DNA of 64,000 nt from Alphaproteobacteria bacterium. Its GTDB lineage: Bacteria; Pseudomonadota; Alphaproteobacteria; Bin95. The stretch is from contig CAXXWS020000002.1 in assembly GCA_963665325.3 (NCBI GenBank), forward strand, positions 832,001 through 896,000, written 5' to 3'. The notes beneath the pieces were generated by a model. That model was given only the letters and a program-made list of their open reading frames with translations, was not told the origin of the DNA and made no database searches. This document shows, one piece after another, positions 1 to 64,000 of the stretch; within the stretch, counting starts at the first letter, position 1; the number at the start of each line of letters is the position of its first letter. Position numbers and translations under genes: made by a program.

Positions 1-135
1 GCGCTCCAGGCGTCGCCAGCCGGCGATGGTGCCCTCGCCGACGCGGAACAGCCGGGCCGCCTCCGCGCGGGTCATCCCCTCCGCCAGCGCCGCCATCACC
101 CGAACACGCAATTCAACGGGCAGCGCTTTCCCCAT
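1..135 (-). mobile_element. 5' end of an IS630-family-like transposase / HTH protein, truncated by window edge
   Basis: Manual translation from ATG at 135: MGKALPVELRVRVMAALAEGMTRAEAARLFRVGEGTIAGWRRLER. This resembles the N-terminal HTH of IS630 transposases. GGAGG SD upstream. Not in the ORF track. Confidence 0.6.
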
Positions 136-174
136 ATCCGCCGAACCTCCCCTGCCTGTTGGCGGTAAGCAGAA

Positions 175-197
175 TAGAACATTATTAGAACATTATA
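175..197 (-). promoter_or_regulatory. Putative alphaproteobacterial LexA (SOS) box overlapping a -10 element
   Basis: GAAC-attatta-GAAC at 177-191 (perfect tandem TAGAACATTAT x2 at 175-196). On the minus strand TATAAT lies at 197-192. Confidence 0.65.
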
Positions 198-273
198 AAG
201 ACATCGCGCAGGCGGCTGCCCCTCTCTGTCTCTTCCCGCAAGCGGGGAGGGGGGTTCCACGGCGCAGGCCGCG

Positions 274-678
274 TCACGGCCAGAGCGCGTCAAGCGGGAA
301 GGCCACCGGCTCGAAGGGGAAAGGACTTCGCACACCTAGTCGGGCGCCAGGGTCAGGTAAGCCGCGTCCGGCGGCTCCGGCATCTGCTCGCGGCGCCAGC
401 CGGTGAGGTCGGGCACCAGGATGTCCTCGCCGAAATGGAGTTCCGGCTCGAAAACGATCCACCAGCCCCCCGGCCCGCGGCGTCCCCGCTGGAGGGGATT
501 GTCGATTTTCTATGCCGAGAGAGGAACCGACGATGGCGTGGCGAAAGGCCGGCCGCGGCTACGTGTGCGACGCCCCCCGGACGATCTCCGCCACCATATG
601 CGCCGGCGCGTCCAGAACGTCCCGGTAGGTCACCTTGCGGGCCGGTCCGGCCCGCCGCAACGCCGCTTTTGCGTTCAT
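274..678 (-). pseudogene. Uma2-family (PDDEXK, DUF820-like) endonuclease pseudogene
   Basis: Pieces in different frames: MNAKAALRRAGPARKVTYRDVLDAPAHMVAEIV..., GGWWIVFEPELHFGEDILVPDLTGWRREQMPEPPDAAYLTLAPD*VCEVLSPS and PFEPVAFPLDALWP*. It has frameshifts, in-frame TAG codons and an internal deletion. Confidence 0.85.
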
Positions 679-945
679 GCTGTCCACTCCGCTCCCCGGT
701 GACGCCACACACTACGCCCGCGCGGTCGGGCTGGCACGGCGGCGGAGCGGAGCTAAAGAATTCAAGGCAGCCTGAGAAGAGTCACCTGAGAGACCGTCGG
801 AGAATCGTATTGGGCTAAAATCCGGTCCGGCCCTGCGTCGTGCCCGGACTCGTTCCATTGCGGTTCGGTTTGCCCGTTGGGCGAAGCCGGTTGGGGATTT
901 TGGGGGCGCGGCGGCCCGTCGATACGCGGCCCGCCCGTCCCGCCC

Positions 946-1266
946 TCAGACCACCGAGTCGAGCCACTGCTTCAGCGCACTCTTGGGCATGGCGCCGACG
1001 CGCTGGGCCACCATCTCCCCGTCCCGGAACACCATGAGCGTCGGGATGCCACGCACGCCGAGCTCGCCGGGGGTCTTCGGGTTGTCGTCGATATCGAGCT
1101 TCACGACATCGAGCCGCTCTTCCATCTCGGCCGCGATATCCTCGAGGAAAGGCGCGATCTGCTTGCAGGGGCCGCACCACTCGGCCCAGAAATCGACCAC
1201 GACGGGCTTGGCCGCCTGCTTTACGTCTACGTCGAAACTTGCATCCGTCGTGTGCCGAGTGGCCAT
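946..1266 (-). CDS. trxA: thioredoxin
   Basis: WCGPC active site, 106 aa, conserved position downstream of addA. Confidence 0.97.
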   Translation of the reverse strand: MATRHTTDASFDVDVKQAAKPVVVDFWAEWCGPCKQIAPFLEDIAAEMEERLDVVKLDIDDNPKTPGELGVRGIPTLMVFRDGEMVAQRVGAMPKSALKQWLDSVV

Positions 1267-1328
1267 TCCCGTCTCTCCTGTGGAGTCGTCCGATCTGCAC
1301 CTTCAAGTGGCTGCAAAGCGGGGTAGCG

Positions 1329-4300
1329 TCAAGGCATATATGGCGCAAGGCAGCTTTCGGGAATCGGCATCAGCAGGGGCTCGTCGGTCCAGAGCAGGGC
1401 CGCGCGCACCGGACGCTCGGGCCGCATCTGCCGCAAGAGTGCGACATAGCGCGCCAATTGCCGCAGATAGCCCACGGGCGCGTCGCTGGGACCGGCCGGC
1501 GGTGCGCGACCGCTCTTGAAATCCACGATCAGGGTTTCCTCCGGCAAGATCGCCAGCCGGTCGATGCGTGCGTTCGCGATCTCGCCGCCGATTCGGCCGA
1601 CCAGCGGCGCTTCCGCCCGGCTGCCGGGGCCGAACACGCGGCGGAAGACGGGATCGTCGAGCACGGCCAGCGCCTCGCGGGCCGTCGCCTCGGCATCGTC
1701 CGCCAGCTCCGGCTCGGCGGCGAGGAACCTGCGGGCGGTTTCGAGCCGCCGGTCGGGCGCAACATCGGGCAGCAACTCCAGCAGCTTGTGGATAGCCTGC
1801 CCCCGCCGGAACCGGCCGGCGGACCTGCCGCGCAGCGGGGAGGCGACCGTGAACGCTTCCTCGTCGCCACCGGGTGGCGCCGCGATCCGACCCGGCGCGG
1901 CGAGCCGCCGCGCCCAGCCAGGCAGGGGAGGGAGAGACCCGCGGTCCCCGGCGGGCTTCTCCGCTTCCGCTTCGGCCGCGCGCCGTTCCATGACCAGAAG
2001 GGCCTCGCCGAAGTCCGGGTCCTCTTCTTCGCTCAGAAGGTCCTGCAGCTTGCCCGACACGACGTTGTACCAACAGTCGTCGGGCAGCTTCCTGCCGCTG
2101 TTGTTCCAGCCGCAGACCACCAGCCGGTCGGCCGCACGCGTCATGGCGACATAGAGCAGGCGTCGATATTCCGCCTCGTCCTCCTCGTCGGCCCTGTCCA
2201 GCAATTCCCTGGAATACGGGTCGATCCGGTCCCTGTTCGTGGATGGCGGCCAGAGCAGTAGATCGCCGTCGCGGTAAAGGGTCCGGCGGCGGCTCGGATG
2301 GGCCGGGGCGGCGGCGGTGTCCGGCAGGATCACCACCGGCGCTTCCAGCCCCTTGGCGCCGTGGACGGTGCTCACCCTCACCTCGTCACGGTCCCGCTGG
2401 TCGAGTTGCCGCTTCACCTCCGCCTCGCCGCTCCGCAGCCATTGCAGGAAGCCCTGAAGGCTCGGCGGGTGGCGGCGCTCATAGTCGAGCGCGGCATTCA
2501 GGAACTCGTCTATCGGGTCGTTGGCCTCCTCGCCGAGGCGCGCCGCGATCTTCCGGCGGAGGCCGCCTTCCGCCAGCAGGTCCGCAAAGAAGGCATGGAC
2601 GCCGACATAGTCGGCCTTGCCGAGCAGCGCGCTGAGCGCCTCGAAGCAGGGACCGAAGCGCGCCGTCTCCCGGCACTTGCCGAGCGCGGCCCAGAGTGTG
2701 CCCTTCCGGCCGTGGGCCAGCTCGAACAGCGCCTCGTCGTCGAACCCGAACAGCGGTCCTTTCAGCACCGTCGCGAGCGTCAGGTCGTCATCCGGCAGCA
2801 GGACGAAATCGCCGATGGCGGCGAGGTCCATCACGGCAAGTTCGTCGGTCAGCGTCATGCGGTCCACGCCGGCGACGGGCACGCCCGCCTGCTTCAGCGC
2901 CGCAATGACGCGGGGGATGAAGGCCCGGCCCGAGCGGCGCGGGAGCAGGATCATGATATCGCCCGGCCGCATGGGCCGGCCGCCGGACGCTACCGGCTCG
3001 CCGTGCGTGAGCCAGCTTGCAATGCGCCGGGCGACACGGTCGGCAAGGGCGGTTTCTGCAGCGTCCTCGCGGAGATAGTGAGTGGGCGGCTCGAACGGGT
3101 CTCCCGCTTCGCCCTTCTCGCCCATTTCAAGCGGCCAGACCTCGACGCGGCCGCCGGCGCCGCTGCGGCTCGGCTTGTGGACGGGCGCCGGGCCTTCAAG
3201 GCCGAGTCCGTGCTCGCCGGAGAACACCGCGTCCACGGCTTCCAGAAGGACGGGCGCAGCGCGGAAGGAGACCTCCAGCGGGACATTCTCCCAGCGCCGC
3301 CCGGCGTCCAGCGCACGCGTCTCGAAGCGCTGGCGCATCTCCTCGAATTTCTTCGGCTCAGCGCCCTGGAAGCGGAAGATCGACTGCTTAGGGTCGCCCA
3401 CGGCGAAGAGCGTGCGCGTCTCTTCGCTCGCACCCTCGCCGGCGAAGAACTCCTGCGTCAGCGCCCCGACAAGCTCCCATTGCGTGGGGCCGGTGTCCTG
3501 CGCCTCGTCGATCAGCACATGGTCGATGCCCCGGTCCAGCTTGTAGTGTACCCAGGCGGCGGAATAGGTGCGCAGCAGGCTGAGCGCGCGTTCGATCAGG
3601 TCGTCGTAGTCGAGCAGCCCGGCCCGGCCCTTGGACCGCCGGTATTCGCTGTCCACGGCCTCGCCAAGCGCCAGCGCCGCCTCGGATGCCCTGAGCGTGG
3701 CTTCGATCCGGCGGTATTCGTGCAGCCGCTCGATCCGCTTGCGCTCGTCGGTCAGCAGGCCCGGCAGGGCTTCGCCTCCGGCAAGCTTCGCCGAACCGAT
3801 CCTGTCCCGCCGCTCGCCGTCCGACTTGAAGAAGACCTTGTAGACCTCCTCGATATCGTCATTGGAAGGCTCGTCGGTCTTCGCCCAGTGCCGCAGCCTT
3901 GCGGCGTGCTGCTTGTCGGTTACGCCCCCGCCCGCCAGGACAGACGCGGCTTCCCGGAGCGCCTTTATCCCTTTCTTGGTACGCTTGGGAACGTCCGGCA
4001 GGACCAGCTTCGCTTCCAGCGCGGCGAGGGCTTGCGGACCGAAGGCGCTGCGATTGCCCAGCAATTCGGCGATGAAGGCGCGGATATTGTATTCCGACAG
4101 ATTGTCGGCGATCTCGGCGATGGCTTCGTCGATTTTTTCGTCATGCCGTTCCAGCACGGCGTCCCGCGCGCCCGCCTGTCTCGCCTGTGTCTCGCGCTCG
4201 TCGGCAAGCTGGAACCAGGGCGAGATTCCAGCCTCGATGGGGAAGCGCCCGAGCAGGCCCTGGCAGAAGGCGTGGATCGTGTCGATGCGAAGCCCGACCG

Positions 4301-4661
4301 GCGCATCGACCGTGCGGGCGAAGAGACGTCTTGCGCGGTTCTTCGTTTCTCCGTCCGGGGCCCTGGCGCCCAGCCGGGCCAGAGCCGTGTCGAGCTCTTC
4401 GTCCGGGGCCGTTGCCCAGCCGGCCAGCTCGCGCTCTATGCGGATGCGCATTTCGGCAGCGGCGGCGCGGGTGTAGGTGAGGCAGAGGATGCGTTCCGGC
4501 AAGACGCCCCGGAGCAGCAGCGCCAGCACACGGTCCGCAAGCACCTTGGTCTTGCCGGAACCCGCATTCGCGTCCACCCAGGCGGACGCCTCCGGATCGG
4601 CGGCCCGGCGCTGCTGTGCGGTCGCGGCCTCGACGGCCGGGTTCAGACCCGCCTGGACCAT
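1329..4661 (-). CDS. addA: double-strand break repair helicase-nuclease AddA
   Basis: Walker A ANAGSGKT, DEAQDT, STVHGAKGLE, LLYVAMTRA and C-terminal RIDRL...IVDFKS nuclease motif. Confidence 0.95.
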   Translation of the reverse strand: MVQAGLNPAVEAATAQQRRAADPEASAWVDANAGSGKTKVLADRVLALLLRGVLPERILCLTYTRAAAAEMRIRIERELAGWATAPDEELDTALARLGARAPDGETKNRARRLFARTVDAPVGLRIDTIHAFCQGLLGRFPIEAGISPWFQLADERETQARQAGARDAVLERHDEKIDEAIAEIADNLSEYNIRAFIAELLGNRSAFGPQALAALEAKLVLPDVPKRTKKGIKALREAASVLAGGGVTDKQHAARLRHWAKTDEPSNDDIEEVYKVFFKSDGERRDRIGSAKLAGGEALPGLLTDERKRIERLHEYRRIEATLRASEAALALGEAVDSEYRRSKGRAGLLDYDDLIERALSLLRTYSAAWVHYKLDRGIDHVLIDEAQDTGPTQWELVGALTQEFFAGEGASEETRTLFAVGDPKQSIFRFQGAEPKKFEEMRQRFETRALDAGRRWENVPLEVSFRAAPVLLEAVDAVFSGEHGLGLEGPAPVHKPSRSGAGGRVEVWPLEMGEKGEAGDPFEPPTHYLREDAAETALADRVARRIASWLTHGEPVASGGRPMRPGDIMILLPRRSGRAFIPRVIAALKQAGVPVAGVDRMTLTDELAVMDLAAIGDFVLLPDDDLTLATVLKGPLFGFDDEALFELAHGRKGTLWAALGKCRETARFGPCFEALSALLGKADYVGVHAFFADLLAEGGLRRKIAARLGEEANDPIDEFLNAALDYERRHPPSLQGFLQWLRSGEAEVKRQLDQRDRDEVRVSTVHGAKGLEAPVVILPDTAAAPAHPSRRRTLYRDGDLLLWPPSTNRDRIDPYSRELLDRADEEDEAEYRRLLYVAMTRAADRLVVCGWNNSGRKLPDDCWYNVVSGKLQDLLSEEEDPDFGEALLVMERRAAEAEAEKPAGDRGSLPPLPGWARRLAAPGRIAAPPGGDEEAFTVASPLRGRSAGRFRRGQAIHKLLELLPDVAPDRRLETARRFLAAEPELADDAEATAREALAVLDDPVFRRVFGPGSRAEAPLVGRIGGEIANARIDRLAILPEETLIVDFKSGRAPPAGPSDAPVGYLRQLARYVALLRQMRPERPVRAALLWTDEPLLMPIPESCLAPYMP

Positions 4662-7552
4662 TCGTCCTTCCTCGAAAGATGCCGGTAGTCGTTCCAGGTT
4701 CCGGCGAATTCCGGCCTCGGCTCCGCAAGATAGGGCATGGCCTCCTCGTCGAAGGCGGCAACGAAGCGTCGGAGGCCTTCATCCGTCGCCTCGACGAGCG
4801 CCCCGGCATTGTAGGGCGCGCGCTGCTTGCCCTCGGCGGCCTTTGCCGTCGCAATCACGGTCGGCGCGGGCCGGTCGGACCTGCCGCCGCCGGTGCGCCA
4901 GTATTCGAGCGCAGCGGCGTCACCGGCCGGGCAATCGGGAAAGCCGCCGGCTGCGGCGATCATGGCTTCAATGGGCAACTGCCGCGCCGTTCCCGTGACG
5001 ACAGCTTTTGCCGAGGGCGGATTGCCGGACTTGTAATCGACGATGACGAGCCCGCCGCCGGCCCGCAGTTCCACGCGGTCCGCGCGTGCCGTGAGGATGA
5101 AGGGACCTGCCGGGCCATCGAGCCGTGTCTCGCCCGCGATTTCGGTCAGGATACGCTCGATGCCGGGCCGGCGCTCCGTCTCGACGGTCCAGACGTTCCG
5201 CGCCGCGCGTTCGAACCGTCGGTTCCAGAACGTGTCTGCCAGCGGACGGTCCCGGAACCGGGCGAACGCCTCTTCGCCGATGACGAGCAGACGGTTCCAG
5301 GCCTGGTCCGGCAGGTCCGGTCCCGGATATTCGCGCATGAAGCGCTCCAGCGCCTCGTGGATCGTCGAACCGAACTCGCGCGCCTCCGGGTCGGCGTCGA
5401 TGGGGTCGAGCGGGCGCAAGCCGAGAATCTGCCGAGCGTAGATGCTGTAGGGGTCCTGGAGCCAGGTCACGACGCGGGTGGCGGAAAGCTTGCGGGGGCG
5501 GGCCGCCACGGGCGGGCAGGGCTTCGGCGGGCCGGCCGGCTGCACGCTTTCCGGCCTGTCCAATTCCGCCTGCCAGGCGGCCCAGCGCCGGTCCTCGATA
5601 TCGCGCCCGAGGGCCCGAGCCACGGTTTCCAGCCGTTGCAGCCAGGGGGAGGGCACGGTCGGGTCGGTGCCCACCCGTTCGGAGCGCGTCAGGATGACCT
5701 CCCCCGAGTGGAGCGCCTGGGCGAAGTCGTGCGCCGCCAGACCCTGCCGGGTTTCGGCCGCCGGCAGGCCGAATTGCGCGCGCATTTCGCGGCTCATCCA
5801 CGGGTCGGCCGACGGCTCGGCTGGCCATGCGCCCTGGTTCAGCCCGGCGAGGATCAGGCGGTCGGCGCGCTGCAGCCGCGCTTCCAGAGGACCCAGAATG
5901 GCGAAGGCCGGATGGCGGGTGCGCGGCATGCGCACCGTCTGCCCGGCGGCCAGCTCGTCGAACAGCGCGGCATAGTCGGCGGACTCGACCGACGGCCAGA
6001 CGGCCGCCGCCGCCTCAAGGTCCGCCAACAGCGCCGCCGCCGCTTCTCCGTCGGCGCCGCGCCAGAGGCGGGTTTCGCCCGCGAGGTTCTCGGCCACGCC
6101 GACATGCGCCGCCAGCAGGTCCGCTAGCGGCGCCTCTCGCCGTTGCTGGAGCGCTCGCAGCGGCTCGAAGGCGCGGGCAATCCGGCGCGCCGTCTCCGCA
6201 ACCCGTTCGTCCTCCGAGGCGTCTGCGGCTTTCAGCAGCCCGTCCAGCCCGTTGCCGGGGCGCGGGCCGCGCAGCAGCTTGCGCTCCAGTCTGCGAACCG
6301 CGCGCCGAAACTGCACAGGCTCCACGCCGCAGGCCGCAAGCGGATGCTTGAGCGCGGCGAGCAGTTCTGCGGGAGCGAAATCCGTCGCCGCTGCGTGGGC
6401 GGTGAGGCGCAGGAAAGCGCCTGTGGGTGTCCTGCCGAGCGGTATGCCGGCGCTGTCGTCCGCCATCAGGCCCCAACGGCCGAGTTCCACGGATACCCGC
6501 CGGGCGAGGTCCCGGTCCGGTGTCACGAGGGCGGCGCTCTCGCCGCGTTCCAACGCCTCGCGCAGCATGAGGGCGATGGCGCCGGCTTCTGCGGCGGGAT
6601 TGGCGAAGCGTGCGGCGGTCATCCCTTCCGCGCCTTCGCCGAGTTCCGGCGCGAGGCTCTGCCAGGCTTCGGTCGTCTCCGCCGGCCGCATGGCTTCCGC
6701 GACGAGCAGGCTACGGGGCAGGGGGCAAGGCGCCGGCCAGTCCGGCACCGCGGCGCGCTCCACATCGAGCCGGTCGAGCAGCTGTTTCAGTGCCCATTGC
6801 GGGTGCCCTTGTTCGAGCGCCTCCCAGCCCGTGTCGTCGAGATGGCGGTCGAGGCCCGGCAGCACGACGAGGCCTTGCGGCATGGCGGCGATGCAGGCCA
6901 GCAGGTCCGCCGTTGCCGGCATGATGCCGGTGGAGCCGGCGGCGATGACGCGCCCCGTCGGCGGCGTCTTCCGCCAGAGCGCGATCTGGGCCTCGTAGAG
7001 CCTGTTGCGGCGGTCGATGGGGTCGAGCCGACCCTGCTCCTCCAGGATCGCCGGCCAGGCCTTCGTGACGATGGCGAGAAAGTCCAGTGTCTCCTGCCAG
7101 TGCTCCGCAAACTCCTCCGCCACCAGCGTTTCGAGGCCGCTGAAATCCAGTCGGTTGAATTGCACCTCGTCGATCAGCCGGGCGAGCGCTCCGGCAAGTT
7201 GCAGGGCGCGGTCGGGGGGGATTGCGCCTTCCCGCTGCATGACCAGCCGGGCCAGCAGCAGGCGGCGGTTGAGCGCCGGGATCGCAGGCTTCAGGCTGAG
7301 GTCGTCGGCGAGCCCGGGTTCGGCTTCGGCGCGGATGGCGATTTCGTCGGCGTCCAGCTCCCCGAGGGAGAGGATGCGCGGCAGCAGCAGCGTGTCGCCG
7401 CCCGCCGCATCTGCGAACGCCTCGACGAGCGCGCGCCCGGCGCGGTGCGTCGGCAGGAGCACCGTGTCCTCCGCCAGCGTCGGGCTATCGATCAGCGCGC
7501 CAGCGAGGGTTTCCAAGAAGGATGCGCCGGCGGGGATGGAAACGACATTCAT
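4643..7552 (-). CDS. addB: double-strand break repair protein AddB
   Basis: Start MNVVSIPAGASFL at 7552 (ATGA overlap with murU stop). LLPTHRA, AAGSTG, DPYSIYAR and ARADRVE..IVDYKS nuclease motifs. Confidence 0.93.
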   Translation of the reverse strand: MNVVSIPAGASFLETLAGALIDSPTLAEDTVLLPTHRAGRALVEAFADAAGGDTLLLPRILSLGELDADEIAIRAEAEPGLADDLSLKPAIPALNRRLLLARLVMQREGAIPPDRALQLAGALARLIDEVQFNRLDFSGLETLVAEEFAEHWQETLDFLAIVTKAWPAILEEQGRLDPIDRRNRLYEAQIALWRKTPPTGRVIAAGSTGIMPATADLLACIAAMPQGLVVLPGLDRHLDDTGWEALEQGHPQWALKQLLDRLDVERAAVPDWPAPCPLPRSLLVAEAMRPAETTEAWQSLAPELGEGAEGMTAARFANPAAEAGAIALMLREALERGESAALVTPDRDLARRVSVELGRWGLMADDSAGIPLGRTPTGAFLRLTAHAAATDFAPAELLAALKHPLAACGVEPVQFRRAVRRLERKLLRGPRPGNGLDGLLKAADASEDERVAETARRIARAFEPLRALQQRREAPLADLLAAHVGVAENLAGETRLWRGADGEAAAALLADLEAAAAVWPSVESADYAALFDELAAGQTVRMPRTRHPAFAILGPLEARLQRADRLILAGLNQGAWPAEPSADPWMSREMRAQFGLPAAETRQGLAAHDFAQALHSGEVILTRSERVGTDPTVPSPWLQRLETVARALGRDIEDRRWAAWQAELDRPESVQPAGPPKPCPPVAARPRKLSATRVVTWLQDPYSIYARQILGLRPLDPIDADPEAREFGSTIHEALERFMREYPGPDLPDQAWNRLLVIGEEAFARFRDRPLADTFWNRRFERAARNVWTVETERRPGIERILTEIAGETRLDGPAGPFILTARADRVELRAGGGLVIVDYKSGNPPSAKAVVTGTARQLPIEAMIAAAGGFPDCPAGDAAALEYWRTGGGRSDRPAPTVIATAKAAEGKQRAPYNAGALVEATDEGLRRFVAAFDEEAMPYLAEPRPEFAGTWNDYRHLSRKDEWSRRV

Positions 7553-8256
7553 GAGCTTGCAAGCATAGCCTCGGCATGGGCGAGGCGCACCGGCGTGCCG
7601 GCGTCCAGCCAGATGCCCTCGCACACCAGCCCGAAAAGCCGCCCGTCCCCTTCAGCCTTGTCATAGGCGCGCGTCAACCGCCAGGCGCCGGCCGGCGGAT
7701 CGTCGAACAGGCAGGGAGCCAGGATTTGCGCGCCGGTGAAGAGGTAGGCGGCCCTCTCCGGGTCCCGCCGCCGGCAAAGCCGCCCGTCGGAGGCGAGGTG
7801 GAAGTCGCCCGCTCCGTCGTAGCGGACAGCCCGACCGGTCGGGTAGAGCAACAGCAGCGCGTCCATCCGGCGGGGGTCGAACCCGGCAGCAAGCCGCAGA
7901 AGCCATTCGGCGCCGTCCGGCCCCCACACGAGGTCGGAGTTGATGACAAGAAACGGGCCGGCGCCAAGCAGCGCGCGCGCAAGGGCGACGCCACCGCCGG
8001 TCTCCAGCCGCTCCGGCTCGCGGGAGATGCGGATTTGCGGCCGCGTCCGCGCGGCCAGATGGGCCTCGATCTCCTCCGCGCGGTGGTGGGTGTTGACCAC
8101 GGCGCGTGCGACCCCGGCCTTGTCGAGCAGGTCAAGCGCGCGGTCGATCAGCGCCCTGCCGCCCACCTGCCGGAGCGGCTTCGGCGGCCCGTCCCCCAGC
8201 CGCGAGCCGAGCCCTGCGGCCAGCACCATGGCGGTATCCGGCACCGCACCCGTCAT
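7549..8256 (-). CDS. murU: N-acetylmuramate alpha-1-phosphate uridylyltransferase (nucleotidyltransferase)
   Basis: MVLAAGLGSRL..PKPL and LETGGG motifs; coupled to amgK. Confidence 0.85.
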   Translation of the reverse strand: MTGAVPDTAMVLAAGLGSRLGDGPPKPLRQVGGRALIDRALDLLDKAGVARAVVNTHHRAEEIEAHLAARTRPQIRISREPERLETGGGVALARALLGAGPFLVINSDLVWGPDGAEWLLRLAAGFDPRRMDALLLLYPTGRAVRYDGAGDFHLASDGRLCRRRDPERAAYLFTGAQILAPCLFDDPPAGAWRLTRAYDKAEGDGRLFGLVCEGIWLDAGTPVRLAHAEAMLASS

Positions 8257-9230
8257 TCGGAAACCGGCGGAATGCGGAGATCGGCGGAGACATTGCGGCG
8301 GAACCAGGCCGCCAGCGGCTCCAACGCGGGGTGAGCGAGGTTGCGCTCCAGCATCCGCCGCAGCCGGGGCAAGTGGCGCATATAGCCGGGTTTGCCGTCG
8401 CGCCGCGCAAGGCGCATGAAGGTGCCGAGCACGCGGATATGCCGCTGGGCCCCGAGAACCGCGATGTCGCGGTCCAGCTCCACGGCGCCCGGAAAGGCCG
8501 CGCGGTAGCGCGCCAGGACAGCCTCGCGAACGCTCTCGTCCACATCGCGCCTTGCGTCCTCGATCAGCGAGGCGAGGTCGTAGGCGGCCGGGCCGCGGGC
8601 GGCGTCCTGAAAGTCGAGCAGGCCACAGGCTGCCGTGCCGATCCTCCCGTCCAGCCGGATCAGGTTGTCCACGTGGTAGTCGCGCAGCATCAGGGTCTCG
8701 GGTCCGGCCAGCGCAGGCGCCAGCGCCTGCCGCATGGCCGCACGGAAACTTTCGCGGTCGGGCGCCTCCCTTCCGGCAGCCGGCAGGTACCAGTCCAGGA
8801 AGAGCTCCGCACCGGCCAGGAACCTGTCTTGGCCGAAGGCCGGGCATCCGTCTGCCGCGTCGGGACGGCGTTGCAGGGCGATCAGCGCGTCGGCCGCGAG
8901 CAGGTAGAGCTCTTCCTCGCTTTCGCCGCGTTCCAGCAGCCGGGTAAAGGTGTCGTCGCCGAAATCCTCCAGCAGCAGCAGCCCATGCTCGGAATCGGCC
9001 CGAAAGACCTGCGGCGCGGAAAGATCGAGTTCCCTGAGCCGGGCCGCGACCGCCACGAAAGGCCTCACATCCTCCTCGGGCGGCGGCGCGTCCATCAGCA
9101 TGGCGGTCTCGCCATTTCGCCTGAGCCGGACATAGCGGCGGAAGGAAGCATCGCCCGCCAGGGGCTCGCGCCGGGCGTTGACCCAGCCGGCTTCCGCCAG
9201 AAAGGCCGAGACGACCGCCGACCGGTTCAC
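8253..9230 (-). CDS. amgK: anomeric MurNAc/GlcNAc kinase (APH-like phosphotransferase)
   Basis: LAGDASFRRY, LRDYHVDNL and LLDFQDA motifs; GTG start overlapping tsaE stop. Confidence 0.85.
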   Translation of the reverse strand: MNRSAVVSAFLAEAGWVNARREPLAGDASFRRYVRLRRNGETAMLMDAPPPEEDVRPFVAVAARLRELDLSAPQVFRADSEHGLLLLEDFGDDTFTRLLERGESEEELYLLAADALIALQRRPDAADGCPAFGQDRFLAGAELFLDWYLPAAGREAPDRESFRAAMRQALAPALAGPETLMLRDYHVDNLIRLDGRIGTAACGLLDFQDAARGPAAYDLASLIEDARRDVDESVREAVLARYRAAFPGAVELDRDIAVLGAQRHIRVLGTFMRLARRDGKPGYMRHLPRLRRMLERNLAHPALEPLAAWFRRNVSADLRIPPVSE

Positions 9231-9667
9231 CGGCGGTCCTCGATCCGCGCCCGCCTCGCCTCTCCGCAGGCGATCTCGAAGGCAATATCCAGCCGCCGGT
9301 CCGGCAGGAAGCCGCCGAGGCGCTCCGGCCACTCGACCAGCGCCATGCCCTCGCCGAGCGCCTGTTCCAGCCCGAGTTCCACCGCTTCCTCGGGCGCGGC
9401 AAGCCGGTAGCAGTCGAAATGCCAGACCGGCGGCGCCGGAAACTCATAGACCTGCACCAGCGTGAAGGTCGGGCTCGGCACGGTTTCGGGCTCGATGCCG
9501 GCGTCCCGCTGGCGGCCCTGGATGAGCGCGCGCGCAAAGGCCGTTTTGCCAACTCCGATACTGCCGATCAGACCCACGGCGTCGCCTGTCCGCAGCGAGG
9601 CCGCGACCCGCCGGGCGAGCCGACCGGTCGCGGCAAGATCGGGTAGATCGACGGCTTCGGGCAGCAT
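9227..9667 (-). CDS. tsaE: tRNA threonylcarbamoyladenosine biosynthesis ATPase
   Basis: GSIGVGKT P-loop, VPSPTFTLVQVY, HFDCYRL, VEWP. Confidence 0.93.
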   Translation of the reverse strand: MLPEAVDLPDLAATGRLARRVAASLRTGDAVGLIGSIGVGKTAFARALIQGRQRDAGIEPETVPSPTFTLVQVYEFPAPPVWHFDCYRLAAPEEAVELGLEQALGEGMALVEWPERLGGFLPDRRLDIAFEIACGEARRARIEDRR

Positions 9668-9744
9668 GGCGGCGGGACTTGATCGGGCGAGATGCGGCTT
9701 CCATGATAGTGGGCGCGGCGGCGCCCTCCAATCCCGGAGCATGT

Positions 9745-10752
9745 ATGGAACACGAGACCGATGCGGTGATCGTCGGAGCGGGACCGGTCGGTCTCTTCGC
9801 CGTGTTCGAGCTCGGCATGCTCCGCATACGCGCCCATGTGGTGGACTCGCTGGAAGCCATCGGCGGCCAGTGCACGGCGCTTTATCCTGAGAAGCCGATC
9901 TACGACATTCCCGGCTTCCCGAGGGTGGACGCCGGTGACCTGATTGAGCGCCTGGAGGAGCAGGCGGCGCCCTTTTCGCCCGTCTATCACCTGGACCAGC
10001 GGGTCGAGGCGCTGACGCCGCTGGAGGACGGCTGGCGGGTCGAAACCGCAAAGGGCACCGCAATTCGCTGCAAGGCGGTCATCGTCGCGGCCGGAGTAGG
10101 CGCGTTCGGCCCCAACCGGCCGCCGCTCGAGGGGCTGGCCGCCTATGAGGGCAGGAGCGTCTTCTATGCCGTCCGCCGGCGCGAGGACTTCCGGGACAAA
10201 CGGGTGGTGATCGGCGGCGGCGGCGACAGCGCGGTGGACTGGGCGCTCTCGCTCTCGGATGTCGCGGCCTCGGTTGCGGTGGTCCACCGGCGCCCCAAAT
10301 TCCGCGCCGCGCCGGAAAGCGTCGCGCGCATGAAGGCGCTGGAGGCGGAAGGCAAGTTGGAATGCGTGATCCCGTACCATCTGGACGGGCTGGAAGGCGC
10401 GGACGGCCGGCTCGAGGCGGTGCATGTGAAGACGCTGAAGGGCGAGATGCGCCGGCTCGAAGCCGATGTGTTGCTGCCCTTCTACGGCCTCGCCATGAAT
10501 CTGGGGCCCATCGCCGAATGGGGTCTCGGCCTGGACCGCAACCATATCGCCATCGACCCCTCGACCTCGATGACCGACCGCGACGGCATCTACGCCATCG
10601 GCGATATTGCCACCTACAAGGGCAAGCTGAAGCTGATCCTGACCGGTTTCGCCGAGGCGGCGGCGGCGGCCCATGACATCCATCCTCGCGTCTTCCCGGA
10701 CGAGGTGCTTCATTGGGAATACTCGACGACGAAGGGCATACCCGAGCCATGA
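9745..10752 (+). CDS. thioredoxin-reductase-like ferredoxin-NADP(H) reductase
   Basis: GAGPVG FAD motif, GGQCTALYPEKPIYDIPG, GGGDSAVDWA, C-terminal YSTT; no CxxC. Confidence 0.88.
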   Translation: MEHETDAVIVGAGPVGLFAVFELGMLRIRAHVVDSLEAIGGQCTALYPEKPIYDIPGFPRVDAGDLIERLEEQAAPFSPVYHLDQRVEALTPLEDGWRVETAKGTAIRCKAVIVAAGVGAFGPNRPPLEGLAAYEGRSVFYAVRRREDFRDKRVVIGGGGDSAVDWALSLSDVAASVAVVHRRPKFRAAPESVARMKALEAEGKLECVIPYHLDGLEGADGRLEAVHVKTLKGEMRRLEADVLLPFYGLAMNLGPIAEWGLGLDRNHIAIDPSTSMTDRDGIYAIGDIATYKGKLKLILTGFAEAAAAAHDIHPRVFPDEVLHWEYSTTKGIPEP

Positions 10753-11645
10753 CCCGTCCGCCCGTGCCGATAATCCCGACCTGCACGCTGCCGGGCGTGC
10801 TGACCATGCTCGGACCGACCGGCCCGGTGCGGCCGCTGCTGCTCGATTCGCCCCATAGCGGCACCGAATACCCGGCCGATTTCGATGCCGCGGTGGACCG
10901 CGACACTCTGCTCGACGCCGTGGACACGGCCGTGGACGACCTGTTCGGCGCGGGGCCGGAGCTGGGCGCGGCGCTGCTCAAGGCGCATTTCCCGCGCACC
11001 TATATCGACCCCAACCGCGCGGCAGACGATCTCGACGCCCGCATTCTCGACGGCTGCTGGCCCGGCCCGCTCTCGCCGACAGAGAAGACCCGGCGGGGCA
11101 ACGGGCTGATCCGGTGCACCATCGGTGACGACGACCGGGCGCTTTACGAGCGCCGGCTCGGCGTCGAGGAGGTGCAGGAGCGAATCCGCCGCTATCACGC
11201 GCCTTACCACCGCGCGCTCGGCGAGGCGCAGGACCGGCTGATGGAGCGGTTCGGCGCGGTCTATCACCTGAACTGCCATTCCATGGGCTCGCGCAGCCGC
11301 GAGGACATGACCCGGCGGCCGGACATCGTGCTCGGCGACCGCGACGGCACCACCTGCGAGGCGGAGTTCACGGTACTCGCCGCCGAGGTGCTGTGCGGCC
11401 TCGGCTACCAGGTGCGGACCAACCACATCTTCAAGGGCGTGGAGCTGGTCCGCGCCTTCTCCGCTCCGGGCGCCGGTCGCCACTGCCTCCAGATCGAGAT
11501 CAATAAGGACCTCTATATCGACGAAGCGACGCGGCGCCTCAGGCCGGATTTCGCGTCGGTGCAGGCCGATCTCGCGCAACTGATAGACCGGCTGGCCGCC
11601 TTCGCCGAAGAGCGCGCAGTCGAAGCGGGGAGGGACGTAGCATGA
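10749..11645 (+). CDS. N-formylglutamate amidohydrolase family protein
   Basis: DSPHSG, RTYIDPNRA, YHAPYH, NCHSM and QIEINK motifs. Confidence 0.88.
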   Translation: MTRPPVPIIPTCTLPGVLTMLGPTGPVRPLLLDSPHSGTEYPADFDAAVDRDTLLDAVDTAVDDLFGAGPELGAALLKAHFPRTYIDPNRAADDLDARILDGCWPGPLSPTEKTRRGNGLIRCTIGDDDRALYERRLGVEEVQERIRRYHAPYHRALGEAQDRLMERFGAVYHLNCHSMGSRSREDMTRRPDIVLGDRDGTTCEAEFTVLAAEVLCGLGYQVRTNHIFKGVELVRAFSAPGAGRHCLQIEINKDLYIDEATRRLRPDFASVQADLAQLIDRLAAFAEERAVEAGRDVA

Positions 11646-14068
11646 AGACCCATGCCGAGGTCGTCATTATCGGCGGCGGGGTAATCGGAGCGTCGGTGCT
11701 CTATCACCTGACGAAGCGCGGCTGGAAGGATGTCGTGCTGGTTGAGCGCGACGAGCTGACTTCCGGGTCGAGCTGGCACGCCGCGGGCGGCATGCACACC
11801 ATCAACGGCGACCCCAATGTCTCCATGCTGCAGAAATACACCATCGACCTCTACCCGGAGATCGAGGCGGCATCGGAGCAGTCTGTGGGCCTGCATATGT
11901 CGGGCGGCTACATGCTGGCCGGCACGCCGGAGCGCCTGGAATGGCTGAAGCTGGCGCATGCCCGCGGGCGCTATCTCGGCCTGGATACCGAACTGGTCTC
12001 CGCCGAGGAGGCCCATGCGCATATGCCGCTGCTCGATCCCCGGCAATTCGTCGGCGCGCTCTGGAATCCCAGCGACGGCCATGTCGACCCCTCCGGTGCG
12101 ACCCATGCCTACGCCGCGGCGGCGCGCAAGCAGGGGGCGGAAATCTACCGCTTCACGAAGGTCGAGGCGCTGGCGCCCCTGGCCGGCGGCGGCTGGCTGG
12201 TGACGACCGACAAGGGGGAAATCCGCGCAGAGCATGTCGTCAATGCGGGCGGGCTCTGGGCACGGGAGGTCGGCCGCATGGTCGGCCTCGAACTGCCGAT
12301 CCTGGCTATGGAGCACATGTATCTCGTCACCGACGACATGCCGGAGGTGGAGGCCTTCAACCGCGAGACGGGCCGCGAGATGCTGCATGTCGTGGACTTC
12401 GAGGGCGAGATCTATTTGCGCCAGGAAGGACGCGGCATGCTGATGGGCACCTATGAGGCGGCCTGCAAGCCGTGGTCGCCGGTGGATACGCCCTGGGATT
12501 TCGGCCACGAGCTGCTTCAGCCGGACCTCGACCGCATCGCGCCGTCGCTCGAAGTCGGTTTCCAGCATTTCCCGGCTTTCCAGGAAGCCGGCATCAAGCG
12601 GGTCATCAACGGGCCGTTCTGCTTTGCGCCGGACGGCAATCCGCTGGTCGGGCCGGTGCGCGGCCTGCCGGACTTCTGGTGCGCCTGCGCCGTGATGGCG
12701 GGCTTCAGCCAGGGCGGCGGCGTCGGCCTCGCGCTCGCCAACTGGATCGTCGATGGCGATCCCGGTTTCGATATCCACGCGATGGACGTGGCCCGGTTCG
12801 GCGCCTGGGCGACGCCCGCTTATACCGACGCCAAGGTCCGCGAGAACTATTCCCGCCGCTTCTCGATCCGCTTCCCGAACGAGGAACTGCCGGCGGCGCG
12901 GCCACTCCGCACGACGCCGGCGCATGACCGGCTGGCGGGCATGGGCGCGGTGTTCGGCGATGCCTGGGGGCTGGAGCAGCCGCTCTGGTTTGCCCCGCCC
13001 GGCGTGGAGGACCGGTTCTCCTTCCACCGCTCGACCGATTTCGAGCATGTCGGCGCGGAATGCCGGGCGGTACGCGAGGGCGTCGGCGTCGCGGAGACCA
13101 GCGGCTTCGCCGCATACGATGTGACCGGGCCGGGCGCGGAAGCCTGGCTCGACCGGATCCTGGCAAGCCGCCTGCCGCGCGAAGGGCGCATGGGCCTGGC
13201 GCCCATGCTGAACGAGGCCGGCAAGCTGATCGGCGACTTCACGCTCTCCAATCTCGGCGGCGGGCTCTGGCGGCTGGTCGGTTCGGGCCCGGCCGAGGAG
13301 TACCATATGCGCTGGTTCGACCGGTATCTGCCGGCGGACGGCTCGGTCGTGCTCGCGCCGCTCGGCGCCGCGCTTACCGGGCTTACGATAGCCGGGCCGA
13401 AAGCGCGCGACGTGCTGGCGGCCCTGGTGCGCGAGGATGTCTCGACTGAGGCGTTCCGCTTCATGGACGTGCGCCGGATGACGCTTGGCGCGGTGCCGGC
13501 CCTGGTCGGCCGGGTGAGCTATACGGGCGGGCTCGGCTACGAAATCTGGGTTACGCCGGATTACCACCGCCCCTTGCTGGACCTGCTGCTGGGGGCGGGA
13601 GAGGTGCACGGTATCCGGCCGTTCGGAAGCCGGGCGCTCAACGGGCTTCGCGTCGAGAAGCAATACGGCTCCTGGGCCAGGGACTACCGGCCCCTCTACG
13701 GCCCGATAGAGGCGCGGTTGGACCGCTTTGTGGCGTACGGCAAGACGGCGGACTTCATCGGCAAGACGGCGGCGATCCGGGAGCGGGACTCGGGCGGGGC
13801 CGTCCGGCTCTGCTTCTTTTCTGTGGACGCGGACGATGCCGACGCCATGGGCGACGAGCCGATCTGGCGCGGCGGCGAGGTCGTTGGCGCCATCACTTCC
13901 GGCGGCTACGCCCACTGGTCCGGCGTCTCCGTGGCCTGCGGTTATGTGCCGAAGGAGTTGGCGGTCGAAGACGACGGCTGGGAAATCGAGCTCCTCGGCG
14001 ACCGCCGCCCCGCCCGCCTGCAGCGGGTGCCGCTCTTCGACCCGAACGGAGCGGCGATGCGGGGATAG
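11642..14068 (+). CDS. dimethylglycine/sarcosine dehydrogenase-like FAD oxidoreductase with GcvT domain
   Basis: IIGGGVIG, ELTSGSSWHAAG, SYTGGLGYEI, LRVEK; 808 aa. Confidence 0.9.
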   Translation: MKTHAEVVIIGGGVIGASVLYHLTKRGWKDVVLVERDELTSGSSWHAAGGMHTINGDPNVSMLQKYTIDLYPEIEAASEQSVGLHMSGGYMLAGTPERLEWLKLAHARGRYLGLDTELVSAEEAHAHMPLLDPRQFVGALWNPSDGHVDPSGATHAYAAAARKQGAEIYRFTKVEALAPLAGGGWLVTTDKGEIRAEHVVNAGGLWAREVGRMVGLELPILAMEHMYLVTDDMPEVEAFNRETGREMLHVVDFEGEIYLRQEGRGMLMGTYEAACKPWSPVDTPWDFGHELLQPDLDRIAPSLEVGFQHFPAFQEAGIKRVINGPFCFAPDGNPLVGPVRGLPDFWCACAVMAGFSQGGGVGLALANWIVDGDPGFDIHAMDVARFGAWATPAYTDAKVRENYSRRFSIRFPNEELPAARPLRTTPAHDRLAGMGAVFGDAWGLEQPLWFAPPGVEDRFSFHRSTDFEHVGAECRAVREGVGVAETSGFAAYDVTGPGAEAWLDRILASRLPREGRMGLAPMLNEAGKLIGDFTLSNLGGGLWRLVGSGPAEEYHMRWFDRYLPADGSVVLAPLGAALTGLTIAGPKARDVLAALVREDVSTEAFRFMDVRRMTLGAVPALVGRVSYTGGLGYEIWVTPDYHRPLLDLLLGAGEVHGIRPFGSRALNGLRVEKQYGSWARDYRPLYGPIEARLDRFVAYGKTADFIGKTAAIRERDSGGAVRLCFFSVDADDADAMGDEPIWRGGEVVGAITSGGYAHWSGVSVACGYVPKELAVEDDGWEIELLGDRRPARLQRVPLFDPNGAAMRG

Positions 14069-14135
14069 TTTCGGGGGAAGCGCAGCTTTTCTGCCCCTCA
14101 TCTTGTGCGGGCCGAGGCCGCTGTATCGCGCCCCG

Positions 14136-14480
14136 TCAGGCGGCGCGCATCAGGTCCACTTCCATGCGGACGCCGTCATAGGGGAAGTTCATGCGCCCGC
14201 CCTCGCCCCGGTCGAGAAGGCCGGCACCGACGAGCGCGGCCATGTCGCGGTGCACGGCCTTCACGTCCCGGCCCACCCGCCGCGCGACTTCGCGCACGGG
14301 CAGGGGCCCCGCACCGGCCATCGCGCGCAGGATCGACAGGCGCTTCGGCGCGCATATCCGGTGGAGCAGGTCGATGGAGGCGAAGGCGATGCGCGGCGCC
14401 GTCCGCCGGCCCGCTAGAGCCGCGTCCATCCGCGCGACTTCGTCCCTCGGCGTTACCGTCAGGGTTACTGTCCGCGCCAT
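14136..14480 (-). CDS. winged-HTH protein (HVO_A0114-like, antitoxin-like)
   Basis: KRLSILRAMAGAGPLPVREVARRVGRDVKAVHRD...FPYD pattern. Confidence 0.7.
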   Translation of the reverse strand: MARTVTLTVTPRDEVARMDAALAGRRTAPRIAFASIDLLHRICAPKRLSILRAMAGAGPLPVREVARRVGRDVKAVHRDMAALVGAGLLDRGEGGRMNFPYDGVRMEVDLMRAA

Positions 14481-14492
14481 TCCGCTTACAGG

Positions 14493-15179
14493 CTAAACCA
14501 CCTTCACCTCAATCCGCCCCACACCCTCGACTTCGCCTTCGAGGCGGTCGCCGGTGGAGACGGCGGCGACGCCGGCGGGGGTGCCGGTCATGATGAGGTC
14601 GCCCGGCATGAGGGCGAAGAGTGCCGAAATGTGTGCGATCACCTCCGGCAGGCTCCAGATCATCTGCGAGATGTCCCCGTCCTGCCTGAGCTCGCCATTG
14701 ACATGCAGGCGCACCGCACCCGTCTCGGGATGGCCGATCTCGCTCGCCATAACCACGGGTGAGCAGGGCGCGGCGTGGTCGAACGCCTTGCCGATCTCCC
14801 AGGGCCGGCCGAGCTGCTTGGCGACGCCCTGGAGGTCGCGTCGCGTCATGTCGAGGCCGGCGGCATAGCCGAAGACATGGCCGAGCGCGTCCTCTTCGCG
14901 GATGTCCCGCCCGCCGGTGCCGATGGCGGCCACCAGCTCCATCTCGTGGTGCAGGTCAGCCGTGCCGGGCGGGTAGGGCATGTCGCCGCCGCCTGCGACG
15001 ATGGAAGTCGCGGGCTTCATGAAGAAGAAGGGCGGTTCGCGGTCCGGGTCGTGGCCCATCTCGCGGGTATGCTCGGCATAGTTGCGGCCGACGCAGAATA
15101 TCCGGCCGACTGGAAAGACCGCCTCCGATCCTTTGACCGCCAGGACCGTCATGGCCGGGGCCGGAACCGCATAAGTCAT
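14493..15179 (-). CDS. fumarylacetoacetate hydrolase family protein
   Basis: RIFCVGRNYAEH, HHEMEL, LDMTRRDLQ, GKAFD, TGTPAGV. Confidence 0.92.
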   Translation of the reverse strand: MTYAVPAPAMTVLAVKGSEAVFPVGRIFCVGRNYAEHTREMGHDPDREPPFFFMKPATSIVAGGGDMPYPPGTADLHHEMELVAAIGTGGRDIREEDALGHVFGYAAGLDMTRRDLQGVAKQLGRPWEIGKAFDHAAPCSPVVMASEIGHPETGAVRLHVNGELRQDGDISQMIWSLPEVIAHISALFALMPGDLIMTGTPAGVAAVSTGDRLEGEVEGVGRIEVKVV

Positions 15180-15333
15180 GATGCCGCTTCCTTCGCTTAC
15201 GGGACGCGCCGCATCTTGCCCGCCGCCAGCAGGCAGTCAAGCAAGTGCCCGCGCGTTTTTCATTGCCCAGCGTGTCACCGCGTGGAAACATTGGGCACCG
15301 GTCGACGGGACGGACCGGCAGTGGGGAGGGAGA

Positions 15334-17346
15334 ATGAGCACGAACGCGCGGTGCGTGGCCCTTGTGGGCCCTTATCTCAGCGGCAAGACCAGCCTGATGG
15401 AAGCCATGTTGCACGCCGCCGGGGCCGTGACGCGCAAGGGCACGGTCAAGGAAGGCAACACGGTCGGCGACGCCTCGCCCGAATCACGCGACCGGAACAT
15501 GAGCACGGAGATCCTGCCGGCGCGCTTCAACTATCTGGGCGACGACTGGACGGTGTTGGATTGCCCGGGTTCGGTCGAATTTCTGCAGGAGGCGATGCAC
15601 GGCGCCGTCGTCGCCGACATTGCGGTGGTGGTCTGCGAACCGGACCCGGCGCGCGCAATCATGCTGGCGCCCATCCTGCGCTTCCTCGACACGCGCAACA
15701 TCCCGCACGTCATCTTCATCAACAAGGTCGATACCGTGACGCAGGGTCTGGCGGAAACCATGGAGGCGTTGCAGGGGGTCTCCAGCAAGTCGCTGGTGGT
15801 GCGCCATATTCCCGTGGTCGAGGGCGAGGTCGTGTCGGGCTATGTCGATCTCATCAGCGAGCGCGCCTACAGCTACAGCGAAGGGGGGCCCTCGGAACTC
15901 ATCAGCGTGCCGGAAGCGCTGGGGGACGACAGCGAACTCGCACGCCAGGAGCTTATGGAGGAGCTTTCGAACTTCGACGACTCGCTGCTCGAGGCGCTTC
16001 TGGAAGAAGCCACCCCGGCGCGGGACGAGATCTATGCCTACTTCAAGGCCGCGCTGGCGGAAGGCCATGTCGTGCCGGTGATGCTGGGCGCCGCAGAGCG
16101 CGACCACGGCGTCCGCCGTCTCCTGAAGGCGCTCCGCCACGACACGCCGGATGTCTCGCGCGCCGCTGGCCGGTTCGGGGCCGGCGAGGACGCCGCGGTG
16201 CAGGTTTTCAAGACCTATCACGCGCAGCACCAGGGCAAGCAGAATCTCGGGCGCGTCCTGTCCGGCGCACTCCGCGAGGGCGACCACCTGGGCGGGGAAC
16301 GCATCGGCAATCTCTCCACAATGCATGGCGCCGCGCTGACGAAAGTGGCCTCTGCGGAGGCGGGCGACGTCGTCGCCATCGGCCGGCTGGACGCCTTCGA
16401 GACCGGGCAGATGCTGACCGCCGGCGGCGCGGAGAAGCCCGGCGCCTGGCCGGCGCGGCTCAGCCCGATCTACGCCATAGCGCTCCATGCCGAAAAGCGC
16501 AGCGACGAGGTGAAGCTGTCCGGCGCCCTGCAGCGGCTTGTCGAGGAGGACTCCTCCTACCGCATCGAGGCCAATCCGGAGACGCATCAATTGCTGCTCT
16601 GGGGCCAGGGCGACCAGCAATTGCAGGTCGGCGTCGCGCGGCTGCAAAGCAAATACCACATCGCCGTCGAGACCGAGCGCCCGCAGACCCCCTATTGCGA
16701 GACCATCCGCAAGGCGACGCAGCAGCATTCGCGTTTCAAGCGCCAGTCGGGCGGGCACGGGCAGTTCGGCGATGTGCTGGTCGATATCGCGCCGCTGCCG
16801 AGGGGCGAGGGTTTCGCCTTCGAGGAGAAGGTGGTCGGCGGCTCGGTGCCGCGCCAGTTCATCCCCGCGGTGGAAACCGGCGTTCGTGAGTTCCTGTCGC
16901 GCGGGCCGCTCGGCTTCCCGGTCGTGGACGTCGTGGTGACGCTGAAGGACGGCAAGCACCATCCCGTGGACAGCTCCGAGCAGGCCTTCAAGACCGCCGG
17001 GCGGCTGGCCATGAGCGAGGGGCTGCCGAATTGCAGCCCGATCCTGCTGGAGCCGATCCTGAAGGTGCAGGTGCATGTGCCTTCGGAATACACGGCGAAT
17101 ATCCAGCGGCTGCTGGCCGGCCGGCGCGGCCAGATACTCGGCTTCGACGCCCGCGAGGGCTGGGCCGGATGGGACCGGGTCGATGCCTTCCTGCCTCAGT
17201 CGGAAATGTCCGACATGATTATCGAACTGCGCTCGCTCACGCTGGGCGTCGGCACGTTCGACTGGGAATTCGACCATCTCCAGGAACTGTCCGGAAAGCT
17301 CGCCGACGATATCGTCGAGGCGCGCAAGCAAGCGGAGGCGCATTGA
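15334..17346 (+). CDS. elongation factor G paralog (EF-G II type)
   Basis: GPYLSGKTS, DCPGS, NKVD, domain IV KRQSGGHGQFG, DSSEQAF, ILLEPI. Confidence 0.9.
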   Translation: MSTNARCVALVGPYLSGKTSLMEAMLHAAGAVTRKGTVKEGNTVGDASPESRDRNMSTEILPARFNYLGDDWTVLDCPGSVEFLQEAMHGAVVADIAVVVCEPDPARAIMLAPILRFLDTRNIPHVIFINKVDTVTQGLAETMEALQGVSSKSLVVRHIPVVEGEVVSGYVDLISERAYSYSEGGPSELISVPEALGDDSELARQELMEELSNFDDSLLEALLEEATPARDEIYAYFKAALAEGHVVPVMLGAAERDHGVRRLLKALRHDTPDVSRAAGRFGAGEDAAVQVFKTYHAQHQGKQNLGRVLSGALREGDHLGGERIGNLSTMHGAALTKVASAEAGDVVAIGRLDAFETGQMLTAGGAEKPGAWPARLSPIYAIALHAEKRSDEVKLSGALQRLVEEDSSYRIEANPETHQLLLWGQGDQQLQVGVARLQSKYHIAVETERPQTPYCETIRKATQQHSRFKRQSGGHGQFGDVLVDIAPLPRGEGFAFEEKVVGGSVPRQFIPAVETGVREFLSRGPLGFPVVDVVVTLKDGKHHPVDSSEQAFKTAGRLAMSEGLPNCSPILLEPILKVQVHVPSEYTANIQRLLAGRRGQILGFDAREGWAGWDRVDAFLPQSEMSDMIIELRSLTLGVGTFDWEFDHLQELSGKLADDIVEARKQAEAH

Positions 17347-18134
17347 TGTCGAGAGCCGAAACAGCCGCAGCCTTCCTGCGCGAGGCGCGCCTCGCCGGGC
17401 GCCGCGAGCCGGCGATCCCCGAAGCCTGCGCGCCTCGGGACGAGGCGGAGGCCAAGGCCGTCTGGCAGGCGCTGCACGCCATGGAGGACCGCAGGATCGT
17501 CGGCTGGAAGATCGGCGCGACCGCAACGGCAGCGCAGCAGGCGATGGGGCTTTCCGGGCCTTTCGCCGGGCATATCTGCGAGGGCATGGTCGATGAGGGG
17601 GCCGAGATCGAATACCGGTTGGCCGACCTGCTGGGGCCGATCTACGAAAGCGAATACGGCTTCCGGCTGTCCGCCGACCTGCCGGCGCGCGAGCAGCCCT
17701 ACAGCCGGGAGGAGATCGAGGGCGCCATCGGATCGCTGATCGCAGGAATCGAGCTTCCGGAGCGCCGCCTTGCCGACGACCAGCCGCTCGGCCCGATCGG
17801 CACCATCGCCGACCATGGCGGCACCGGGCGCTACATCGTCGCGCACGAGTTCGAGGACTGGCGGGGTATCGACTGCGTGGACCAGGAGGTAAGCCTGACC
17901 TTCAACGGCGTGGAGGCCGGGCGCGGCACCGGCCGGGCGATGATGGGCCATCCGGTCGAGGCGGTGCGCTGGCTTGCCAACCACCTCTCCGGTCTGGGCC
18001 TCGGCATGACAGCAGGCCAATTCGTGACCACGGGGTCCTGCACGGGCGTGCTGCCGGTTCCGGGACCGGACACGCTGGCGGTCTCCGATTTCGGGCCTCT
18101 CGGGCTTGTCCGGGTGAACTTCGCGGGGTCGTAG
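17346..18134 (+). CDS. 2-keto-4-pentenoate hydratase-like (FAH superfamily) protein
   Basis: VGWKIGAT, ESEYGF, GHPVEAVRWLAN, VTTGSC. Confidence 0.85.
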   Translation: MSRAETAAAFLREARLAGRREPAIPEACAPRDEAEAKAVWQALHAMEDRRIVGWKIGATATAAQQAMGLSGPFAGHICEGMVDEGAEIEYRLADLLGPIYESEYGFRLSADLPAREQPYSREEIEGAIGSLIAGIELPERRLADDQPLGPIGTIADHGGTGRYIVAHEFEDWRGIDCVDQEVSLTFNGVEAGRGTGRAMMGHPVEAVRWLANHLSGLGLGMTAGQFVTTGSCTGVLPVPGPDTLAVSDFGPLGLVRVNFAGS

Positions 18135-18176
18135 CCGGCTGGATTTTCAGCCTGCCGCTGCTATGGTCGCGGCCCC

Positions 18177-18962
18177 ATGAGAATACCGCTTTACCAGGTG
18201 GACGCCTTTGCGGACCGGGCGTTCGCCGGCAATCCGGCCGCCGTCTGCCTGCTGGAGCAATGGCCCGAGGATTCGCTGCTGCAATCCATCGCGCTCGAGA
18301 ACAATCTTTCGGAGACGGCCTTCCTGGTGCCCGAGGGCCTGGTCTGGCGGTTGCGCTGGTTCACGCCCAGGGTCGAGGTCGATCTGTGCGGCCACGCAAC
18401 GCTTGCCTCCGCCCATGTCGTGTTCGAGAACATCCAGCAGCAGGCGCAGAAGGTCGAGTTTGAGACGCGCAGCGGTCGGCTGACCGTCTATCGCAACGGC
18501 CCCGTGCTGAGCATGGAATTCCCCGCGAACCCTCCGAAGGCGGCGCCGGAGCCGCAAGGCCTGGCGGAGGCGCTGGGAGCAGCTCCCGAAGCGGTCCTGA
18601 CGGCGCAATTCATATGGGTGGCGGTGTTCGGCGACGAGGCGGCGGTCCGTGCGCTCGATCCCGATTTCCGGCGGCTTGCCGCCCTGAACGGCGGGATTAC
18701 CGCAGCCACGGCGCCGGGCGATGAGGTCGATTTCGTATCGCGCTGCTTCGCGCCGGGCAAGGGGATCGACGAAGATCCGGTGACGGGCTCCGCGCATTGC
18801 GCGCTCGCGCCCTACTGGGCGAACCGCCTTGGCAAAACGGCATTGACGGCCCGGCAGGTGTCGGAGCGCGGCGGGCGGCTGGCCTGTACCCTGCAGGGAG
18901 ACCGTGTGCTCATTTCCGGACGCGCGGCGCCATATCTCAGCGGGACGATAGAGCTGCCATGA
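18177..18962 (+). CDS. PhzF family isomerase/epimerase
   Basis: QVDAF..GNPAAV, NLSETAF, EVDLCGHATLA, EDPVTGSAH. Confidence 0.93.
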   Translation: MRIPLYQVDAFADRAFAGNPAAVCLLEQWPEDSLLQSIALENNLSETAFLVPEGLVWRLRWFTPRVEVDLCGHATLASAHVVFENIQQQAQKVEFETRSGRLTVYRNGPVLSMEFPANPPKAAPEPQGLAEALGAAPEAVLTAQFIWVAVFGDEAAVRALDPDFRRLAALNGGITAATAPGDEVDFVSRCFAPGKGIDEDPVTGSAHCALAPYWANRLGKTALTARQVSERGGRLACTLQGDRVLISGRAAPYLSGTIELP

Positions 18963-19906
18963 CACTGCCCGGAAAGACGGAAATCGAGGCGGCGGCCGAA
19001 CTGGTTTACGGCGCCTTCCCGGCGACGCCGGAGCGGGTCTGGCCGCTGCTGGCCGAGCGCGCTGGCGCGGAGGTGTGGGTCAAGCACGAGAACCACACGC
19101 CCATCGGCGCCTTCAAGATTCGCGGCGGTCTGGCCTACATGGCCCAGTGCGAAGCCGACGGCATGGTGACCGCGACGCGCGGCAATCACGGGCAATCCGT
19201 CGCCTATGCCGCCCGGCAGGCCGGTAAGCGGGTTACGGTCGTGGTGCCGGAGGGCAACAGCCGGGAGAAGAATGCTGCCATGCGGGCCTTCGGGGCCGAC
19301 CTCGTGGTGCATGGCAGCGATTTCCAGGATGCCTTCGAGCATGCCCGCGCGCTTGCCGAAGGCGAGGGCCTGCATTTCCTGCCGTCCTTCCACCCGGCGC
19401 TTGTGGCCGGGGTGGCGACCTACAGCTACGAACTGCTGCGGGCCGCGCCGCATCTGGACACGATCTATGTCCCGATCGGTCTCGGCTCAGGCATTTGCGG
19501 AGCGATTGCCGCCCGCGAGGCGCTGGGGCTCAAGACGGAAATTGTCGGCGTCGTCGCCCGGAAGGCGCCCTGTTATGCGTTGAGCTTCGAGGCGGGCCGG
19601 GCGGTTTCCACCAACAGTGCCGACACGATGGCCGACGGCATGGCCTGCCGCACGCCCGACCAGTCTGCGCTTGCCATCGTCCTGGAGCACGCGGCGCGCG
19701 TCGTCACCGTGGACGACGGTGAGATCGAAGCGGCGATGCGCCACTATTTCACCGACACGCATAATGTGATCGAGGGCGCCGGCGCGGCGCCGCTGGCGGC
19801 GCTACTGAAGGAGCGCGACCTTATGGCCGGCAAGACGGTCGGCCTGGTGGCGAGCGGCGGCAATATCGATATCGAGGTCTATCGCCGGGTGCTGGCCGGC
19901 GGATGA
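18959..19906 (+). CDS. threonine/serine dehydratase family PLP enzyme (no ACT domain)
   Basis: KHENHTPIGAFKIRG, ATRGNHG, PIGLGSG, SGGNID. Confidence 0.9.
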   Translation: MTLPGKTEIEAAAELVYGAFPATPERVWPLLAERAGAEVWVKHENHTPIGAFKIRGGLAYMAQCEADGMVTATRGNHGQSVAYAARQAGKRVTVVVPEGNSREKNAAMRAFGADLVVHGSDFQDAFEHARALAEGEGLHFLPSFHPALVAGVATYSYELLRAAPHLDTIYVPIGLGSGICGAIAAREALGLKTEIVGVVARKAPCYALSFEAGRAVSTNSADTMADGMACRTPDQSALAIVLEHAARVVTVDDGEIEAAMRHYFTDTHNVIEGAGAAPLAALLKERDLMAGKTVGLVASGGNIDIEVYRRVLAGG

Positions 19907-19934
19907 GCCGGGGCGCGGGGGAGGACAGGAAACC

Positions 19935-20963
19935 ATGAAGGCGTCGATAAGCGTCGGCGGCTACGACCGGAGCGGTGGCGTCGAACTCACGGAGTTCGTG
20001 CAGGAGGCCGAGCGGCTGGGCGTGGACACCGCCTGGTCGGCCGAAGCGTGGGGGGCGGACGCCGCGACCTCGCTCGCCTTCCTCGCCGGCCGGACAGAGC
20101 GCATCCGCCTCGGCACGGGCATCATGCAGATCAGCGCCCGCGCGCCTTCCATGACCGCGATGACGGCGCTCTCGCTGCACCATCTCTCCGGCGGGCGGTT
20201 TGCGCTGGGGCTCGGCGTCAGCGGCCCGCAGGTGGTGGAAGGGCTGCATGGCGCGGCCTATGCCCGGCCGCTCTCGCGGCTCAGGGAAACGGTCGCCATC
20301 ATGCGCATGGCGTTCGCAGGCGAGAAGCTGCAGTTCGAGGGTTCCGAATACCGCCTGCCGCGGCCGGGCGGCGAGGGCAAGGCGATCCGGCTGGACTTTC
20401 CGCCGGCGGACATCCCGATCTACCTGGCGACGCTCGGGCCGCGCGCGCTCGAATATACCGGCGAGGCGGCCGACGGCTGGCTCGGCACCTCCTTTTCGCC
20501 CGACTATCCGGCAGCCCATCTCGACTATCTCCGCCGGGGCGCCGAGCGGGCGGGGCGCACGCTCTCCGACATCGACCTGGAGACGGCCTGCGCCGTCGCC
20601 ATCGACGAGGATGTGGAGCGGCTGATCGAGGAACGCCGGCCCGGCGTCGCCTTCCAGATGGGCGCCATGGGGTCCGCGCGGACCAATTTCTACAATGACG
20701 CCTTCCGCCGTGCCGGCTTTGAGGACGATGCACGCGCGATCCAGCGACTCTGGATCGAAGGCAAGCGCGAGGAGGCCGCAAAGCGTGTGCCGGACGAGAT
20801 GATTACCGCCTTCGGCGCCGTCGGATCGCCGGATATGGTGCGCGCCCGCTTCGAGACCTACCGCGATTGCGGCATTGACGGTCTCAACCTGCGCTTCGAT
20901 GCGCGCCTCGACCGACGCGCCCGGCTCGCGCAACTGGAACAGGCCATGGACCTGCTACCATGA
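19935..20963 (+). CDS. LLM-class (probably F420-dependent type) oxidoreductase
   Basis: [38 protein letters not shown]. Confidence 0.85.
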
Positions 20964-21652
20964 CGACGCTCGTCCTGCTGCGCCACGGACAGAGCGAGTG
21001 GAACCGCGAGGACCGGTTCACCGGCTGGGTGGATGTGGACCTGACCGAGGACGGCTTGGCGGAGGCCGAAAGGGCCGGCGACGCGCTCCGCGCGGGCGGG
21101 TTCGACTTCGATATCGCCTACACCTCGGTGCTGAAGCGCGCCGTGCGCACGCTCTGGATCGCGCTCGACCGCATGGACCGGATGTGGCTACCGGTGATCC
21201 GCGACTGGCGGCTGAACGAACGCCATTACGGCGGGCTCACCGGCCTCAACAAGCAGGAGACGCGCGAGCGCCACGGCGAGGAGCAGGTTCACATCTGGCG
21301 CCGCAGCTTCGACACGCCGCCGCCGGCGCTGGGCCACGACGATCCGCGCTGGCGGGAGCAGGCGGCGGACCGGCGGTATGCGGATGTGCCGGGCGGGGTG
21401 CCCACCTACGAAACGCTGAAGCTGACCATCGAACGGGTCCGGCCCTATTGGGACGCTGAGATCGCGCCCAGGGTCGCGCGCGGCGAGCGGGTGCTGATCT
21501 CCGCGCACGGCAACTCGCTGCGCGCGCTCATCAAGCATCTGGAAGGCATTTCCGACGAGGACATCCCCTCGTTCGAGATCGCGACCGGACGGCCGCGGAT
21601 CTATGAACTCGGGGACGACCTGAAACCCCTCAAAGTTTACGACCTGGATTGA
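20960..21652 (+). CDS. gpmA: 2,3-bisphosphoglycerate-dependent phosphoglycerate mutase
   Basis: [23 protein letters not shown]. Confidence 0.95.
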
Positions 21653-21653
21653 G

Positions 21654-22442
21654 ATGAAGCTCAGCCGCCGCCCGACCGTCGCCGTGCTGCCGCTCACGGG
21701 CATCATCGGCGTTCCCGGACGCAGCGGCGCCCGCGCGCTCACCTATGAGGCCGTGGCGCCGGCTATCGAACGCGCCTTTGGCTACCGCCGGCTGAAGGCG
21801 GTCGCGCTCTCTATCAACAGTCCGGGGGGCAGCGCCGTCCAGTCCGCGCGGATCGCAGACCGTATCCGCACGCTCGGCGAGGAGAAGGGCGTGCCGGTGC
21901 TGAGCTTCGTGGACGATGTCGGGGCCTCCGGCGGATACTGGCTCGCCTGCACCGGCTCGGAGATCTTCGTGCACGAGGCGTCCATCCTCGGCTCCATCGG
22001 CGTCATCTTCGCCGGCTTCGGCTTCGACGGGGCGCTGGAGCGTCTCGGCGTCGAGCGCCGGGTGCACGCGCTGGGCGAGCGCAAGGGGATGTTGGACCCC
22101 TTCAGGCCCGAAAAGCCGGAAGACGTCGCCGCACTTCATGCCATGCAGGAAGACATCCACAATGTCTTCATCGAGTGGGTGCGCGAGCGCCGCGGCGTCC
22201 GGCTCCGGGAAGACGGCGACGAGCTGTTTTCCGGCAAGGTGTGGACGGGTCGGCAGGCGGTAGCGCTCGGCCTGGCCGACGGCGTGGGCGAGATGCGCCA
22301 GGTCATCCGCGAGCGGTTCGGCAAGAAGGTCCGGATGCGGGTCGCGCTCCGGCGGCGCCGGCGATTCCCGCTGCTGCCCGCGCTGCCGGGCCTCGCCGAT
22401 GCGCTGGAGGAGCGGTTGCTTTGGGCGCGCTATGGCCTATGA
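21654..22442 (+). CDS. S49 family peptidase (SppA/SohB-like)
   Basis: INSPGGS, ASGGYW, GSIGVI. Confidence 0.92.
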   Translation: MKLSRRPTVAVLPLTGIIGVPGRSGARALTYEAVAPAIERAFGYRRLKAVALSINSPGGSAVQSARIADRIRTLGEEKGVPVLSFVDDVGASGGYWLACTGSEIFVHEASILGSIGVIFAGFGFDGALERLGVERRVHALGERKGMLDPFRPEKPEDVAALHAMQEDIHNVFIEWVRERRGVRLREDGDELFSGKVWTGRQAVALGLADGVGEMRQVIRERFGKKVRMRVALRRRRRFPLLPALPGLADALEERLLWARYGL

Positions 22443-22469
22443 AGGGGGCAGCGAAGGGAGGACCCGCCC

Positions 22470-22658
22470 ATGCTCTGGAAATTGCTGCTTCTCGCCGCCG
22501 TCATCTTCATGGTGTTTGTTGGCTGGAAGCGGATCGAGGGCATGGCCCGCAAGGCCAACAAGCTCGTGAACAAGGCGCGGGACGAGCAGGACGGCGAGCC
22601 CATCGACCTCGAACGCGACCCGGACAGCGGGTCTTACCGGAGGCGGGACCGGGACTGA
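22470..22658 (+). CDS. small membrane-anchored hypothetical protein
   Basis: GGGAGG SD, N-terminal hydrophobic helix, charged tail; fills the gap before glyQ. Confidence 0.65.
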
Positions 22659-22707
22659 TGCGGAAGGCCGTTGTTGCCGAACGGCGCGGCCGGGCTGCTG
22701 CCGCCCC

Positions 22708-23586
22708 ATGAAGTCCGCGCCGAGCTTCCAGGAGCTAATCCTGGCTCTCCAGCGTTTCTGGGCGGGGCAGGGTTGCGCCGTGCTGCAGCCTTACGACATG
22801 CAGGTGGGCGCCGGCACCTTCCACCCGGCGACGACGCTACGCTCGCTCGGGCCGGAGCCGTGGCGCACCGCCTATGTGCAGCCCTCGCGCCGACCGACCG
22901 ACGGGCGCTACGGCGAGAATCCCAACCGCCTCCAGCACTATTACCAGTTCCAGGTGCTGCTGAAGCCGAGCCCGCCGGACATACTGGACCTCTATTTCGC
23001 CTCGCTCGCGGCAATCGGCATCGATGCGCGCGAGCACGACCTGCGCCTCGTCGAGGACGACTGGGAGAGCCCGACGCTAGGCGCCTGGGGCCTCGGCTGG
23101 GAGGTCTGGTGCGACGGCATGGAGGTGAGCCAGTTCACCTATTTCCAGCAGGTCGGCGGCTATGACTGCAACCCGGTCTCGGGCGAGATCACCTACGGGC
23201 TGGAGCGCCTCGCCATGTATGTGCAGGGGGTAGAGAATGTCTACGACCTCGATTTCAACGGCGCGGGCCTTTCCTATGGCGATGTCTTCCTCCAGGCCGA
23301 GCGCGAGTTCTCCGCATACAATTTCGAGCATGCGGACACCGAAGCGCTGTTCCGCCACTTCGCCGATGCCGAGCGCGAGTGCGCGGCGCTCGTGGAGGCC
23401 GGGCTGGCGCTGCCGGCTTACGACCAGTGCATTCTGGCCAGCCACGCTTTCAACATGCTGGATGCGCGCGGCGTCGTGAGCGTGACGGAGCGGGCGGCCT
23501 ATATCGGGCGCGTGAGGGCGCTTGCCCGCGCGTCCGCCGGGGCTTGGCTCCGGTCGCGCGGCTATCTGGATGCACCGGCGGCATGA
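22708..23586 (+). CDS. glyQ: glycine-tRNA ligase alpha subunit
   Basis: [36 protein letters not shown]. Confidence 0.97.
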
Positions 23587-25634
23587 GCGAACTGCTCGTC
23601 GAACTGTTGTCGGAGGAGATCCCGGCCCGGATGCAGGACCGGGCGCGGCGCGATTTCGAGCGCCTTGTTCTGGAGAGCCTGAAGGAAGCCGACCTCTCGC
23701 ATGGGCCCTCGCGAGCCTTCGCCACGCCGCGCCGGATCGCGCTTGTCGTCGAGGGCCTGCCGGAACGCCAGCCGGATCGCACCGAGGAGCGCAAGGGGCC
23801 GCGCGTCGGCGCGCCGGACCGGGCTATCGAGGGGTTCCTGAAAGCCGCAGGTCTCGCGAGCCTGGATGAGTGCGAGCGTCGGCAGCAGGGCAAGGCCGAG
23901 TTCTGGTTCGCGGTGCGCAGCGTGCCCGGCCGGCCGGCGCGCGAGGTGCTGGCGGAAATCGTCGCGGACGCGGTGGGGCGGCTCGCCTGGCCCAAGTCGA
24001 TGCGGTGGGGCGATGCGCCGATGCGCTATGTGCGGCCGCTGCGGAACGTACTGGCCCTCTTCGGCGGCGAGCCGCTGCGCGGCGGCGTCGAAATCGGCGG
24101 CACGGAAGGACGGCTCGACTTCTCGGACCGCACAGAGGGCCACCGCTTCATGGCGCCGGAGACGTTCTCCGTCGCCGGGTTCGCCGATTACGAGGCGAAG
24201 CTCCGGGCGGCCTTTGTCCTGATCGATGCAGAAGAGCGCGTGCAGCGTATCCGGGAGGGGGCCCCGGAGGGCGCCCGCCTCTCCGAACGCCTGCTGGCTG
24301 AGAACGCGGGGCTCACAGAATGGCCCGTGCCGGGCGTCGGCGATTTCGACCCGGCCTTCCTCGAATTGCCGCCCGAAGTGCTGGTGACAAGCATGGAGAC
24401 GCACCAGCGCTATTTTCCCGTGGACGATGAGGCCGGCGGCCTGGCGCCACGCTTCGTGTTCGTTGCCAATATCGAGGCCGGGGACGGTAATGCGGCGGTG
24501 CGCGCCGGCAATGAGCGCGTGCTGCGCGCGCGGCTCGCGGACGCCAAATTCTTCTGGGACCAGGACCGGACGCGCCGGCTCGAAGACCGCGTTGCGATGC
24601 TCGATGCGGTGGTGTTCCACGCGAAGCTCGGCAGCGTCGGAGACAAGGTCCGGCGGCTGGAACGCCTGGCGGACCGGCTCGCTGAGTTCGTGCCCGGCGC
24701 CGACTCCATGCGCTGCCGGCAGGCGGTCGGTCTGGCCAAGGCAGACCTCGTGACCGGCATGGTCGGAGAGTTCCCGGAGTTACAGGGCCTGATGGGCCGC
24801 TACTACGCCCTCGGCGAGGGACTGGACCCGGAGGTAGCCGATGCGCTGGCCGAACACTACAGGCCGCAGGGACCGGGCGACGAGGCGCCGGTTGCGCCGG
24901 TCTCAATCGTTGCGGCGCTCGCGGACAAGTTCGACACGCTGGCCGGGTTCTTCTCCATCGACGAGCGGCCGACGGGTTCGCGCGATCCGTTCGCGCTCCG
25001 CCGGGCGGCGCTCGGCATCGTGCGGATCGTGCTGGAGAACGCCCTGCGCCTTCCGCTGCGGGAGGCAATTGCTTCGGCGCTGAAAGGCTACGGCACCGAG
25101 GAAGGCGGCGAGGCGCTGTTCGCCTTCTTCGAGGATCGCCTCAAGGCGCATCTGCGCGAGCGCGGCGCCCGGCACGACCTGGTGTCGGCCGTATTCGCGC
25201 TCGGCGACGAGGACGACCTGACGCGGCTGATGGCCCGCGTTGCCTTCCTCGAACGCTTCGTGGACGAGGAGGACGGCGCCAACCTGCTGACGGCTTACAA
25301 GCGCGCCGGCAGCATCCTCGCCATTGAGGAGAAGAAGGACAGCGCCTCCTATGGCGCGGAGGCGGACCCGGCGGCCTTCGCGGTCGAAGCCGAACGCGCT
25401 CTGCACGAAGCTCTGGCGCGGGCGGGCGCGGCGGCGTCCCGTGCCGTCGAAGCGGAGGACTTTTCCGCCGCAACCCAGGCATTGGCGACCCTGCGCGCGC
25501 CGGTGGACCGGTTCTTCGACGAGGTGACTGTGAACGCCGACGATGCCGCACTCCGCGTCAACCGCCTCCGGTTGCTTGCAGGCATCCGCGCCGCGACCGC
25601 CGGCGTCGCGGACTTTTCCAGGATCGAGGGCTAA
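23583..25634 (+). CDS. glyS: glycine-tRNA ligase beta subunit
   Basis: [32 protein letters not shown]. Confidence 0.96.
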
Positions 25635-25637
25635 GCG

Positions 25638-28301
<2,664 letters not shown>

Positions 28302-28357
28302 ACGCCCTTGTCCTGTCGGACGCCGCGAGCATCCGCTGATCCGCCGACAGCTCCGGC

Positions 28358-28993
28358 CTACCCGCCCAAGATCCTGGCCCTCTGTCTCTTGGCTTCGAGA
28401 TCGGCAGTTTCCGAGTCCCGGGCGGTTTCGACGGCCTTTATCCTGTTGCGGCAATCGCGCGTAAGCGGCTCAGTGCATTTCCTGTCGATTCGAGCAATTG
28501 CAGCCGCTGCGTCCCCCCGGACTTTCGCCTTCAGGCGGTCGTAATGCCGGTCCCGTTTCCTTGTGCTGTCGAACGAGAGGGGCGCAAGGAAGAGCGTTAT
28601 CGAGGGCGGGTATTCGTGCGTCGCGCTTGTGCCGGCATCCAGGGCAAGGCCGATCGGACCCTTGACCACGACCTCGCCGACGGTCAAATCGCGGCGGGAT
28701 GCAGCCAGCACAGCGGTTTCGTCTTCGTGCAGCGCCTTGGAACAACGAACCGAAATATGGTGTCGGCTGTTCTCCACATGCAGAAGGCCCGGAGACGGGG
28801 TGACAACGCCGACGGTAGCGCCGTTCCGGCTCAGCACGCAATAAGCGCCCGGTGGGTCCGTAAAGACCGTAACGGGCTGTTCTGCACGGTCTATGACTCC
28901 GAAACAGGCCGGAAGGAAAATCACGCCGGCACAAGCCGCAATCCTGCAAAGAACCGGCACGGCACGACGGACGGGAAGAAGCGGCCTTTTCAT
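28358..28993 (-). CDS. hypothetical lipoprotein
   Basis: Basic N-terminus, lipobox LPAC, TDPPGAYC and IGLALDAGTSA..EYP segments; start uncertain. Confidence 0.6.
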   Translation of the reverse strand: MKRPLLPVRRAVPVLCRIAACAGVIFLPACFGVIDRAEQPVTVFTDPPGAYCVLSRNGATVGVVTPSPGLLHVENSRHHISVRCSKALHEDETAVLAASRRDLTVGEVVVKGPIGLALDAGTSATHEYPPSITLFLAPLSFDSTRKRDRHYDRLKAKVRGDAAAAIARIDRKCTEPLTRDCRNRIKAVETARDSETADLEAKRQRARILGG

Positions 28994-29120
28994 CGTCTCT
29001 TGCCGACGGGCAGCGGTTACTAGGATCGACCGCCGGAACCTAGCAACGATTCGCCATATCGGCGCCACCCCTTCGGCGCAGGGGCGGCTCCGGCATCGGC
29101 CCAAGGTGACGAAAGAGGAT

Positions 29121-29981
29121 TCAGCGTCCCGGCCGGGCTTCGCGCATGGCGATGTAGATCGCGCTCGCGAAGACGAGGATGCCGCCGGCAACGGTCCAGA
29201 CGTCGGGGATTTCCGCGTAAAGCAGGAAGCCGTTCAGCGCCGCGAAGGGCAGCCGGAGGAAGTCGAACGGCATGACGGTGCCGGCTTCGCCAGTTGCGAG
29301 CGAGCGCGTCAGGCACATATGCGCAGCGAAGCCCGAGCCTGCAAGCAGCGCAATCCAGGGCAACGCTTCCGGCGTCGGCGTTGTCCACACGAATGCCGTC
29401 GGGACGGCGGAGAAGACGAGCAGCAGCAGATTTACGGTGAAGACCATGCGGGTCGGGGATTCCGTGTCCGCCATCGTCTTCACGCAGATATTGCTGACTG
29501 CGTAGAACAAGGCCGCTCCGAGCAGCATGGCCGTAGGCAGGCCGACGGCTGCGAAGCCCGGCCGGACGATCACCAGTACCCCGGCAAAGCCGGCAAGCGT
29601 CGCCAGCCAGCGGCGGATGCCGGGGCGCTCGGCGAACAGCAGCATCGCCAGCAGGATGGTGAACAGCGGATAGGCCGACTGGATCGCGACCGCGTCGGCA
29701 AGCGGCACGACCCCGATCGCATGGAACCACATAGTCATGGCGGCGAAGGTGCTGACCCCGCGCAGCAAATTTGGCCAGGGCCGCCGGATGCGCACCGCGT
29801 CCCGGCCGGCCCGGAGCGCCCAGGGAACCAGCAGGGCCGTCGAGAAGAGGCAGCGGAAGAACAGGATTTCCGGCGTCGGCAGGCTCGTCGACAGCTCGCG
29901 AACGCAAACGACGAGCAGGCTGAAGGACGCCGCGGCGCCGATCATCCAGGCAACGGCGCCAAGATTGCGTTGAGGCGGCAT
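29121..29981 (-). CDS. DMT/EamA family transporter
   Basis: About ten hydrophobic helices, GFAGVLVIVRPG. Confidence 0.88.
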   Translation of the reverse strand: MPPQRNLGAVAWMIGAAASFSLLVVCVRELSTSLPTPEILFFRCLFSTALLVPWALRAGRDAVRIRRPWPNLLRGVSTFAAMTMWFHAIGVVPLADAVAIQSAYPLFTILLAMLLFAERPGIRRWLATLAGFAGVLVIVRPGFAAVGLPTAMLLGAALFYAVSNICVKTMADTESPTRMVFTVNLLLLVFSAVPTAFVWTTPTPEALPWIALLAGSGFAAHMCLTRSLATGEAGTVMPFDFLRLPFAALNGFLLYAEIPDVWTVAGGILVFASAIYIAMREARPGR

Positions 29982-30002
29982 GAAGGTGGACCGTCAGGCC
30001 GC

Positions 30003-31217
30003 TCAGTGCCGCCCCAGAGTCCCGCTTTCGCGCAGTGAGGCGATCCGGGCGTCGTCGTATCCGAGGCCGCGCAGCACCGCTTCGGTGTCGTTGCCGTGGA
30101 GCGGTGGCGGCGCGGAATCGATGCTGACAGGCGTGTCGCTGAAATGGATGGGGGAGCCCAGTATCCGGATCGGCCCGGCGGAGGGGTGTTCGATGGTTCG
30201 CACCATGCCTCGATGGCCAACCTCCTCCGATTCGAGCGCTTCCGCGATGGTCCGCACGGGCCCGGCGGGCAGGTGGCGCATCTTCGACAGCCAGTGCTCT
30301 CGCGATTCGGAGCCGAAGATATCGTTCAGGAGCGCGAACAGTTCCGGCCGGTGCGCTAGCCGTGCAGCCGGTGAAGCGAAGCGCGGATCGTCCGGCAGGT
30401 CGGGGCGGTCAAGCACGTCCCGGCATAGCTGGCCGAACAGCCGGTCGGTGCCGAGCGCCATGTAGAGCGGGCCGTCGGCCGCCTGGAACAGATTGGTGGG
30501 CGTCGAGGTGATGTGGCTGTTGCCTGTACGGGGCGGTGGTTCGCCGCTGCACAGATAGTAGAGGCCCGCATTGCCGAGCGCGGCCACGGCGACATCGGCG
30601 AGCGCGAGCTCGATATACTGGCCCCGGCCGGTATCCCGGCGCGCGAGCAGGGCCGCATTGACGGAGGCGGCGGCATAAAGCGCCGTCATCGTGTCGATGA
30701 GCGAGAGCGGGTGGCGCATCGGCCGTCCGTCCGGCTCGCCGGTCAGCGACATCATGCCGAATTCGGCCTGCAATACCGGGTCGAAGCCGGGGCGGTCCGC
30801 CATCGGCCCGTCCTGCCCGTATGCGGAGACGGAGAGATAGATCAGCCGCGGGAACCGTTCGGCGAGGGAGGTGTAGTCGAGGCCGAAGCGCTTCATCACG
30901 CCCACGCGGAAATTCTCGACCACGATATCCGCATCCGCCAGCAGGTCGAACACGACTTCCTTGCCTTCCGGCGTGCGGACATCGAGGGCGATGCTCTTCT
31001 TGTTGCGGTTGAAGGCGAGGAAGAAATGGCTTTCTCCCGCCGCGCCGGGCTCCGCCATGCGCCTCGTGTCGTCGCCGGTCGCCGGGTTCTCGATCTTGAC
31101 GACTTCGGCGCCCATATCGGCGAGAACCTGCGTGCAGAGCGGCCCCGCGATGATGCGCGAGAAATCCACCACCTTGATGCCCCGGAGCGGGGGCGTGCCC
31201 GATTGCGGCACTGGCAT
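30003..31217 (-). CDS. CaiB/BaiF family III CoA-transferase
   Basis: PLRGIKVVDFSRIIAGP, NRNKKS, ENFRVG; 3' part of ORF 30003..32516, start 31217 or 31232. Confidence 0.92.
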   Translation of the reverse strand: MPVPQSGTPPLRGIKVVDFSRIIAGPLCTQVLADMGAEVVKIENPATGDDTRRMAEPGAAGESHFFLAFNRNKKSIALDVRTPEGKEVVFDLLADADIVVENFRVGVMKRFGLDYTSLAERFPRLIYLSVSAYGQDGPMADRPGFDPVLQAEFGMMSLTGEPDGRPMRHPLSLIDTMTALYAAASVNAALLARRDTGRGQYIELALADVAVAALGNAGLYYLCSGEPPPRTGNSHITSTPTNLFQAADGPLYMALGTDRLFGQLCRDVLDRPDLPDDPRFASPAARLAHRPELFALLNDIFGSESREHWLSKMRHLPAGPVRTIAEALESEEVGHRGMVRTIEHPSAGPIRILGSPIHFSDTPVSIDSAPPPLHGNDTEAVLRGLGYDDARIASLRESGTLGRH

Positions 31218-31270
31218 GTCGTATCCGTTCATGTTCCGGGGAATGGGCTGGCGGTACGAGGCGGCCGGCG

Positions 31271-32437
31271 TCAGCCGAATTCGTTGTCGTGCCGGGCCAG
31301 ATAGCTGACAATGCGGTGCAGCGCGGTTTCCAGCTGCTCTCCGGAGCGCGCGAAACAAAGGCGGAAGTTCTCTTCGTTGCCAGGTCCGAAGGTGAAGCCG
31401 GGCGCGGTGCCGACATCCTCCTCCGCCAGCAGGCCCTGCGAGAAATCCATGCTTGAGCGAAGCCCCCGCAGGCGCGGGAAGGCGTAGAACGCGCCCTCCG
31501 GCATGTGCAGGTCGATACGCGGGTGGGGGGCGAGTATCTCCATCACCGAGTCTCGCCCGGCGCGGTAGCGTTCGCGCAACTCCCGCACCAGCGGTTCGCC
31601 CTGTTCGAGCGCGGCGATCCCGGCGCTCTGCACGATGGGCGGCGCGCCGGTATTGGCGCATTCCGAATAGGCGGCCATCTGCTCCCGGTAGCCGGAGGGC
31701 ACCACCATCCAGCCGAGCCGCCAGCCGGTCATCGCAAACGCCTTGGAGAAGCCGTTGACGACGATCAACGGGTCGTCCGGAGCCGCGATCTGGAGGAAGG
31801 AGGGCGCGGCGTCGCCGTCGAATATGTTGCGGTGATAGACCTCGTCCGCGAGGATGACGATGCCCCGCTCCCGGCAGAAGTCGAGCAGGCGCCGCTGTTC
31901 TGTCGCCGGCATGACCCATCCGGTCGGGTTGCAGGGCGTGTTGATGAACAGCGCGCGGGTGTTCGGGCGCGCGGCGGCGTAAACGTCTTCCAAATCCAGC
32001 GTCCAGCCATCGGGGCCGAGCCGCTGGCGCACGAACTCGAACTCGGCGCCCGTCATCTGGAACGCGCGGTCGATATTCGGCCAGTTGGGGCTCACGATCA
32101 GCGCATGGTCGCCTGCGCCCGCAGCCATACGGGCGGCCAGAAAGATGCCGAGCATGGTCGAGCCCGGCACCGCCACCCGGTCGGGGTCGAGGTCGATGTC
32201 GTATATCCGGTCGAGATAGGCCTTGATGGCCGCGAGCAGCTCCGCGCGGCCGCTCGGATGGTTGTAAAAGGTGAGGCCGTCGTCGATGGCCTGCTTGGCC
32301 GCCTCGCGGATGAAGGCGGGCGTGACGAGATCGCCCTCTCCGAACCAGAGCGGGATGACGCTCGGATCGTTGATCCGGGGCAGCGCCACGCCCGTGATCC
32401 CATTCTGCTCCAGCGTCTCGAATTCCTGTCGCAACAA
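31271..32437 (-). CDS. PLP-dependent class I/II aminotransferase
   Basis: WFGEGD, NTPCNPTG, DEVY, FSKAFAMTGWRLG; start approximate (TTG 32437 or ATG 32470). Confidence 0.9.
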   Translation of the reverse strand: MLRQEFETLEQNGITGVALPRINDPSVIPLWFGEGDLVTPAFIREAAKQAIDDGLTFYNHPSGRAELLAAIKAYLDRIYDIDLDPDRVAVPGSTMLGIFLAARMAAGAGDHALIVSPNWPNIDRAFQMTGAEFEFVRQRLGPDGWTLDLEDVYAAARPNTRALFINTPCNPTGWVMPATEQRRLLDFCRERGIVILADEVYHRNIFDGDAAPSFLQIAAPDDPLIVVNGFSKAFAMTGWRLGWMVVPSGYREQMAAYSECANTGAPPIVQSAGIAALEQGEPLVRELRERYRAGRDSVMEILAPHPRIDLHMPEGAFYAFPRLRGLRSSMDFSQGLLAEEDVGTAPGFTFGPGNEENFRLCFARSGEQLETALHRIVSYLARHDNEFG

Positions 32438-32548
32438 GGCTGTCTTCCCGTTTCTGCGATGGCGCAACATAGCCGCAATCGCGCTTCCGTCCCACGCCTC
32501 GCGCCCGGCGTGCCAACCGTGCAATATTGGGGCGGGGGAGATCAGGCG

Positions 32549-33355
32549 ATGTTGCAGCAGGCTATCGACTTGCGCGAGGAGGGCGCAGCGCTCCACGCTT
32601 TCCTGGCGGGGCTGGACGATGCGGACTGGGCGCGGCCGACGCCGTTCAAGGGCTGGACGGCCAACGCTGTCATGCAGCATCTGCATTCCGGCGACTGGAT
32701 GGCGTCGGTCTCGCTGGAAGACCCGGACCGGTTCGCCCGGATCGCAGCGGCGCGGCGTGCTGCGAGGGAGCGCGGCGAGGCCTCACCCGACCTGGGGGAA
32801 GGCGCCCCGGAAATTCGCGAAGGCCCGGCGTTGCTGGAGCAGTGGTGGCGCCTCCTCTCCCGGCTCTGCAACCTGATGGAGGGGGAGGACCCCGACCGCC
32901 GGGTGGCCTGGGTCGGCCCAGACATGGGCCTGCGCTCCTTTGCCACGGCCCGCCAGATGGAGACCTGGGCGCACGGGCAGGACATTTACGACCTCCTGCA
33001 GGCGCCGCGCGAGCATTTCGACCGGCTCGCCAATATCTGCGTGCTCGGCTGCCAGACCTTCGGCTGGACCTTCCGCAATCGCGGCCTGGAGCCGCCCGCG
33101 CCCATGCCCTGCGTGAGGCTGACGCTTCCGTCCGGCGCACCGTGGGAAAGCGGCGCGGAGAGCGCGACGGACCGCGTGGAAGGAACGGCGCTAGATTTCT
33201 GCCGCGTCGTGACGCAGGGCCGCAATATCGCCGATGTCGATCTGGAGGTCGTGGGCGAGCCGGCGCGGGCCTGGATGGCGATCGCGCAATGTTTCGCGGG
33301 CCCGCCCAACGATCCGCCGGCGCCCGGCGCGCGGGCATGGGACCGGCGGTCGTGA
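32549..33355 (+). CDS. TIGR03084-like metal-binding protein (MDMPI/DinB superfamily)
   Basis: PTPFKGWT..HL, TARQMETWAHGQD, AQCFAGPP. Confidence 0.8.
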   Translation: MLQQAIDLREEGAALHAFLAGLDDADWARPTPFKGWTANAVMQHLHSGDWMASVSLEDPDRFARIAAARRAARERGEASPDLGEGAPEIREGPALLEQWWRLLSRLCNLMEGEDPDRRVAWVGPDMGLRSFATARQMETWAHGQDIYDLLQAPREHFDRLANICVLGCQTFGWTFRNRGLEPPAPMPCVRLTLPSGAPWESGAESATDRVEGTALDFCRVVTQGRNIADVDLEVVGEPARAWMAIAQCFAGPPNDPPAPGARAWDRRS

Positions 33356-34359
33356 AATTCGGCGTCCTGCAATTCTTCTCCTGGCCCGGACGGCGCGCGG
33401 CGCTCACCGAAGTGTACCGGCGGGCCATGGACCGTATCTGCGTCATGGACGAGACCGGCTACGACGCCGTCTGGCTGGCGGAGCACCATTTCACGGACTA
33501 CAGCGTATGCCCGTCCGTCCACATGCTGGGCGTGCAGGTGGCGGAGCGCACCAGCCGGCTGCGGATCGGCACGGCGGTTTCGCTCGCGCCTTTCTACCAT
33601 CCGCTGCGCCTCGCCGAGGAAGTGGCGCTGCTGGACCAGCTTTCCGGCGGGCGGGTGAGCTGGGGCGCGGGCCGGGGGTTCGACCCGGACGAATTCCGCA
33701 CCTTCGGCGTGCCCATGGCCGAGAGCCGGGCGCGGTTCCAGGAGGCGGTCGAGATCGTGCTGGCCGCATGGCGGAACGAGCGGTTGGACTGGGATGGCGA
33801 ATACTGGCGGTTCGAGAATGTCGAGGTGCTGCCGAAGCCGGCCCAGCAGCCGCATCCGCCGGTATGGGCGGCCTGCGGCTCGCCCGACGCCGCCGCGTGG
33901 GCCGGCAAGGCGGGCCTGGCGCCGCTGCTCGGGCCCCACGCGACCTTCGACGGGCTGAACGGCATCAGGGACACCTGGCGGCAGGCGCGCGACGGCGCCG
34001 GCCATCCCGCGACCGACCAGGACATCCCGACGGCGCGGCTGCTTGCCGTCGCCGACAGTGACGATGAAGCGGCGGATATCGTGCGGCGCGGCGCCGCCTG
34101 GATCGTCGCGACCTACAAGAACGAGTCCAAGGGCACCGCCAATCCGACCGAACAGGTGCGCGCGGACGGCACGGTGGAGGAAATCGACCCGGTGGAGCGC
34201 TATCTCGACAATGTGGCGATCTGGGGCTCACCCGCCCGCGTTACCGACGAGCTTTGCCGCCTCAGCGAAGAGAACGACCTGCATTACCTGATGTGCGCGC
34301 CGCTAAGCCACAGCTCCTTCCTTGGATTCACTGAGAAGGTGATGCCGAAATTCCTTTAG
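33352..34359 (+). CDS. LLM-class flavin-dependent oxidoreductase (luciferase-like)
   Basis: WLAEHHF, HPLRLAEE, GAGRG, PKPAQQPHPP; GTG start overlapping upstream stop. Confidence 0.9.
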   Translation: MKFGVLQFFSWPGRRAALTEVYRRAMDRICVMDETGYDAVWLAEHHFTDYSVCPSVHMLGVQVAERTSRLRIGTAVSLAPFYHPLRLAEEVALLDQLSGGRVSWGAGRGFDPDEFRTFGVPMAESRARFQEAVEIVLAAWRNERLDWDGEYWRFENVEVLPKPAQQPHPPVWAACGSPDAAAWAGKAGLAPLLGPHATFDGLNGIRDTWRQARDGAGHPATDQDIPTARLLAVADSDDEAADIVRRGAAWIVATYKNESKGTANPTEQVRADGTVEEIDPVERYLDNVAIWGSPARVTDELCRLSEENDLHYLMCAPLSHSSFLGFTEKVMPKFL

Positions 34360-34417
34360 GCGAGGCCGCACGGACGGGGTAAACAGGGAAGCTAAAGCCA
34401 GCCCGGAGAAGATTGCC

Positions 34418-35068
34418 ATGAAGCTCTACTACGACCCGATCACCGTGAATTGCCGCAAGGTCGTCGCCGGCCTCGACCTCGTCGGCGCCGGCTACGAGGA
34501 CGAATTGCTCAGCTATTTCGGCGGCGAACACAAGAAGCCCGAGTTCCGGGCAGTCAACCCGAATGCCGAGCTGCCGGCGCTGGTGGACGGCGACCTCGTG
34601 CTGTGGGAGTCCAACGCCATTCTCGTCTATGGGGCGGAGAAGACCGGCAACAGGACGGCCTATCCGGCGGATGCGAAGACTCGCGCCGACATCGCGCGCT
34701 GGATGCTCTGGGAATGCAGCAAGTGGTTCGACGGCTGCTATGTCTATTTGGTCCAGAACGTGGTCAATCCGATCCTCGACTCGACGCCGGATCAGGCGGT
34801 GCTCGCCGAGCACGAGCCGGTGTTCCGGGGCCTCGCCTCTATTCTGGAGGCCGGGCTCGAAGGGCGCGAGTGGCTGTGCGCCGACAACCCCACCATCGCC
34901 GACATCGCCGTCGCTGCGCCTATGCACCTGCATGCCGTGCAGAAGCTGCCGCTGGACGACTATCCGAACATCCGCGGCTGGATCGCCCGGGTGGAAGGGC
35001 TGCCCTGCTGGCAGAACTCGGACCCGGTCCCGCATATCCCGGCGGAGTTGCTGGCCAAGCTCGCCTGA
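34418..35068 (+). CDS. glutathione S-transferase family protein
   Basis: NPNAELPAL, LWESNAI, TIADIA. Confidence 0.92.
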   Translation: MKLYYDPITVNCRKVVAGLDLVGAGYEDELLSYFGGEHKKPEFRAVNPNAELPALVDGDLVLWESNAILVYGAEKTGNRTAYPADAKTRADIARWMLWECSKWFDGCYVYLVQNVVNPILDSTPDQAVLAEHEPVFRGLASILEAGLEGREWLCADNPTIADIAVAAPMHLHAVQKLPLDDYPNIRGWIARVEGLPCWQNSDPVPHIPAELLAKLA

Positions 35069-35145
35069 TCGCCGAACCCGGTTCCGGCCGGGCGGCAGGC
35101 TGGGCCTCGAATGCGGTGACATCGGGCCGGGCTGCCCCGCTCCGA

Positions 35146-35174
35146 TTGACAGAGTGATGGTCGGGGACTAGGGA
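35146..35174 (+). promoter_or_regulatory. putative sigma70 promoter of sdhCDAB
   Basis: TTGACA-N17-TAGGGA about 40 nt upstream of the sdhC ATG. Confidence 0.45.
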
Positions 35175-35213
35175 GATTAGAGCCTTTCGTTGCGCGTGGG
35201 ACAGGCTTCTTCC

Positions 35214-35597
35214 ATGGCACCCGACAACCGGCCGCTGTCGCCGCATATCCAGATTTATCGCCCGCAGCTTACTTCCGTGCTCTCCATCGCCCACCGCGGC
35301 GCCGGGGTTGCGCTTGGCGTGGGAGCGGCGTTCTTCACCTTTTGGCTGCTTGCGGCCGCGTCGGGGCCGGAGGTCTTCCGGTGCGCGCAGGAGTTCTTCG
35401 GTTCCATCCTCGGCATCGTCGTGCTGGTGGGGTTTTCCTTCGCGCTGTTCTACCATCTTTGTAATGGTATCAGGCACTTGTTCTGGGACGCGGGCATAGG
35501 GCTCGAACTGGACCAGGCATACCGGTCCGGCTGGGCGGTCGTTGCGGCTGCCGTGCTGCTGACGGCGGGCGCCTTGGCCTGGGCGTTCGCGGGCTGA
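35214..35597 (+). CDS. sdhC: succinate dehydrogenase cytochrome b556 subunit
   Basis: RPLSPH, SIAHR, HLCNGIRHLFWD. Confidence 0.96.
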   Translation: MAPDNRPLSPHIQIYRPQLTSVLSIAHRGAGVALGVGAAFFTFWLLAAASGPEVFRCAQEFFGSILGIVVLVGFSFALFYHLCNGIRHLFWDAGIGLELDQAYRSGWAVVAAAVLLTAGALAWAFAG

Positions 35598-35614
35598 TCG
35601 GGGAGGCGGGACCC

Positions 35615-35995
35615 ATGGAATTCAGGACCTCCGCCAAGACCGTGCGCGGCCTCGGCTCTGCGCGGGAGGGCGCGGCCCACTGGTGGGCGCAGCGCATGAC
35701 CGCGCTAGCACTCGTGCCGCTCTGCCTCTGGTTCGTCGTCTCGGTCTGCAGGCTCGCAGGCGCGGACCACGACCGGTTCACGGAATGGCTGGCCTCGCCT
35801 TTCAACGCCATTGCGATGCTGCTGCTCATCGTCGCCGGCTTCCACCATGGCGCACTCGGCGCGCAGGTGGTGCTGGAGGACTATATCGACCATGAAGGCT
35901 GGCGAACCGCTGCAGTCGTGGCCGTCAAGGGCGTGTGCTGGGTGCTGGTCGCCGCCTGTGTCTTCGCCGTTCTCAAGATTGCTCTCGGAGGCTGA
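35615..35995 (+). CDS. sdhD: succinate dehydrogenase membrane anchor
   Basis: GLGSA..G..HWWAQR, VVLEDY. Confidence 0.95.
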   Translation: MEFRTSAKTVRGLGSAREGAAHWWAQRMTALALVPLCLWFVVSVCRLAGADHDRFTEWLASPFNAIAMLLLIVAGFHHGALGAQVVLEDYIDHEGWRTAAVVAVKGVCWVLVAACVFAVLKIALGG

Positions 35996-36004
35996 GGTCC
36001 GCAC

Positions 36005-37807
36005 ATGACCGCCAACGGTACTCCTGCATACGATGTGATCGAACACAGCTACGATGTCGTCGTTGTCGGCGGTGGCGGTTCGGGATTGCGGGCGACGCTC
36101 GGTTGCGTCCAGGCCGGCCTCAGGACCGCATGCATCACCAAGGTGTTCCCGACCCGCAGCCATACCGTCGCCGCGCAGGGCGGCATCGCCGCCAGCCTCG
36201 CGAACATGAGCGAGGACGACTGGCGCTGGCATATGTACGACACGGTGAAGGGCGCCGACTGGCTCGGCGACCAGGACGCCATCGAATATATGTGCCGCAA
36301 CGCCGTGCCGGCGGTGATTGAGCTCGAACATTTCGGCATGCCCTTTTCGCGCACGCCGGAAGGCACGATCTACCAGCGTCCCTTCGGCGGCCACATGAAG
36401 AATTATGGCGAGAGCCCGGCGCAGCGCGCCTGCGCCGCCGCCGACCGGACGGGCCATGCCCTGTTGCACACGCTCTACCAGCAAAGCCTGCGTCACTCGG
36501 CTGAGTTCTTCGTGGAATATTTCGCGCTCGACCTCGTCATGGGGCCGGAGGGCGACTGCCGGGGCGTGATCGCCTGGAACCTCGACGACGGCACGATCCA
36601 CTGCTTCCGCGCCAAGCTGGTGATCCTCGCCACAGGCGGCTACGGGCGCTCCTATTTCTCCTGCACCTCGGCCCATACCTGCACCGGGGACGGCAACGGC
36701 ATGATCGCCCGCGCCGGCCTGCCGAACCAGGACATGGAGTTCGTGCAGTTCCACCCGACGGGCATCTACGGGGCCGGCTGCCTCATCACCGAGGGCGCGC
36801 GCGGCGAAGGCGGCTACCTCACCAACTCCGAGGGCGAGCGCTTCATGGAGCGCTACGCGCCGACGGCGCGCGACCTCGCCTCGCGCGATGTCGTCTCGCG
36901 GTCCATGACCGTCGAAATCCTGGAGGGCCGCGGCGTCGGTGCGGGCTCCGACCATATCTTCCTGCATCTGGAGCATCTGGGCGGCGATGTGCTGCAGCGC
37001 CGCCTGCCGGGCATCACCGAGACGGCGCGCATCTTCGCCGGCGTCGATGCCTCCCGCGAGCCGATCCCGGTGCTGCCGACGGTGCATTACAACATGGGCG
37101 GCATCCCCACCAACTATCACGGCGAGGTGCTGAACCCCGCCCCCGGCGACCCGGACCGGGTGGTGCCGGGACTGATGGCGGTGGGCGAATGCGCGTCCGT
37201 CTCCGTGCATGGCGCGAACCGGCTCGGCTGCAACTCGCTGCTCGATCTCGTGGTGTTCGGACGCGCGGCAGGATTGCGCGCCGCCGAGACGGTGGACCAT
37301 GGCGGCGCCGTACCGCCTGCGCCGGCGGATGCGGCGGAGCGCCCACTCGCCCGGCTCGACCGACTGCGCCACGCCTCCGGCTCGGTGATGACCGGCGAAA
37401 TCCGCAGCGGCATGCAGCGCATCATGCAGAACAACGCCGCCGTGTTCCGGGACCAGAATGTGCTGGACGAGGGCTGCCGCCAGATGGACCAGTCCGCCGC
37501 CAGCCTCGCCGACATCAAGCTCTCCGACCGTTCGATGATCTGGAACTCGGACCTCGTGGAGGCGCTCGAACTCGAGAACCTGATGGTTTGTTCCATGTCC
37601 ACCATGTTCTCGGCCGAAGCGCGCAAGGAAAGCCGGGGCGCGCATGCCCGCGAGGACCTGCCGGACCGCGACGACGAGAACTGGATGGTCCACACGCTCG
37701 CGCACTGCGACGAGGACTGCAAGGTCGCGCTCTCCTACCGCCCGGTGCATGACTACACCCTGACCGGCGAGGTGGAGTACATCCCGCCCGTCGAGCGCGT
37801 TTACTAG
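36005..37807 (+). CDS. sdhA: succinate dehydrogenase flavoprotein subunit
   Basis: [29 protein letters not shown]. Confidence 0.98.
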
Positions 37808-37826
37808 CAAGGGAACGGCAACGCCC

Positions 37827-38603
37827 ATGGCCCAGCTCGCCCTGCCGAAGAACTCCAGGATCGGCTCCGGCAAGACCTGGCCTGCGCCCGCCGGCGCCGG
37901 CAGGACGCGGCGCTTCAAGGTCTATCGCTGGTCTCCGGACGACGACGACAACCCGCGTGTCGACAGCTACGATGTCGATATGGACGAGTGCGGGCCGATG
38001 GTCCTGGACGCGCTCATCAAGATCAAGAACGAGACCGACTCGACGCTGACCTTCCGCCGGTCCTGCCGCGAAGGTATCTGCGGGTCTTGCGCGATGAATA
38101 TCGACGGGACCAATACACTCGCCTGCACTCAGGCCATCGACGATATCCGAGGCGATGTGAAGATCTACCCGCTGCCGCATCTCCGGGTGGTGAAGGATCT
38201 GGTGCCGGACCTGAACGAGGCCTATGCGCAGCTTGCTTCCGTCGAGCCCTGGCTCAAGACGGTCAGCGCCCCGCCGGAGCGCGAGCGCCTCCAGTCCGAG
38301 GAGGACCGGGCAAGGCTCGACGGGCTCTGGGAATGCATCCTCTGCTTCTGTTGCGCCACAAGCTGCCCGAGCTACTGGTGGAACGGCGAGCGCTATCTGG
38401 GGCCGGCAGTGCTGCTCCAGGCCTATCGCTGGATCGCGGACAGCCGCGACGAGATGACCGGCGAGCGGCTGGACGACCTGCAGGACCCGTTCAAGCTCTA
38501 TCGCTGCCACACGATCATGAACTGCACCAAGACGTGCCCCAAGGGCCTCAATCCGGCCAAGGCGATCGCCGAGATCAAGAAGCTCATGGTGGCGCGGCGC
38601 TGA
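37827..38603 (+). CDS. sdhB: succinate dehydrogenase iron-sulfur subunit
   Basis: [27 protein letters not shown]. Confidence 0.98.
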
Positions 38604-38631
38604 CAGCTCAGCGGGACTGGGCGCCGCGGTA

Positions 38632-40482
38632 ATGGACGGCGATATCGGTCCAATCCTGGCCTTCGGGGCCATAGCGGTGGCGCTGGCGCTCTATGCGACG
38701 CCGAGAATGCCGCTGGAATACTCCTCGCTGTTTGTGGTGTGCCTGCTGCTGCTGGCGTTCCACATCTTCCCGGAAACGGGACCGAAAGGCGGTAATCTGC
38801 TCGGTCCGGGCGCCCTGCTCGCGGGGTTCGCCAATCCGGCGCTGATCGCTCTTCTCGGTCTGATCGTGATGGGGCAGGGGCTGGCGCAGACGGGCGCGCT
38901 CGACCACGGCGCGCGAGCGTTGCTGCGGATTGCGGGCGGGCGCACGGAAGTGGCGCTCATTGTATCTCTGCTGGCGGTGCTGCTCATCAGCGGCGTGCTC
39001 AACAACACGCCGGTCGTGGTGATCTTCATACCGATCCTGCAGGCATTCGCCAGCCGGGGCGGCACGCCGCCGAGCCGTTCCATGATGATCCTGAGCTATG
39101 CCTCGATCCTGGGAGGCATGACGACCCTGATCGGCTCCAGCACGAACCTGCTGGTCTCCGGGATGCTGACCGACCTCGGGCAACCGGGTTTCGGGTTCTT
39201 CGATTTCACTCTTCCCGGTCTGGCAGTAGCACTGCCGGGTCTCCTCTTTGCGCTTCTGGTCGTTCGCCGGCTGCTGCCGGAGCGTAGTGCGGCGGGAAGC
39301 AGCGGCATTGCAACCGGCCGCCAGTTCCTTGCGCAGATCGACATCGTCCAGGGGCGGCCGCTCGACGGGCTGAGGCCAGCCGGCGGGTTCTTCCCCGACC
39401 TTGCAGATGTGACGGTCCACGCCATCCGGCGCGGCGAGTCGCGTCTGCTGCCGCCGTATGGCGAGGAGGCCGTGCTCCGGCCGGGCGATATCGTGATCGT
39501 GAGCGCCACGCGACAGGCGCTGACCGATGCCGTCCGGGGCGAGATGGACCTGCTGCATCCCTCGCTCGGCGACAGCTGGGCGGCGCGCGAGGACGAAACC
39601 CACGGCAGGCCGCCCTGGCTGCGCGGGCGCCAGCTTCTGGGCGAGGTGCTGGTAACGCCGGGCTCGGAGCTGATCGGCCGCACGCTGGAGCAGATCGGCT
39701 TCCGCTACCGGTACAACTGCGTGGTCGTCGGTGTGCAGCGGCGCGCAGCGCGCCGGCACGGCCCGATCACCGACCTGCCGCTCGCCGCCGGCGACGTGCT
39801 GCTGGTGCAGGGTACGGCCGAAGCGAAGGCGGCGCTGCGCGGCCGGCCCGGCATCCTGCCGATCGAATGGTCTGCAAGCGAGGTGCCGTCGGCCCCGGAG
39901 GCCCGGCGCGCGCTCGCGATTTTCGCGGTCGTGGTGGGGCTGGCGGCGCTCGACATCCTGCCTATCGTGATCGGCGCGATGGCCGGAGCGGCCGCCATGC
40001 TGGCAACGGGCGTGATGACGTTGCGCCAGGCCGGGCGCGCCATCGGCGCCGACCTCGTGCTGACCATCGCCGCCGCACTCGCGCTCGGCAAGGCGCTGCA
40101 GGAAACGGGCGGGGCGGCGATTCTGTCCGATCTGCTGGCGAGCGCGCTGTTGGGCGCCCCGGTACCGGTGGTGCTGTCCGCCTTCTTCCTTCTGGTTGCG
40201 GGGCTCGCGAACCTTGTCGGTACGAAGGCCGTGGCGGTGCTGTTTACGCCTATTGCCGTTTCGCTCGCCCAAGGCCTCGGCGCGCCGGTGGAGCCCTTCG
40301 CGGTGGCCGTCGTCTTCGCTGCCAACTGCGCCTTCGCAACGCCAATGGGCTACCAGACCAACCTGCTGGTCATGGGCCCGGCCGGATACCGCTTCCAGGA
40401 CTATGTGCGCGCCGGCCTGCCGATGCTGCTCTTCGTCTGGGTGACGGCGAGCCTGGTGCTCCCGTTCTACTACGGCCTGTAG
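38632..40482 (+). CDS. SLC13-family permease with TrkA-C domains
   Basis: NNTPVV, TLIGSSTNLL, TPMGYQTN and two internal soluble TrkA-C-like repeats. Confidence 0.88.
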   Translation: MDGDIGPILAFGAIAVALALYATPRMPLEYSSLFVVCLLLLAFHIFPETGPKGGNLLGPGALLAGFANPALIALLGLIVMGQGLAQTGALDHGARALLRIAGGRTEVALIVSLLAVLLISGVLNNTPVVVIFIPILQAFASRGGTPPSRSMMILSYASILGGMTTLIGSSTNLLVSGMLTDLGQPGFGFFDFTLPGLAVALPGLLFALLVVRRLLPERSAAGSSGIATGRQFLAQIDIVQGRPLDGLRPAGGFFPDLADVTVHAIRRGESRLLPPYGEEAVLRPGDIVIVSATRQALTDAVRGEMDLLHPSLGDSWAAREDETHGRPPWLRGRQLLGEVLVTPGSELIGRTLEQIGFRYRYNCVVVGVQRRAARRHGPITDLPLAAGDVLLVQGTAEAKAALRGRPGILPIEWSASEVPSAPEARRALAIFAVVVGLAALDILPIVIGAMAGAAAMLATGVMTLRQAGRAIGADLVLTIAAALALGKALQETGGAAILSDLLASALLGAPVPVVLSAFFLLVAGLANLVGTKAVAVLFTPIAVSLAQGLGAPVEPFAVAVVFAANCAFATPMGYQTNLLVMGPAGYRFQDYVRAGLPMLLFVWVTASLVLPFYYGL

Positions 40483-40491
40483 CGGACTCGC

Positions 40492-41388
40492 TCAGCCGTC
40501 TCCCGGCACTGTGCCGGAAGGCAGGCTCTCGACATGGCGGCAGATCTCGCCGGGTCGGGTGAGCCAGATGCGGTTCCGGTGCCGCGCAATATGCTCGAAG
40601 ACGCGGCGCAGCGCGCGCATGCGGTAGGGCCGGCCGACGACGAAGGGATGCAGCGAAATCGGGAAGACCAGCGGCATGGCGGTGGACTGGTCGAGCATCT
40701 CGTCGAAACAGTCGATCAGCATGCTGGCATAGTCATCCGAGGAGTATCGGAACCAGACAAGCGCGCGATTGTCGTTTGTCTCGATGGGGTAGGGCATGGA
40801 GAGGATGCGGCCGCCGGAGCGGGTGCGCATCCAGACGGGCTGATCGTCATGCGTCCAGTCCATCACATAGCGGTAGCCGGCTTCCTGCAGCAGGTCGAGC
40901 GTCACCGGGCTGTTCGAGAGCCAGGGGCTCATCCAGCCGGTCGGCGGCGCGCCTTCGTTCTCGACGATGGCGCGCGTCACCTCCTCGATATGCGCGCGCT
41001 CTTCGTCTTCCGGCAGCCCGCCCTGCTCCTCGGAGTTGGTCACGCCGTGGCCCAGGATCTCGTCGCCGCGCGCCCGCAGCCGCTCTGCGATATCCGGGCA
41101 GTGCTCGTAGACGGCGGTATTCACCTGCGCCTGGCAGGGAATGTCGAGCGCGTCGAACATCTCGAACAGCCGCCAGATGCCGACGCGGTTGCCGTAGTCG
41201 CGCCAGGAATAGACCGACGCGCTGACCGCCTGGTCCGGCGGCGCGACGCCCGCGCCCTTGCCGCGCCCCCAGGCGAATACCTCGACATTGAGCGCGACAT
41301 AGACGGCGAGCCGGTTTCCATCGGGCCAGTCATAGACGGGGCGCGAGACGATGCTCGAATAGTCGTAGCGTCCGTGAGTCTCCAGCAT
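40492..41388 (-). CDS. polysaccharide deacetylase / PuuE-like protein
   Basis: SWRDYGNRVG, HG metal motif, DDQP, LHPFVVGRP. Confidence 0.85.
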   Translation of the reverse strand: MLETHGRYDYSSIVSRPVYDWPDGNRLAVYVALNVEVFAWGRGKGAGVAPPDQAVSASVYSWRDYGNRVGIWRLFEMFDALDIPCQAQVNTAVYEHCPDIAERLRARGDEILGHGVTNSEEQGGLPEDEERAHIEEVTRAIVENEGAPPTGWMSPWLSNSPVTLDLLQEAGYRYVMDWTHDDQPVWMRTRSGGRILSMPYPIETNDNRALVWFRYSSDDYASMLIDCFDEMLDQSTAMPLVFPISLHPFVVGRPYRMRALRRVFEHIARHRNRIWLTRPGEICRHVESLPSGTVPGDG

Positions 41389-41392
41389 GGGC

Positions 41393-42160
41393 CTACTCCG
41401 CCAGGAATTCCGCGAGCCGTGTATTGTATTCGTCCGGCTTCTCGGCATAGGCGGCATGGCCGGCGCCCTCGAAGCAGGTCATCCGGACATCCGCCAGCAA
41501 GGCGGCGATCTCCTCGCCGCGCTCCGGCGGGGCGATGCCGTCCTGATTGCCGCAAAGCACGAGCGCCGGAATGTCGAGCGCCGTGAGGATGTCGCGGTTG
41601 TCCGTGCCGTTCAGCACGGAGACGCCGCCGGCGAACGCTTCCCGGGTGACTTCGCCCGCAATCACCGCAAGCCGCGCGAGAACTTCGGGCCGGGCCCCCG
41701 GCGCTGCCATGGTCGCGGCGCGCGTCCGGCCGCGTTCCTCCGGCGTGAGCGTGTCGAATTCGCGCTGCCGCTCCTCGAACCCAAGCGCACCAACGAAGCC
41801 GGCCCGCGTACCGGACAGGACGATCTTGTCGATGCGGCCGGCATGGCGGGCAGCGACGCGCGGCGCGATGATCCCGCCCATGGAATGACCGAGCAGGACA
41901 GCTGTCCCGATGCCGAGCCGGTCCAGCAGGCCCGCCGCCTCATCGGCCCAGCAGTCGGCTGTCTGTTCCGGCGCCGGGTCGGAGCCGCCGAAGCCGGGCG
42001 CGTCCCAGCCGATCACACGGCGGCTGCCGGCGAAGGCGCGATATTGCTCTTCCCAGGTCTTGGAGCTGCCGCCGATGCCGTGCATCAGCAGCAGGGCCGG
42101 GCCCTCGCCGACCTCGCGATAGGCAATCGGACCGGACCGGCTAAGTTCGGGCAGGGTCAT
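41393..42160 (-). CDS. alpha/beta hydrolase
   Basis: HGIGG, GHSMGG nucleophile elbow, GH. Confidence 0.9.
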   Translation of the reverse strand: MTLPELSRSGPIAYREVGEGPALLLMHGIGGSSKTWEEQYRAFAGSRRVIGWDAPGFGGSDPAPEQTADCWADEAAGLLDRLGIGTAVLLGHSMGGIIAPRVAARHAGRIDKIVLSGTRAGFVGALGFEERQREFDTLTPEERGRTRAATMAAPGARPEVLARLAVIAGEVTREAFAGGVSVLNGTDNRDILTALDIPALVLCGNQDGIAPPERGEEIAALLADVRMTCFEGAGHAAYAEKPDEYNTRLAEFLAE

Positions 42161-42214
42161 GGCGAGGTTCCTCTCATCGACGCCCGGGCATGGTGGCGAT
42201 CCGGACTACGGCAA

Positions 42215-43066
42215 TCAAGGCCGGCCCGGCCGTGTCGTCAGGATGGCGGCGGCGACGACCATGACGCCGCCGGAGACGATCCAGATGTCGGGCAGGTCGT
42301 TCCAGAGCCACCAGCCGAAGCCGACCGCCCAGACAAGGCTGAGATAGCGCAGCGGCGACACGAGCGAGGCCGGGGCGAGGCGGAAGGATGCAATGATGAG
42401 ATACTGCGCGATGCCCGCCATGATCCCGGCGGCGCCGAACAGCAGCCAGTCGAACCAGTCGGGCCAGTGGGCCTGCCAGAACAGCGTGAGGCCCCCGCCG
42501 ACAAGCGTCAGCACCTGGCTGTAGAAAAAGATCGTGGTGGAGGCCTCCATCGGGCCGAGCTTGCGTGTGATGACATCGCGGCCCGCCGAGATGAGGGCGG
42601 CGGTGATGGGCACGATAACCGCCCATTGGAACGCCGAAGTGCCGGGGCGCATCATCACCAGCACGCCGACGAAGCCGATAATCACGGCCGCCCATCCGTT
42701 CCGGCTGACCCGCTCGCGCAGCAGGATCGCGGACAAGATCGTCAGTATGACCGGGCTCACAAAGACGACCGCCATGGCGTCCGCCAGCGGCAGCACCGCC
42801 CAGGACATGACGATGACAAGGCTGCACAGAACCGCCAACACGCCGCGCAGCAGGGTCAGCTTCGGCGCGCGAGGCACGACGAGGCGCCAGCCCCCGTCGC
42901 GGCGCATCAGCCAGGCGACGACCGCCATGCCCGAAATCGTACGGTAGAACAGGATTTCGCCCGAGTGGTAGTCGGCGGTCAGCCATTTGGCGATGGCGTC
43001 CTGCGCCGTCAGGATGATGGTGCTGAGCACCATGTACAGCGCGCCCAGCCGCGCATCCCTGTCCAC
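42215..43066 (-). CDS. DMT/EamA family transporter
   Basis: Multi-TM protein, GFVGVLVMMRPG; GTG start approximate. Confidence 0.85.
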   Translation of the reverse strand: MDRDARLGALYMVLSTIILTAQDAIAKWLTADYHSGEILFYRTISGMAVVAWLMRRDGGWRLVVPRAPKLTLLRGVLAVLCSLVIVMSWAVLPLADAMAVVFVSPVILTILSAILLRERVSRNGWAAVIIGFVGVLVMMRPGTSAFQWAVIVPITAALISAGRDVITRKLGPMEASTTIFFYSQVLTLVGGGLTLFWQAHWPDWFDWLLFGAAGIMAGIAQYLIIASFRLAPASLVSPLRYLSLVWAVGFGWWLWNDLPDIWIVSGGVMVVAAAILTTRPGRP

Positions 43067-43108
43067 TTGCCGCTTGTTCCCGTCACCCGACAGCTTAGAG
43101 TAGTCCTC

Positions 43109-43959
43109 ATGGAAGCATTCGTCTCTACGGAATGGCTGGCGGCGCGCCTGGGCGATCCGGCGCTCCGCATCCTCGACGCAACCGTCCACCTGCATCCGAT
43201 GCCGGGCGGCAACATGCGGGCCGAAAGCGGGCGCGAAGACTATCTCGCGGGCCATATTCCGGGCGCGGCGTTCGCCGACCTCATCGACGATCTCTCCGAC
43301 CCGGATAGCAGGTTCCGTTTCACCCTGCCGGATGCGGCGCGCTTCGGCGCGGCGATGGGCGCCCTCGGCGTCTCCAGCGACAGCGCCGTGGTGGTCTATT
43401 CCGGCGGGACGCCGCACTGGGCGCCAGGCTCTGGTGGATGCTCAAGGCGTTCGGACACGACCGGGCGGCGGTGCTGGACGGCGGCTGGGGCAAGTGGACC
43501 GCCGAGGGGCGGCCGACCGCTGCCGGAAACGAAACGCCCGCACCTGCGCTGTTCGCGGCGGAGCGCCGGCCGGGCTATTTCGTGGGGCGGAGCGAGGTTG
43601 AGGCGGCGCTTGCCGATCCGGGCGCGGTGGTGCTCAATTCGCTGACGGCGGAGCAGCACGCGGGCGGCGGACAGCATTATGGAAGGCCGGGGCGCATCGC
43701 AGGGTCGGTGGTCGTGCCGAGCCGCGACCTCGTCGATCCGGCGACGGGCGCGATGCTGCCGATGTCCGCAGTCCGGCAGAAGTTCGACAATGTCGGCGCA
43801 TTGGAAGCCGAGCGCGTGGTGACCTATTGCGGCGGCGGCATCGCCGCCAGCCTCGGCGCAATGGCGCTCCACCTGCTGGGGCAGGAAAATGTCGCCGTCT
43901 ATGACGATTCGCTCCAGGCCTGGGCGCGCGACCCGTCCCTGCCGATGGAGACCGGGTGA
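43109..43959 (+). pseudogene. two-domain rhodanese/3-mercaptopyruvate sulfurtransferase (SseA-like) with a 1-nt frameshift
   Basis: MEAFVSTEWL..GHIPGA in one frame; RLWWMLKAFGH..VLDGG..GRIAGS..YCGGGIAA..YDDS in another; one base missing near 43423. Confidence 0.8.
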
Positions 43960-44156
43960 GCGCCAACCGCCACGAGACGGGCCAGCCGACCACGGCGAGG
44001 GCCGACATGGCGGCCTATGACGCCCTGCCGCCGAGCCTGCGGGCAGCCCTGACCGAAACGCCGGAGAACCTGTCCGCCGAGGCCGTTCTGACTGCCATGG
44101 CGGAGGACGGCCTGGCCGAAGCGGATGCGCTGGCTGTGCTGGTGGCCCGGCAATGA
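43956..44156 (+). CDS. small hypothetical protein
   Basis: GTGA overlap with upstream stop, GC-typical codons, MAAYDALPPSLR motif (reminiscent of DUF6525). Confidence 0.5.
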   Translation: MSANRHETGQPTTARADMAAYDALPPSLRAALTETPENLSAEAVLTAMAEDGLAEADALAVLVARQ

Positions 44157-44308
44157 TGCAGCCGCTCCTCATGGGGTTCGAAGCGGCGGTCTCGGTCTGA
44201 ACGACCCGTGCAGGCCACGAGCGGCAGGCGGGAATGCGCTTCCGCGACTGGCCGCAATGCCGGGAAAGGCCGTTGCTGCCCTCGGGGAAACTCGCAACAG
44301 GCTCGCCC
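44153..44308 (+). pseudogene. decayed 5' fragment of an FGE-sulfatase-domain gene
   Basis: AAVSV*TTRAGHERQAGMRFRDWPQCRERPLLPSGKLATGSP aligns to [40 protein letters not shown] of the gene at 44561. Confidence 0.7.
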
Positions 44309-44560
44309 ACGCGCCCGTCGATGCCGGCTTGCCGCTCTCCACAGGAGCGTTTACGGTATGATTCCATTGCATTAATATGCAGAGGCAAACGAATGTGCGC
44401 CTCGAGACCGAAGCGGTACGCTTTTCCCGTTCCCGCCGAAGCGGCCGGCTTTCGCGAGACAGCCCGCAGGAACACGACGGGCGACGGTGCGGGGATCCCC
44501 GGGTTCCGTCCGCTGTCCGGCGTCGTATCGACATCGAACCGAAACCGAAGGAGAACAGCC

Positions 44561-45355
44561 ATGTTCCGGAAAGCAATTTGCGCAATCCTGTATCTTGCGG
44601 CGGTCTCTCTCGCAGCGCCGGCGACGGCGCAGGAGGCGGGAGAGCGGTTTCGCGATTGCCCGGAATGCCCGGAAATGGCCGCGCTGCCCGAAGGCAGCTT
44701 CATCATGGGCTCGCCGGCATGGGAGGGCGCGCACCGCGAGCACGAAACGCCCGCTCGCCGGATACGGATCGACCGCCGCCTGGCGGTCGGCGTTCACGAG
44801 GTGACGTCCGGCGAATGGGATGCCTGCGTCGCCGGCGGCGGTTGCGGCGGCTACAGCCCGTCCGCGCCCTGGGGCCGGGACCGGCAGCCTGTCGTCCATG
44901 TGTCGTGGTTCGATGCGAAGTCCTATATCGAGTGGCTGTCGCGCCGGACGGGCCGGGACTACCGCCTGCCGACCGAGGCCGAGTGGGAATATGCGGCGCG
45001 CGCGGGCACGGCGGGCCCGTATCACACCGGCGGCCGACTTGCGCCGGACCGGGCGAATTACGGCGGCGGGGGAACCGTGCCGGTCGGCTCCTATCCGGCC
45101 AATGCCTTCGGCCTCCATGACATGCACGGCAATGTGTGGGAGTGGGTCGAGGACTGCTGGAACCCGAGCCATGCCGGCGCGCCGGCGGACGGCAGCGCGC
45201 GGCTCTCCGGCGACTGCAACTGGCGCGTCCTGCGCGGCGGCTCCTGGCTGAACGGCCCCAAATCGCTCCGCTCTGCCACCCGTTTCCGGACGAGCTCGGA
45301 AGAACGCGCCTATTACATCAACGGCTTCCGCGTCGCGCTGACACTCCATCCTTGA
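44561..45355 (+). CDS. secreted FGE-sulfatase (SUMF1/EgtB/PvdO) domain protein
   Basis: AAGGAG SD, signal peptide, FRDCPECPEM, RLPTEAEWEYAARAG, NAFGLHDMHGNVWEW, RGGSW, GFRV. Confidence 0.92.
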   Translation: MFRKAICAILYLAAVSLAAPATAQEAGERFRDCPECPEMAALPEGSFIMGSPAWEGAHREHETPARRIRIDRRLAVGVHEVTSGEWDACVAGGGCGGYSPSAPWGRDRQPVVHVSWFDAKSYIEWLSRRTGRDYRLPTEAEWEYAARAGTAGPYHTGGRLAPDRANYGGGGTVPVGSYPANAFGLHDMHGNVWEWVEDCWNPSHAGAPADGSARLSGDCNWRVLRGGSWLNGPKSLRSATRFRTSSEERAYYINGFRVALTLHP

Positions 45356-45565
45356 GGCGCGGCCTCTCCGGGGGGCGATGACCCTCAGGGAAATGCCATG
45401 AAGTGTCATGTTCCGTCACAGTCGGAGTGCGCGCGATTTCCGTCCGCTCTCTTTCCATCATGACCGGACGCCCCCTCCGTCTGCGTGTCTGTCGCCGTCC
45501 CGCTTGCGACTCCCGGCGGGTCGGTGTGTATAACGACGGCAGCGAGCGAAGCGGGGGGAAACCGG

Positions 45566-46546
45566 ATGCCGGTGAAGGTTGTGATGCAGAACGAGCTGTC
45601 GATGGGGGCGGCGGACCGGATTCGTGAGATGGCCGAGGTGGTCGTCGATCCGGACCTGGAGCAGGTCTCCGGCGCGGATATAGTGGTTGCCGGCCGCGGA
45701 CCGATCGACGCCGAGTTCATGTCGCGCGCCGGCAACCGCCTGAAAATGGTCGCCACTCCCGGCATCGGCGTGGACAAGATCGACGTGGAGGCGGCGAGCG
45801 AGCGCGGCATTATCGTTATCCACAATCCCGACGCCCCGACACAGTCCACGGTTGAGCATACGGTCGCGCTGCTGATGGCCATGGCGGCCCGCGTCATGAC
45901 CGGGGACCGTTTCCTCAGGGAGGGCCAGCCCCTGGACCGCGAGCGGATGCGGGGCACGGAGCTGCGGGGGCGCAATCTGGGCGTCGTCGGCTACGGACGC
46001 ATCGGGCGGCGCGTCGCGGCGACTTGCGCGCTCGGGCTCGGGATGAATGTCCGGGTCTGCGACCCCTATGTGGACCGGCATCAGGAGACCCCCGAGGGCG
46101 TCACGCTGACGGACGACTTCGACTCGGTGCTGCGGGATGCGAAGTTCGTGACCTTGCATGTGCCCTTGTCGCCGGCCACCCGCCGCATGGTCGGCGAGCG
46201 GGAGCTGCGCTCGATCCCGCAGGGAAGCTATCTGGTGAACGCCTCGCGCGGGCCGGTGGTCGATGAACAGGCGCTGATCCGGGTGCTGCAGGACGGGCAC
46301 TTGGCGGGGGCGGCGCTGGATGTGACCGACCCCGAACCCCCGTTGCCCGACAATCCGCTGCTGGGGATGGAGAATGTCATCGTCACCCCGCATATCGCGT
46401 CGAACACGGACCTGGGTGTCCACGCCATGATGCACGGGGTTGCCGACCAGATCGCCCAGGTGATCGCCGGAGAGCCGCCCCGCAGCATGGTCGACCCGAA
46501 GGTCTGGCCGGGCCGCTTCGCCGGCTGGTCGGCCGCAGATTCCTGA
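45566..46546 (+). CDS. D-isomer-specific 2-hydroxyacid dehydrogenase (SerA-like)
   Basis: GYGRIG, LHVPL, NASRG, DVTDPEP, TPHIA. Confidence 0.9.
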   Translation: MPVKVVMQNELSMGAADRIREMAEVVVDPDLEQVSGADIVVAGRGPIDAEFMSRAGNRLKMVATPGIGVDKIDVEAASERGIIVIHNPDAPTQSTVEHTVALLMAMAARVMTGDRFLREGQPLDRERMRGTELRGRNLGVVGYGRIGRRVAATCALGLGMNVRVCDPYVDRHQETPEGVTLTDDFDSVLRDAKFVTLHVPLSPATRRMVGERELRSIPQGSYLVNASRGPVVDEQALIRVLQDGHLAGAALDVTDPEPPLPDNPLLGMENVIVTPHIASNTDLGVHAMMHGVADQIAQVIAGEPPRSMVDPKVWPGRFAGWSAADS

Positions 46547-46562
46547 TCGGCCGCTCGAAGCG

Positions 46563-48659
46563 ATGAGCGGAACAGGGGCAGCTTATCGGCTGGGCTGCGA
46601 TGTCGGTGGCACGTTCACGGATTTCGTCCTCTACGACGAGCGATCGGGCGCGATCCATGTGGAGAAGTGCCTGACGACCCCGGATGACCCCTCGGTCGGA
46701 ATTCTGGAGGGCCTCGGGCCCTTCGGCGTCATCGACCCCGAACATGTCGCCCGCACGCGCCGCATCGCGCATGCCACGACACTGGTTGCAAACGCGGTCA
46801 TCGAGCGAAAGGGCGCCCGCACGGCGCTTCTTGCGACCCGGGGTTTCCGCGATGTGCTGGAGCTTCGCCGCCATGTCCGGGTGACGACCTACGAGCTCTG
46901 GGCCGATCCCCCGGCGCCGCTGGTGCCGCGGCATCTGAGAATTCCCGTGAGCGAGCGCACCTACAGCGACGGCGCGGTCCTTCGCCCGGTCCCGCCGGAG
47001 GAGATCGAGGCCGCTGTCGCGCTGATGCGGGCAGAGGGCGTGGGCTCGGTGGCGATCGCCTTCCTGCACTCCTATGTCAATCCCGAGAACGAACGCGAGG
47101 CGGCGCGGCTCCTGCGTGAGCTCGCCCCTGAAATCGCGGTCACGACCTCCGCCGAGGTGCTGCCCCAGATCAAGGAGTACGAGCGCACCAGCACCACGGT
47201 GGTCAACGCCTATGTGAAACCGCTCGTCCAGCGCTATCTCGGCAATCTCGACGACGGGCTCGTCGGAGCCGGCTATGCCGCGCCGCTCAGGGTGATGCTG
47301 TCCAATGGCGGCCTCGGATCCGCGGAGACCGCGACCGATTTCCCGCTCAGGCTCATCGAATCGGGACCGGTGGCGGGGGCCATTGTCGGGCGTCGGATCG
47401 CCGAGGCGCTGGAGCTGCCTGAAGTGCTTTCGTTCGATATGGGGGGAACGACCGCGAAGGCGTGCCTCATCCGCGAGCGCGCGATGCCGATCACCGACGA
47501 GCTGGAGGTAGCGCGGTCGCGGCGGTTCACGCGCTCCAGCGGCTTCCCGGTAGCGGTGCCGGCCGTCAACATGATCGAGATCGGCGCCGGCGGCGGCAGC
47601 ATCGCCACCATCAACGAAATGGGGCTCGTCCAGGTCGGCCCGGAAAGCGCTGGCGCCGACCCCGGACCGATCTGCTACAGCCGCGGCGGCGCCCGGCCGA
47701 CCGTGACCGATGCCGACCTGCTGCTCGGCTACCTCAACCCGGACAATTTCGCCGGCGGCTCGATGCGCCTCGACGGGGAGGCGGCGCGGGCCGGCATCGA
47801 GGAGCAGCTTGCGCGCCCGCGCGGACAATCGGCGCTCGAGGCGGCGTGGACCGTCCACGACGTGGTGAACGAGACGATGGCGGCTGCGGTGCGCATGCAC
47901 ATAACGGAGCGGGGCGGCAACCCCCGGCAGGCGACCCTGGTTGCGTTCGGGGGCGCGGGGCCGCTGCATGCCTGCCACCTCGCGGCGAAGCTACGGGTCG
48001 GGCGGGTCATGGTTCCGCTCCGGGCGGGCGTGCTGTCCGCACTCGGGCTGCTGGTCGCGCCGCCGGCCTACGATATCGTGCGCACCCACAAGGCCCCGCT
48101 GCGGGACCTCGACGAGGCAGCGACCGGAGCGCTGATCGAGGAGATGGCGGACTCGATCGCGTCGCTGCTGGCCAGGCTCGACTCCGAGGGGGAGCTGCGC
48201 TTTCAGCGCGGAGTCGATGTTGGCTATATCGGCCAGAGCTACCAGGTCACGGTGCCGGTGGACGGGGCGGTGGACCGGGACGCGATCTGGCAGAGCTTCG
48301 CGACCCTCTACCGCGAAAAATACGGCTACTTCTACGACGACGTGCCGGCGGAGGTCGTGAACCTCCGGGTGCTGGGGGAGCTGGTGGGTGGCGAGATCGG
48401 GCTCGAACCGCTGCCCCGAGGACCGGCAACGACTGCTGCCGCGGCAGTCGGCGAACGACCCGCCTGGTCTGCGCGCGAGCGCAGCATGCGCCCCTTCAGC
48501 GTCTTCGACCGGGACCGGCTTCTTCCCGGCGCGGCGTTCGAAGGGCCGGCGATCGTCGAGGAGGCGTCCGCAACCACCATCGTCGATGAGGGCGCGACGG
48601 TCGAGGTCGACGCCTGGGGATCGCTGGTCATCGCTGTCGACCTGGAGGATGCACCATGA
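46563..48659 (+). CDS. hydantoinase/oxoprolinase subunit A (ATP-dependent)
   Basis: DVGGTFTD, ESGPVAG, DMGGTT, GAGGGS. Confidence 0.92.
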   Translation: MSGTGAAYRLGCDVGGTFTDFVLYDERSGAIHVEKCLTTPDDPSVGILEGLGPFGVIDPEHVARTRRIAHATTLVANAVIERKGARTALLATRGFRDVLELRRHVRVTTYELWADPPAPLVPRHLRIPVSERTYSDGAVLRPVPPEEIEAAVALMRAEGVGSVAIAFLHSYVNPENEREAARLLRELAPEIAVTTSAEVLPQIKEYERTSTTVVNAYVKPLVQRYLGNLDDGLVGAGYAAPLRVMLSNGGLGSAETATDFPLRLIESGPVAGAIVGRRIAEALELPEVLSFDMGGTTAKACLIRERAMPITDELEVARSRRFTRSSGFPVAVPAVNMIEIGAGGGSIATINEMGLVQVGPESAGADPGPICYSRGGARPTVTDADLLLGYLNPDNFAGGSMRLDGEAARAGIEEQLARPRGQSALEAAWTVHDVVNETMAAAVRMHITERGGNPRQATLVAFGGAGPLHACHLAAKLRVGRVMVPLRAGVLSALGLLVAPPAYDIVRTHKAPLRDLDEAATGALIEEMADSIASLLARLDSEGELRFQRGVDVGYIGQSYQVTVPVDGAVDRDAIWQSFATLYREKYGYFYDDVPAEVVNLRVLGELVGGEIGLEPLPRGPATTAAAAVGERPAWSARERSMRPFSVFDRDRLLPGAAFEGPAIVEEASATTIVDEGATVEVDAWGSLVIAVDLEDAP

Positions 48660-50320
48660 GCGCCAACGAGCCGCCCGAAGCGCTGGATATCGTCTGGCCG
48701 CGCCTGATTGCCATCGCCGACGAGATGGCGACGACGATGTTTCGGACCGCGTTCTCCCACGACGTGGTCGAAGTGCATGACATGTCCACCGGGCTCTACG
48801 ATGACAGGGGCTTTCTCATCGGACAGACCTGGCTCGGCGCGACCGGGCATACGGGGGTCATGCCGGTATATGGGCGGAACCTGCTGGAGTATTTCCCGCC
48901 CGAAACGGTCCGGCCGGGCGACGTGTTCATCTGCAACGATCCCTGGATCTGCAACGGCCAGACGGCCGATGTCTTCATCACCACGCCCGCCTTCCGCGAC
49001 GGGCGGCTTATCGGCTTCTCCATCAACAGCGTCCACCATGTCGATATCGGCGGGCGCAAGGGCTCGGGCCTCAGCGAGGAGGTCTATGAAGAGGGCCTCA
49101 TCATTCCGCCGCTCAAGCTCTATGACGACGGCGCGCCGAACGAGCAGCTGTTCCAGCTTCTGAGGCGCAATGTCCGGTTTGCGGAAAAGATGATCGGCGA
49201 CCTGCGCGCCCAGGTGGCGGCGGGCTGGGCCGGCAGCCGGGAGCTCGAACGGCTCGCGGCGGAGTTCGGCCTCGACTCGCTGCGCGGGCACGCCGACGAG
49301 ATCATGCGCCGCACCGAGGCCGGAATGCGGGCGGGGATCGCTGCGCTCCCCGACGGCGAATATCACGAAGAGATGGAGATGGAGATCGACGGCATTGCGG
49401 AGCCGCAAACGCTCGCGCTCACGCTGCGGATCGAGGGCAGCGACGTGTATGCCGATTTCACCGGCACCTCGCCCCAGGTGCGCCGTCCCGTCAATTGCCC
49501 CATCAACTACACGCGCGCCTATGTGGCGCTGCCGCTCAAGCTGGTGTGCGACCCGATCCTGCCCAACAACCAGGGCACCTACGAGCCGCTGCACCTGTCG
49601 GTGCCCGAGGGCACGCTGCTCAATCCGACCTTCCCGGCGGCCTGTTTCTGGCGCCTTTCGGCCGGGATGCTGGTGTCGGAGCTGATGTTCCGGGTGCTGG
49701 CGCGGATTGCGCCGGACAGGGTGCCGGCCGATTCCGGCTCGATGCCGACATGGCAGTTCTACGTCAACGGCGTGCGCCCGGACGGCGAGGTGTTCGCGCT
49801 GCACCAGCACGCCTTCGGCGGCATGGGCGGGCGGCCGGGCGATGACGGGCTTCCCTCGGTCAGCTTCCCCTACAATGTGCGCGATGTCTCCATCGAGTGG
49901 TCGGAGATGGAGACGCCGGTGCTTTACGAGGCGCGCGAGCTCATTCCGGACTCGGGCGGAGCGGGCGAGTTCAGGGGCGGTCTCGGCCAGGAGCTGGTGC
50001 TGAAGGCGTATGCCGGGCAGGTGAAGGAGCGTGAGCCGCTGGTGCTGTCGGGATCGGCCGGGCGCATGCGCTTTCCGCCTCGAGGGCTGGTCGGCGGCGC
50101 GAACGGCTCTTTCGGGGCAATCGAGGTGAACGGGGAAGCGATTGCGCCGTCGAGCTCGCCGACCGTAGTCTTCCGGGAGGGCGACACCGTACGCTTTCGG
50201 CTGCCGGGCGGCGGCGGATATGGCGACCCCGCAAGGCGCCCGCACGAGCGCATCGAAGCGGACCTGCGGGCCGGCTATGTGACGCTGGAGGGCGCGCGCC
50301 GGGACTACGGCTACGAATAG
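48656..50320 (+). CDS. hydantoinase B/oxoprolinase subunit
   Basis: NDPW, HHVDIGG, EEGL, DSGGAGEFRGG, GGGGYGDP. Confidence 0.92.
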   Translation: MSANEPPEALDIVWPRLIAIADEMATTMFRTAFSHDVVEVHDMSTGLYDDRGFLIGQTWLGATGHTGVMPVYGRNLLEYFPPETVRPGDVFICNDPWICNGQTADVFITTPAFRDGRLIGFSINSVHHVDIGGRKGSGLSEEVYEEGLIIPPLKLYDDGAPNEQLFQLLRRNVRFAEKMIGDLRAQVAAGWAGSRELERLAAEFGLDSLRGHADEIMRRTEAGMRAGIAALPDGEYHEEMEMEIDGIAEPQTLALTLRIEGSDVYADFTGTSPQVRRPVNCPINYTRAYVALPLKLVCDPILPNNQGTYEPLHLSVPEGTLLNPTFPAACFWRLSAGMLVSELMFRVLARIAPDRVPADSGSMPTWQFYVNGVRPDGEVFALHQHAFGGMGGRPGDDGLPSVSFPYNVRDVSIEWSEMETPVLYEARELIPDSGGAGEFRGGLGQELVLKAYAGQVKEREPLVLSGSAGRMRFPPRGLVGGANGSFGAIEVNGEAIAPSSSPTVVFREGDTVRFRLPGGGGYGDPARRPHERIEADLRAGYVTLEGARRDYGYE

Positions 50321-50360
50321 GGCCCGGAGCGGCGGGCGGCATTCGGGCGTTTGAAAAGAT

Positions 50361-50437
50361 TGGTCGGAGTGGCAAGATTCGAACTTGCGGCCCCTGCCTC
50401 CCGAAGACAGTGCTCTACCAGGCTGAGCTACACTCCG
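50361..50437 (-). tRNA. tRNA-Pro(CGG)
   Basis: CGGAGTGTAGCTCAGCCTGGTAGAGCACTGTCTTCGGGAGGCAGGGGCCGCAAGTTCGAATCTTGCCACTCCGACCA: cloverleaf, anticodon CGG, encoded CCA. Confidence 0.97.
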
Positions 50438-50451
50438 GCCGTGCGCCGGAG

Positions 50452-50480
50452 TGTATAGCGGCGGCGGGGCGGGAGTTCAA
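50452..50480 (-). promoter_or_regulatory. putative tRNA-Pro promoter
   Basis: Minus strand TTGAAC-N17-TATACA, 14 nt upstream of the tRNA 5' end. Confidence 0.55.
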
Positions 50481-50528
50481 CGGGGTGCGGCGGCAGGAAG
50501 CGCCGGTAACGCGGCGGAGAGGGACGGC

Positions 50529-53500
50529 ATGAGCGCAGGCTGGCAGTTCTGGATCGACCGGGGCGGAACCTTCACCGACATTGTGGCGCGCGCGCCGGAT
50601 GGCGGCTTCGTCACCCGCAAGCTGCTGTCCGAAGCCCCTGAGCATTATGACGACGCGGCTCTTCAGGGCATTCGCGACATTCTGGGCGCGGAGGCGGGCG
50701 CGCCGATCCCGGCAGACCGCGTCGAGGCGGTGCGGATGGGCACTACCGTCGCGACCAATGCGCTGCTGGAACGCAAGGGCGAACGCACCCTGCTGGTGGT
50801 CACGCGAGGCTTCGCCGACCAGCTCCGTATCGGCTACCAGAACCGCCCGCGCCTCTTCGACCTCAATATCCGTCTGCCGGAAATACTCTACGAGGCGGTC
50901 GTCGAGGCGGACGAACGCATGGGTCCGCATGGCGAGGTCGTGCGGCCGCTGGACGAGGCGAAACTGGAAGCCGACCTTGCGCGGGCGCATGGAGAGGGTT
51001 TCCGTGCGGTCGCCATCTGCCTGATGCACGGCTACCGCCACACCGCACACGAAGCTGCGGCGCACGCCATCGCGCGGCGCGCGGGCTTCGAGCAGGTTTC
51101 GGTGAGCCACATGGTCTCGCCGCTGATGAAGTTCGTCTCGCGCGGCGACACCACGGTGGTGGACGCCTATCTCTCCCCGATCCTGCGCCGCCATGTCGAG
51201 CGCATGGCGGCGTCGCTCGGCGGGGCGCGGCTGCTGTTCATGCAGTCCAACGGAGGACTGGTGGATGCGCGCCGGTTCCAGGGTAAGGACGCCATCCTCT
51301 CCGGGCCCGCAGGCGGCATCGTCGGGGCGGTCGAGACCGGGCGCTCGGCGGGGTTCGAGCGCATTATCGGCTTCGACATGGGCGGCACCTCGACCGATGT
51401 CTCGCACTATGCCGGCAGCTATGAGCGCGCCTTCGAAACCGAGGTTGCCGGCGTGCGGATGCGCGCGCCGATGCTCGACATCCACACCGTCGCGGCCGGC
51501 GGCGGCTCGATCCTGCATTTCGACGGCCGGCGCTTCCGGGTCGGCCCCGACAGCGCCGGCGCGGACCCCGGCCCCGCCTGTTACCGGCGCGGCGGCCCGC
51601 TGACGGTTACCGACTGCAACCTGATGCTCGGCCGGCTGATGCCGGAGTTCTTCCCGCGCATTTTCGGGCCGGGGCGCGACGAGACGCTCGATGTCGAGGT
51701 CGTGCGCCGCGAATTCGCCACGCTCGCCGGACGGATCGGCGACGGGCGCACGCCAGAAGCGGTCGCCGAGGGTTTCCTGCGCATTGCGGTCGAGAACATG
51801 GCCAACGCCATCAAGCGCATCTCCATCGAGCGCGGCCACGATGTGACCGACTATGCGCTCAACTGCTTCGGTGGAGCGGGCGGCCAGCATGCCTGCGCGG
51901 TCGCCGATGCGCTCGGCATCGAAACCGTGCTGATCCATCCCTTTGCGGGCGTGCTCTCCGCCTATGGCATGGGCCTGGCCGATATCCGGGTGCTGCGCGA
52001 GACGGCGGTCGAAGCGCCGCTATCCGAGATCGGGGAGGCGGAAGCGGCGTTCGAGCGGCTGGATGCGCTTGCCCGGGACGAGATGGCGGCGCAGGGCGTG
52101 CCGCCCGAGCGGGTCGAGGCCTTCCGGCGGCTTCTTGTGCGCTATGACGGCACCGATTCGCCGCTGACCGTGGCGTTCGGCCCGGAAACGGCCGTGCAGG
52201 CCGCCTTCGAGGACCAGCACCGGCAGCGCTTCGGTTTCGTCTCGGAGACCAAGGGGCTCGTCATCGAGGCAGCGGCGCTGGAACTCGTCGGGCGGACGGA
52301 GCGGGCAGGGGAACCCTCAATTGCCGGTGACGGAGGCAACCCCGATCCTGCTGCCCGGACAGAGCTGTTCGCCGACGGCCGGATGCAGAAGGCCGCGGTC
52401 CATATCCGTGCGGAGCTCAGTCCCGGAGACCGTGTGGCCGGACCGGCGGTGCTGGTGGAGGACACCGCGACGACAGTGGTCGAGCCCGGATGGGAGGCGC
52501 GGCTTACCGAGAGTGGCAATCTCGTGCTGGAGCGCGTTCTGCCGGCCAGGCGCGAGGCGGCGACCGGCACCGAGGCGGACCCGGTGCTGCTGGAGGTGTT
52601 CAACAATTTGTTCATGTCGGCGGCCGAGCAGATGGGCGCCACCCTGGCTGCGACCGCCTCCTCGGTGAATATCAAGGAACGGCTGGACTTCTCCTGCGCC
52701 GTGTTCGATCCCGACGGCGAACTGGTCGCCAACGCGCCGCATATTCCGGTCCATCTGGGTTCGATGTCGGAATCCGTGCAGTCCATCATCCGCTCCCGCG
52801 CCGGGACGATGGCGCCGGGCGACGTGTTCATGCTGAACGCGCCCTACAATGGCGGCACGCACCTGCCGGATGTGACGCTCATCACGCCGGTCTTCGCGCC
52901 GGACGGCGGGGCGATCTGGTTCTATGTCGCAAGCCGCGGCCACCATGCCGATATCGGCGGCATCACGCCGGGTTCCATGCCGCCTGACAGCCGCCATATC
53001 GAGCAGGAGGGCGTGCTGTTCGACGATGTGCGGGCGGTGCGCGGCGGGCGTTTCCTGGAGGAAGAGGTGCTGGCGCTGCTGGAGGGTGCGCGCTACCCGG
53101 CGCGCAACCCGGCCGAGAACCTCGCCGATTTCCGCGCCCAGATCGCCGCCAACCAGAAGGGCGTCGAGGAACTGCACCATATGGTCGCGCATTTCGGCCT
53201 GGATACTGTGCAGGCCTATATGCGCCATGTGCGCGACAATGCCGAGGAAAGCGTGCGCCGGGTGCTGGACGCGCTCCGGCCGGGCAGCTTCGAGATCGAG
53301 ACCGACCAGGGCTGGCTCATCGCGGTGGATGTCTCCATCGACAAGGCGGCGCGCCGGGCGGTGCTGGACTTCTCGCGCTCCTCCGATCAGGTGGATGGCA
53401 ACTTCAATGCGCCGACCGCCGTGTGCATGGCGGCCGTGCTCTATGTCTTCCGCTGCCTCTGCGGCGTGGATATTCCACTCAATGCCGGCTGCCTGAAGCC

Positions 53501-54110
53501 GCTGGAAATCCGCGTGCAGGAGCGGTCGATCCTGCGCCCGCATTTCCCGGCGGCGGTGGTGGCCGGCAATGTCGAGACCTCGCAATACATCACCGACACG
53601 CTGTTCGGCGCGCTGAATGCCGTGGCGGAATCCCAAGGGACGGTCAACAATTTCACCTTCGGCAATGCGCGCTACCAGTATTACGAGACCATCTGCGGCG
53701 GCTCAGGCGCGGGCGACGGTTTCGATGGGGCGCACGCCGTGCATGTCCACATGACCAATACCCGCCTCACCGACCCGGAAATCCTGGAGTGGCGCTACCC
53801 GGTGCGCCTGGAGAGCTTCGAGATCCGGCGGGGCAGTGGCGGCGAGGGGCGCTGGCGGGGCGGCGACGGCGTGCGCCGGCGGGTCCGCTTCCTGGAGCCG
53901 ATGACGGCGGCGATCCTCTCCAGCCACCGCCGCGTGCCGCCCTATGGCCTCGCCGGCGGCGGCAGCGGGGAACCCGGCCGCAACAGCGTCGTGCGCACGG
54001 ACGGCAGCACCGAGACCCTGCTCGGCGCCGACCGCACCGAAATGGCCGCCGGCGACATCTTCGTCATTGAGACACCGGGAGGCGGCGGCTGGGGGACGCC
54101 AGAGGGGTGA
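50529..54110 (+). CDS. fused 5-oxoprolinase (hydantoinase A+B, OplA type)
   Basis: [49 protein letters not shown]. Confidence 0.93.
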
Positions 54111-54150
54111 GTGTGGCGGTTGTCTGCCTTGCTAACGATTTGGAAGTAGG

Positions 54151-54280
54151 CAATGGGCAGAAAGTTGCAAAAATGATTGGAAATGGGCAAGAAATGGCAT
54201 AAGGGGGAATAAATGGGCAAAAAATGGCAGAGATGGGCAGAAAATGGCGATAGTGGATGAGAATGGGCAGAGAATAGCCC
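54151..54280 (+). repeat. degenerate 10-bp tandem repeat array (13 units, consensus AAATGGGCAG)
   Basis: caatgggcag aaagttgcaa aaatgattgg aaatgggcaa gaaatggcat aagggggaat aaatgggcaa aaaatggcag agatgggcag aaaatggcga tagtggatga gaatgggcag agaatagccc. Confidence 0.9.
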
Positions 54281-54304
54281 AATCTGGACCGAATTGCATT
54301 TGAG

Positions 54305-55819
54305 ATGGACGACTTCCAAGGCCGTCCCTTGCCGGAACCGGCCGAACCGGCCGGTTACTCATGGCTGATCGATTGTTACGGCCTCAATTTGCCTTTACCC
54401 CCGAGACTGGTCGCAGTTGCCCGGCGCGACCACCCGCACACGACGCCGGATTGGTTACTGTTGCGGCCTTCCCGCCGCCCGCAGCCGACGCTGGCGGAGC
54501 ATCTGGCGTTCGCCCTCCGGCGGGAGGGGATCGATCTTTCCGTGTTGGACGCCCTGTTCGCAAGCGTGCCCGCCGGGGAGGTGGCAGAAGTGGTGCGCGC
54601 GCAGCCGAGCAGCGTGTTATCCCGCCGACTCTGGTTCGTCTACGAGTGGCTGACCGGCGAGCGGCTCGACCTGCCGGACGCCCAGGCGGGGCGCTATGTC
54701 CCGGCAGTGGACACCCGTCTGCAGTTCGCGTTGTCCGAAGGCGAGCGTTCGCGACGCCACAAGGTCTTCAACAACCTGCCCGGCACGCCTGCCTTCTGCC
54801 CTATGGTGCGGCGCACGCCGGCGCTCGATGCAGTTCGAGCCCTGCAACTCGATGCGCGCGCCCGCGATACCGCCGGCCGGGTGCATCCCGACCTGATGGC
54901 GCGCGCGGCAGCGTTCCTCCTGCTCAACGACACGAAGTCGTCCTTTGCGATCGAGGGCGAACGGCCATCCAGTGCCCGCGCCGCCCGATGGGGCCGGGCA
55001 GTCGCCGAGGCCGGACAGCGAGCGTTCGACCGCGCCGAACTGGAGCGCCTCCAGCGCATCGTTATTGAGGATGCGCGCTTCGTGCGGCTCGGCCTTCGCG
55101 ACGAAGGCGGCTTCGTGGGGCTTCATGACCGGATCGACCGCTCGCCGCTGCCCGACCATATCAGCGCCCGTCCGCAGGATTTACCGGGCCTGGTGGACGG
55201 GATCGCCGCCTGGTGCGGCCGCGCCGCGGCTGGCGGTCTGGACCCGGTCGTCGCGGCGGCCGCGGCGGCTTTCGGTTTCGTCTATGTCCATCCGTTTGAG
55301 GACGGGAACGGCCGCATCCACCGCTGGCTCATCCACCATGTTCTGGCGGCGGCGGGCTACACCCCACCCGGCGTCGTGTTCCCCGTCAGCGCGGCCATTC
55401 TGAGCCGTATCGAGGACTACCGCCGGGTGCTCGAATCCCGCTCATCCGCCCTGCTGCCGTTCATCGACTGGCGGGCGACCGAGAACGGCAATGTGGAGGT
55501 GACAAACGACACGGCCGCCTTCTACCGCTATTTCGACGCGACGGCCCATGCAGAGTTCCTCTACGAGTGCATCGAACGGACGGTGGAAGAGGACCTGCCG
55601 CGCGAAATCCGCTTCCTCATCGCCTTCGACCACTTCGCCGCCGGCGTGAAGGACATGGCGGACATGCCCGACCGCCGGGTGGAGCAGCTGCGCGGCTTCC
55701 TGGAGCAGAATGACGGCAGGCTTTCCGCCCGCGCCCGCAGCCGGGAGTTTGCGGCCATGACCGACGAAGAGGCCGCCCGCGTCGAGCGGCTTTATGCGGA
55801 AAGCTTCGGGGAGCCGTAA
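54305..55819 (+). CDS. Fic family protein (504 aa, class II architecture)
   Basis: Catalytic HPFEDGNGRIHR and upstream inhibitory-type SFAIEG motif. Confidence 0.92.
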   Translation: MDDFQGRPLPEPAEPAGYSWLIDCYGLNLPLPPRLVAVARRDHPHTTPDWLLLRPSRRPQPTLAEHLAFALRREGIDLSVLDALFASVPAGEVAEVVRAQPSSVLSRRLWFVYEWLTGERLDLPDAQAGRYVPAVDTRLQFALSEGERSRRHKVFNNLPGTPAFCPMVRRTPALDAVRALQLDARARDTAGRVHPDLMARAAAFLLLNDTKSSFAIEGERPSSARAARWGRAVAEAGQRAFDRAELERLQRIVIEDARFVRLGLRDEGGFVGLHDRIDRSPLPDHISARPQDLPGLVDGIAAWCGRAAAGGLDPVVAAAAAAFGFVYVHPFEDGNGRIHRWLIHHVLAAAGYTPPGVVFPVSAAILSRIEDYRRVLESRSSALLPFIDWRATENGNVEVTNDTAAFYRYFDATAHAEFLYECIERTVEEDLPREIRFLIAFDHFAAGVKDMADMPDRRVEQLRGFLEQNDGRLSARARSREFAAMTDEEAARVERLYAESFGEP

Positions 55820-55840
55820 TCCAGCCCCGGCCGCTTCTCC

Positions 55841-56965
55841 CTACAATGCGGCGTAGCGCCTGAGGTGGTAGTCGTTGTCGCCGAAGCTGCGGTCGATCAT
55901 GGTGAGGCGCTTGAAATAGTGGCCGGCGGCATATTCGTCGGTCATGCCGATGCCGCCGTGAAGCTGGATCGACTGCTGGCCGACATAGCGGGCCGACTTA
56001 CCGATCTGCACCTTGGCGGCGGACATCGCCTTCTTGCGAGCGTCCGCATCGTCCTCGTCGATCCGCATCGCTGCCATCATCGCCATGGACTTCGCCTCCT
56101 CATGCGCGATGAACATATCGACCATGCGGTGCTGCAGGACCTGGAAGCGCCCGATGGGCTGGCCGAACTGCTCGCGCGTCTTGAGGTATTCGAGCGTCAT
56201 GTCGTTCAGCGTGCCCATGAGGCCGACCGCCTCCGCCGACACCGCCGCGATTGCCCGGTCCACAACTTCCTCGACGGTGGCGAGACCGCCATCCACGTCG
56301 CCCAGCACGCCCCGGGCCGGTGTGTTGTCGAGCGTCACCTCACCGGCCCGGAGGCCGTCGGCGGTCGGATAGCCTCGCACGGAAAGACCGGCTGCGTCCT
56401 TGTCCACCAGGAAGAGGGTGATGCCTTCTGCATCGCGGGAGCCGCCAGCGGTCCGTGCCGACACCACGAACCGGTCTGCGGTCGGGGCGCCGAACACGAC
56501 GCTCTTCATGCCGGAGAGTTTGTAGCCGCCATTGGACTTCGCGGCCCGGACCTCGACGTCCTGGAGGTTGTAGCGCGCCTGGCGTTCGGCGAAGGCGAAG
56601 GCGAGCTTGCACTGGCCTTCCGCGACGGCAGGCAGGATTTCCGCCTTCTGCTCGTCGGAGCCGGCAAGCGTAACCGCGCCGCCGCCCATGACCACGGTGG
56701 ACAGGTAAGGCTCGGCGACCAGGCCGTTGCCGATGGCCTCCATGACGACCATCGTCTCGACGCCGGACATGCCGAGGCCGCCATGCTCCTCCGGGAAGGG
56801 GATGCCGAGCCAGCCGAGCTCCGCGAATTGCCGCCAGTGCGCGTCGGCATAGCCCTGCTCGGTAGCCACCAGCTGGCGCCGCTGCTCAAAGCTGTAGTTC
56901 TCGCGCACGAAGCGCTGCACGCTCTCCTGCAGGAGTTGCTGGTCCTCGGAATAGTCGAAGTCCAT
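55841..56965 (-). CDS. acyl-CoA dehydrogenase (PimD-like small subunit)
   Basis: MDFDYSEDQ, REQFGQPIGRFQVLQHR, QLHGGIGMTDEY. Confidence 0.88.
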   Translation of the reverse strand: MDFDYSEDQQLLQESVQRFVRENYSFEQRRQLVATEQGYADAHWRQFAELGWLGIPFPEEHGGLGMSGVETMVVMEAIGNGLVAEPYLSTVVMGGGAVTLAGSDEQKAEILPAVAEGQCKLAFAFAERQARYNLQDVEVRAAKSNGGYKLSGMKSVVFGAPTADRFVVSARTAGGSRDAEGITLFLVDKDAAGLSVRGYPTADGLRAGEVTLDNTPARGVLGDVDGGLATVEEVVDRAIAAVSAEAVGLMGTLNDMTLEYLKTREQFGQPIGRFQVLQHRMVDMFIAHEEAKSMAMMAAMRIDEDDADARKKAMSAAKVQIGKSARYVGQQSIQLHGGIGMTDEYAAGHYFKRLTMIDRSFGDNDYHLRRYAAL

Positions 56966-57002
56966 GGGCCTGTTCCCGTTCCTTCCCGTCGTAGGATGCC
57001 GC

Positions 57003-58172
57003 CTAGAGGCCGAGCACGGCCTTGGCGATGATGTTGCGCTGGATTTCGTTCGAGCCGCCGTAGATCGACGCCTTGCGCCAGTCGAAATAGAAGGCTGTGG
57101 CGCCGGCCGCCTCGCTCGGGCCGACCGGCGGCTCGTTCCAGCCCTGGGCGAGCGCGCGCTCAATGAAGGGATGCGCGAAATAGCCCTGCGCCTCCATCAG
57201 CAACTCCATCACATCCTGCTGGATTTCGGTGCCGCGGATTTTCAGCAGTGAGGCTTCCGGCCCGATCTCGTCGTCGGCTTCCTTCGCCGCCACCATGCGC
57301 AGGAAGGACCAGCGTAGGTCCTCCAGCGCCGCTCCGGTCTCGGCGATGCGGCGCGAGAAGTCCGGGTCGCGGCCGTCGTCGATCTCCTCCAGCCGGTCGA
57401 GCCGCTGGCGGCAGAGGCCGATGCCGGCCGTGCCGGAGCGTTCGTGGCCGAGCAGGTATTTGGCGCAGGTCCACCCCTTGCCCTCGTCGTAAATGCGCTC
57501 GGAGACCGGCACGCGGACATCCTCGAAGATCACCTCGTTGAAGTCCGACATGCGGCTGAAGCGCTCGATCGGGCGCACCGTCACTCCGGGGAGCGACATG
57601 TCGATCAGCAGGACCGAGATGCCGTCCTGCTTCTTGCCGGAACTGTCGGTGCGCACCAGCGCGAAGCACCAGTCCGCCCAGTCGGCATTGGTCGTCCAGA
57701 TCTTGCGCCCGTTGACGATGTAATGGTCGCCGTCGCGCACCGCCTGGCAGCCGAGGGAAGCCAGGTCCGAGCCCGAGTTCGGCTCCGAATAGCCCTGGCA
57801 CCAGATGACCTCGCTGGAGAGGATGCCCGGCAGGTGGCGCATCTTCTGCTCCTCCGTGCCGAAGGCGAGCAGTACCGGCCCGACCATTTGCGGACCGAAG
57901 GGCACCGGCCCCGGCGCGCAGGCGAGGTAGCTTTCCTCCTCGAAGATGAACTTCTGCGACGGCGTCCAGCCCGGTCCGCCGGCGGCCTCCGGCCAGTTGG
58001 GACACATCCAGCCCCTGTCGGAGACCGTGCGCATCCAGTCCACGACATCCCCGCGCGTGAGCAGGCTGCCGTCTCTTACCTTGTCGCGCACGTCCTTGGG
58101 GAGCCGGTCTCCAATAAAGGCGCGTACCTCTTCGCGGAAGGCGCGGTCTTGCTGTGCTATTTCCATGTGCAT
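57003..58172 (-). CDS. acyl-CoA dehydrogenase (PimC-like large subunit)
   Basis: WCQGYSEPNSGSDLAS, SIYGGSNEIQRNII. Confidence 0.88.
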   Translation of the reverse strand: MHMEIAQQDRAFREEVRAFIGDRLPKDVRDKVRDGSLLTRGDVVDWMRTVSDRGWMCPNWPEAAGGPGWTPSQKFIFEEESYLACAPGPVPFGPQMVGPVLLAFGTEEQKMRHLPGILSSEVIWCQGYSEPNSGSDLASLGCQAVRDGDHYIVNGRKIWTTNADWADWCFALVRTDSSGKKQDGISVLLIDMSLPGVTVRPIERFSRMSDFNEVIFEDVRVPVSERIYDEGKGWTCAKYLLGHERSGTAGIGLCRQRLDRLEEIDDGRDPDFSRRIAETGAALEDLRWSFLRMVAAKEADDEIGPEASLLKIRGTEIQQDVMELLMEAQGYFAHPFIERALAQGWNEPPVGPSEAAGATAFYFDWRKASIYGGSNEIQRNIIAKAVLGL

Positions 58173-58240
58173 GACGTCCCTCCCTCACCCGCGGGCGAAG
58201 CTACGGCCTTCACCCTGTCAAGACAAGCGGCCGGCCCGCT

Positions 58241-58576
58241 TCAGAACATCCGCCCGCCATCGGGCACGGGGCGTTCCGGTGCCAGCAGCACGACCTCTCC
58301 GTCCTTGTCGGGAAAGCCCAGCACCAGCACTTCGGACATGAACTTGCCGATCTGCTTTGCCGGAAAGTTGACCACGCCCGCAACCTGGCGTCCGACCAGC
58401 GTCTCCGGGTTGTAATGGACGGTGAGCTGGGCGGACGTCTTGCGCTCGCCGATCTCGGGGCCGAAATCCACCCAGAGCTTGATCGACGGCTGGCGCGCCT
58501 CCGGGAAAGGCTCCGCGCGCGTCACGGTGCCGACCCGGATATCGACCTTGAGAAAGTCGTCGAATGAAATCGCCAC
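58241..58576 (-). CDS. csaA: tRNA-binding / export chaperone CsaA
   Basis: FDDFLKVDIRVG, SAQLT, VNFPAKQIGKFMSEVLVLG. Confidence 0.92.
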   Translation of the reverse strand: MAISFDDFLKVDIRVGTVTRAEPFPEARQPSIKLWVDFGPEIGERKTSAQLTVHYNPETLVGRQVAGVVNFPAKQIGKFMSEVLVLGFPDKDGEVVLLAPERPVPDGGRMF

Positions 58577-58671
58577 GCTCGCGTCCCCCCGGCTTCGAAG
58601 CGGCGCGGACCATGGCGCAGGCCCGGTCCCGACGCAAGGCGACCCGGCTGCCGGCGCGTTCGGGACGGACT

Positions 58672-58848
58672 TCAGGCGTCGTCTGTCGGCTCATTCAGCC
58701 GTTTGCCGTCGAGTTCCCGTTCGCGGAGGCGGGCGTCCGGGTCCGGACGGGCTGCTCTCTGCTGAGCGCGCCGGTCCTTCGCCTTCTTCTTCCTCGTCGC
58801 GCGGCCTGCGGCCTTGCGCGCCTTGTTCAGATTGACGATCTCCGCCAC
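58672..58848 (-). CDS. DUF4169-like small basic protein
   Basis: VAEIVNLNKARK N-terminus and LDGKR near the C-terminus; divergent from the AsmA-like gene. Confidence 0.6.
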   Translation of the reverse strand: MAEIVNLNKARKAAGRATRKKKAKDRRAQQRAARPDPDARLRERELDGKRLNEPTDDA

Positions 58849-58913
58849 CCGCCCGCCCGCTTCGTGTAAGTTCCGGGTCTCGCTGACGCAGACCCTATCA
58901 CCGTCGGAGCGCA

Positions 58914-61709
58914 ATGCGCAGACTTCCCGTCATCGCGATGGCCGTCGTGCTGACGGCGGCCGGTCTTGCGGCCGCCGCTTGGCTGGGTCCCCGCGCTCTG
59001 GACTGGTCGCACCTGGAGCTGCGTATCCGGGACGCGCTCGGCCGGGAGGTTTCGCTGAACGGCCCGATCCGGTTCGCGCTGCTGCCGCGGCCTGAATTGA
59101 CGATTGCCGGCGTCTCGGCCATCGACATCGATATCCGGGAGGTGAGGGCCGTTCTGGATACCGGGGCATTGCTGGCCGGCAGTCTCGAGATCCGCACGCT
59201 GCAGTTGACCGGCGTCGAACTCACCTTCGACCGATCGCTGATGAGGCCGTTGCCGCCGCTTTCCGCGCGCCGCATCCGCGTTGAGGACAGCACCGTCATA
59301 TTCGGGGATACGGTGGTGCCGGTCGAGACCGCAACACTGACGCTCAAGGGGCCGGAAGGCCCCTACCGCCTGGAAGCCGAGGCGGCACTGGACGGGCGGC
59401 GATTTCGGATCGCGGCGTCGGCCGGAGCATGGCAAGACCGGATCCCTGCAACAATTTCGTTCGACAATGACGGCTTCGAGGCGGTCGCGGTCGGCGCAAT
59501 TGCAACAGAACCGACGGCCGGCTTCGTTTTTTCCGGGCAACTCGCCGCACATGGGGAAGCCGCGTCGGGATGGAATGGCACATTCGATGCGGAGGTCGGG
59601 CTCGGTCCCGACGGTGCCGAGTTCACCGGCGTGGATGCCGTGGTCGGGGACCAGCGCTTCTCAGGCACGATAAGGGCGGACTGGCGGGAGGGTTCGACAA
59701 TCGACGCCCGCCTTTCGACAACTCTGCTCTCATTCGACGGCTGGCGGGATCGGTTCCGGCAACTCGCTGGCGCCGTGCCGGGTGCGCGCCTGCGCATCGG
59801 CCTCAATGCCGGCGCCGTGAAATCCGGCCAATGGACGGCGCGGCGGGTCGAGGCGGCATTCCGCCGCGACGCGGACGGGTTTGCGGTGGAAGCATTCGCC
59901 GCTGCGCTGCCGGGCGGAACGCAGGTGGAGATCACCGGAAACGGGCATGAGAGCGCCGCATTCTCCCTCAAGACGAAAAATCTGCGCGCGCTGTTGCTCT
60001 GGATCGGGATCGAGCCGGGCACCGTCGAGGAGGCCCGGCTGCGAAACTTCGAAGCCCGGGGCCGGCTCCGGCTTGCCGGAAAGGGCATTTCGTTCGAAGA
60101 CCTACGGGCGCGCTTCGAACGCGGCGATTTTGCATTTGAGGAGGTCCGGGGCCGGCTCGACGGCTCGCGAATCGAAGGCCGGTTCGCCCGGCGTGAAGGA
60201 GTGTTCGAAGCAAGACTGAACGCCGAGAACCTGCCGCTCGACCCCTATCGCCCGGCGTTCGAGGGCCGCTGGCCGAATCCGGGCGCGCTGCATCTCGATC
60301 TTGCCCGCACCCGGCTCTTTGGCGTTTCCGCAGGCAGGCTGCAACTGGCTGCCGAAATCGGAAAGGAGGGCAGGATCGCAGTGTCCCGGCTCGCCGTAGA
60401 GGAGGCCGGCGGCCTCTCGGTAGAGGGAAGCGCCAGCTTCGGCGCTGAGACCGCCTCGTTCCGGGTTTCGGGCCGGACCACCGATCTCGACCGAAGCGCA
60501 AACCTCTATGGCTTTCCTCTGCCGGTCGTCGCGCGCGGCCTCGGCGCCGTCGAATTCGAGGGGAGCGGCGAGGGGCCTTCGGACATGCTCCCGATAGACT
60601 TCCGGGCAAGCGCCGGCAGCCGGTCGTTTCGTGTTTCGGGGGATCTCGCTGAACGGGCGCGCTTTCAGGGGCGTGTCGAGCTGGAAGGCCCGCTGCCGCA
60701 CGGTTTGCGGCTGCCCGACAACGATAGTCCCGTAGTGCTGGCGGCATCGGTTTCGGCAACGCGCGACCAGGCTGAACTCGCCGACATCGACTTCCGGCTC
60801 GGAACGGTCCGGGTGCAGGGAAGCGGCTCCCTCTTGCTGGGCGGCGCACGGCCGTCGGCCAAGTTCGCGCTCGCGGCCGGGCGCGTCGATCTGCCCGCAC
60901 CGTCGCTGGATGTTCCGGTCTGGCGGCGCAGGCCGTTGGAGACCGGGCAGTTCGGAGCGTTCGACCTGGGCCTGGACCTTGCGGTCGAGGCGCTTGGCAT
61001 TGGCGGCGAGGTGCTGGACGACCTCAGGCTGGATCTTTCGCTCGCGCCCGAAGCTTGGCTGGTGAATGCCGCCGGCGCCGGCTGGCGGGGCGGGAGGTTG
61101 GCGCTCGAAGGCGGCTACCTGGCGAAGGATGGGCGCGCGCGTCTGAAACTGGATTTGCATGATGCCGTCTTGCCGCAACGCGGCGGTGTCGGCCCAAGCG
61201 GCGCCCGGACCGATGCACTTCTGGACCTGACGGCAGAAGGCCGTAGCCTGCACAGCCTGATCTCCACGCTCTCCGGCGCGGCGCGGTTCGAATTTTCCGG
61301 CGGGCGGCTGAACGGCGTCGATCCTGCCGGTGCGAGCAGCGCGCTGGACGAAGCGTCCACCTCGGCGGAAATGCTGCGCCGTTTGCGGATGGCGCTGATT
61401 TCGGGCGACAGCCCGCTCGTTTCGGGGCGCCTGGAGGCCCGCATTCAGGGAGGCGTCGCCAAACCGGTCGCCGGCAACTTTGCGCTTGCGGGCGGGCAGG
61501 TCGCGGTCTCCGGGTCGGCCGACCTGCAGCGCCGCCTGATCGACCTTGCTGGCCGGCTTGCCTTCCCCGACAGGCCGGAGGCGCTGCCGCTCGGGTTCTC
61601 CATCGCCGGCCCGCTGCATGCTCCCGACCGCCGCCCGGAAGTCGGGGCCGTCGAGGCGCTGCTCTTGTCCGACGGCGTGGCTGGACTCCTCAGATCGAAC
61701 GGGAACTGA
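58914..61709 (+). CDS. AsmA-family protein
   Basis: N-terminal anchor, LGREVSLNGPIRFALLPRP, long beta-rich body, C-terminal IAGPLHAP. Confidence 0.8.
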   Translation: MRRLPVIAMAVVLTAAGLAAAAWLGPRALDWSHLELRIRDALGREVSLNGPIRFALLPRPELTIAGVSAIDIDIREVRAVLDTGALLAGSLEIRTLQLTGVELTFDRSLMRPLPPLSARRIRVEDSTVIFGDTVVPVETATLTLKGPEGPYRLEAEAALDGRRFRIAASAGAWQDRIPATISFDNDGFEAVAVGAIATEPTAGFVFSGQLAAHGEAASGWNGTFDAEVGLGPDGAEFTGVDAVVGDQRFSGTIRADWREGSTIDARLSTTLLSFDGWRDRFRQLAGAVPGARLRIGLNAGAVKSGQWTARRVEAAFRRDADGFAVEAFAAALPGGTQVEITGNGHESAAFSLKTKNLRALLLWIGIEPGTVEEARLRNFEARGRLRLAGKGISFEDLRARFERGDFAFEEVRGRLDGSRIEGRFARREGVFEARLNAENLPLDPYRPAFEGRWPNPGALHLDLARTRLFGVSAGRLQLAAEIGKEGRIAVSRLAVEEAGGLSVEGSASFGAETASFRVSGRTTDLDRSANLYGFPLPVVARGLGAVEFEGSGEGPSDMLPIDFRASAGSRSFRVSGDLAERARFQGRVELEGPLPHGLRLPDNDSPVVLAASVSATRDQAELADIDFRLGTVRVQGSGSLLLGGARPSAKFALAAGRVDLPAPSLDVPVWRRRPLETGQFGAFDLGLDLAVEALGIGGEVLDDLRLDLSLAPEAWLVNAAGAGWRGGRLALEGGYLAKDGRARLKLDLHDAVLPQRGGVGPSGARTDALLDLTAEGRSLHSLISTLSGAARFEFSGGRLNGVDPAGASSALDEASTSAEMLRRLRMALISGDSPLVSGRLEARIQGGVAKPVAGNFALAGGQVAVSGSADLQRRLIDLAGRLAFPDRPEALPLGFSIAGPLHAPDRRPEVGAVEALLLSDGVAGLLRSNGN

Positions 61710-62907
61710 GCCGGACCGCGTGCATGCCCGCAGCCTGCAGGGCTTCCAGGACCTGACCGACATGGGCTTCGTCCCGGGTTTCCAGCGCAACCTCGATGTC
61801 GGTGAGCTTGATCGGCACATCCTCGAACCAGCGCTGATGCTGGACCTCGACGATATTGCCGCCCGCCCTGGCAATCGCGGCGGTGGCGCGGGCGAGCCCG
61901 CCCGGCTGGTCCTGAATTTCGATGCGCAACCGTACCAGCCGCCCGCCGCGCACCAGGCCGCGCATCAGCACGGAGGCCAGCAAGCGGGCGTCGATATTGC
62001 CGCCCGAGACTACCAGGCCGACGCGCCGGCCGTGAAAGCGTTCGGGGTGGGACAGCACGGCGGCGAGCGCGGCGGCGCCTGCCCCCTCGGCCACGGTTTT
62101 CTCGATCTCGGCGAGAAGTTGCACCCCCTGTTCCATCGCCGCTTCATCGACGAGCAGGATGTCTTCGACCAGTTCGCGCACCAACGGCAGGGTCAGCGCG
62201 CCTGGCCGCTTGACAGCGATGCCCTCGGCGATGGTCGGGCCGCCCGGCGGCGGGGCAAGGCCGCGCAGTGCGTGGTGCATGGAGGGGTAGCCGGTCGCCT
62301 CGACGCCTATGACGCGGGTCTCGGGGCTGAGCGCCTGCGCGGCCAGTGCAATGCCGGCGATGAGCCCGCCGCCGCCGACGGGCACGACCAGGAAATCGAG
62401 GGCTGGCACGGCGCGCAGCATTTCCAGCCCGACGGTGCCCTGTCCCGCGACGATGCGCGCATCGTCATAGGGATGCACGAAGGTCAGGCCCTCCGCCTCT
62501 GCACGCTCGTGAATGAACGTCTCGCCCTCGGAGATGGTCTCGCCTCTCAGGATCACCTCCGCACCCAGAAACTCCGCCGCCCGGACCTTGCTGAACGGTG
62601 TCGCCTCCGGCATCACGATGGTGGCCGGAACGCCCATCCGCTTGGCGTGGTAGGCGACGCCCTGGGCATGGTTGCCGGCCGAAAGCGCAATGACGCCCGC
62701 CCGGCGCTGGGCCTCGTCGAGCTCGGCGAGGTAAATGTAGGCTCCCCGGTCCTTGAACGACGCTGTGTATTGCCGGTTCTCGAATTTCAGGAAGAGCTCG
62801 GCCCCGGAAATCGCGCTCAGCGTCTCGGACCGTAGGAACGGCGTGCGGACAATGCGCCCTTCCAGCAGGCGATCGGCCGCTTCGATGTCGGCGAAGGAAA
62901 TACTCAT
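61690..62907 (-). CDS. threonine ammonia-lyase with C-terminal ACT domain
   Basis: KFENRQYTASFKDRG, SAGNHAQG, VGGGGL, SGGNID, DQPGGL ACT motif. Confidence 0.92.
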   Translation of the reverse strand: MSISFADIEAADRLLEGRIVRTPFLRSETLSAISGAELFLKFENRQYTASFKDRGAYIYLAELDEAQRRAGVIALSAGNHAQGVAYHAKRMGVPATIVMPEATPFSKVRAAEFLGAEVILRGETISEGETFIHERAEAEGLTFVHPYDDARIVAGQGTVGLEMLRAVPALDFLVVPVGGGGLIAGIALAAQALSPETRVIGVEATGYPSMHHALRGLAPPPGGPTIAEGIAVKRPGALTLPLVRELVEDILLVDEAAMEQGVQLLAEIEKTVAEGAGAAALAAVLSHPERFHGRRVGLVVSGGNIDARLLASVLMRGLVRGGRLVRLRIEIQDQPGGLARATAAIARAGGNIVEVQHQRWFEDVPIKLTDIEVALETRDEAHVGQVLEALQAAGMHAVRLSSRSI

Positions 62908-64000
62908 TCGGGCCGCAGCAGCAAACGGTGGACCGGCGGCTTTGCCGGTTCCAGCGTGATATAGGCACCGTCCCGCCACAGTTCCATAAGGTCGTCGTAA
63001 TGCGGCGAGAACGGGTTGCCCGACTGGCCGACCGCCTGGATGAAACGGGACTTGTCCAGATCGTCGAGGTTATAGATGGCCCGGTAGCCGGCGCCGTGGC
63101 TGTGGCGGAAGGGATGACGCTCGTCGCTGAAGCGTGCGCTGCCCCGGTTCACCGTGGTCGGCCCGCCGCCGGTCGCGATTTCGCGGTCGAGGAGGTCTCG
63201 CAGCAGAGGGATGCGCCCAGCCACCGGGTGGGCGAAACGCGCGCGGTGCACCTCGCCCCAGGGCGGCGTCTCGGCGCCGTAGCGTTCCTGGAGGAAGGCG
63301 ACCGCGCGGCGGTGCGCCATCGCGAGGCGGTCCTTGCATGTCTCCTTCGCCTTCGTGGCCGTGTCGTCGCACCAGGCGGGGCGGTCGAGCAGCGCCCGGC
63401 GGAGCACCAGCGGCCGATATGCCCACCACGCTTCGAACAACGGTCCCAGTTCATCGGCGAACACCGCGCGCATGGCCTCGCGGACCCAAGCCATATAGAT
63501 CAGCGGCTCCGGCCGATTCCGGGCCATGTCGCCGTCCCATGCCTGAAGGCGCGCATCCGGCACTGCGGAAAGCAGGTAGGGCAGCAATTCGCGCGCCGAC
63601 AGCGACACGGTGTCGTTCTGGATCGCTGCATGGGCCGCGCCGGCATCGAGCAGGGTTTCGATGCGGAGCGCGCGGTATGGCGCTTCCCATTCGCGGCCGA
63701 GATAATACGGATAGGTCTCGTCCACCAGGCGGTTGTTGGCGTTGACGATGCGCCCGGAAGGGGGATTGGCGCGGCGGGGCAGCCAGTCGAAGGGGATGAG
63801 GTGCGACCACCCGGTCTCGGCGGACACGTCAAAGCCGTCGCGCCGGTTCGGCACCCGCCCGGGCGTGACGATGCCGATGCGGCCGGTCCGGTCGGCATAG
63901 ACGATGTTCTGCTGCGGAGAGTGGAAGTCACGCAGCGCGGCAACGAAACCCGGCCAGTCCCGCGCCTCGTTCAATCGCCCAAGCGCCTCGGCCGTGCGGT
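62904..64000 (-). CDS. penicillin acylase (Ntn-hydrolase S45) family protein, 3' part only
   Basis: PQQNIVYAD, NANNR, GAGYRAIY, GQSGNPFSPHYDD. Confidence 0.88.
   Translation of the reverse strand, partial: RTAEALGRLNEARDWPGFVAALRDFHSPQQNIVYADRTGRIGIVTPGRVPNRRDGFDVSAETGWSHLIPFDWLPRRANPPSGRIVNANNRLVDETYPYYLGREWEAPYRALRIETLLDAGAAHAAIQNDTVSLSARELLPYLLSAVPDARLQAWDGDMARNRPEPLIYMAWVREAMRAVFADELGPLFEAWWAYRPLVLRRALLDRPAWCDDTATKAKETCKDRLAMAHRRAVAFLQERYGAETPPWGEVHRARFAHPVAGRIPLLRDLLDREIATGGGPTTVNRGSARFSDERHPFRHSHGAGYRAIYNLDDLDKSRFIQAVGQSGNPFSPHYDDLMELWRDGAYITLEPAKPPVHRLLLRPE

Follow-up and report, generated by a model that had tools for sequence, protein, structure and literature searches.

The repeat array that lies just upstream of a class II Fic gene in the 64,000-nucleotide stretch of alphaproteobacterial DNA analysed here, hereafter called the window, is probably the built-in control region of that gene. 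Comparison of fic loci within the genus and across phyla suggests that it may be a co-inherited operator array, presented on one face of the DNA, by which Fic controls its own expression, and we give this particular reading about an even chance of being right. The array would then be a cis-regulatory region that travels with the single-gene Fic module PDC-S24, a phage-defence candidate of PADLOC.

The array in the window

The array consists of thirteen 10-bp registers, in which ATGGGCA starts at 54153, 54183, 54213, 54233 and 54263 (five of its nine occurrences within the 64-kb window) and AATGGCA at 54193 and 54223. Base identity along the array is 0.50 at a lag of 10, 0.50 at a lag of 20 and 0.63 at a lag of 30, with off-phase values of 0.22 at a lag of 5 and 0.17 at a lag of 15, and the lag-10 value was matched by none of 5000 mononucleotide shuffles. 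It is the strongest 10-bp-periodic stretch of the 5.58-Mb genome. A sliding 130-bp scan of 5,579,361 bases found no other locus with at least 80% of its periodicity score, and the score is 0.355 at the array against a maximum of 0.166 in 3000 random 310-bp genome samples. Tandem Repeats Finder detected the array only partially (54180-54248, period 10, 6.8 copies, 65% matches, score 34), which agrees with the view of the earlier note that the units are diverged. The GC content is 0.44-0.48 over 54100-54299, compared with about 0.67 for the genome, and the GC skew there is +0.5 to +0.59. The sequence thus bears out what that note had described, namely thirteen units with these coordinates and ATGGGCA positions in a purine-rich, AT-elevated patch, ending 24 nt before the fic ATG at 54305.

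The array is best read as five bipartite units of about 20 bp (rAATGGGCAgAAAATgGC), with 30/30/20/30 spacing and degenerate 10-bp fillers between them (Table 1). With at most one mismatch the unit pattern has four matches in the genome, all of them inside the array, which is therefore present as a single copy; this answers the search for further copies that the earlier note had proposed. Elsewhere in 401 genomes of the class there were, among the matches listed, only scattered single ones. Of four independent sequencing runs, three (X5, X7, X9) have contigs that carry the array with no differences, and a contig from the fourth, X10, which belongs to another study, has substitutions in it without insertion or deletion. 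An assembly artefact can be discounted on this evidence, and no variation in copy number between close strains, as a contingency locus or VNTR would have, was seen in contigs of four runs from three studies, a small sample in which rare variants are dropped from the contigs.

Table 1. Features of the array, the fic gene and its neighbours, in window coordinates
Feature	Position	Strand	Remarks
Repeat array	54151..54280	+	five bipartite units of ~20 bp and degenerate fillers, over thirteen 10-bp registers
Unit 1	54151..54170	+	core GGGCAG at -150 from the ATG
Unit 2	54181..54200	+	core at -120; position also used in G008, G005 and G007
Unit 3	54211..54230	+	core at -90
Unit 4	54231..54250	+	core at -70
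Unit 5	54261..54280	+	core at -40
Inverted repeat, left arm	54140..54154		15 nt, 80% complementary; the pair brackets the array
Inverted repeat, right arm	54305..54319		contains the start codon and first codons
fic gene	54305..55819	+	504 aa, class II Fic, PADLOC PDC-S24 family
Fic catalytic motif	55289..55324	+	HPFEDGNGRIHR, residues 329-340
Inhibitory-helix motif	54941..54958	+	SFAIEG, residues 213-218
N-terminal domain	54305..54829	+	residues 1-175, like the C-terminal domain of AbiEi-family antitoxins
C-terminal three-helix domain	55637..55816	+	residues ~445-504, aligns with the winged-helix domain of SoFic/Coxiella Fic2
Upstream neighbour	50451..54110	+	fused hydantoinase A/B-type 5-oxoprolinase (oplA-like)
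Downstream neighbour	55841..57163	-	acyl-CoA dehydrogenase, convergent with fic

The repeats of the array are direct, and the sole inverted repeat brackets the array as a whole. By eye, its left arm overlaps a remnant resembling the T-rich motif of the wider family (54134-54146), which scores below 4 bits with the family matrix.

Several other readings of the array were tried and rejected. It is not a CRISPR array, as the earlier note had also concluded, the units being contiguous and without unique spacers. Nor is it an operator of two inverted repeats such as that of CccR, its repeats being direct. Minus-strand ORFs of 76, 72 and 125 aa, two of which were tested and had no Pfam match, are not regarded as genes because a strand with hardly any A can be expected to contain such frames. 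ATG-led mini-ORFs within the array are not conserved in the short-type spacers of the genus, and a sigma-54-type site seen by eye (TGGGCAG-N4-TTGCA, 54154-54169) is not repeated in orthologues.

The Fic protein and its neighbours

Judged by its motifs, the product of the gene is a class II Fic and a predicted AMP-transferase. Pfam Fic (PF02661) matches with 49.3 bits against a cut-off of 24, and the HPFxDGNGR motif that the earlier note linked with AMP-transferases is present as HPFEDGNGR at residues 329-337. Across 40 sequences there is no variation at H329, P330, D333-R337 or R340, nor at S213, I216 or E217. SFAIEG follows the pattern (S/T)xxxE(G/N), located on the same chain and N-terminal to the core, that defines class II in the wording quoted in PMC9755527. 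The PADLOC PDC-S24 model matches over its full length (E 3e-188, 624.7 bits, residues 13-502 against model positions 4-490 of 497).

The structure model of the protein has a pLDDT of 92.9, and that of the N-terminal domain one of 95.3. Among 48,161 chains searched, the top match of the N-terminal domain was 1zel (rmsd 4.9 over 154 aligned residues), with a Z of 7.0, middling by the tool's own scale, and the second was the AbiEi structure 6y8q (Z 4.0). The C-terminal winged-helix alignment with SoFic and Coxiella Fic2 comes from the matches to 8cil (Z 23.7) and 3eqx (Z 22.6), with the model range extending up to residue 504. Within the C-terminal domain is an arginine-rich stretch, LSARARSREF. 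By eye, no Shine-Dalgarno-like sequence can be seen before the fic ATG, and scanning 53900-54500 found neither a sigma-70-like promoter nor a terminator.

The spacer in the genus

An AT-rich, purine-rich spacer is kept in all 13 genus loci that have fic or its remnants, and in 11 of them its 10-bp periodicity exceeds the 99th percentile of the genome background. Two genomes of the genus that have no fic but can be read downstream of oplA (G003 and G001) are GC-rich there and have no array. In G013 the spacer persists although nothing but the start and the final 52 codons of fic is left. The units of the genus are purine-rich, with the core GRGCAR followed by an A-tract, and in four species, that of the window included, these cores stand at identical offsets: -150/-120/-90/-70/-40 in the window's genome, -120/-90/-70/-40(/-19) in G008, and -120/-90/-70/-40 in G005 and G007. 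The flanking proteins are 86-90% identical. Putative -35 and -10 boxes can be discerned by eye in the short-type spacers.

The earlier note suggested that the array and fic may together be a module inserted between oplA and pimD-like genes. That they belong together is supported by the 13 spacers, by the absence of both from G003 and G001, and by homologues in other phyla that have arrays of their own. The proposed insertion is not, as the order oplA-fic-acyl-CoA dehydrogenase is common across the genus, in which no empty site was found.

Direct repeats in homologues across phyla

The wider family was represented by 42 full-length homologues from many phyla (31-60% identity), relatives being drawn from the best 80 of 562. 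Their loci contain strand-specific direct repeats with the consensus TAAyCGTTTTTCAnG and variants by subfamily. TTTTCA occurs 79 times on the coding strand between -200 and +30 of the 42 homologues, but six times on the other strand, three times in a coding control, four times downstream and six times far upstream. Matches to the family matrix peak at +12, -8, -37, -58, -88, -108 and -138, the repeats spanning from about -140 past the start codon and into the first codons, and of 102 spacings 36 are exactly 20 bp, 33 lie at 29-31 and 14 at 49-52. Spacing quantised in helical turns argues that double-stranded DNA is what is recognised. At least three same-strand matches within 160 bp are found in 27 of the 42 loci, on which the matrix was itself trained and of which related ones are non-independent samples, and matches are absent from eight; the unbiased measures are the TTTTCA counts and the controls, such clusters being absent from the window's own genome and from all 40 loci that represent other Fic families. 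The upstream periodicity that the earlier note sought in homologues therefore exists as phased direct repeats, but in the distant ones these are 20 or 30 bp apart and not a 10-bp tandem array.

The same architecture recurs with variant motifs in L080/81, L073/74/76, L065/66 and, on viral contigs, L140-142 (spacings 50, 51, 30, 30 and 20), and these motif-variant groups also differ from one another in an arginine-rich helix of their C-terminal domain. The 77 nearest flanking ORFs include no recurrent partner gene, which leaves Fic as the sole constant protein. With these subfamily-specific motifs and the lack of a recurrent neighbour, the covariation of repeat and Fic for which the earlier note had proposed a test is supported. 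The flanking genes of homologues are often from defence or mobile elements, which as a sign of phage defence is only suggestive. A promoter-like match was obtained in one of three distant loci scanned, and for that reason it is largely by eye that the sites are placed with respect to the promoter; in 12 loci viewed in this way, the putative -35/-10 boxes are TAnnnT between paired copies in five and TTG upstream in five.

As far as their sequences go, the genus units are without significant likeness to the family motif. The family matrix, run on both strands upstream, gave no match of at least 4 bits in 11 of the 13 genus loci; L019 and L038 have one minus-strand match each, near -84. The family motif at +12, where the right arm of the inverted repeat lies, is matched in 11 of the 13 loci, that of the window being an exception. 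The possibility that the genus units are the family motif reversed was rejected, there being no minus-strand match of at least 4 bits in the window's array, and TTTTGCC, common to that array and the L140-type variant, is too short to carry weight.

Interpretation of the array

If the array is an operator, its direct-repeat sites, whose spacing of 20 or 30 bp is a whole number of helical turns, would all be on one side of the DNA, and the most likely mechanism would be that Fic itself binds them cooperatively through its C-terminal winged-helix-like domain. With such autorepression, an AMP-transferase that may be toxic would be expressed weakly and in a switch-like manner. The near-perfect 10-bp period in the window's genome comes from one additional unit together with the 10-bp fillers. 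We infer that Fic is the binder and repression the effect; the former is favoured by the precedent of CccR, the winged-helix alignment and the standing of Fic as the only constant protein. Some observations fit this less well. The units of the genus are purine-rich on the coding strand and those of other family loci T-rich, whereas the C-terminal helix differs modestly, and the family matrix has no adequate upstream match in most genus loci. A symmetric dimer fits direct repeats less simply than the inverted repeats of CccR, the C-terminal domain of SoFic is reported to regulate toxicity and not to bind DNA (PMC12249575), and no sigma-70-like promoter was found around the array.

Phased A-tracts cause DNA curvature, and the array, which by its sequence and its autocorrelation at lags 10, 20 and 30 has A/T-tracts of 3-6 bases at the helical period, may be curved. 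It could accordingly be argued that curved AT-rich DNA is read by its shape, the bent spacer attracting a nucleoid-associated silencer (H-NS-like or MucR-like) or just adjusting the strength of the promoter, and that a horizontally acquired toxic gene is in this way kept quiet. The tracts every 10 bp in a patch of 44-48% GC within a 67% GC genome favour this, as does the fact that the genus array and the family motif have in common chiefly a phased A- or T-tract, and not sequence or strand. We nevertheless regard it as unlikely, as curvature requires neither the near-invariant non-tract positions of the family motif (C 0.97, A 0.79, A 0.84) nor a strand bias of 79:6, and the same holds for a generic silencer, which would have to work in phyla whose nucleoid proteins differ. 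Within the genus, moreover, the fixed positions are kept by the G-rich core GRGCAR and not by the A-tract.

An extension of the operator reading is that a Fic oligomer lies along its own array, wrapping about 150 bp, as both repressor and enzyme off-state, and that a phage-induced change frees Fic for AMPylation. Release might be triggered when supercoiling is lost, when DNA is degraded or when the sites are competed for, and the array would be the integral sensor of a one-gene defence system. Motif and C-terminal helix would evolve together throughout the phyla, and the purine-rich array of the genus would represent a re-invented specificity. We think it distinctly unlikely that the system goes this far.

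It is also conceivable, if improbable, that the repeats act in RNA, as a long, purine-rich and unstructured 5' leader or in read-through from oplA, where they would be bound by a translational regulator or affect how ribosomes load. The element is strand-specific, family copies over the start codon and in the first codons must be in the mRNA, no terminator follows oplA, no promoter is predicted in the spacer, and a Shine-Dalgarno-like sequence is not visible. Set against this, the quantised 20/30 spacing is a property of the DNA helix, and family copies lie also upstream of the likely -35/-10 region. The fold of 54141-54330 has a z of +0.71, with 156 of 200 shuffles at least as stable, an Rfam scan of 53900-54500 gave no family match (best E-value 1.1, far below the gathering score), and the ten upstream ATGs are not retained in the short-type genus spacers.

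Slippage or unequal exchange might instead have amplified a functionless 10/30-bp unit in a tolerant spacer. The length of the spacer does vary by species (about 105-195 bp, with long and short types), and fic itself decays through an insertion in G008, as a pseudogene in G012 and by deletion in G013. Neutral expansion has little probability, however, given that the units are diverged and yet the core offsets are identical in four species, the length is constant in four runs, the periodicity is present in 11 of 13 genus loci, and the 20/30 architecture is found also in unrelated phyla. Helix-phased direct repeats on a secondary replicon, the 1.34-Mb C3 on which the window lies, might also suggest an iteron or a centromere-like (parC-type) element that serves to replicate or partition this replicon, but that is highly improbable: no rep or par is found among four adjacent genes (the oxoprolinase, fic and two acyl-CoA dehydrogenases), the genome has one copy only, and the array accompanies fic in other taxa on chromosomes and viral contigs.

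Comparison with known systems

The operator reading finds its nearest precedent in CccR of Yersinia pseudotuberculosis, in which a Fic domain is combined with a C-terminal HTH and which binds two repeats in its own promoter and so represses it (PMC9755527). Both proteins are Fic enzymes with a C-terminal helical domain of DNA-binding type, and both have promoter or upstream repeats separated by whole helical turns. CccR differs in its length of 380 aa and in having no N-terminal AbiEi-like domain. Its operator is formed of two inverted 10-bp repeats 26 bp apart, whereas arrays of the PDC-S24 family have five to eight direct repeats with 20/30-bp spacing that extend into the coding region. Binding has been demonstrated for CccR (PMC9755527), and for the Fic of the window we infer it. 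The Fic core of the window's protein also resembles 7xux in fold (Z 20.6, rmsd 2.7, 223 residues), the alignment being limited to its residues 163-441. From its title and release date only, we take 7xux to be CccR.

SoFic has in common with the window's protein the class II inhibitory helix, the Fic core, the C-terminal winged-helix-like domain and a single-gene defence context, and the SoFic-type structure 3eqx aligns over 289 residues (rmsd 6.0) to the last residue. The window's protein is not a SoFic orthologue, as its score with the equivalog NF046030 (NCBIfam) is 24.2 bits where 550 are required, and it matches the PADLOC SoFic model with E 1.3e-14 against 3e-188 for PDC-S24; it also has an additional N-terminal domain of 160 residues. 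For SoFic, the abstract of PMC12249575 mentions no phased array upstream of the gene.

The N-terminal domain resembles the C-terminal domain of AbiEi antitoxins (Rv2827c and AbiEi of S. agalactiae), but the N-terminal winged helix of AbiEi itself is outside the match and the window's locus has no AbiEii toxin partner. AbiEi proteins regulate their own expression, binding cooperatively to repeats. Iterons, parC and multi-site operators of the Lrp/MetJ type are made up of several direct repeats that face the same side of the helix, as does the array of the window, which implies that proteins bind them cooperatively; the array of the window differs from these in having no rep or par and in being tied to one enzyme gene, and in the family the repeats overlap the start codon.

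Significance

The earlier note knew of no description of such an element, and our literature searches found nothing on an array in the PDC-S24 family, nor any paper under that term; the self-regulating Fic CccR has, on the other hand, been published (PMC9755527). PDC-S24 stands as a computational defence candidate only, with no described mechanism or regulation. A conserved, strand-specific and helix-phased array that accompanies the gene across phyla offers a concrete way to test how a one-gene system that may harm its own host is kept silent and then switched on. The genus in turn is a natural experiment, in which the geometry is the same (20/30-bp spacing and fixed offsets) and the site sequence different. 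If Fic is indeed the binder, the single published self-regulating Fic would be joined by a family that is much larger, more widespread and unlike it in operator logic.

The repeat array and its sequence

The 194-bp spacer between the oxoprolinase stop codon and the fic ATG contains an array that is A- and G-rich, with a GC content of 0.44-0.48 compared with 0.67 for the genome and a strong purine skew. Base identity within the array is 0.50 at lags of both 10 and 20 and 0.63 at a lag of 30, as against 0.22 and 0.17 at the off-phase lags of 5 and 15, and the lag-10 identity was matched by none of 5000 mononucleotide shuffles. Tandem Repeats Finder returned only a weak 6.8-copy stretch, which fits units that have diverged. 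The array is described most clearly as five bipartite units of ~20 bp, each made up of a G-rich core, an A-tract and TGGC and spaced 30, 30, 20 and 30 bp apart, together with degenerate 10-bp fillers.

Features of the fic locus and their positions in the window
Feature	Position	Strand	Remarks
Oxoprolinase gene	50451-54110	+	Upstream neighbour of the spacer
ORFs through the array	53942-54362	-	Three, overlapping, 72-125 aa
Inverted repeat	54140-54154 and 54305-54319		15-nt arms, 80% complementary, flanking the whole array; right arm spans the fic start codon
Array	54151-54280		Thirteen 10-bp registers
ATGGGCA starts	54153, 54183, 54213, 54233, 54263		Five of the nine copies in the 64-kb window
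AATGGCA starts in array	54193, 54223
fic	54305-55819	+	ORF, 504 residues, Pfam Fic domain
Acyl-CoA dehydrogenase ORF	55841-57163	-	Pfam N-terminal domain from residue 72 only
Acyl-CoA dehydrogenase ORF	57003-58172	-	Overlaps the preceding ORF by ~160 bases as listed

The periodicity score of the array is 0.355, the maximum among 3000 random 310-bp samples being 0.166, and in a sliding 130-bp scan of 5,579,361 bases no other window reached even 80% of the array's score. The genome search for further copies that the earlier note had proposed gave four matches to the unit pattern with at most one mismatch, all of them inside the array. The same note had raised the possibility of an assembly artefact. 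The stretch is identical (0 differences) in contigs of three sequencing runs, and in a run from another study the array differs by substitutions only (7 within it), with no insertion or deletion; its recovery in four runs shows that it is not an artefact of assembly, and its length is constant within this small sample.

Runs X5 and X9 also contain a second form in which 54094-54504 is replaced by 321 other letters, and run X7 has a separate loose end at 54094 that looks like the short spacer type found in a sister species; from these, at least two members of the genus seem to be present in the sequenced samples. Two of the three minus-strand ORFs were compared with Pfam and neither has a match; that strand has few stop codons because it is almost without A. 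The true start of the first acyl-CoA dehydrogenase ORF is probably further in, given where its N-terminal domain begins.

The array and fic across the genus

Among 16 other genomes of the genus, an intact fic orthologue (82-90% identity) was found in nine. In genome G008, a sister species, a ~2.8-kb insertion interrupts the gene (locus L041, G008:C3:1049500-1054000, ~1589-4378) at roughly codon 32, and the upstream array is intact. The gene is reduced to several fragments, one with a stop, in G012 (L023/L038), and to an in-frame remnant of the start and last 52 codons in G013 (L024); both retain the spacer, and to judge from these remains fic is decaying at the common locus in the two species. 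In G014 the only copy is 58% identical and lies in a different context, and no fic was found in G001, G003 or G015.

The spacer is AT-rich and purine-rich at all 13 genus loci with fic or a remnant, and at 11 of them (the exceptions being L019 and L038) its periodicity score exceeds the 99th percentile of the genome background, 0.125. A short type of ~105 bp occurs in seven genomes; by eye, its 10-bp units, built around GGCAGA, come after a pair of -35/-10-like elements. The long type is found in the window genome, G008, G005 and G007, where cores of the form GRGCAR share their positions relative to the ATG (-120, -90, -70 and -40), with extra cores at -150 in the window genome and at -19 in G008. 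In G003 the oxoprolinase gene is followed by a GC-rich spacer with an unrelated gene beyond it, and the 119 bases readable at this place in G001 are GC-rich; the G015 sequence ends within the oxoprolinase gene. With an array-like spacer where fic is present, and GC-rich sequence where it is not, the array goes with fic, in agreement with the coupling first proposed. The accompanying idea, that array and fic were inserted together between their neighbours, was not borne out: the order oxoprolinase-fic-acyl-CoA dehydrogenase is common to the genus wherever the flanks are readable, and no junction of oxoprolinase and dehydrogenase genes without fic was seen among the genus loci. In G005 (L011) and G006 (L014), the match to the final 400 oxoprolinase residues is limited to 61 of them (329-389), at 75-80% identity, so the upstream gene there seems truncated or replaced.

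Repeats upstream of homologues from many phyla

From a scan of species-representative genomes the best 80 of 562 relatives were kept. The 39 near-full-length loci among them (L048-L085 and L087; L086, a C-terminal piece lying at the end of a contig, was left out) and L020-L022 from the genus search made up 42 family loci of 31-60% identity, from Proteobacteria, Bacteroidota, Nitrospirota, Actinomycetota, Planctomycetota and others. Loci of other Fic families (L088-L127) served as controls. The expectation of periodicity upstream of homologues held in part: direct repeats 20 or 30 bp apart are present, but the 10-bp tandem periodicity of the array described here was not equalled at any of the 39 loci (maximum 0.234, median 0.078).

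The hexamer TTTTCA occurs 79 times, at 26 loci, on the coding strand between -200 and +30. The opposite strand has 6 copies, and the counts are 3 for a coding control, 4 for sequence downstream and 6 for sequence far upstream. An iterated matrix gave the consensus TAAyCGTTTTTCAnG from 136 instances; across the full 172,112 bases of the loci it has 175 plus-strand matches, 136 of them between -200 and +100, and 57 minus-strand matches that are evenly spread. Relative to the codon aligned to window M1, matches peak at +12, -8, -37, -58, -88, -108 and -138, and the 102 spacings between successive matches include 36 of exactly 20 bp, 33 of 29-31 bp and 14 of 49-52 bp. The actual ATG of most of these homologues falls at -36, within a motif copy, and the first 16 codons hold two further copies. 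At least three same-strand matches within 160 bp were found at 27 of the 42 family loci, and at none of the 40 control loci (118,706 bases) or in the window's genome. As the matrix was trained on the 42 loci in which it was counted, it is the TTTTCA counts and the comparison with control loci that carry the weight.

Eight of the 42 loci have no match to the matrix, and several of these show the same layout built from other direct repeats. Matrix training did not include five full-length homologues from viral contigs. Of these five, one has a single match near its start, one has a pair of sites at 20-bp spacing, and the near-identical L140-L142 have a variant motif, which recurs at spacings of 50, 51, 30, 30 and 20 bp in L140 and was matched at fewer positions in L141 and L142. 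A Bacteroidales scaffold (L066) has a different ~20-bp repeat, two copies direct and one inverted, ~150-60 bp upstream of the fic homologue and upstream of the usual family sites. No neighbour family recurs among the 77 nearest flanking ORFs of the family loci, which include C5 methylase, HsdR, OLD-type ATPase, AbiEii, ArdC, integrases, transposases and housekeeping genes.

The genus and family arrays are alike in having direct repeats at 20/30-bp spacing, in extending from about -150 to the start, and in a copy-like unit over the ATG. A family-type match at +12 (6.6-14.3 bits) is present in 11 of the 13 genus loci, and absent from the window genome and G013. The genus units differ from the family sites in being purine-rich on the coding strand, and on either strand the family matrix matches none of them except for single minus-strand matches in L019 and L038.

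The Fic protein

The catalytic motif HPFEDGNGRIHR occupies residues 329-340, and the class II inhibitory motif SFAIEG (residues 213-218) lies N-terminal of the Fic core. The PADLOC model for PDC-S24, a single-gene phage-defence candidate, matches along the whole length of the protein (E 3e-188), whereas the PADLOC model and NCBI equivalog for SoFic, a known class II Fic, match the core only. A structure model built from a 40-row alignment, L065 (internal stop) and the partial matches L069, L075, L078, L081, L082, L085 and L087 having been left out beforehand, has a pLDDT of 92.9. It aligns as far as residue 504 with Coxiella Fic2 (297 residues at rmsd 3.5, Z 23.7) and SoFic (289 residues at rmsd 6.0, Z 22.6), and the aligned range takes in the C-terminal winged-helix domain of both.

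Residues 1-175 modelled alone (pLDDT 95.3) gave as best match among 48,161 chains the C-terminal part of Rv2827c (Z 7.0, rmsd 4.9, 154 aligned), followed by S. agalactiae AbiEi (Z 4.0); Foldseek returned the same two entries with non-significant E-values. The modelled region resembles AbiEi-type proteins, which is taken as a likeness rather than membership.

The putative C-terminal recognition helix reads LSARARSREF in the window Fic. The TTTTTCA group has LS[NKRQ]RAR[ED]KEF at this place, two variant groups share LSARKRS.HF, and a further group has FPKRRRE.F. As to the co-variation of repeat and Fic sequence that had been envisaged, these differences in the helix between motif groups are suggestive, but the pattern is confounded by descent.

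Possible function of the array

The preferred reading, to which we give about an even chance, is that the array is an operator read by the C-terminal domain of Fic. This domain would bind the array sites, and their cooperative occupancy would repress fic itself. Such a role is favoured by site spacings quantised in helical turns, by the strand- and position-specificity of the repeats, by the co-inheritance of the array with fic, which has no constant partner, and by the winged-helix-like domain of the protein. A precedent is set by CccR, a Yersinia pseudotuberculosis Fic whose autorepression through its C-terminal HTH has been demonstrated by EMSA, footprinting and reporters (PMC9755527). Against it, the genus array differs from that of the family in sequence and strand, the repeats are direct and not inverted, promoter prediction found none in the spacer region of the window locus, and the C-terminal domain of SoFic is reported to regulate toxicity (PMC12249575). 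That the array is curved DNA read by its shape, with a nucleoid silencer, is unlikely; that it is an RNA leader is more doubtful still, and a neutral expansion equally so. An iteron or parC-like array is very improbable.

On the operator reading the locus would be of a known kind, a toxin-like or defence gene that regulates itself through a multi-site operator. The earlier note knew of no description of such an element, and full-text searches of the main texts of openly available papers likewise returned none for the array of the PDC-S24 family. The finding of the array attaches to a Fic family that is widespread and uncharacterised.
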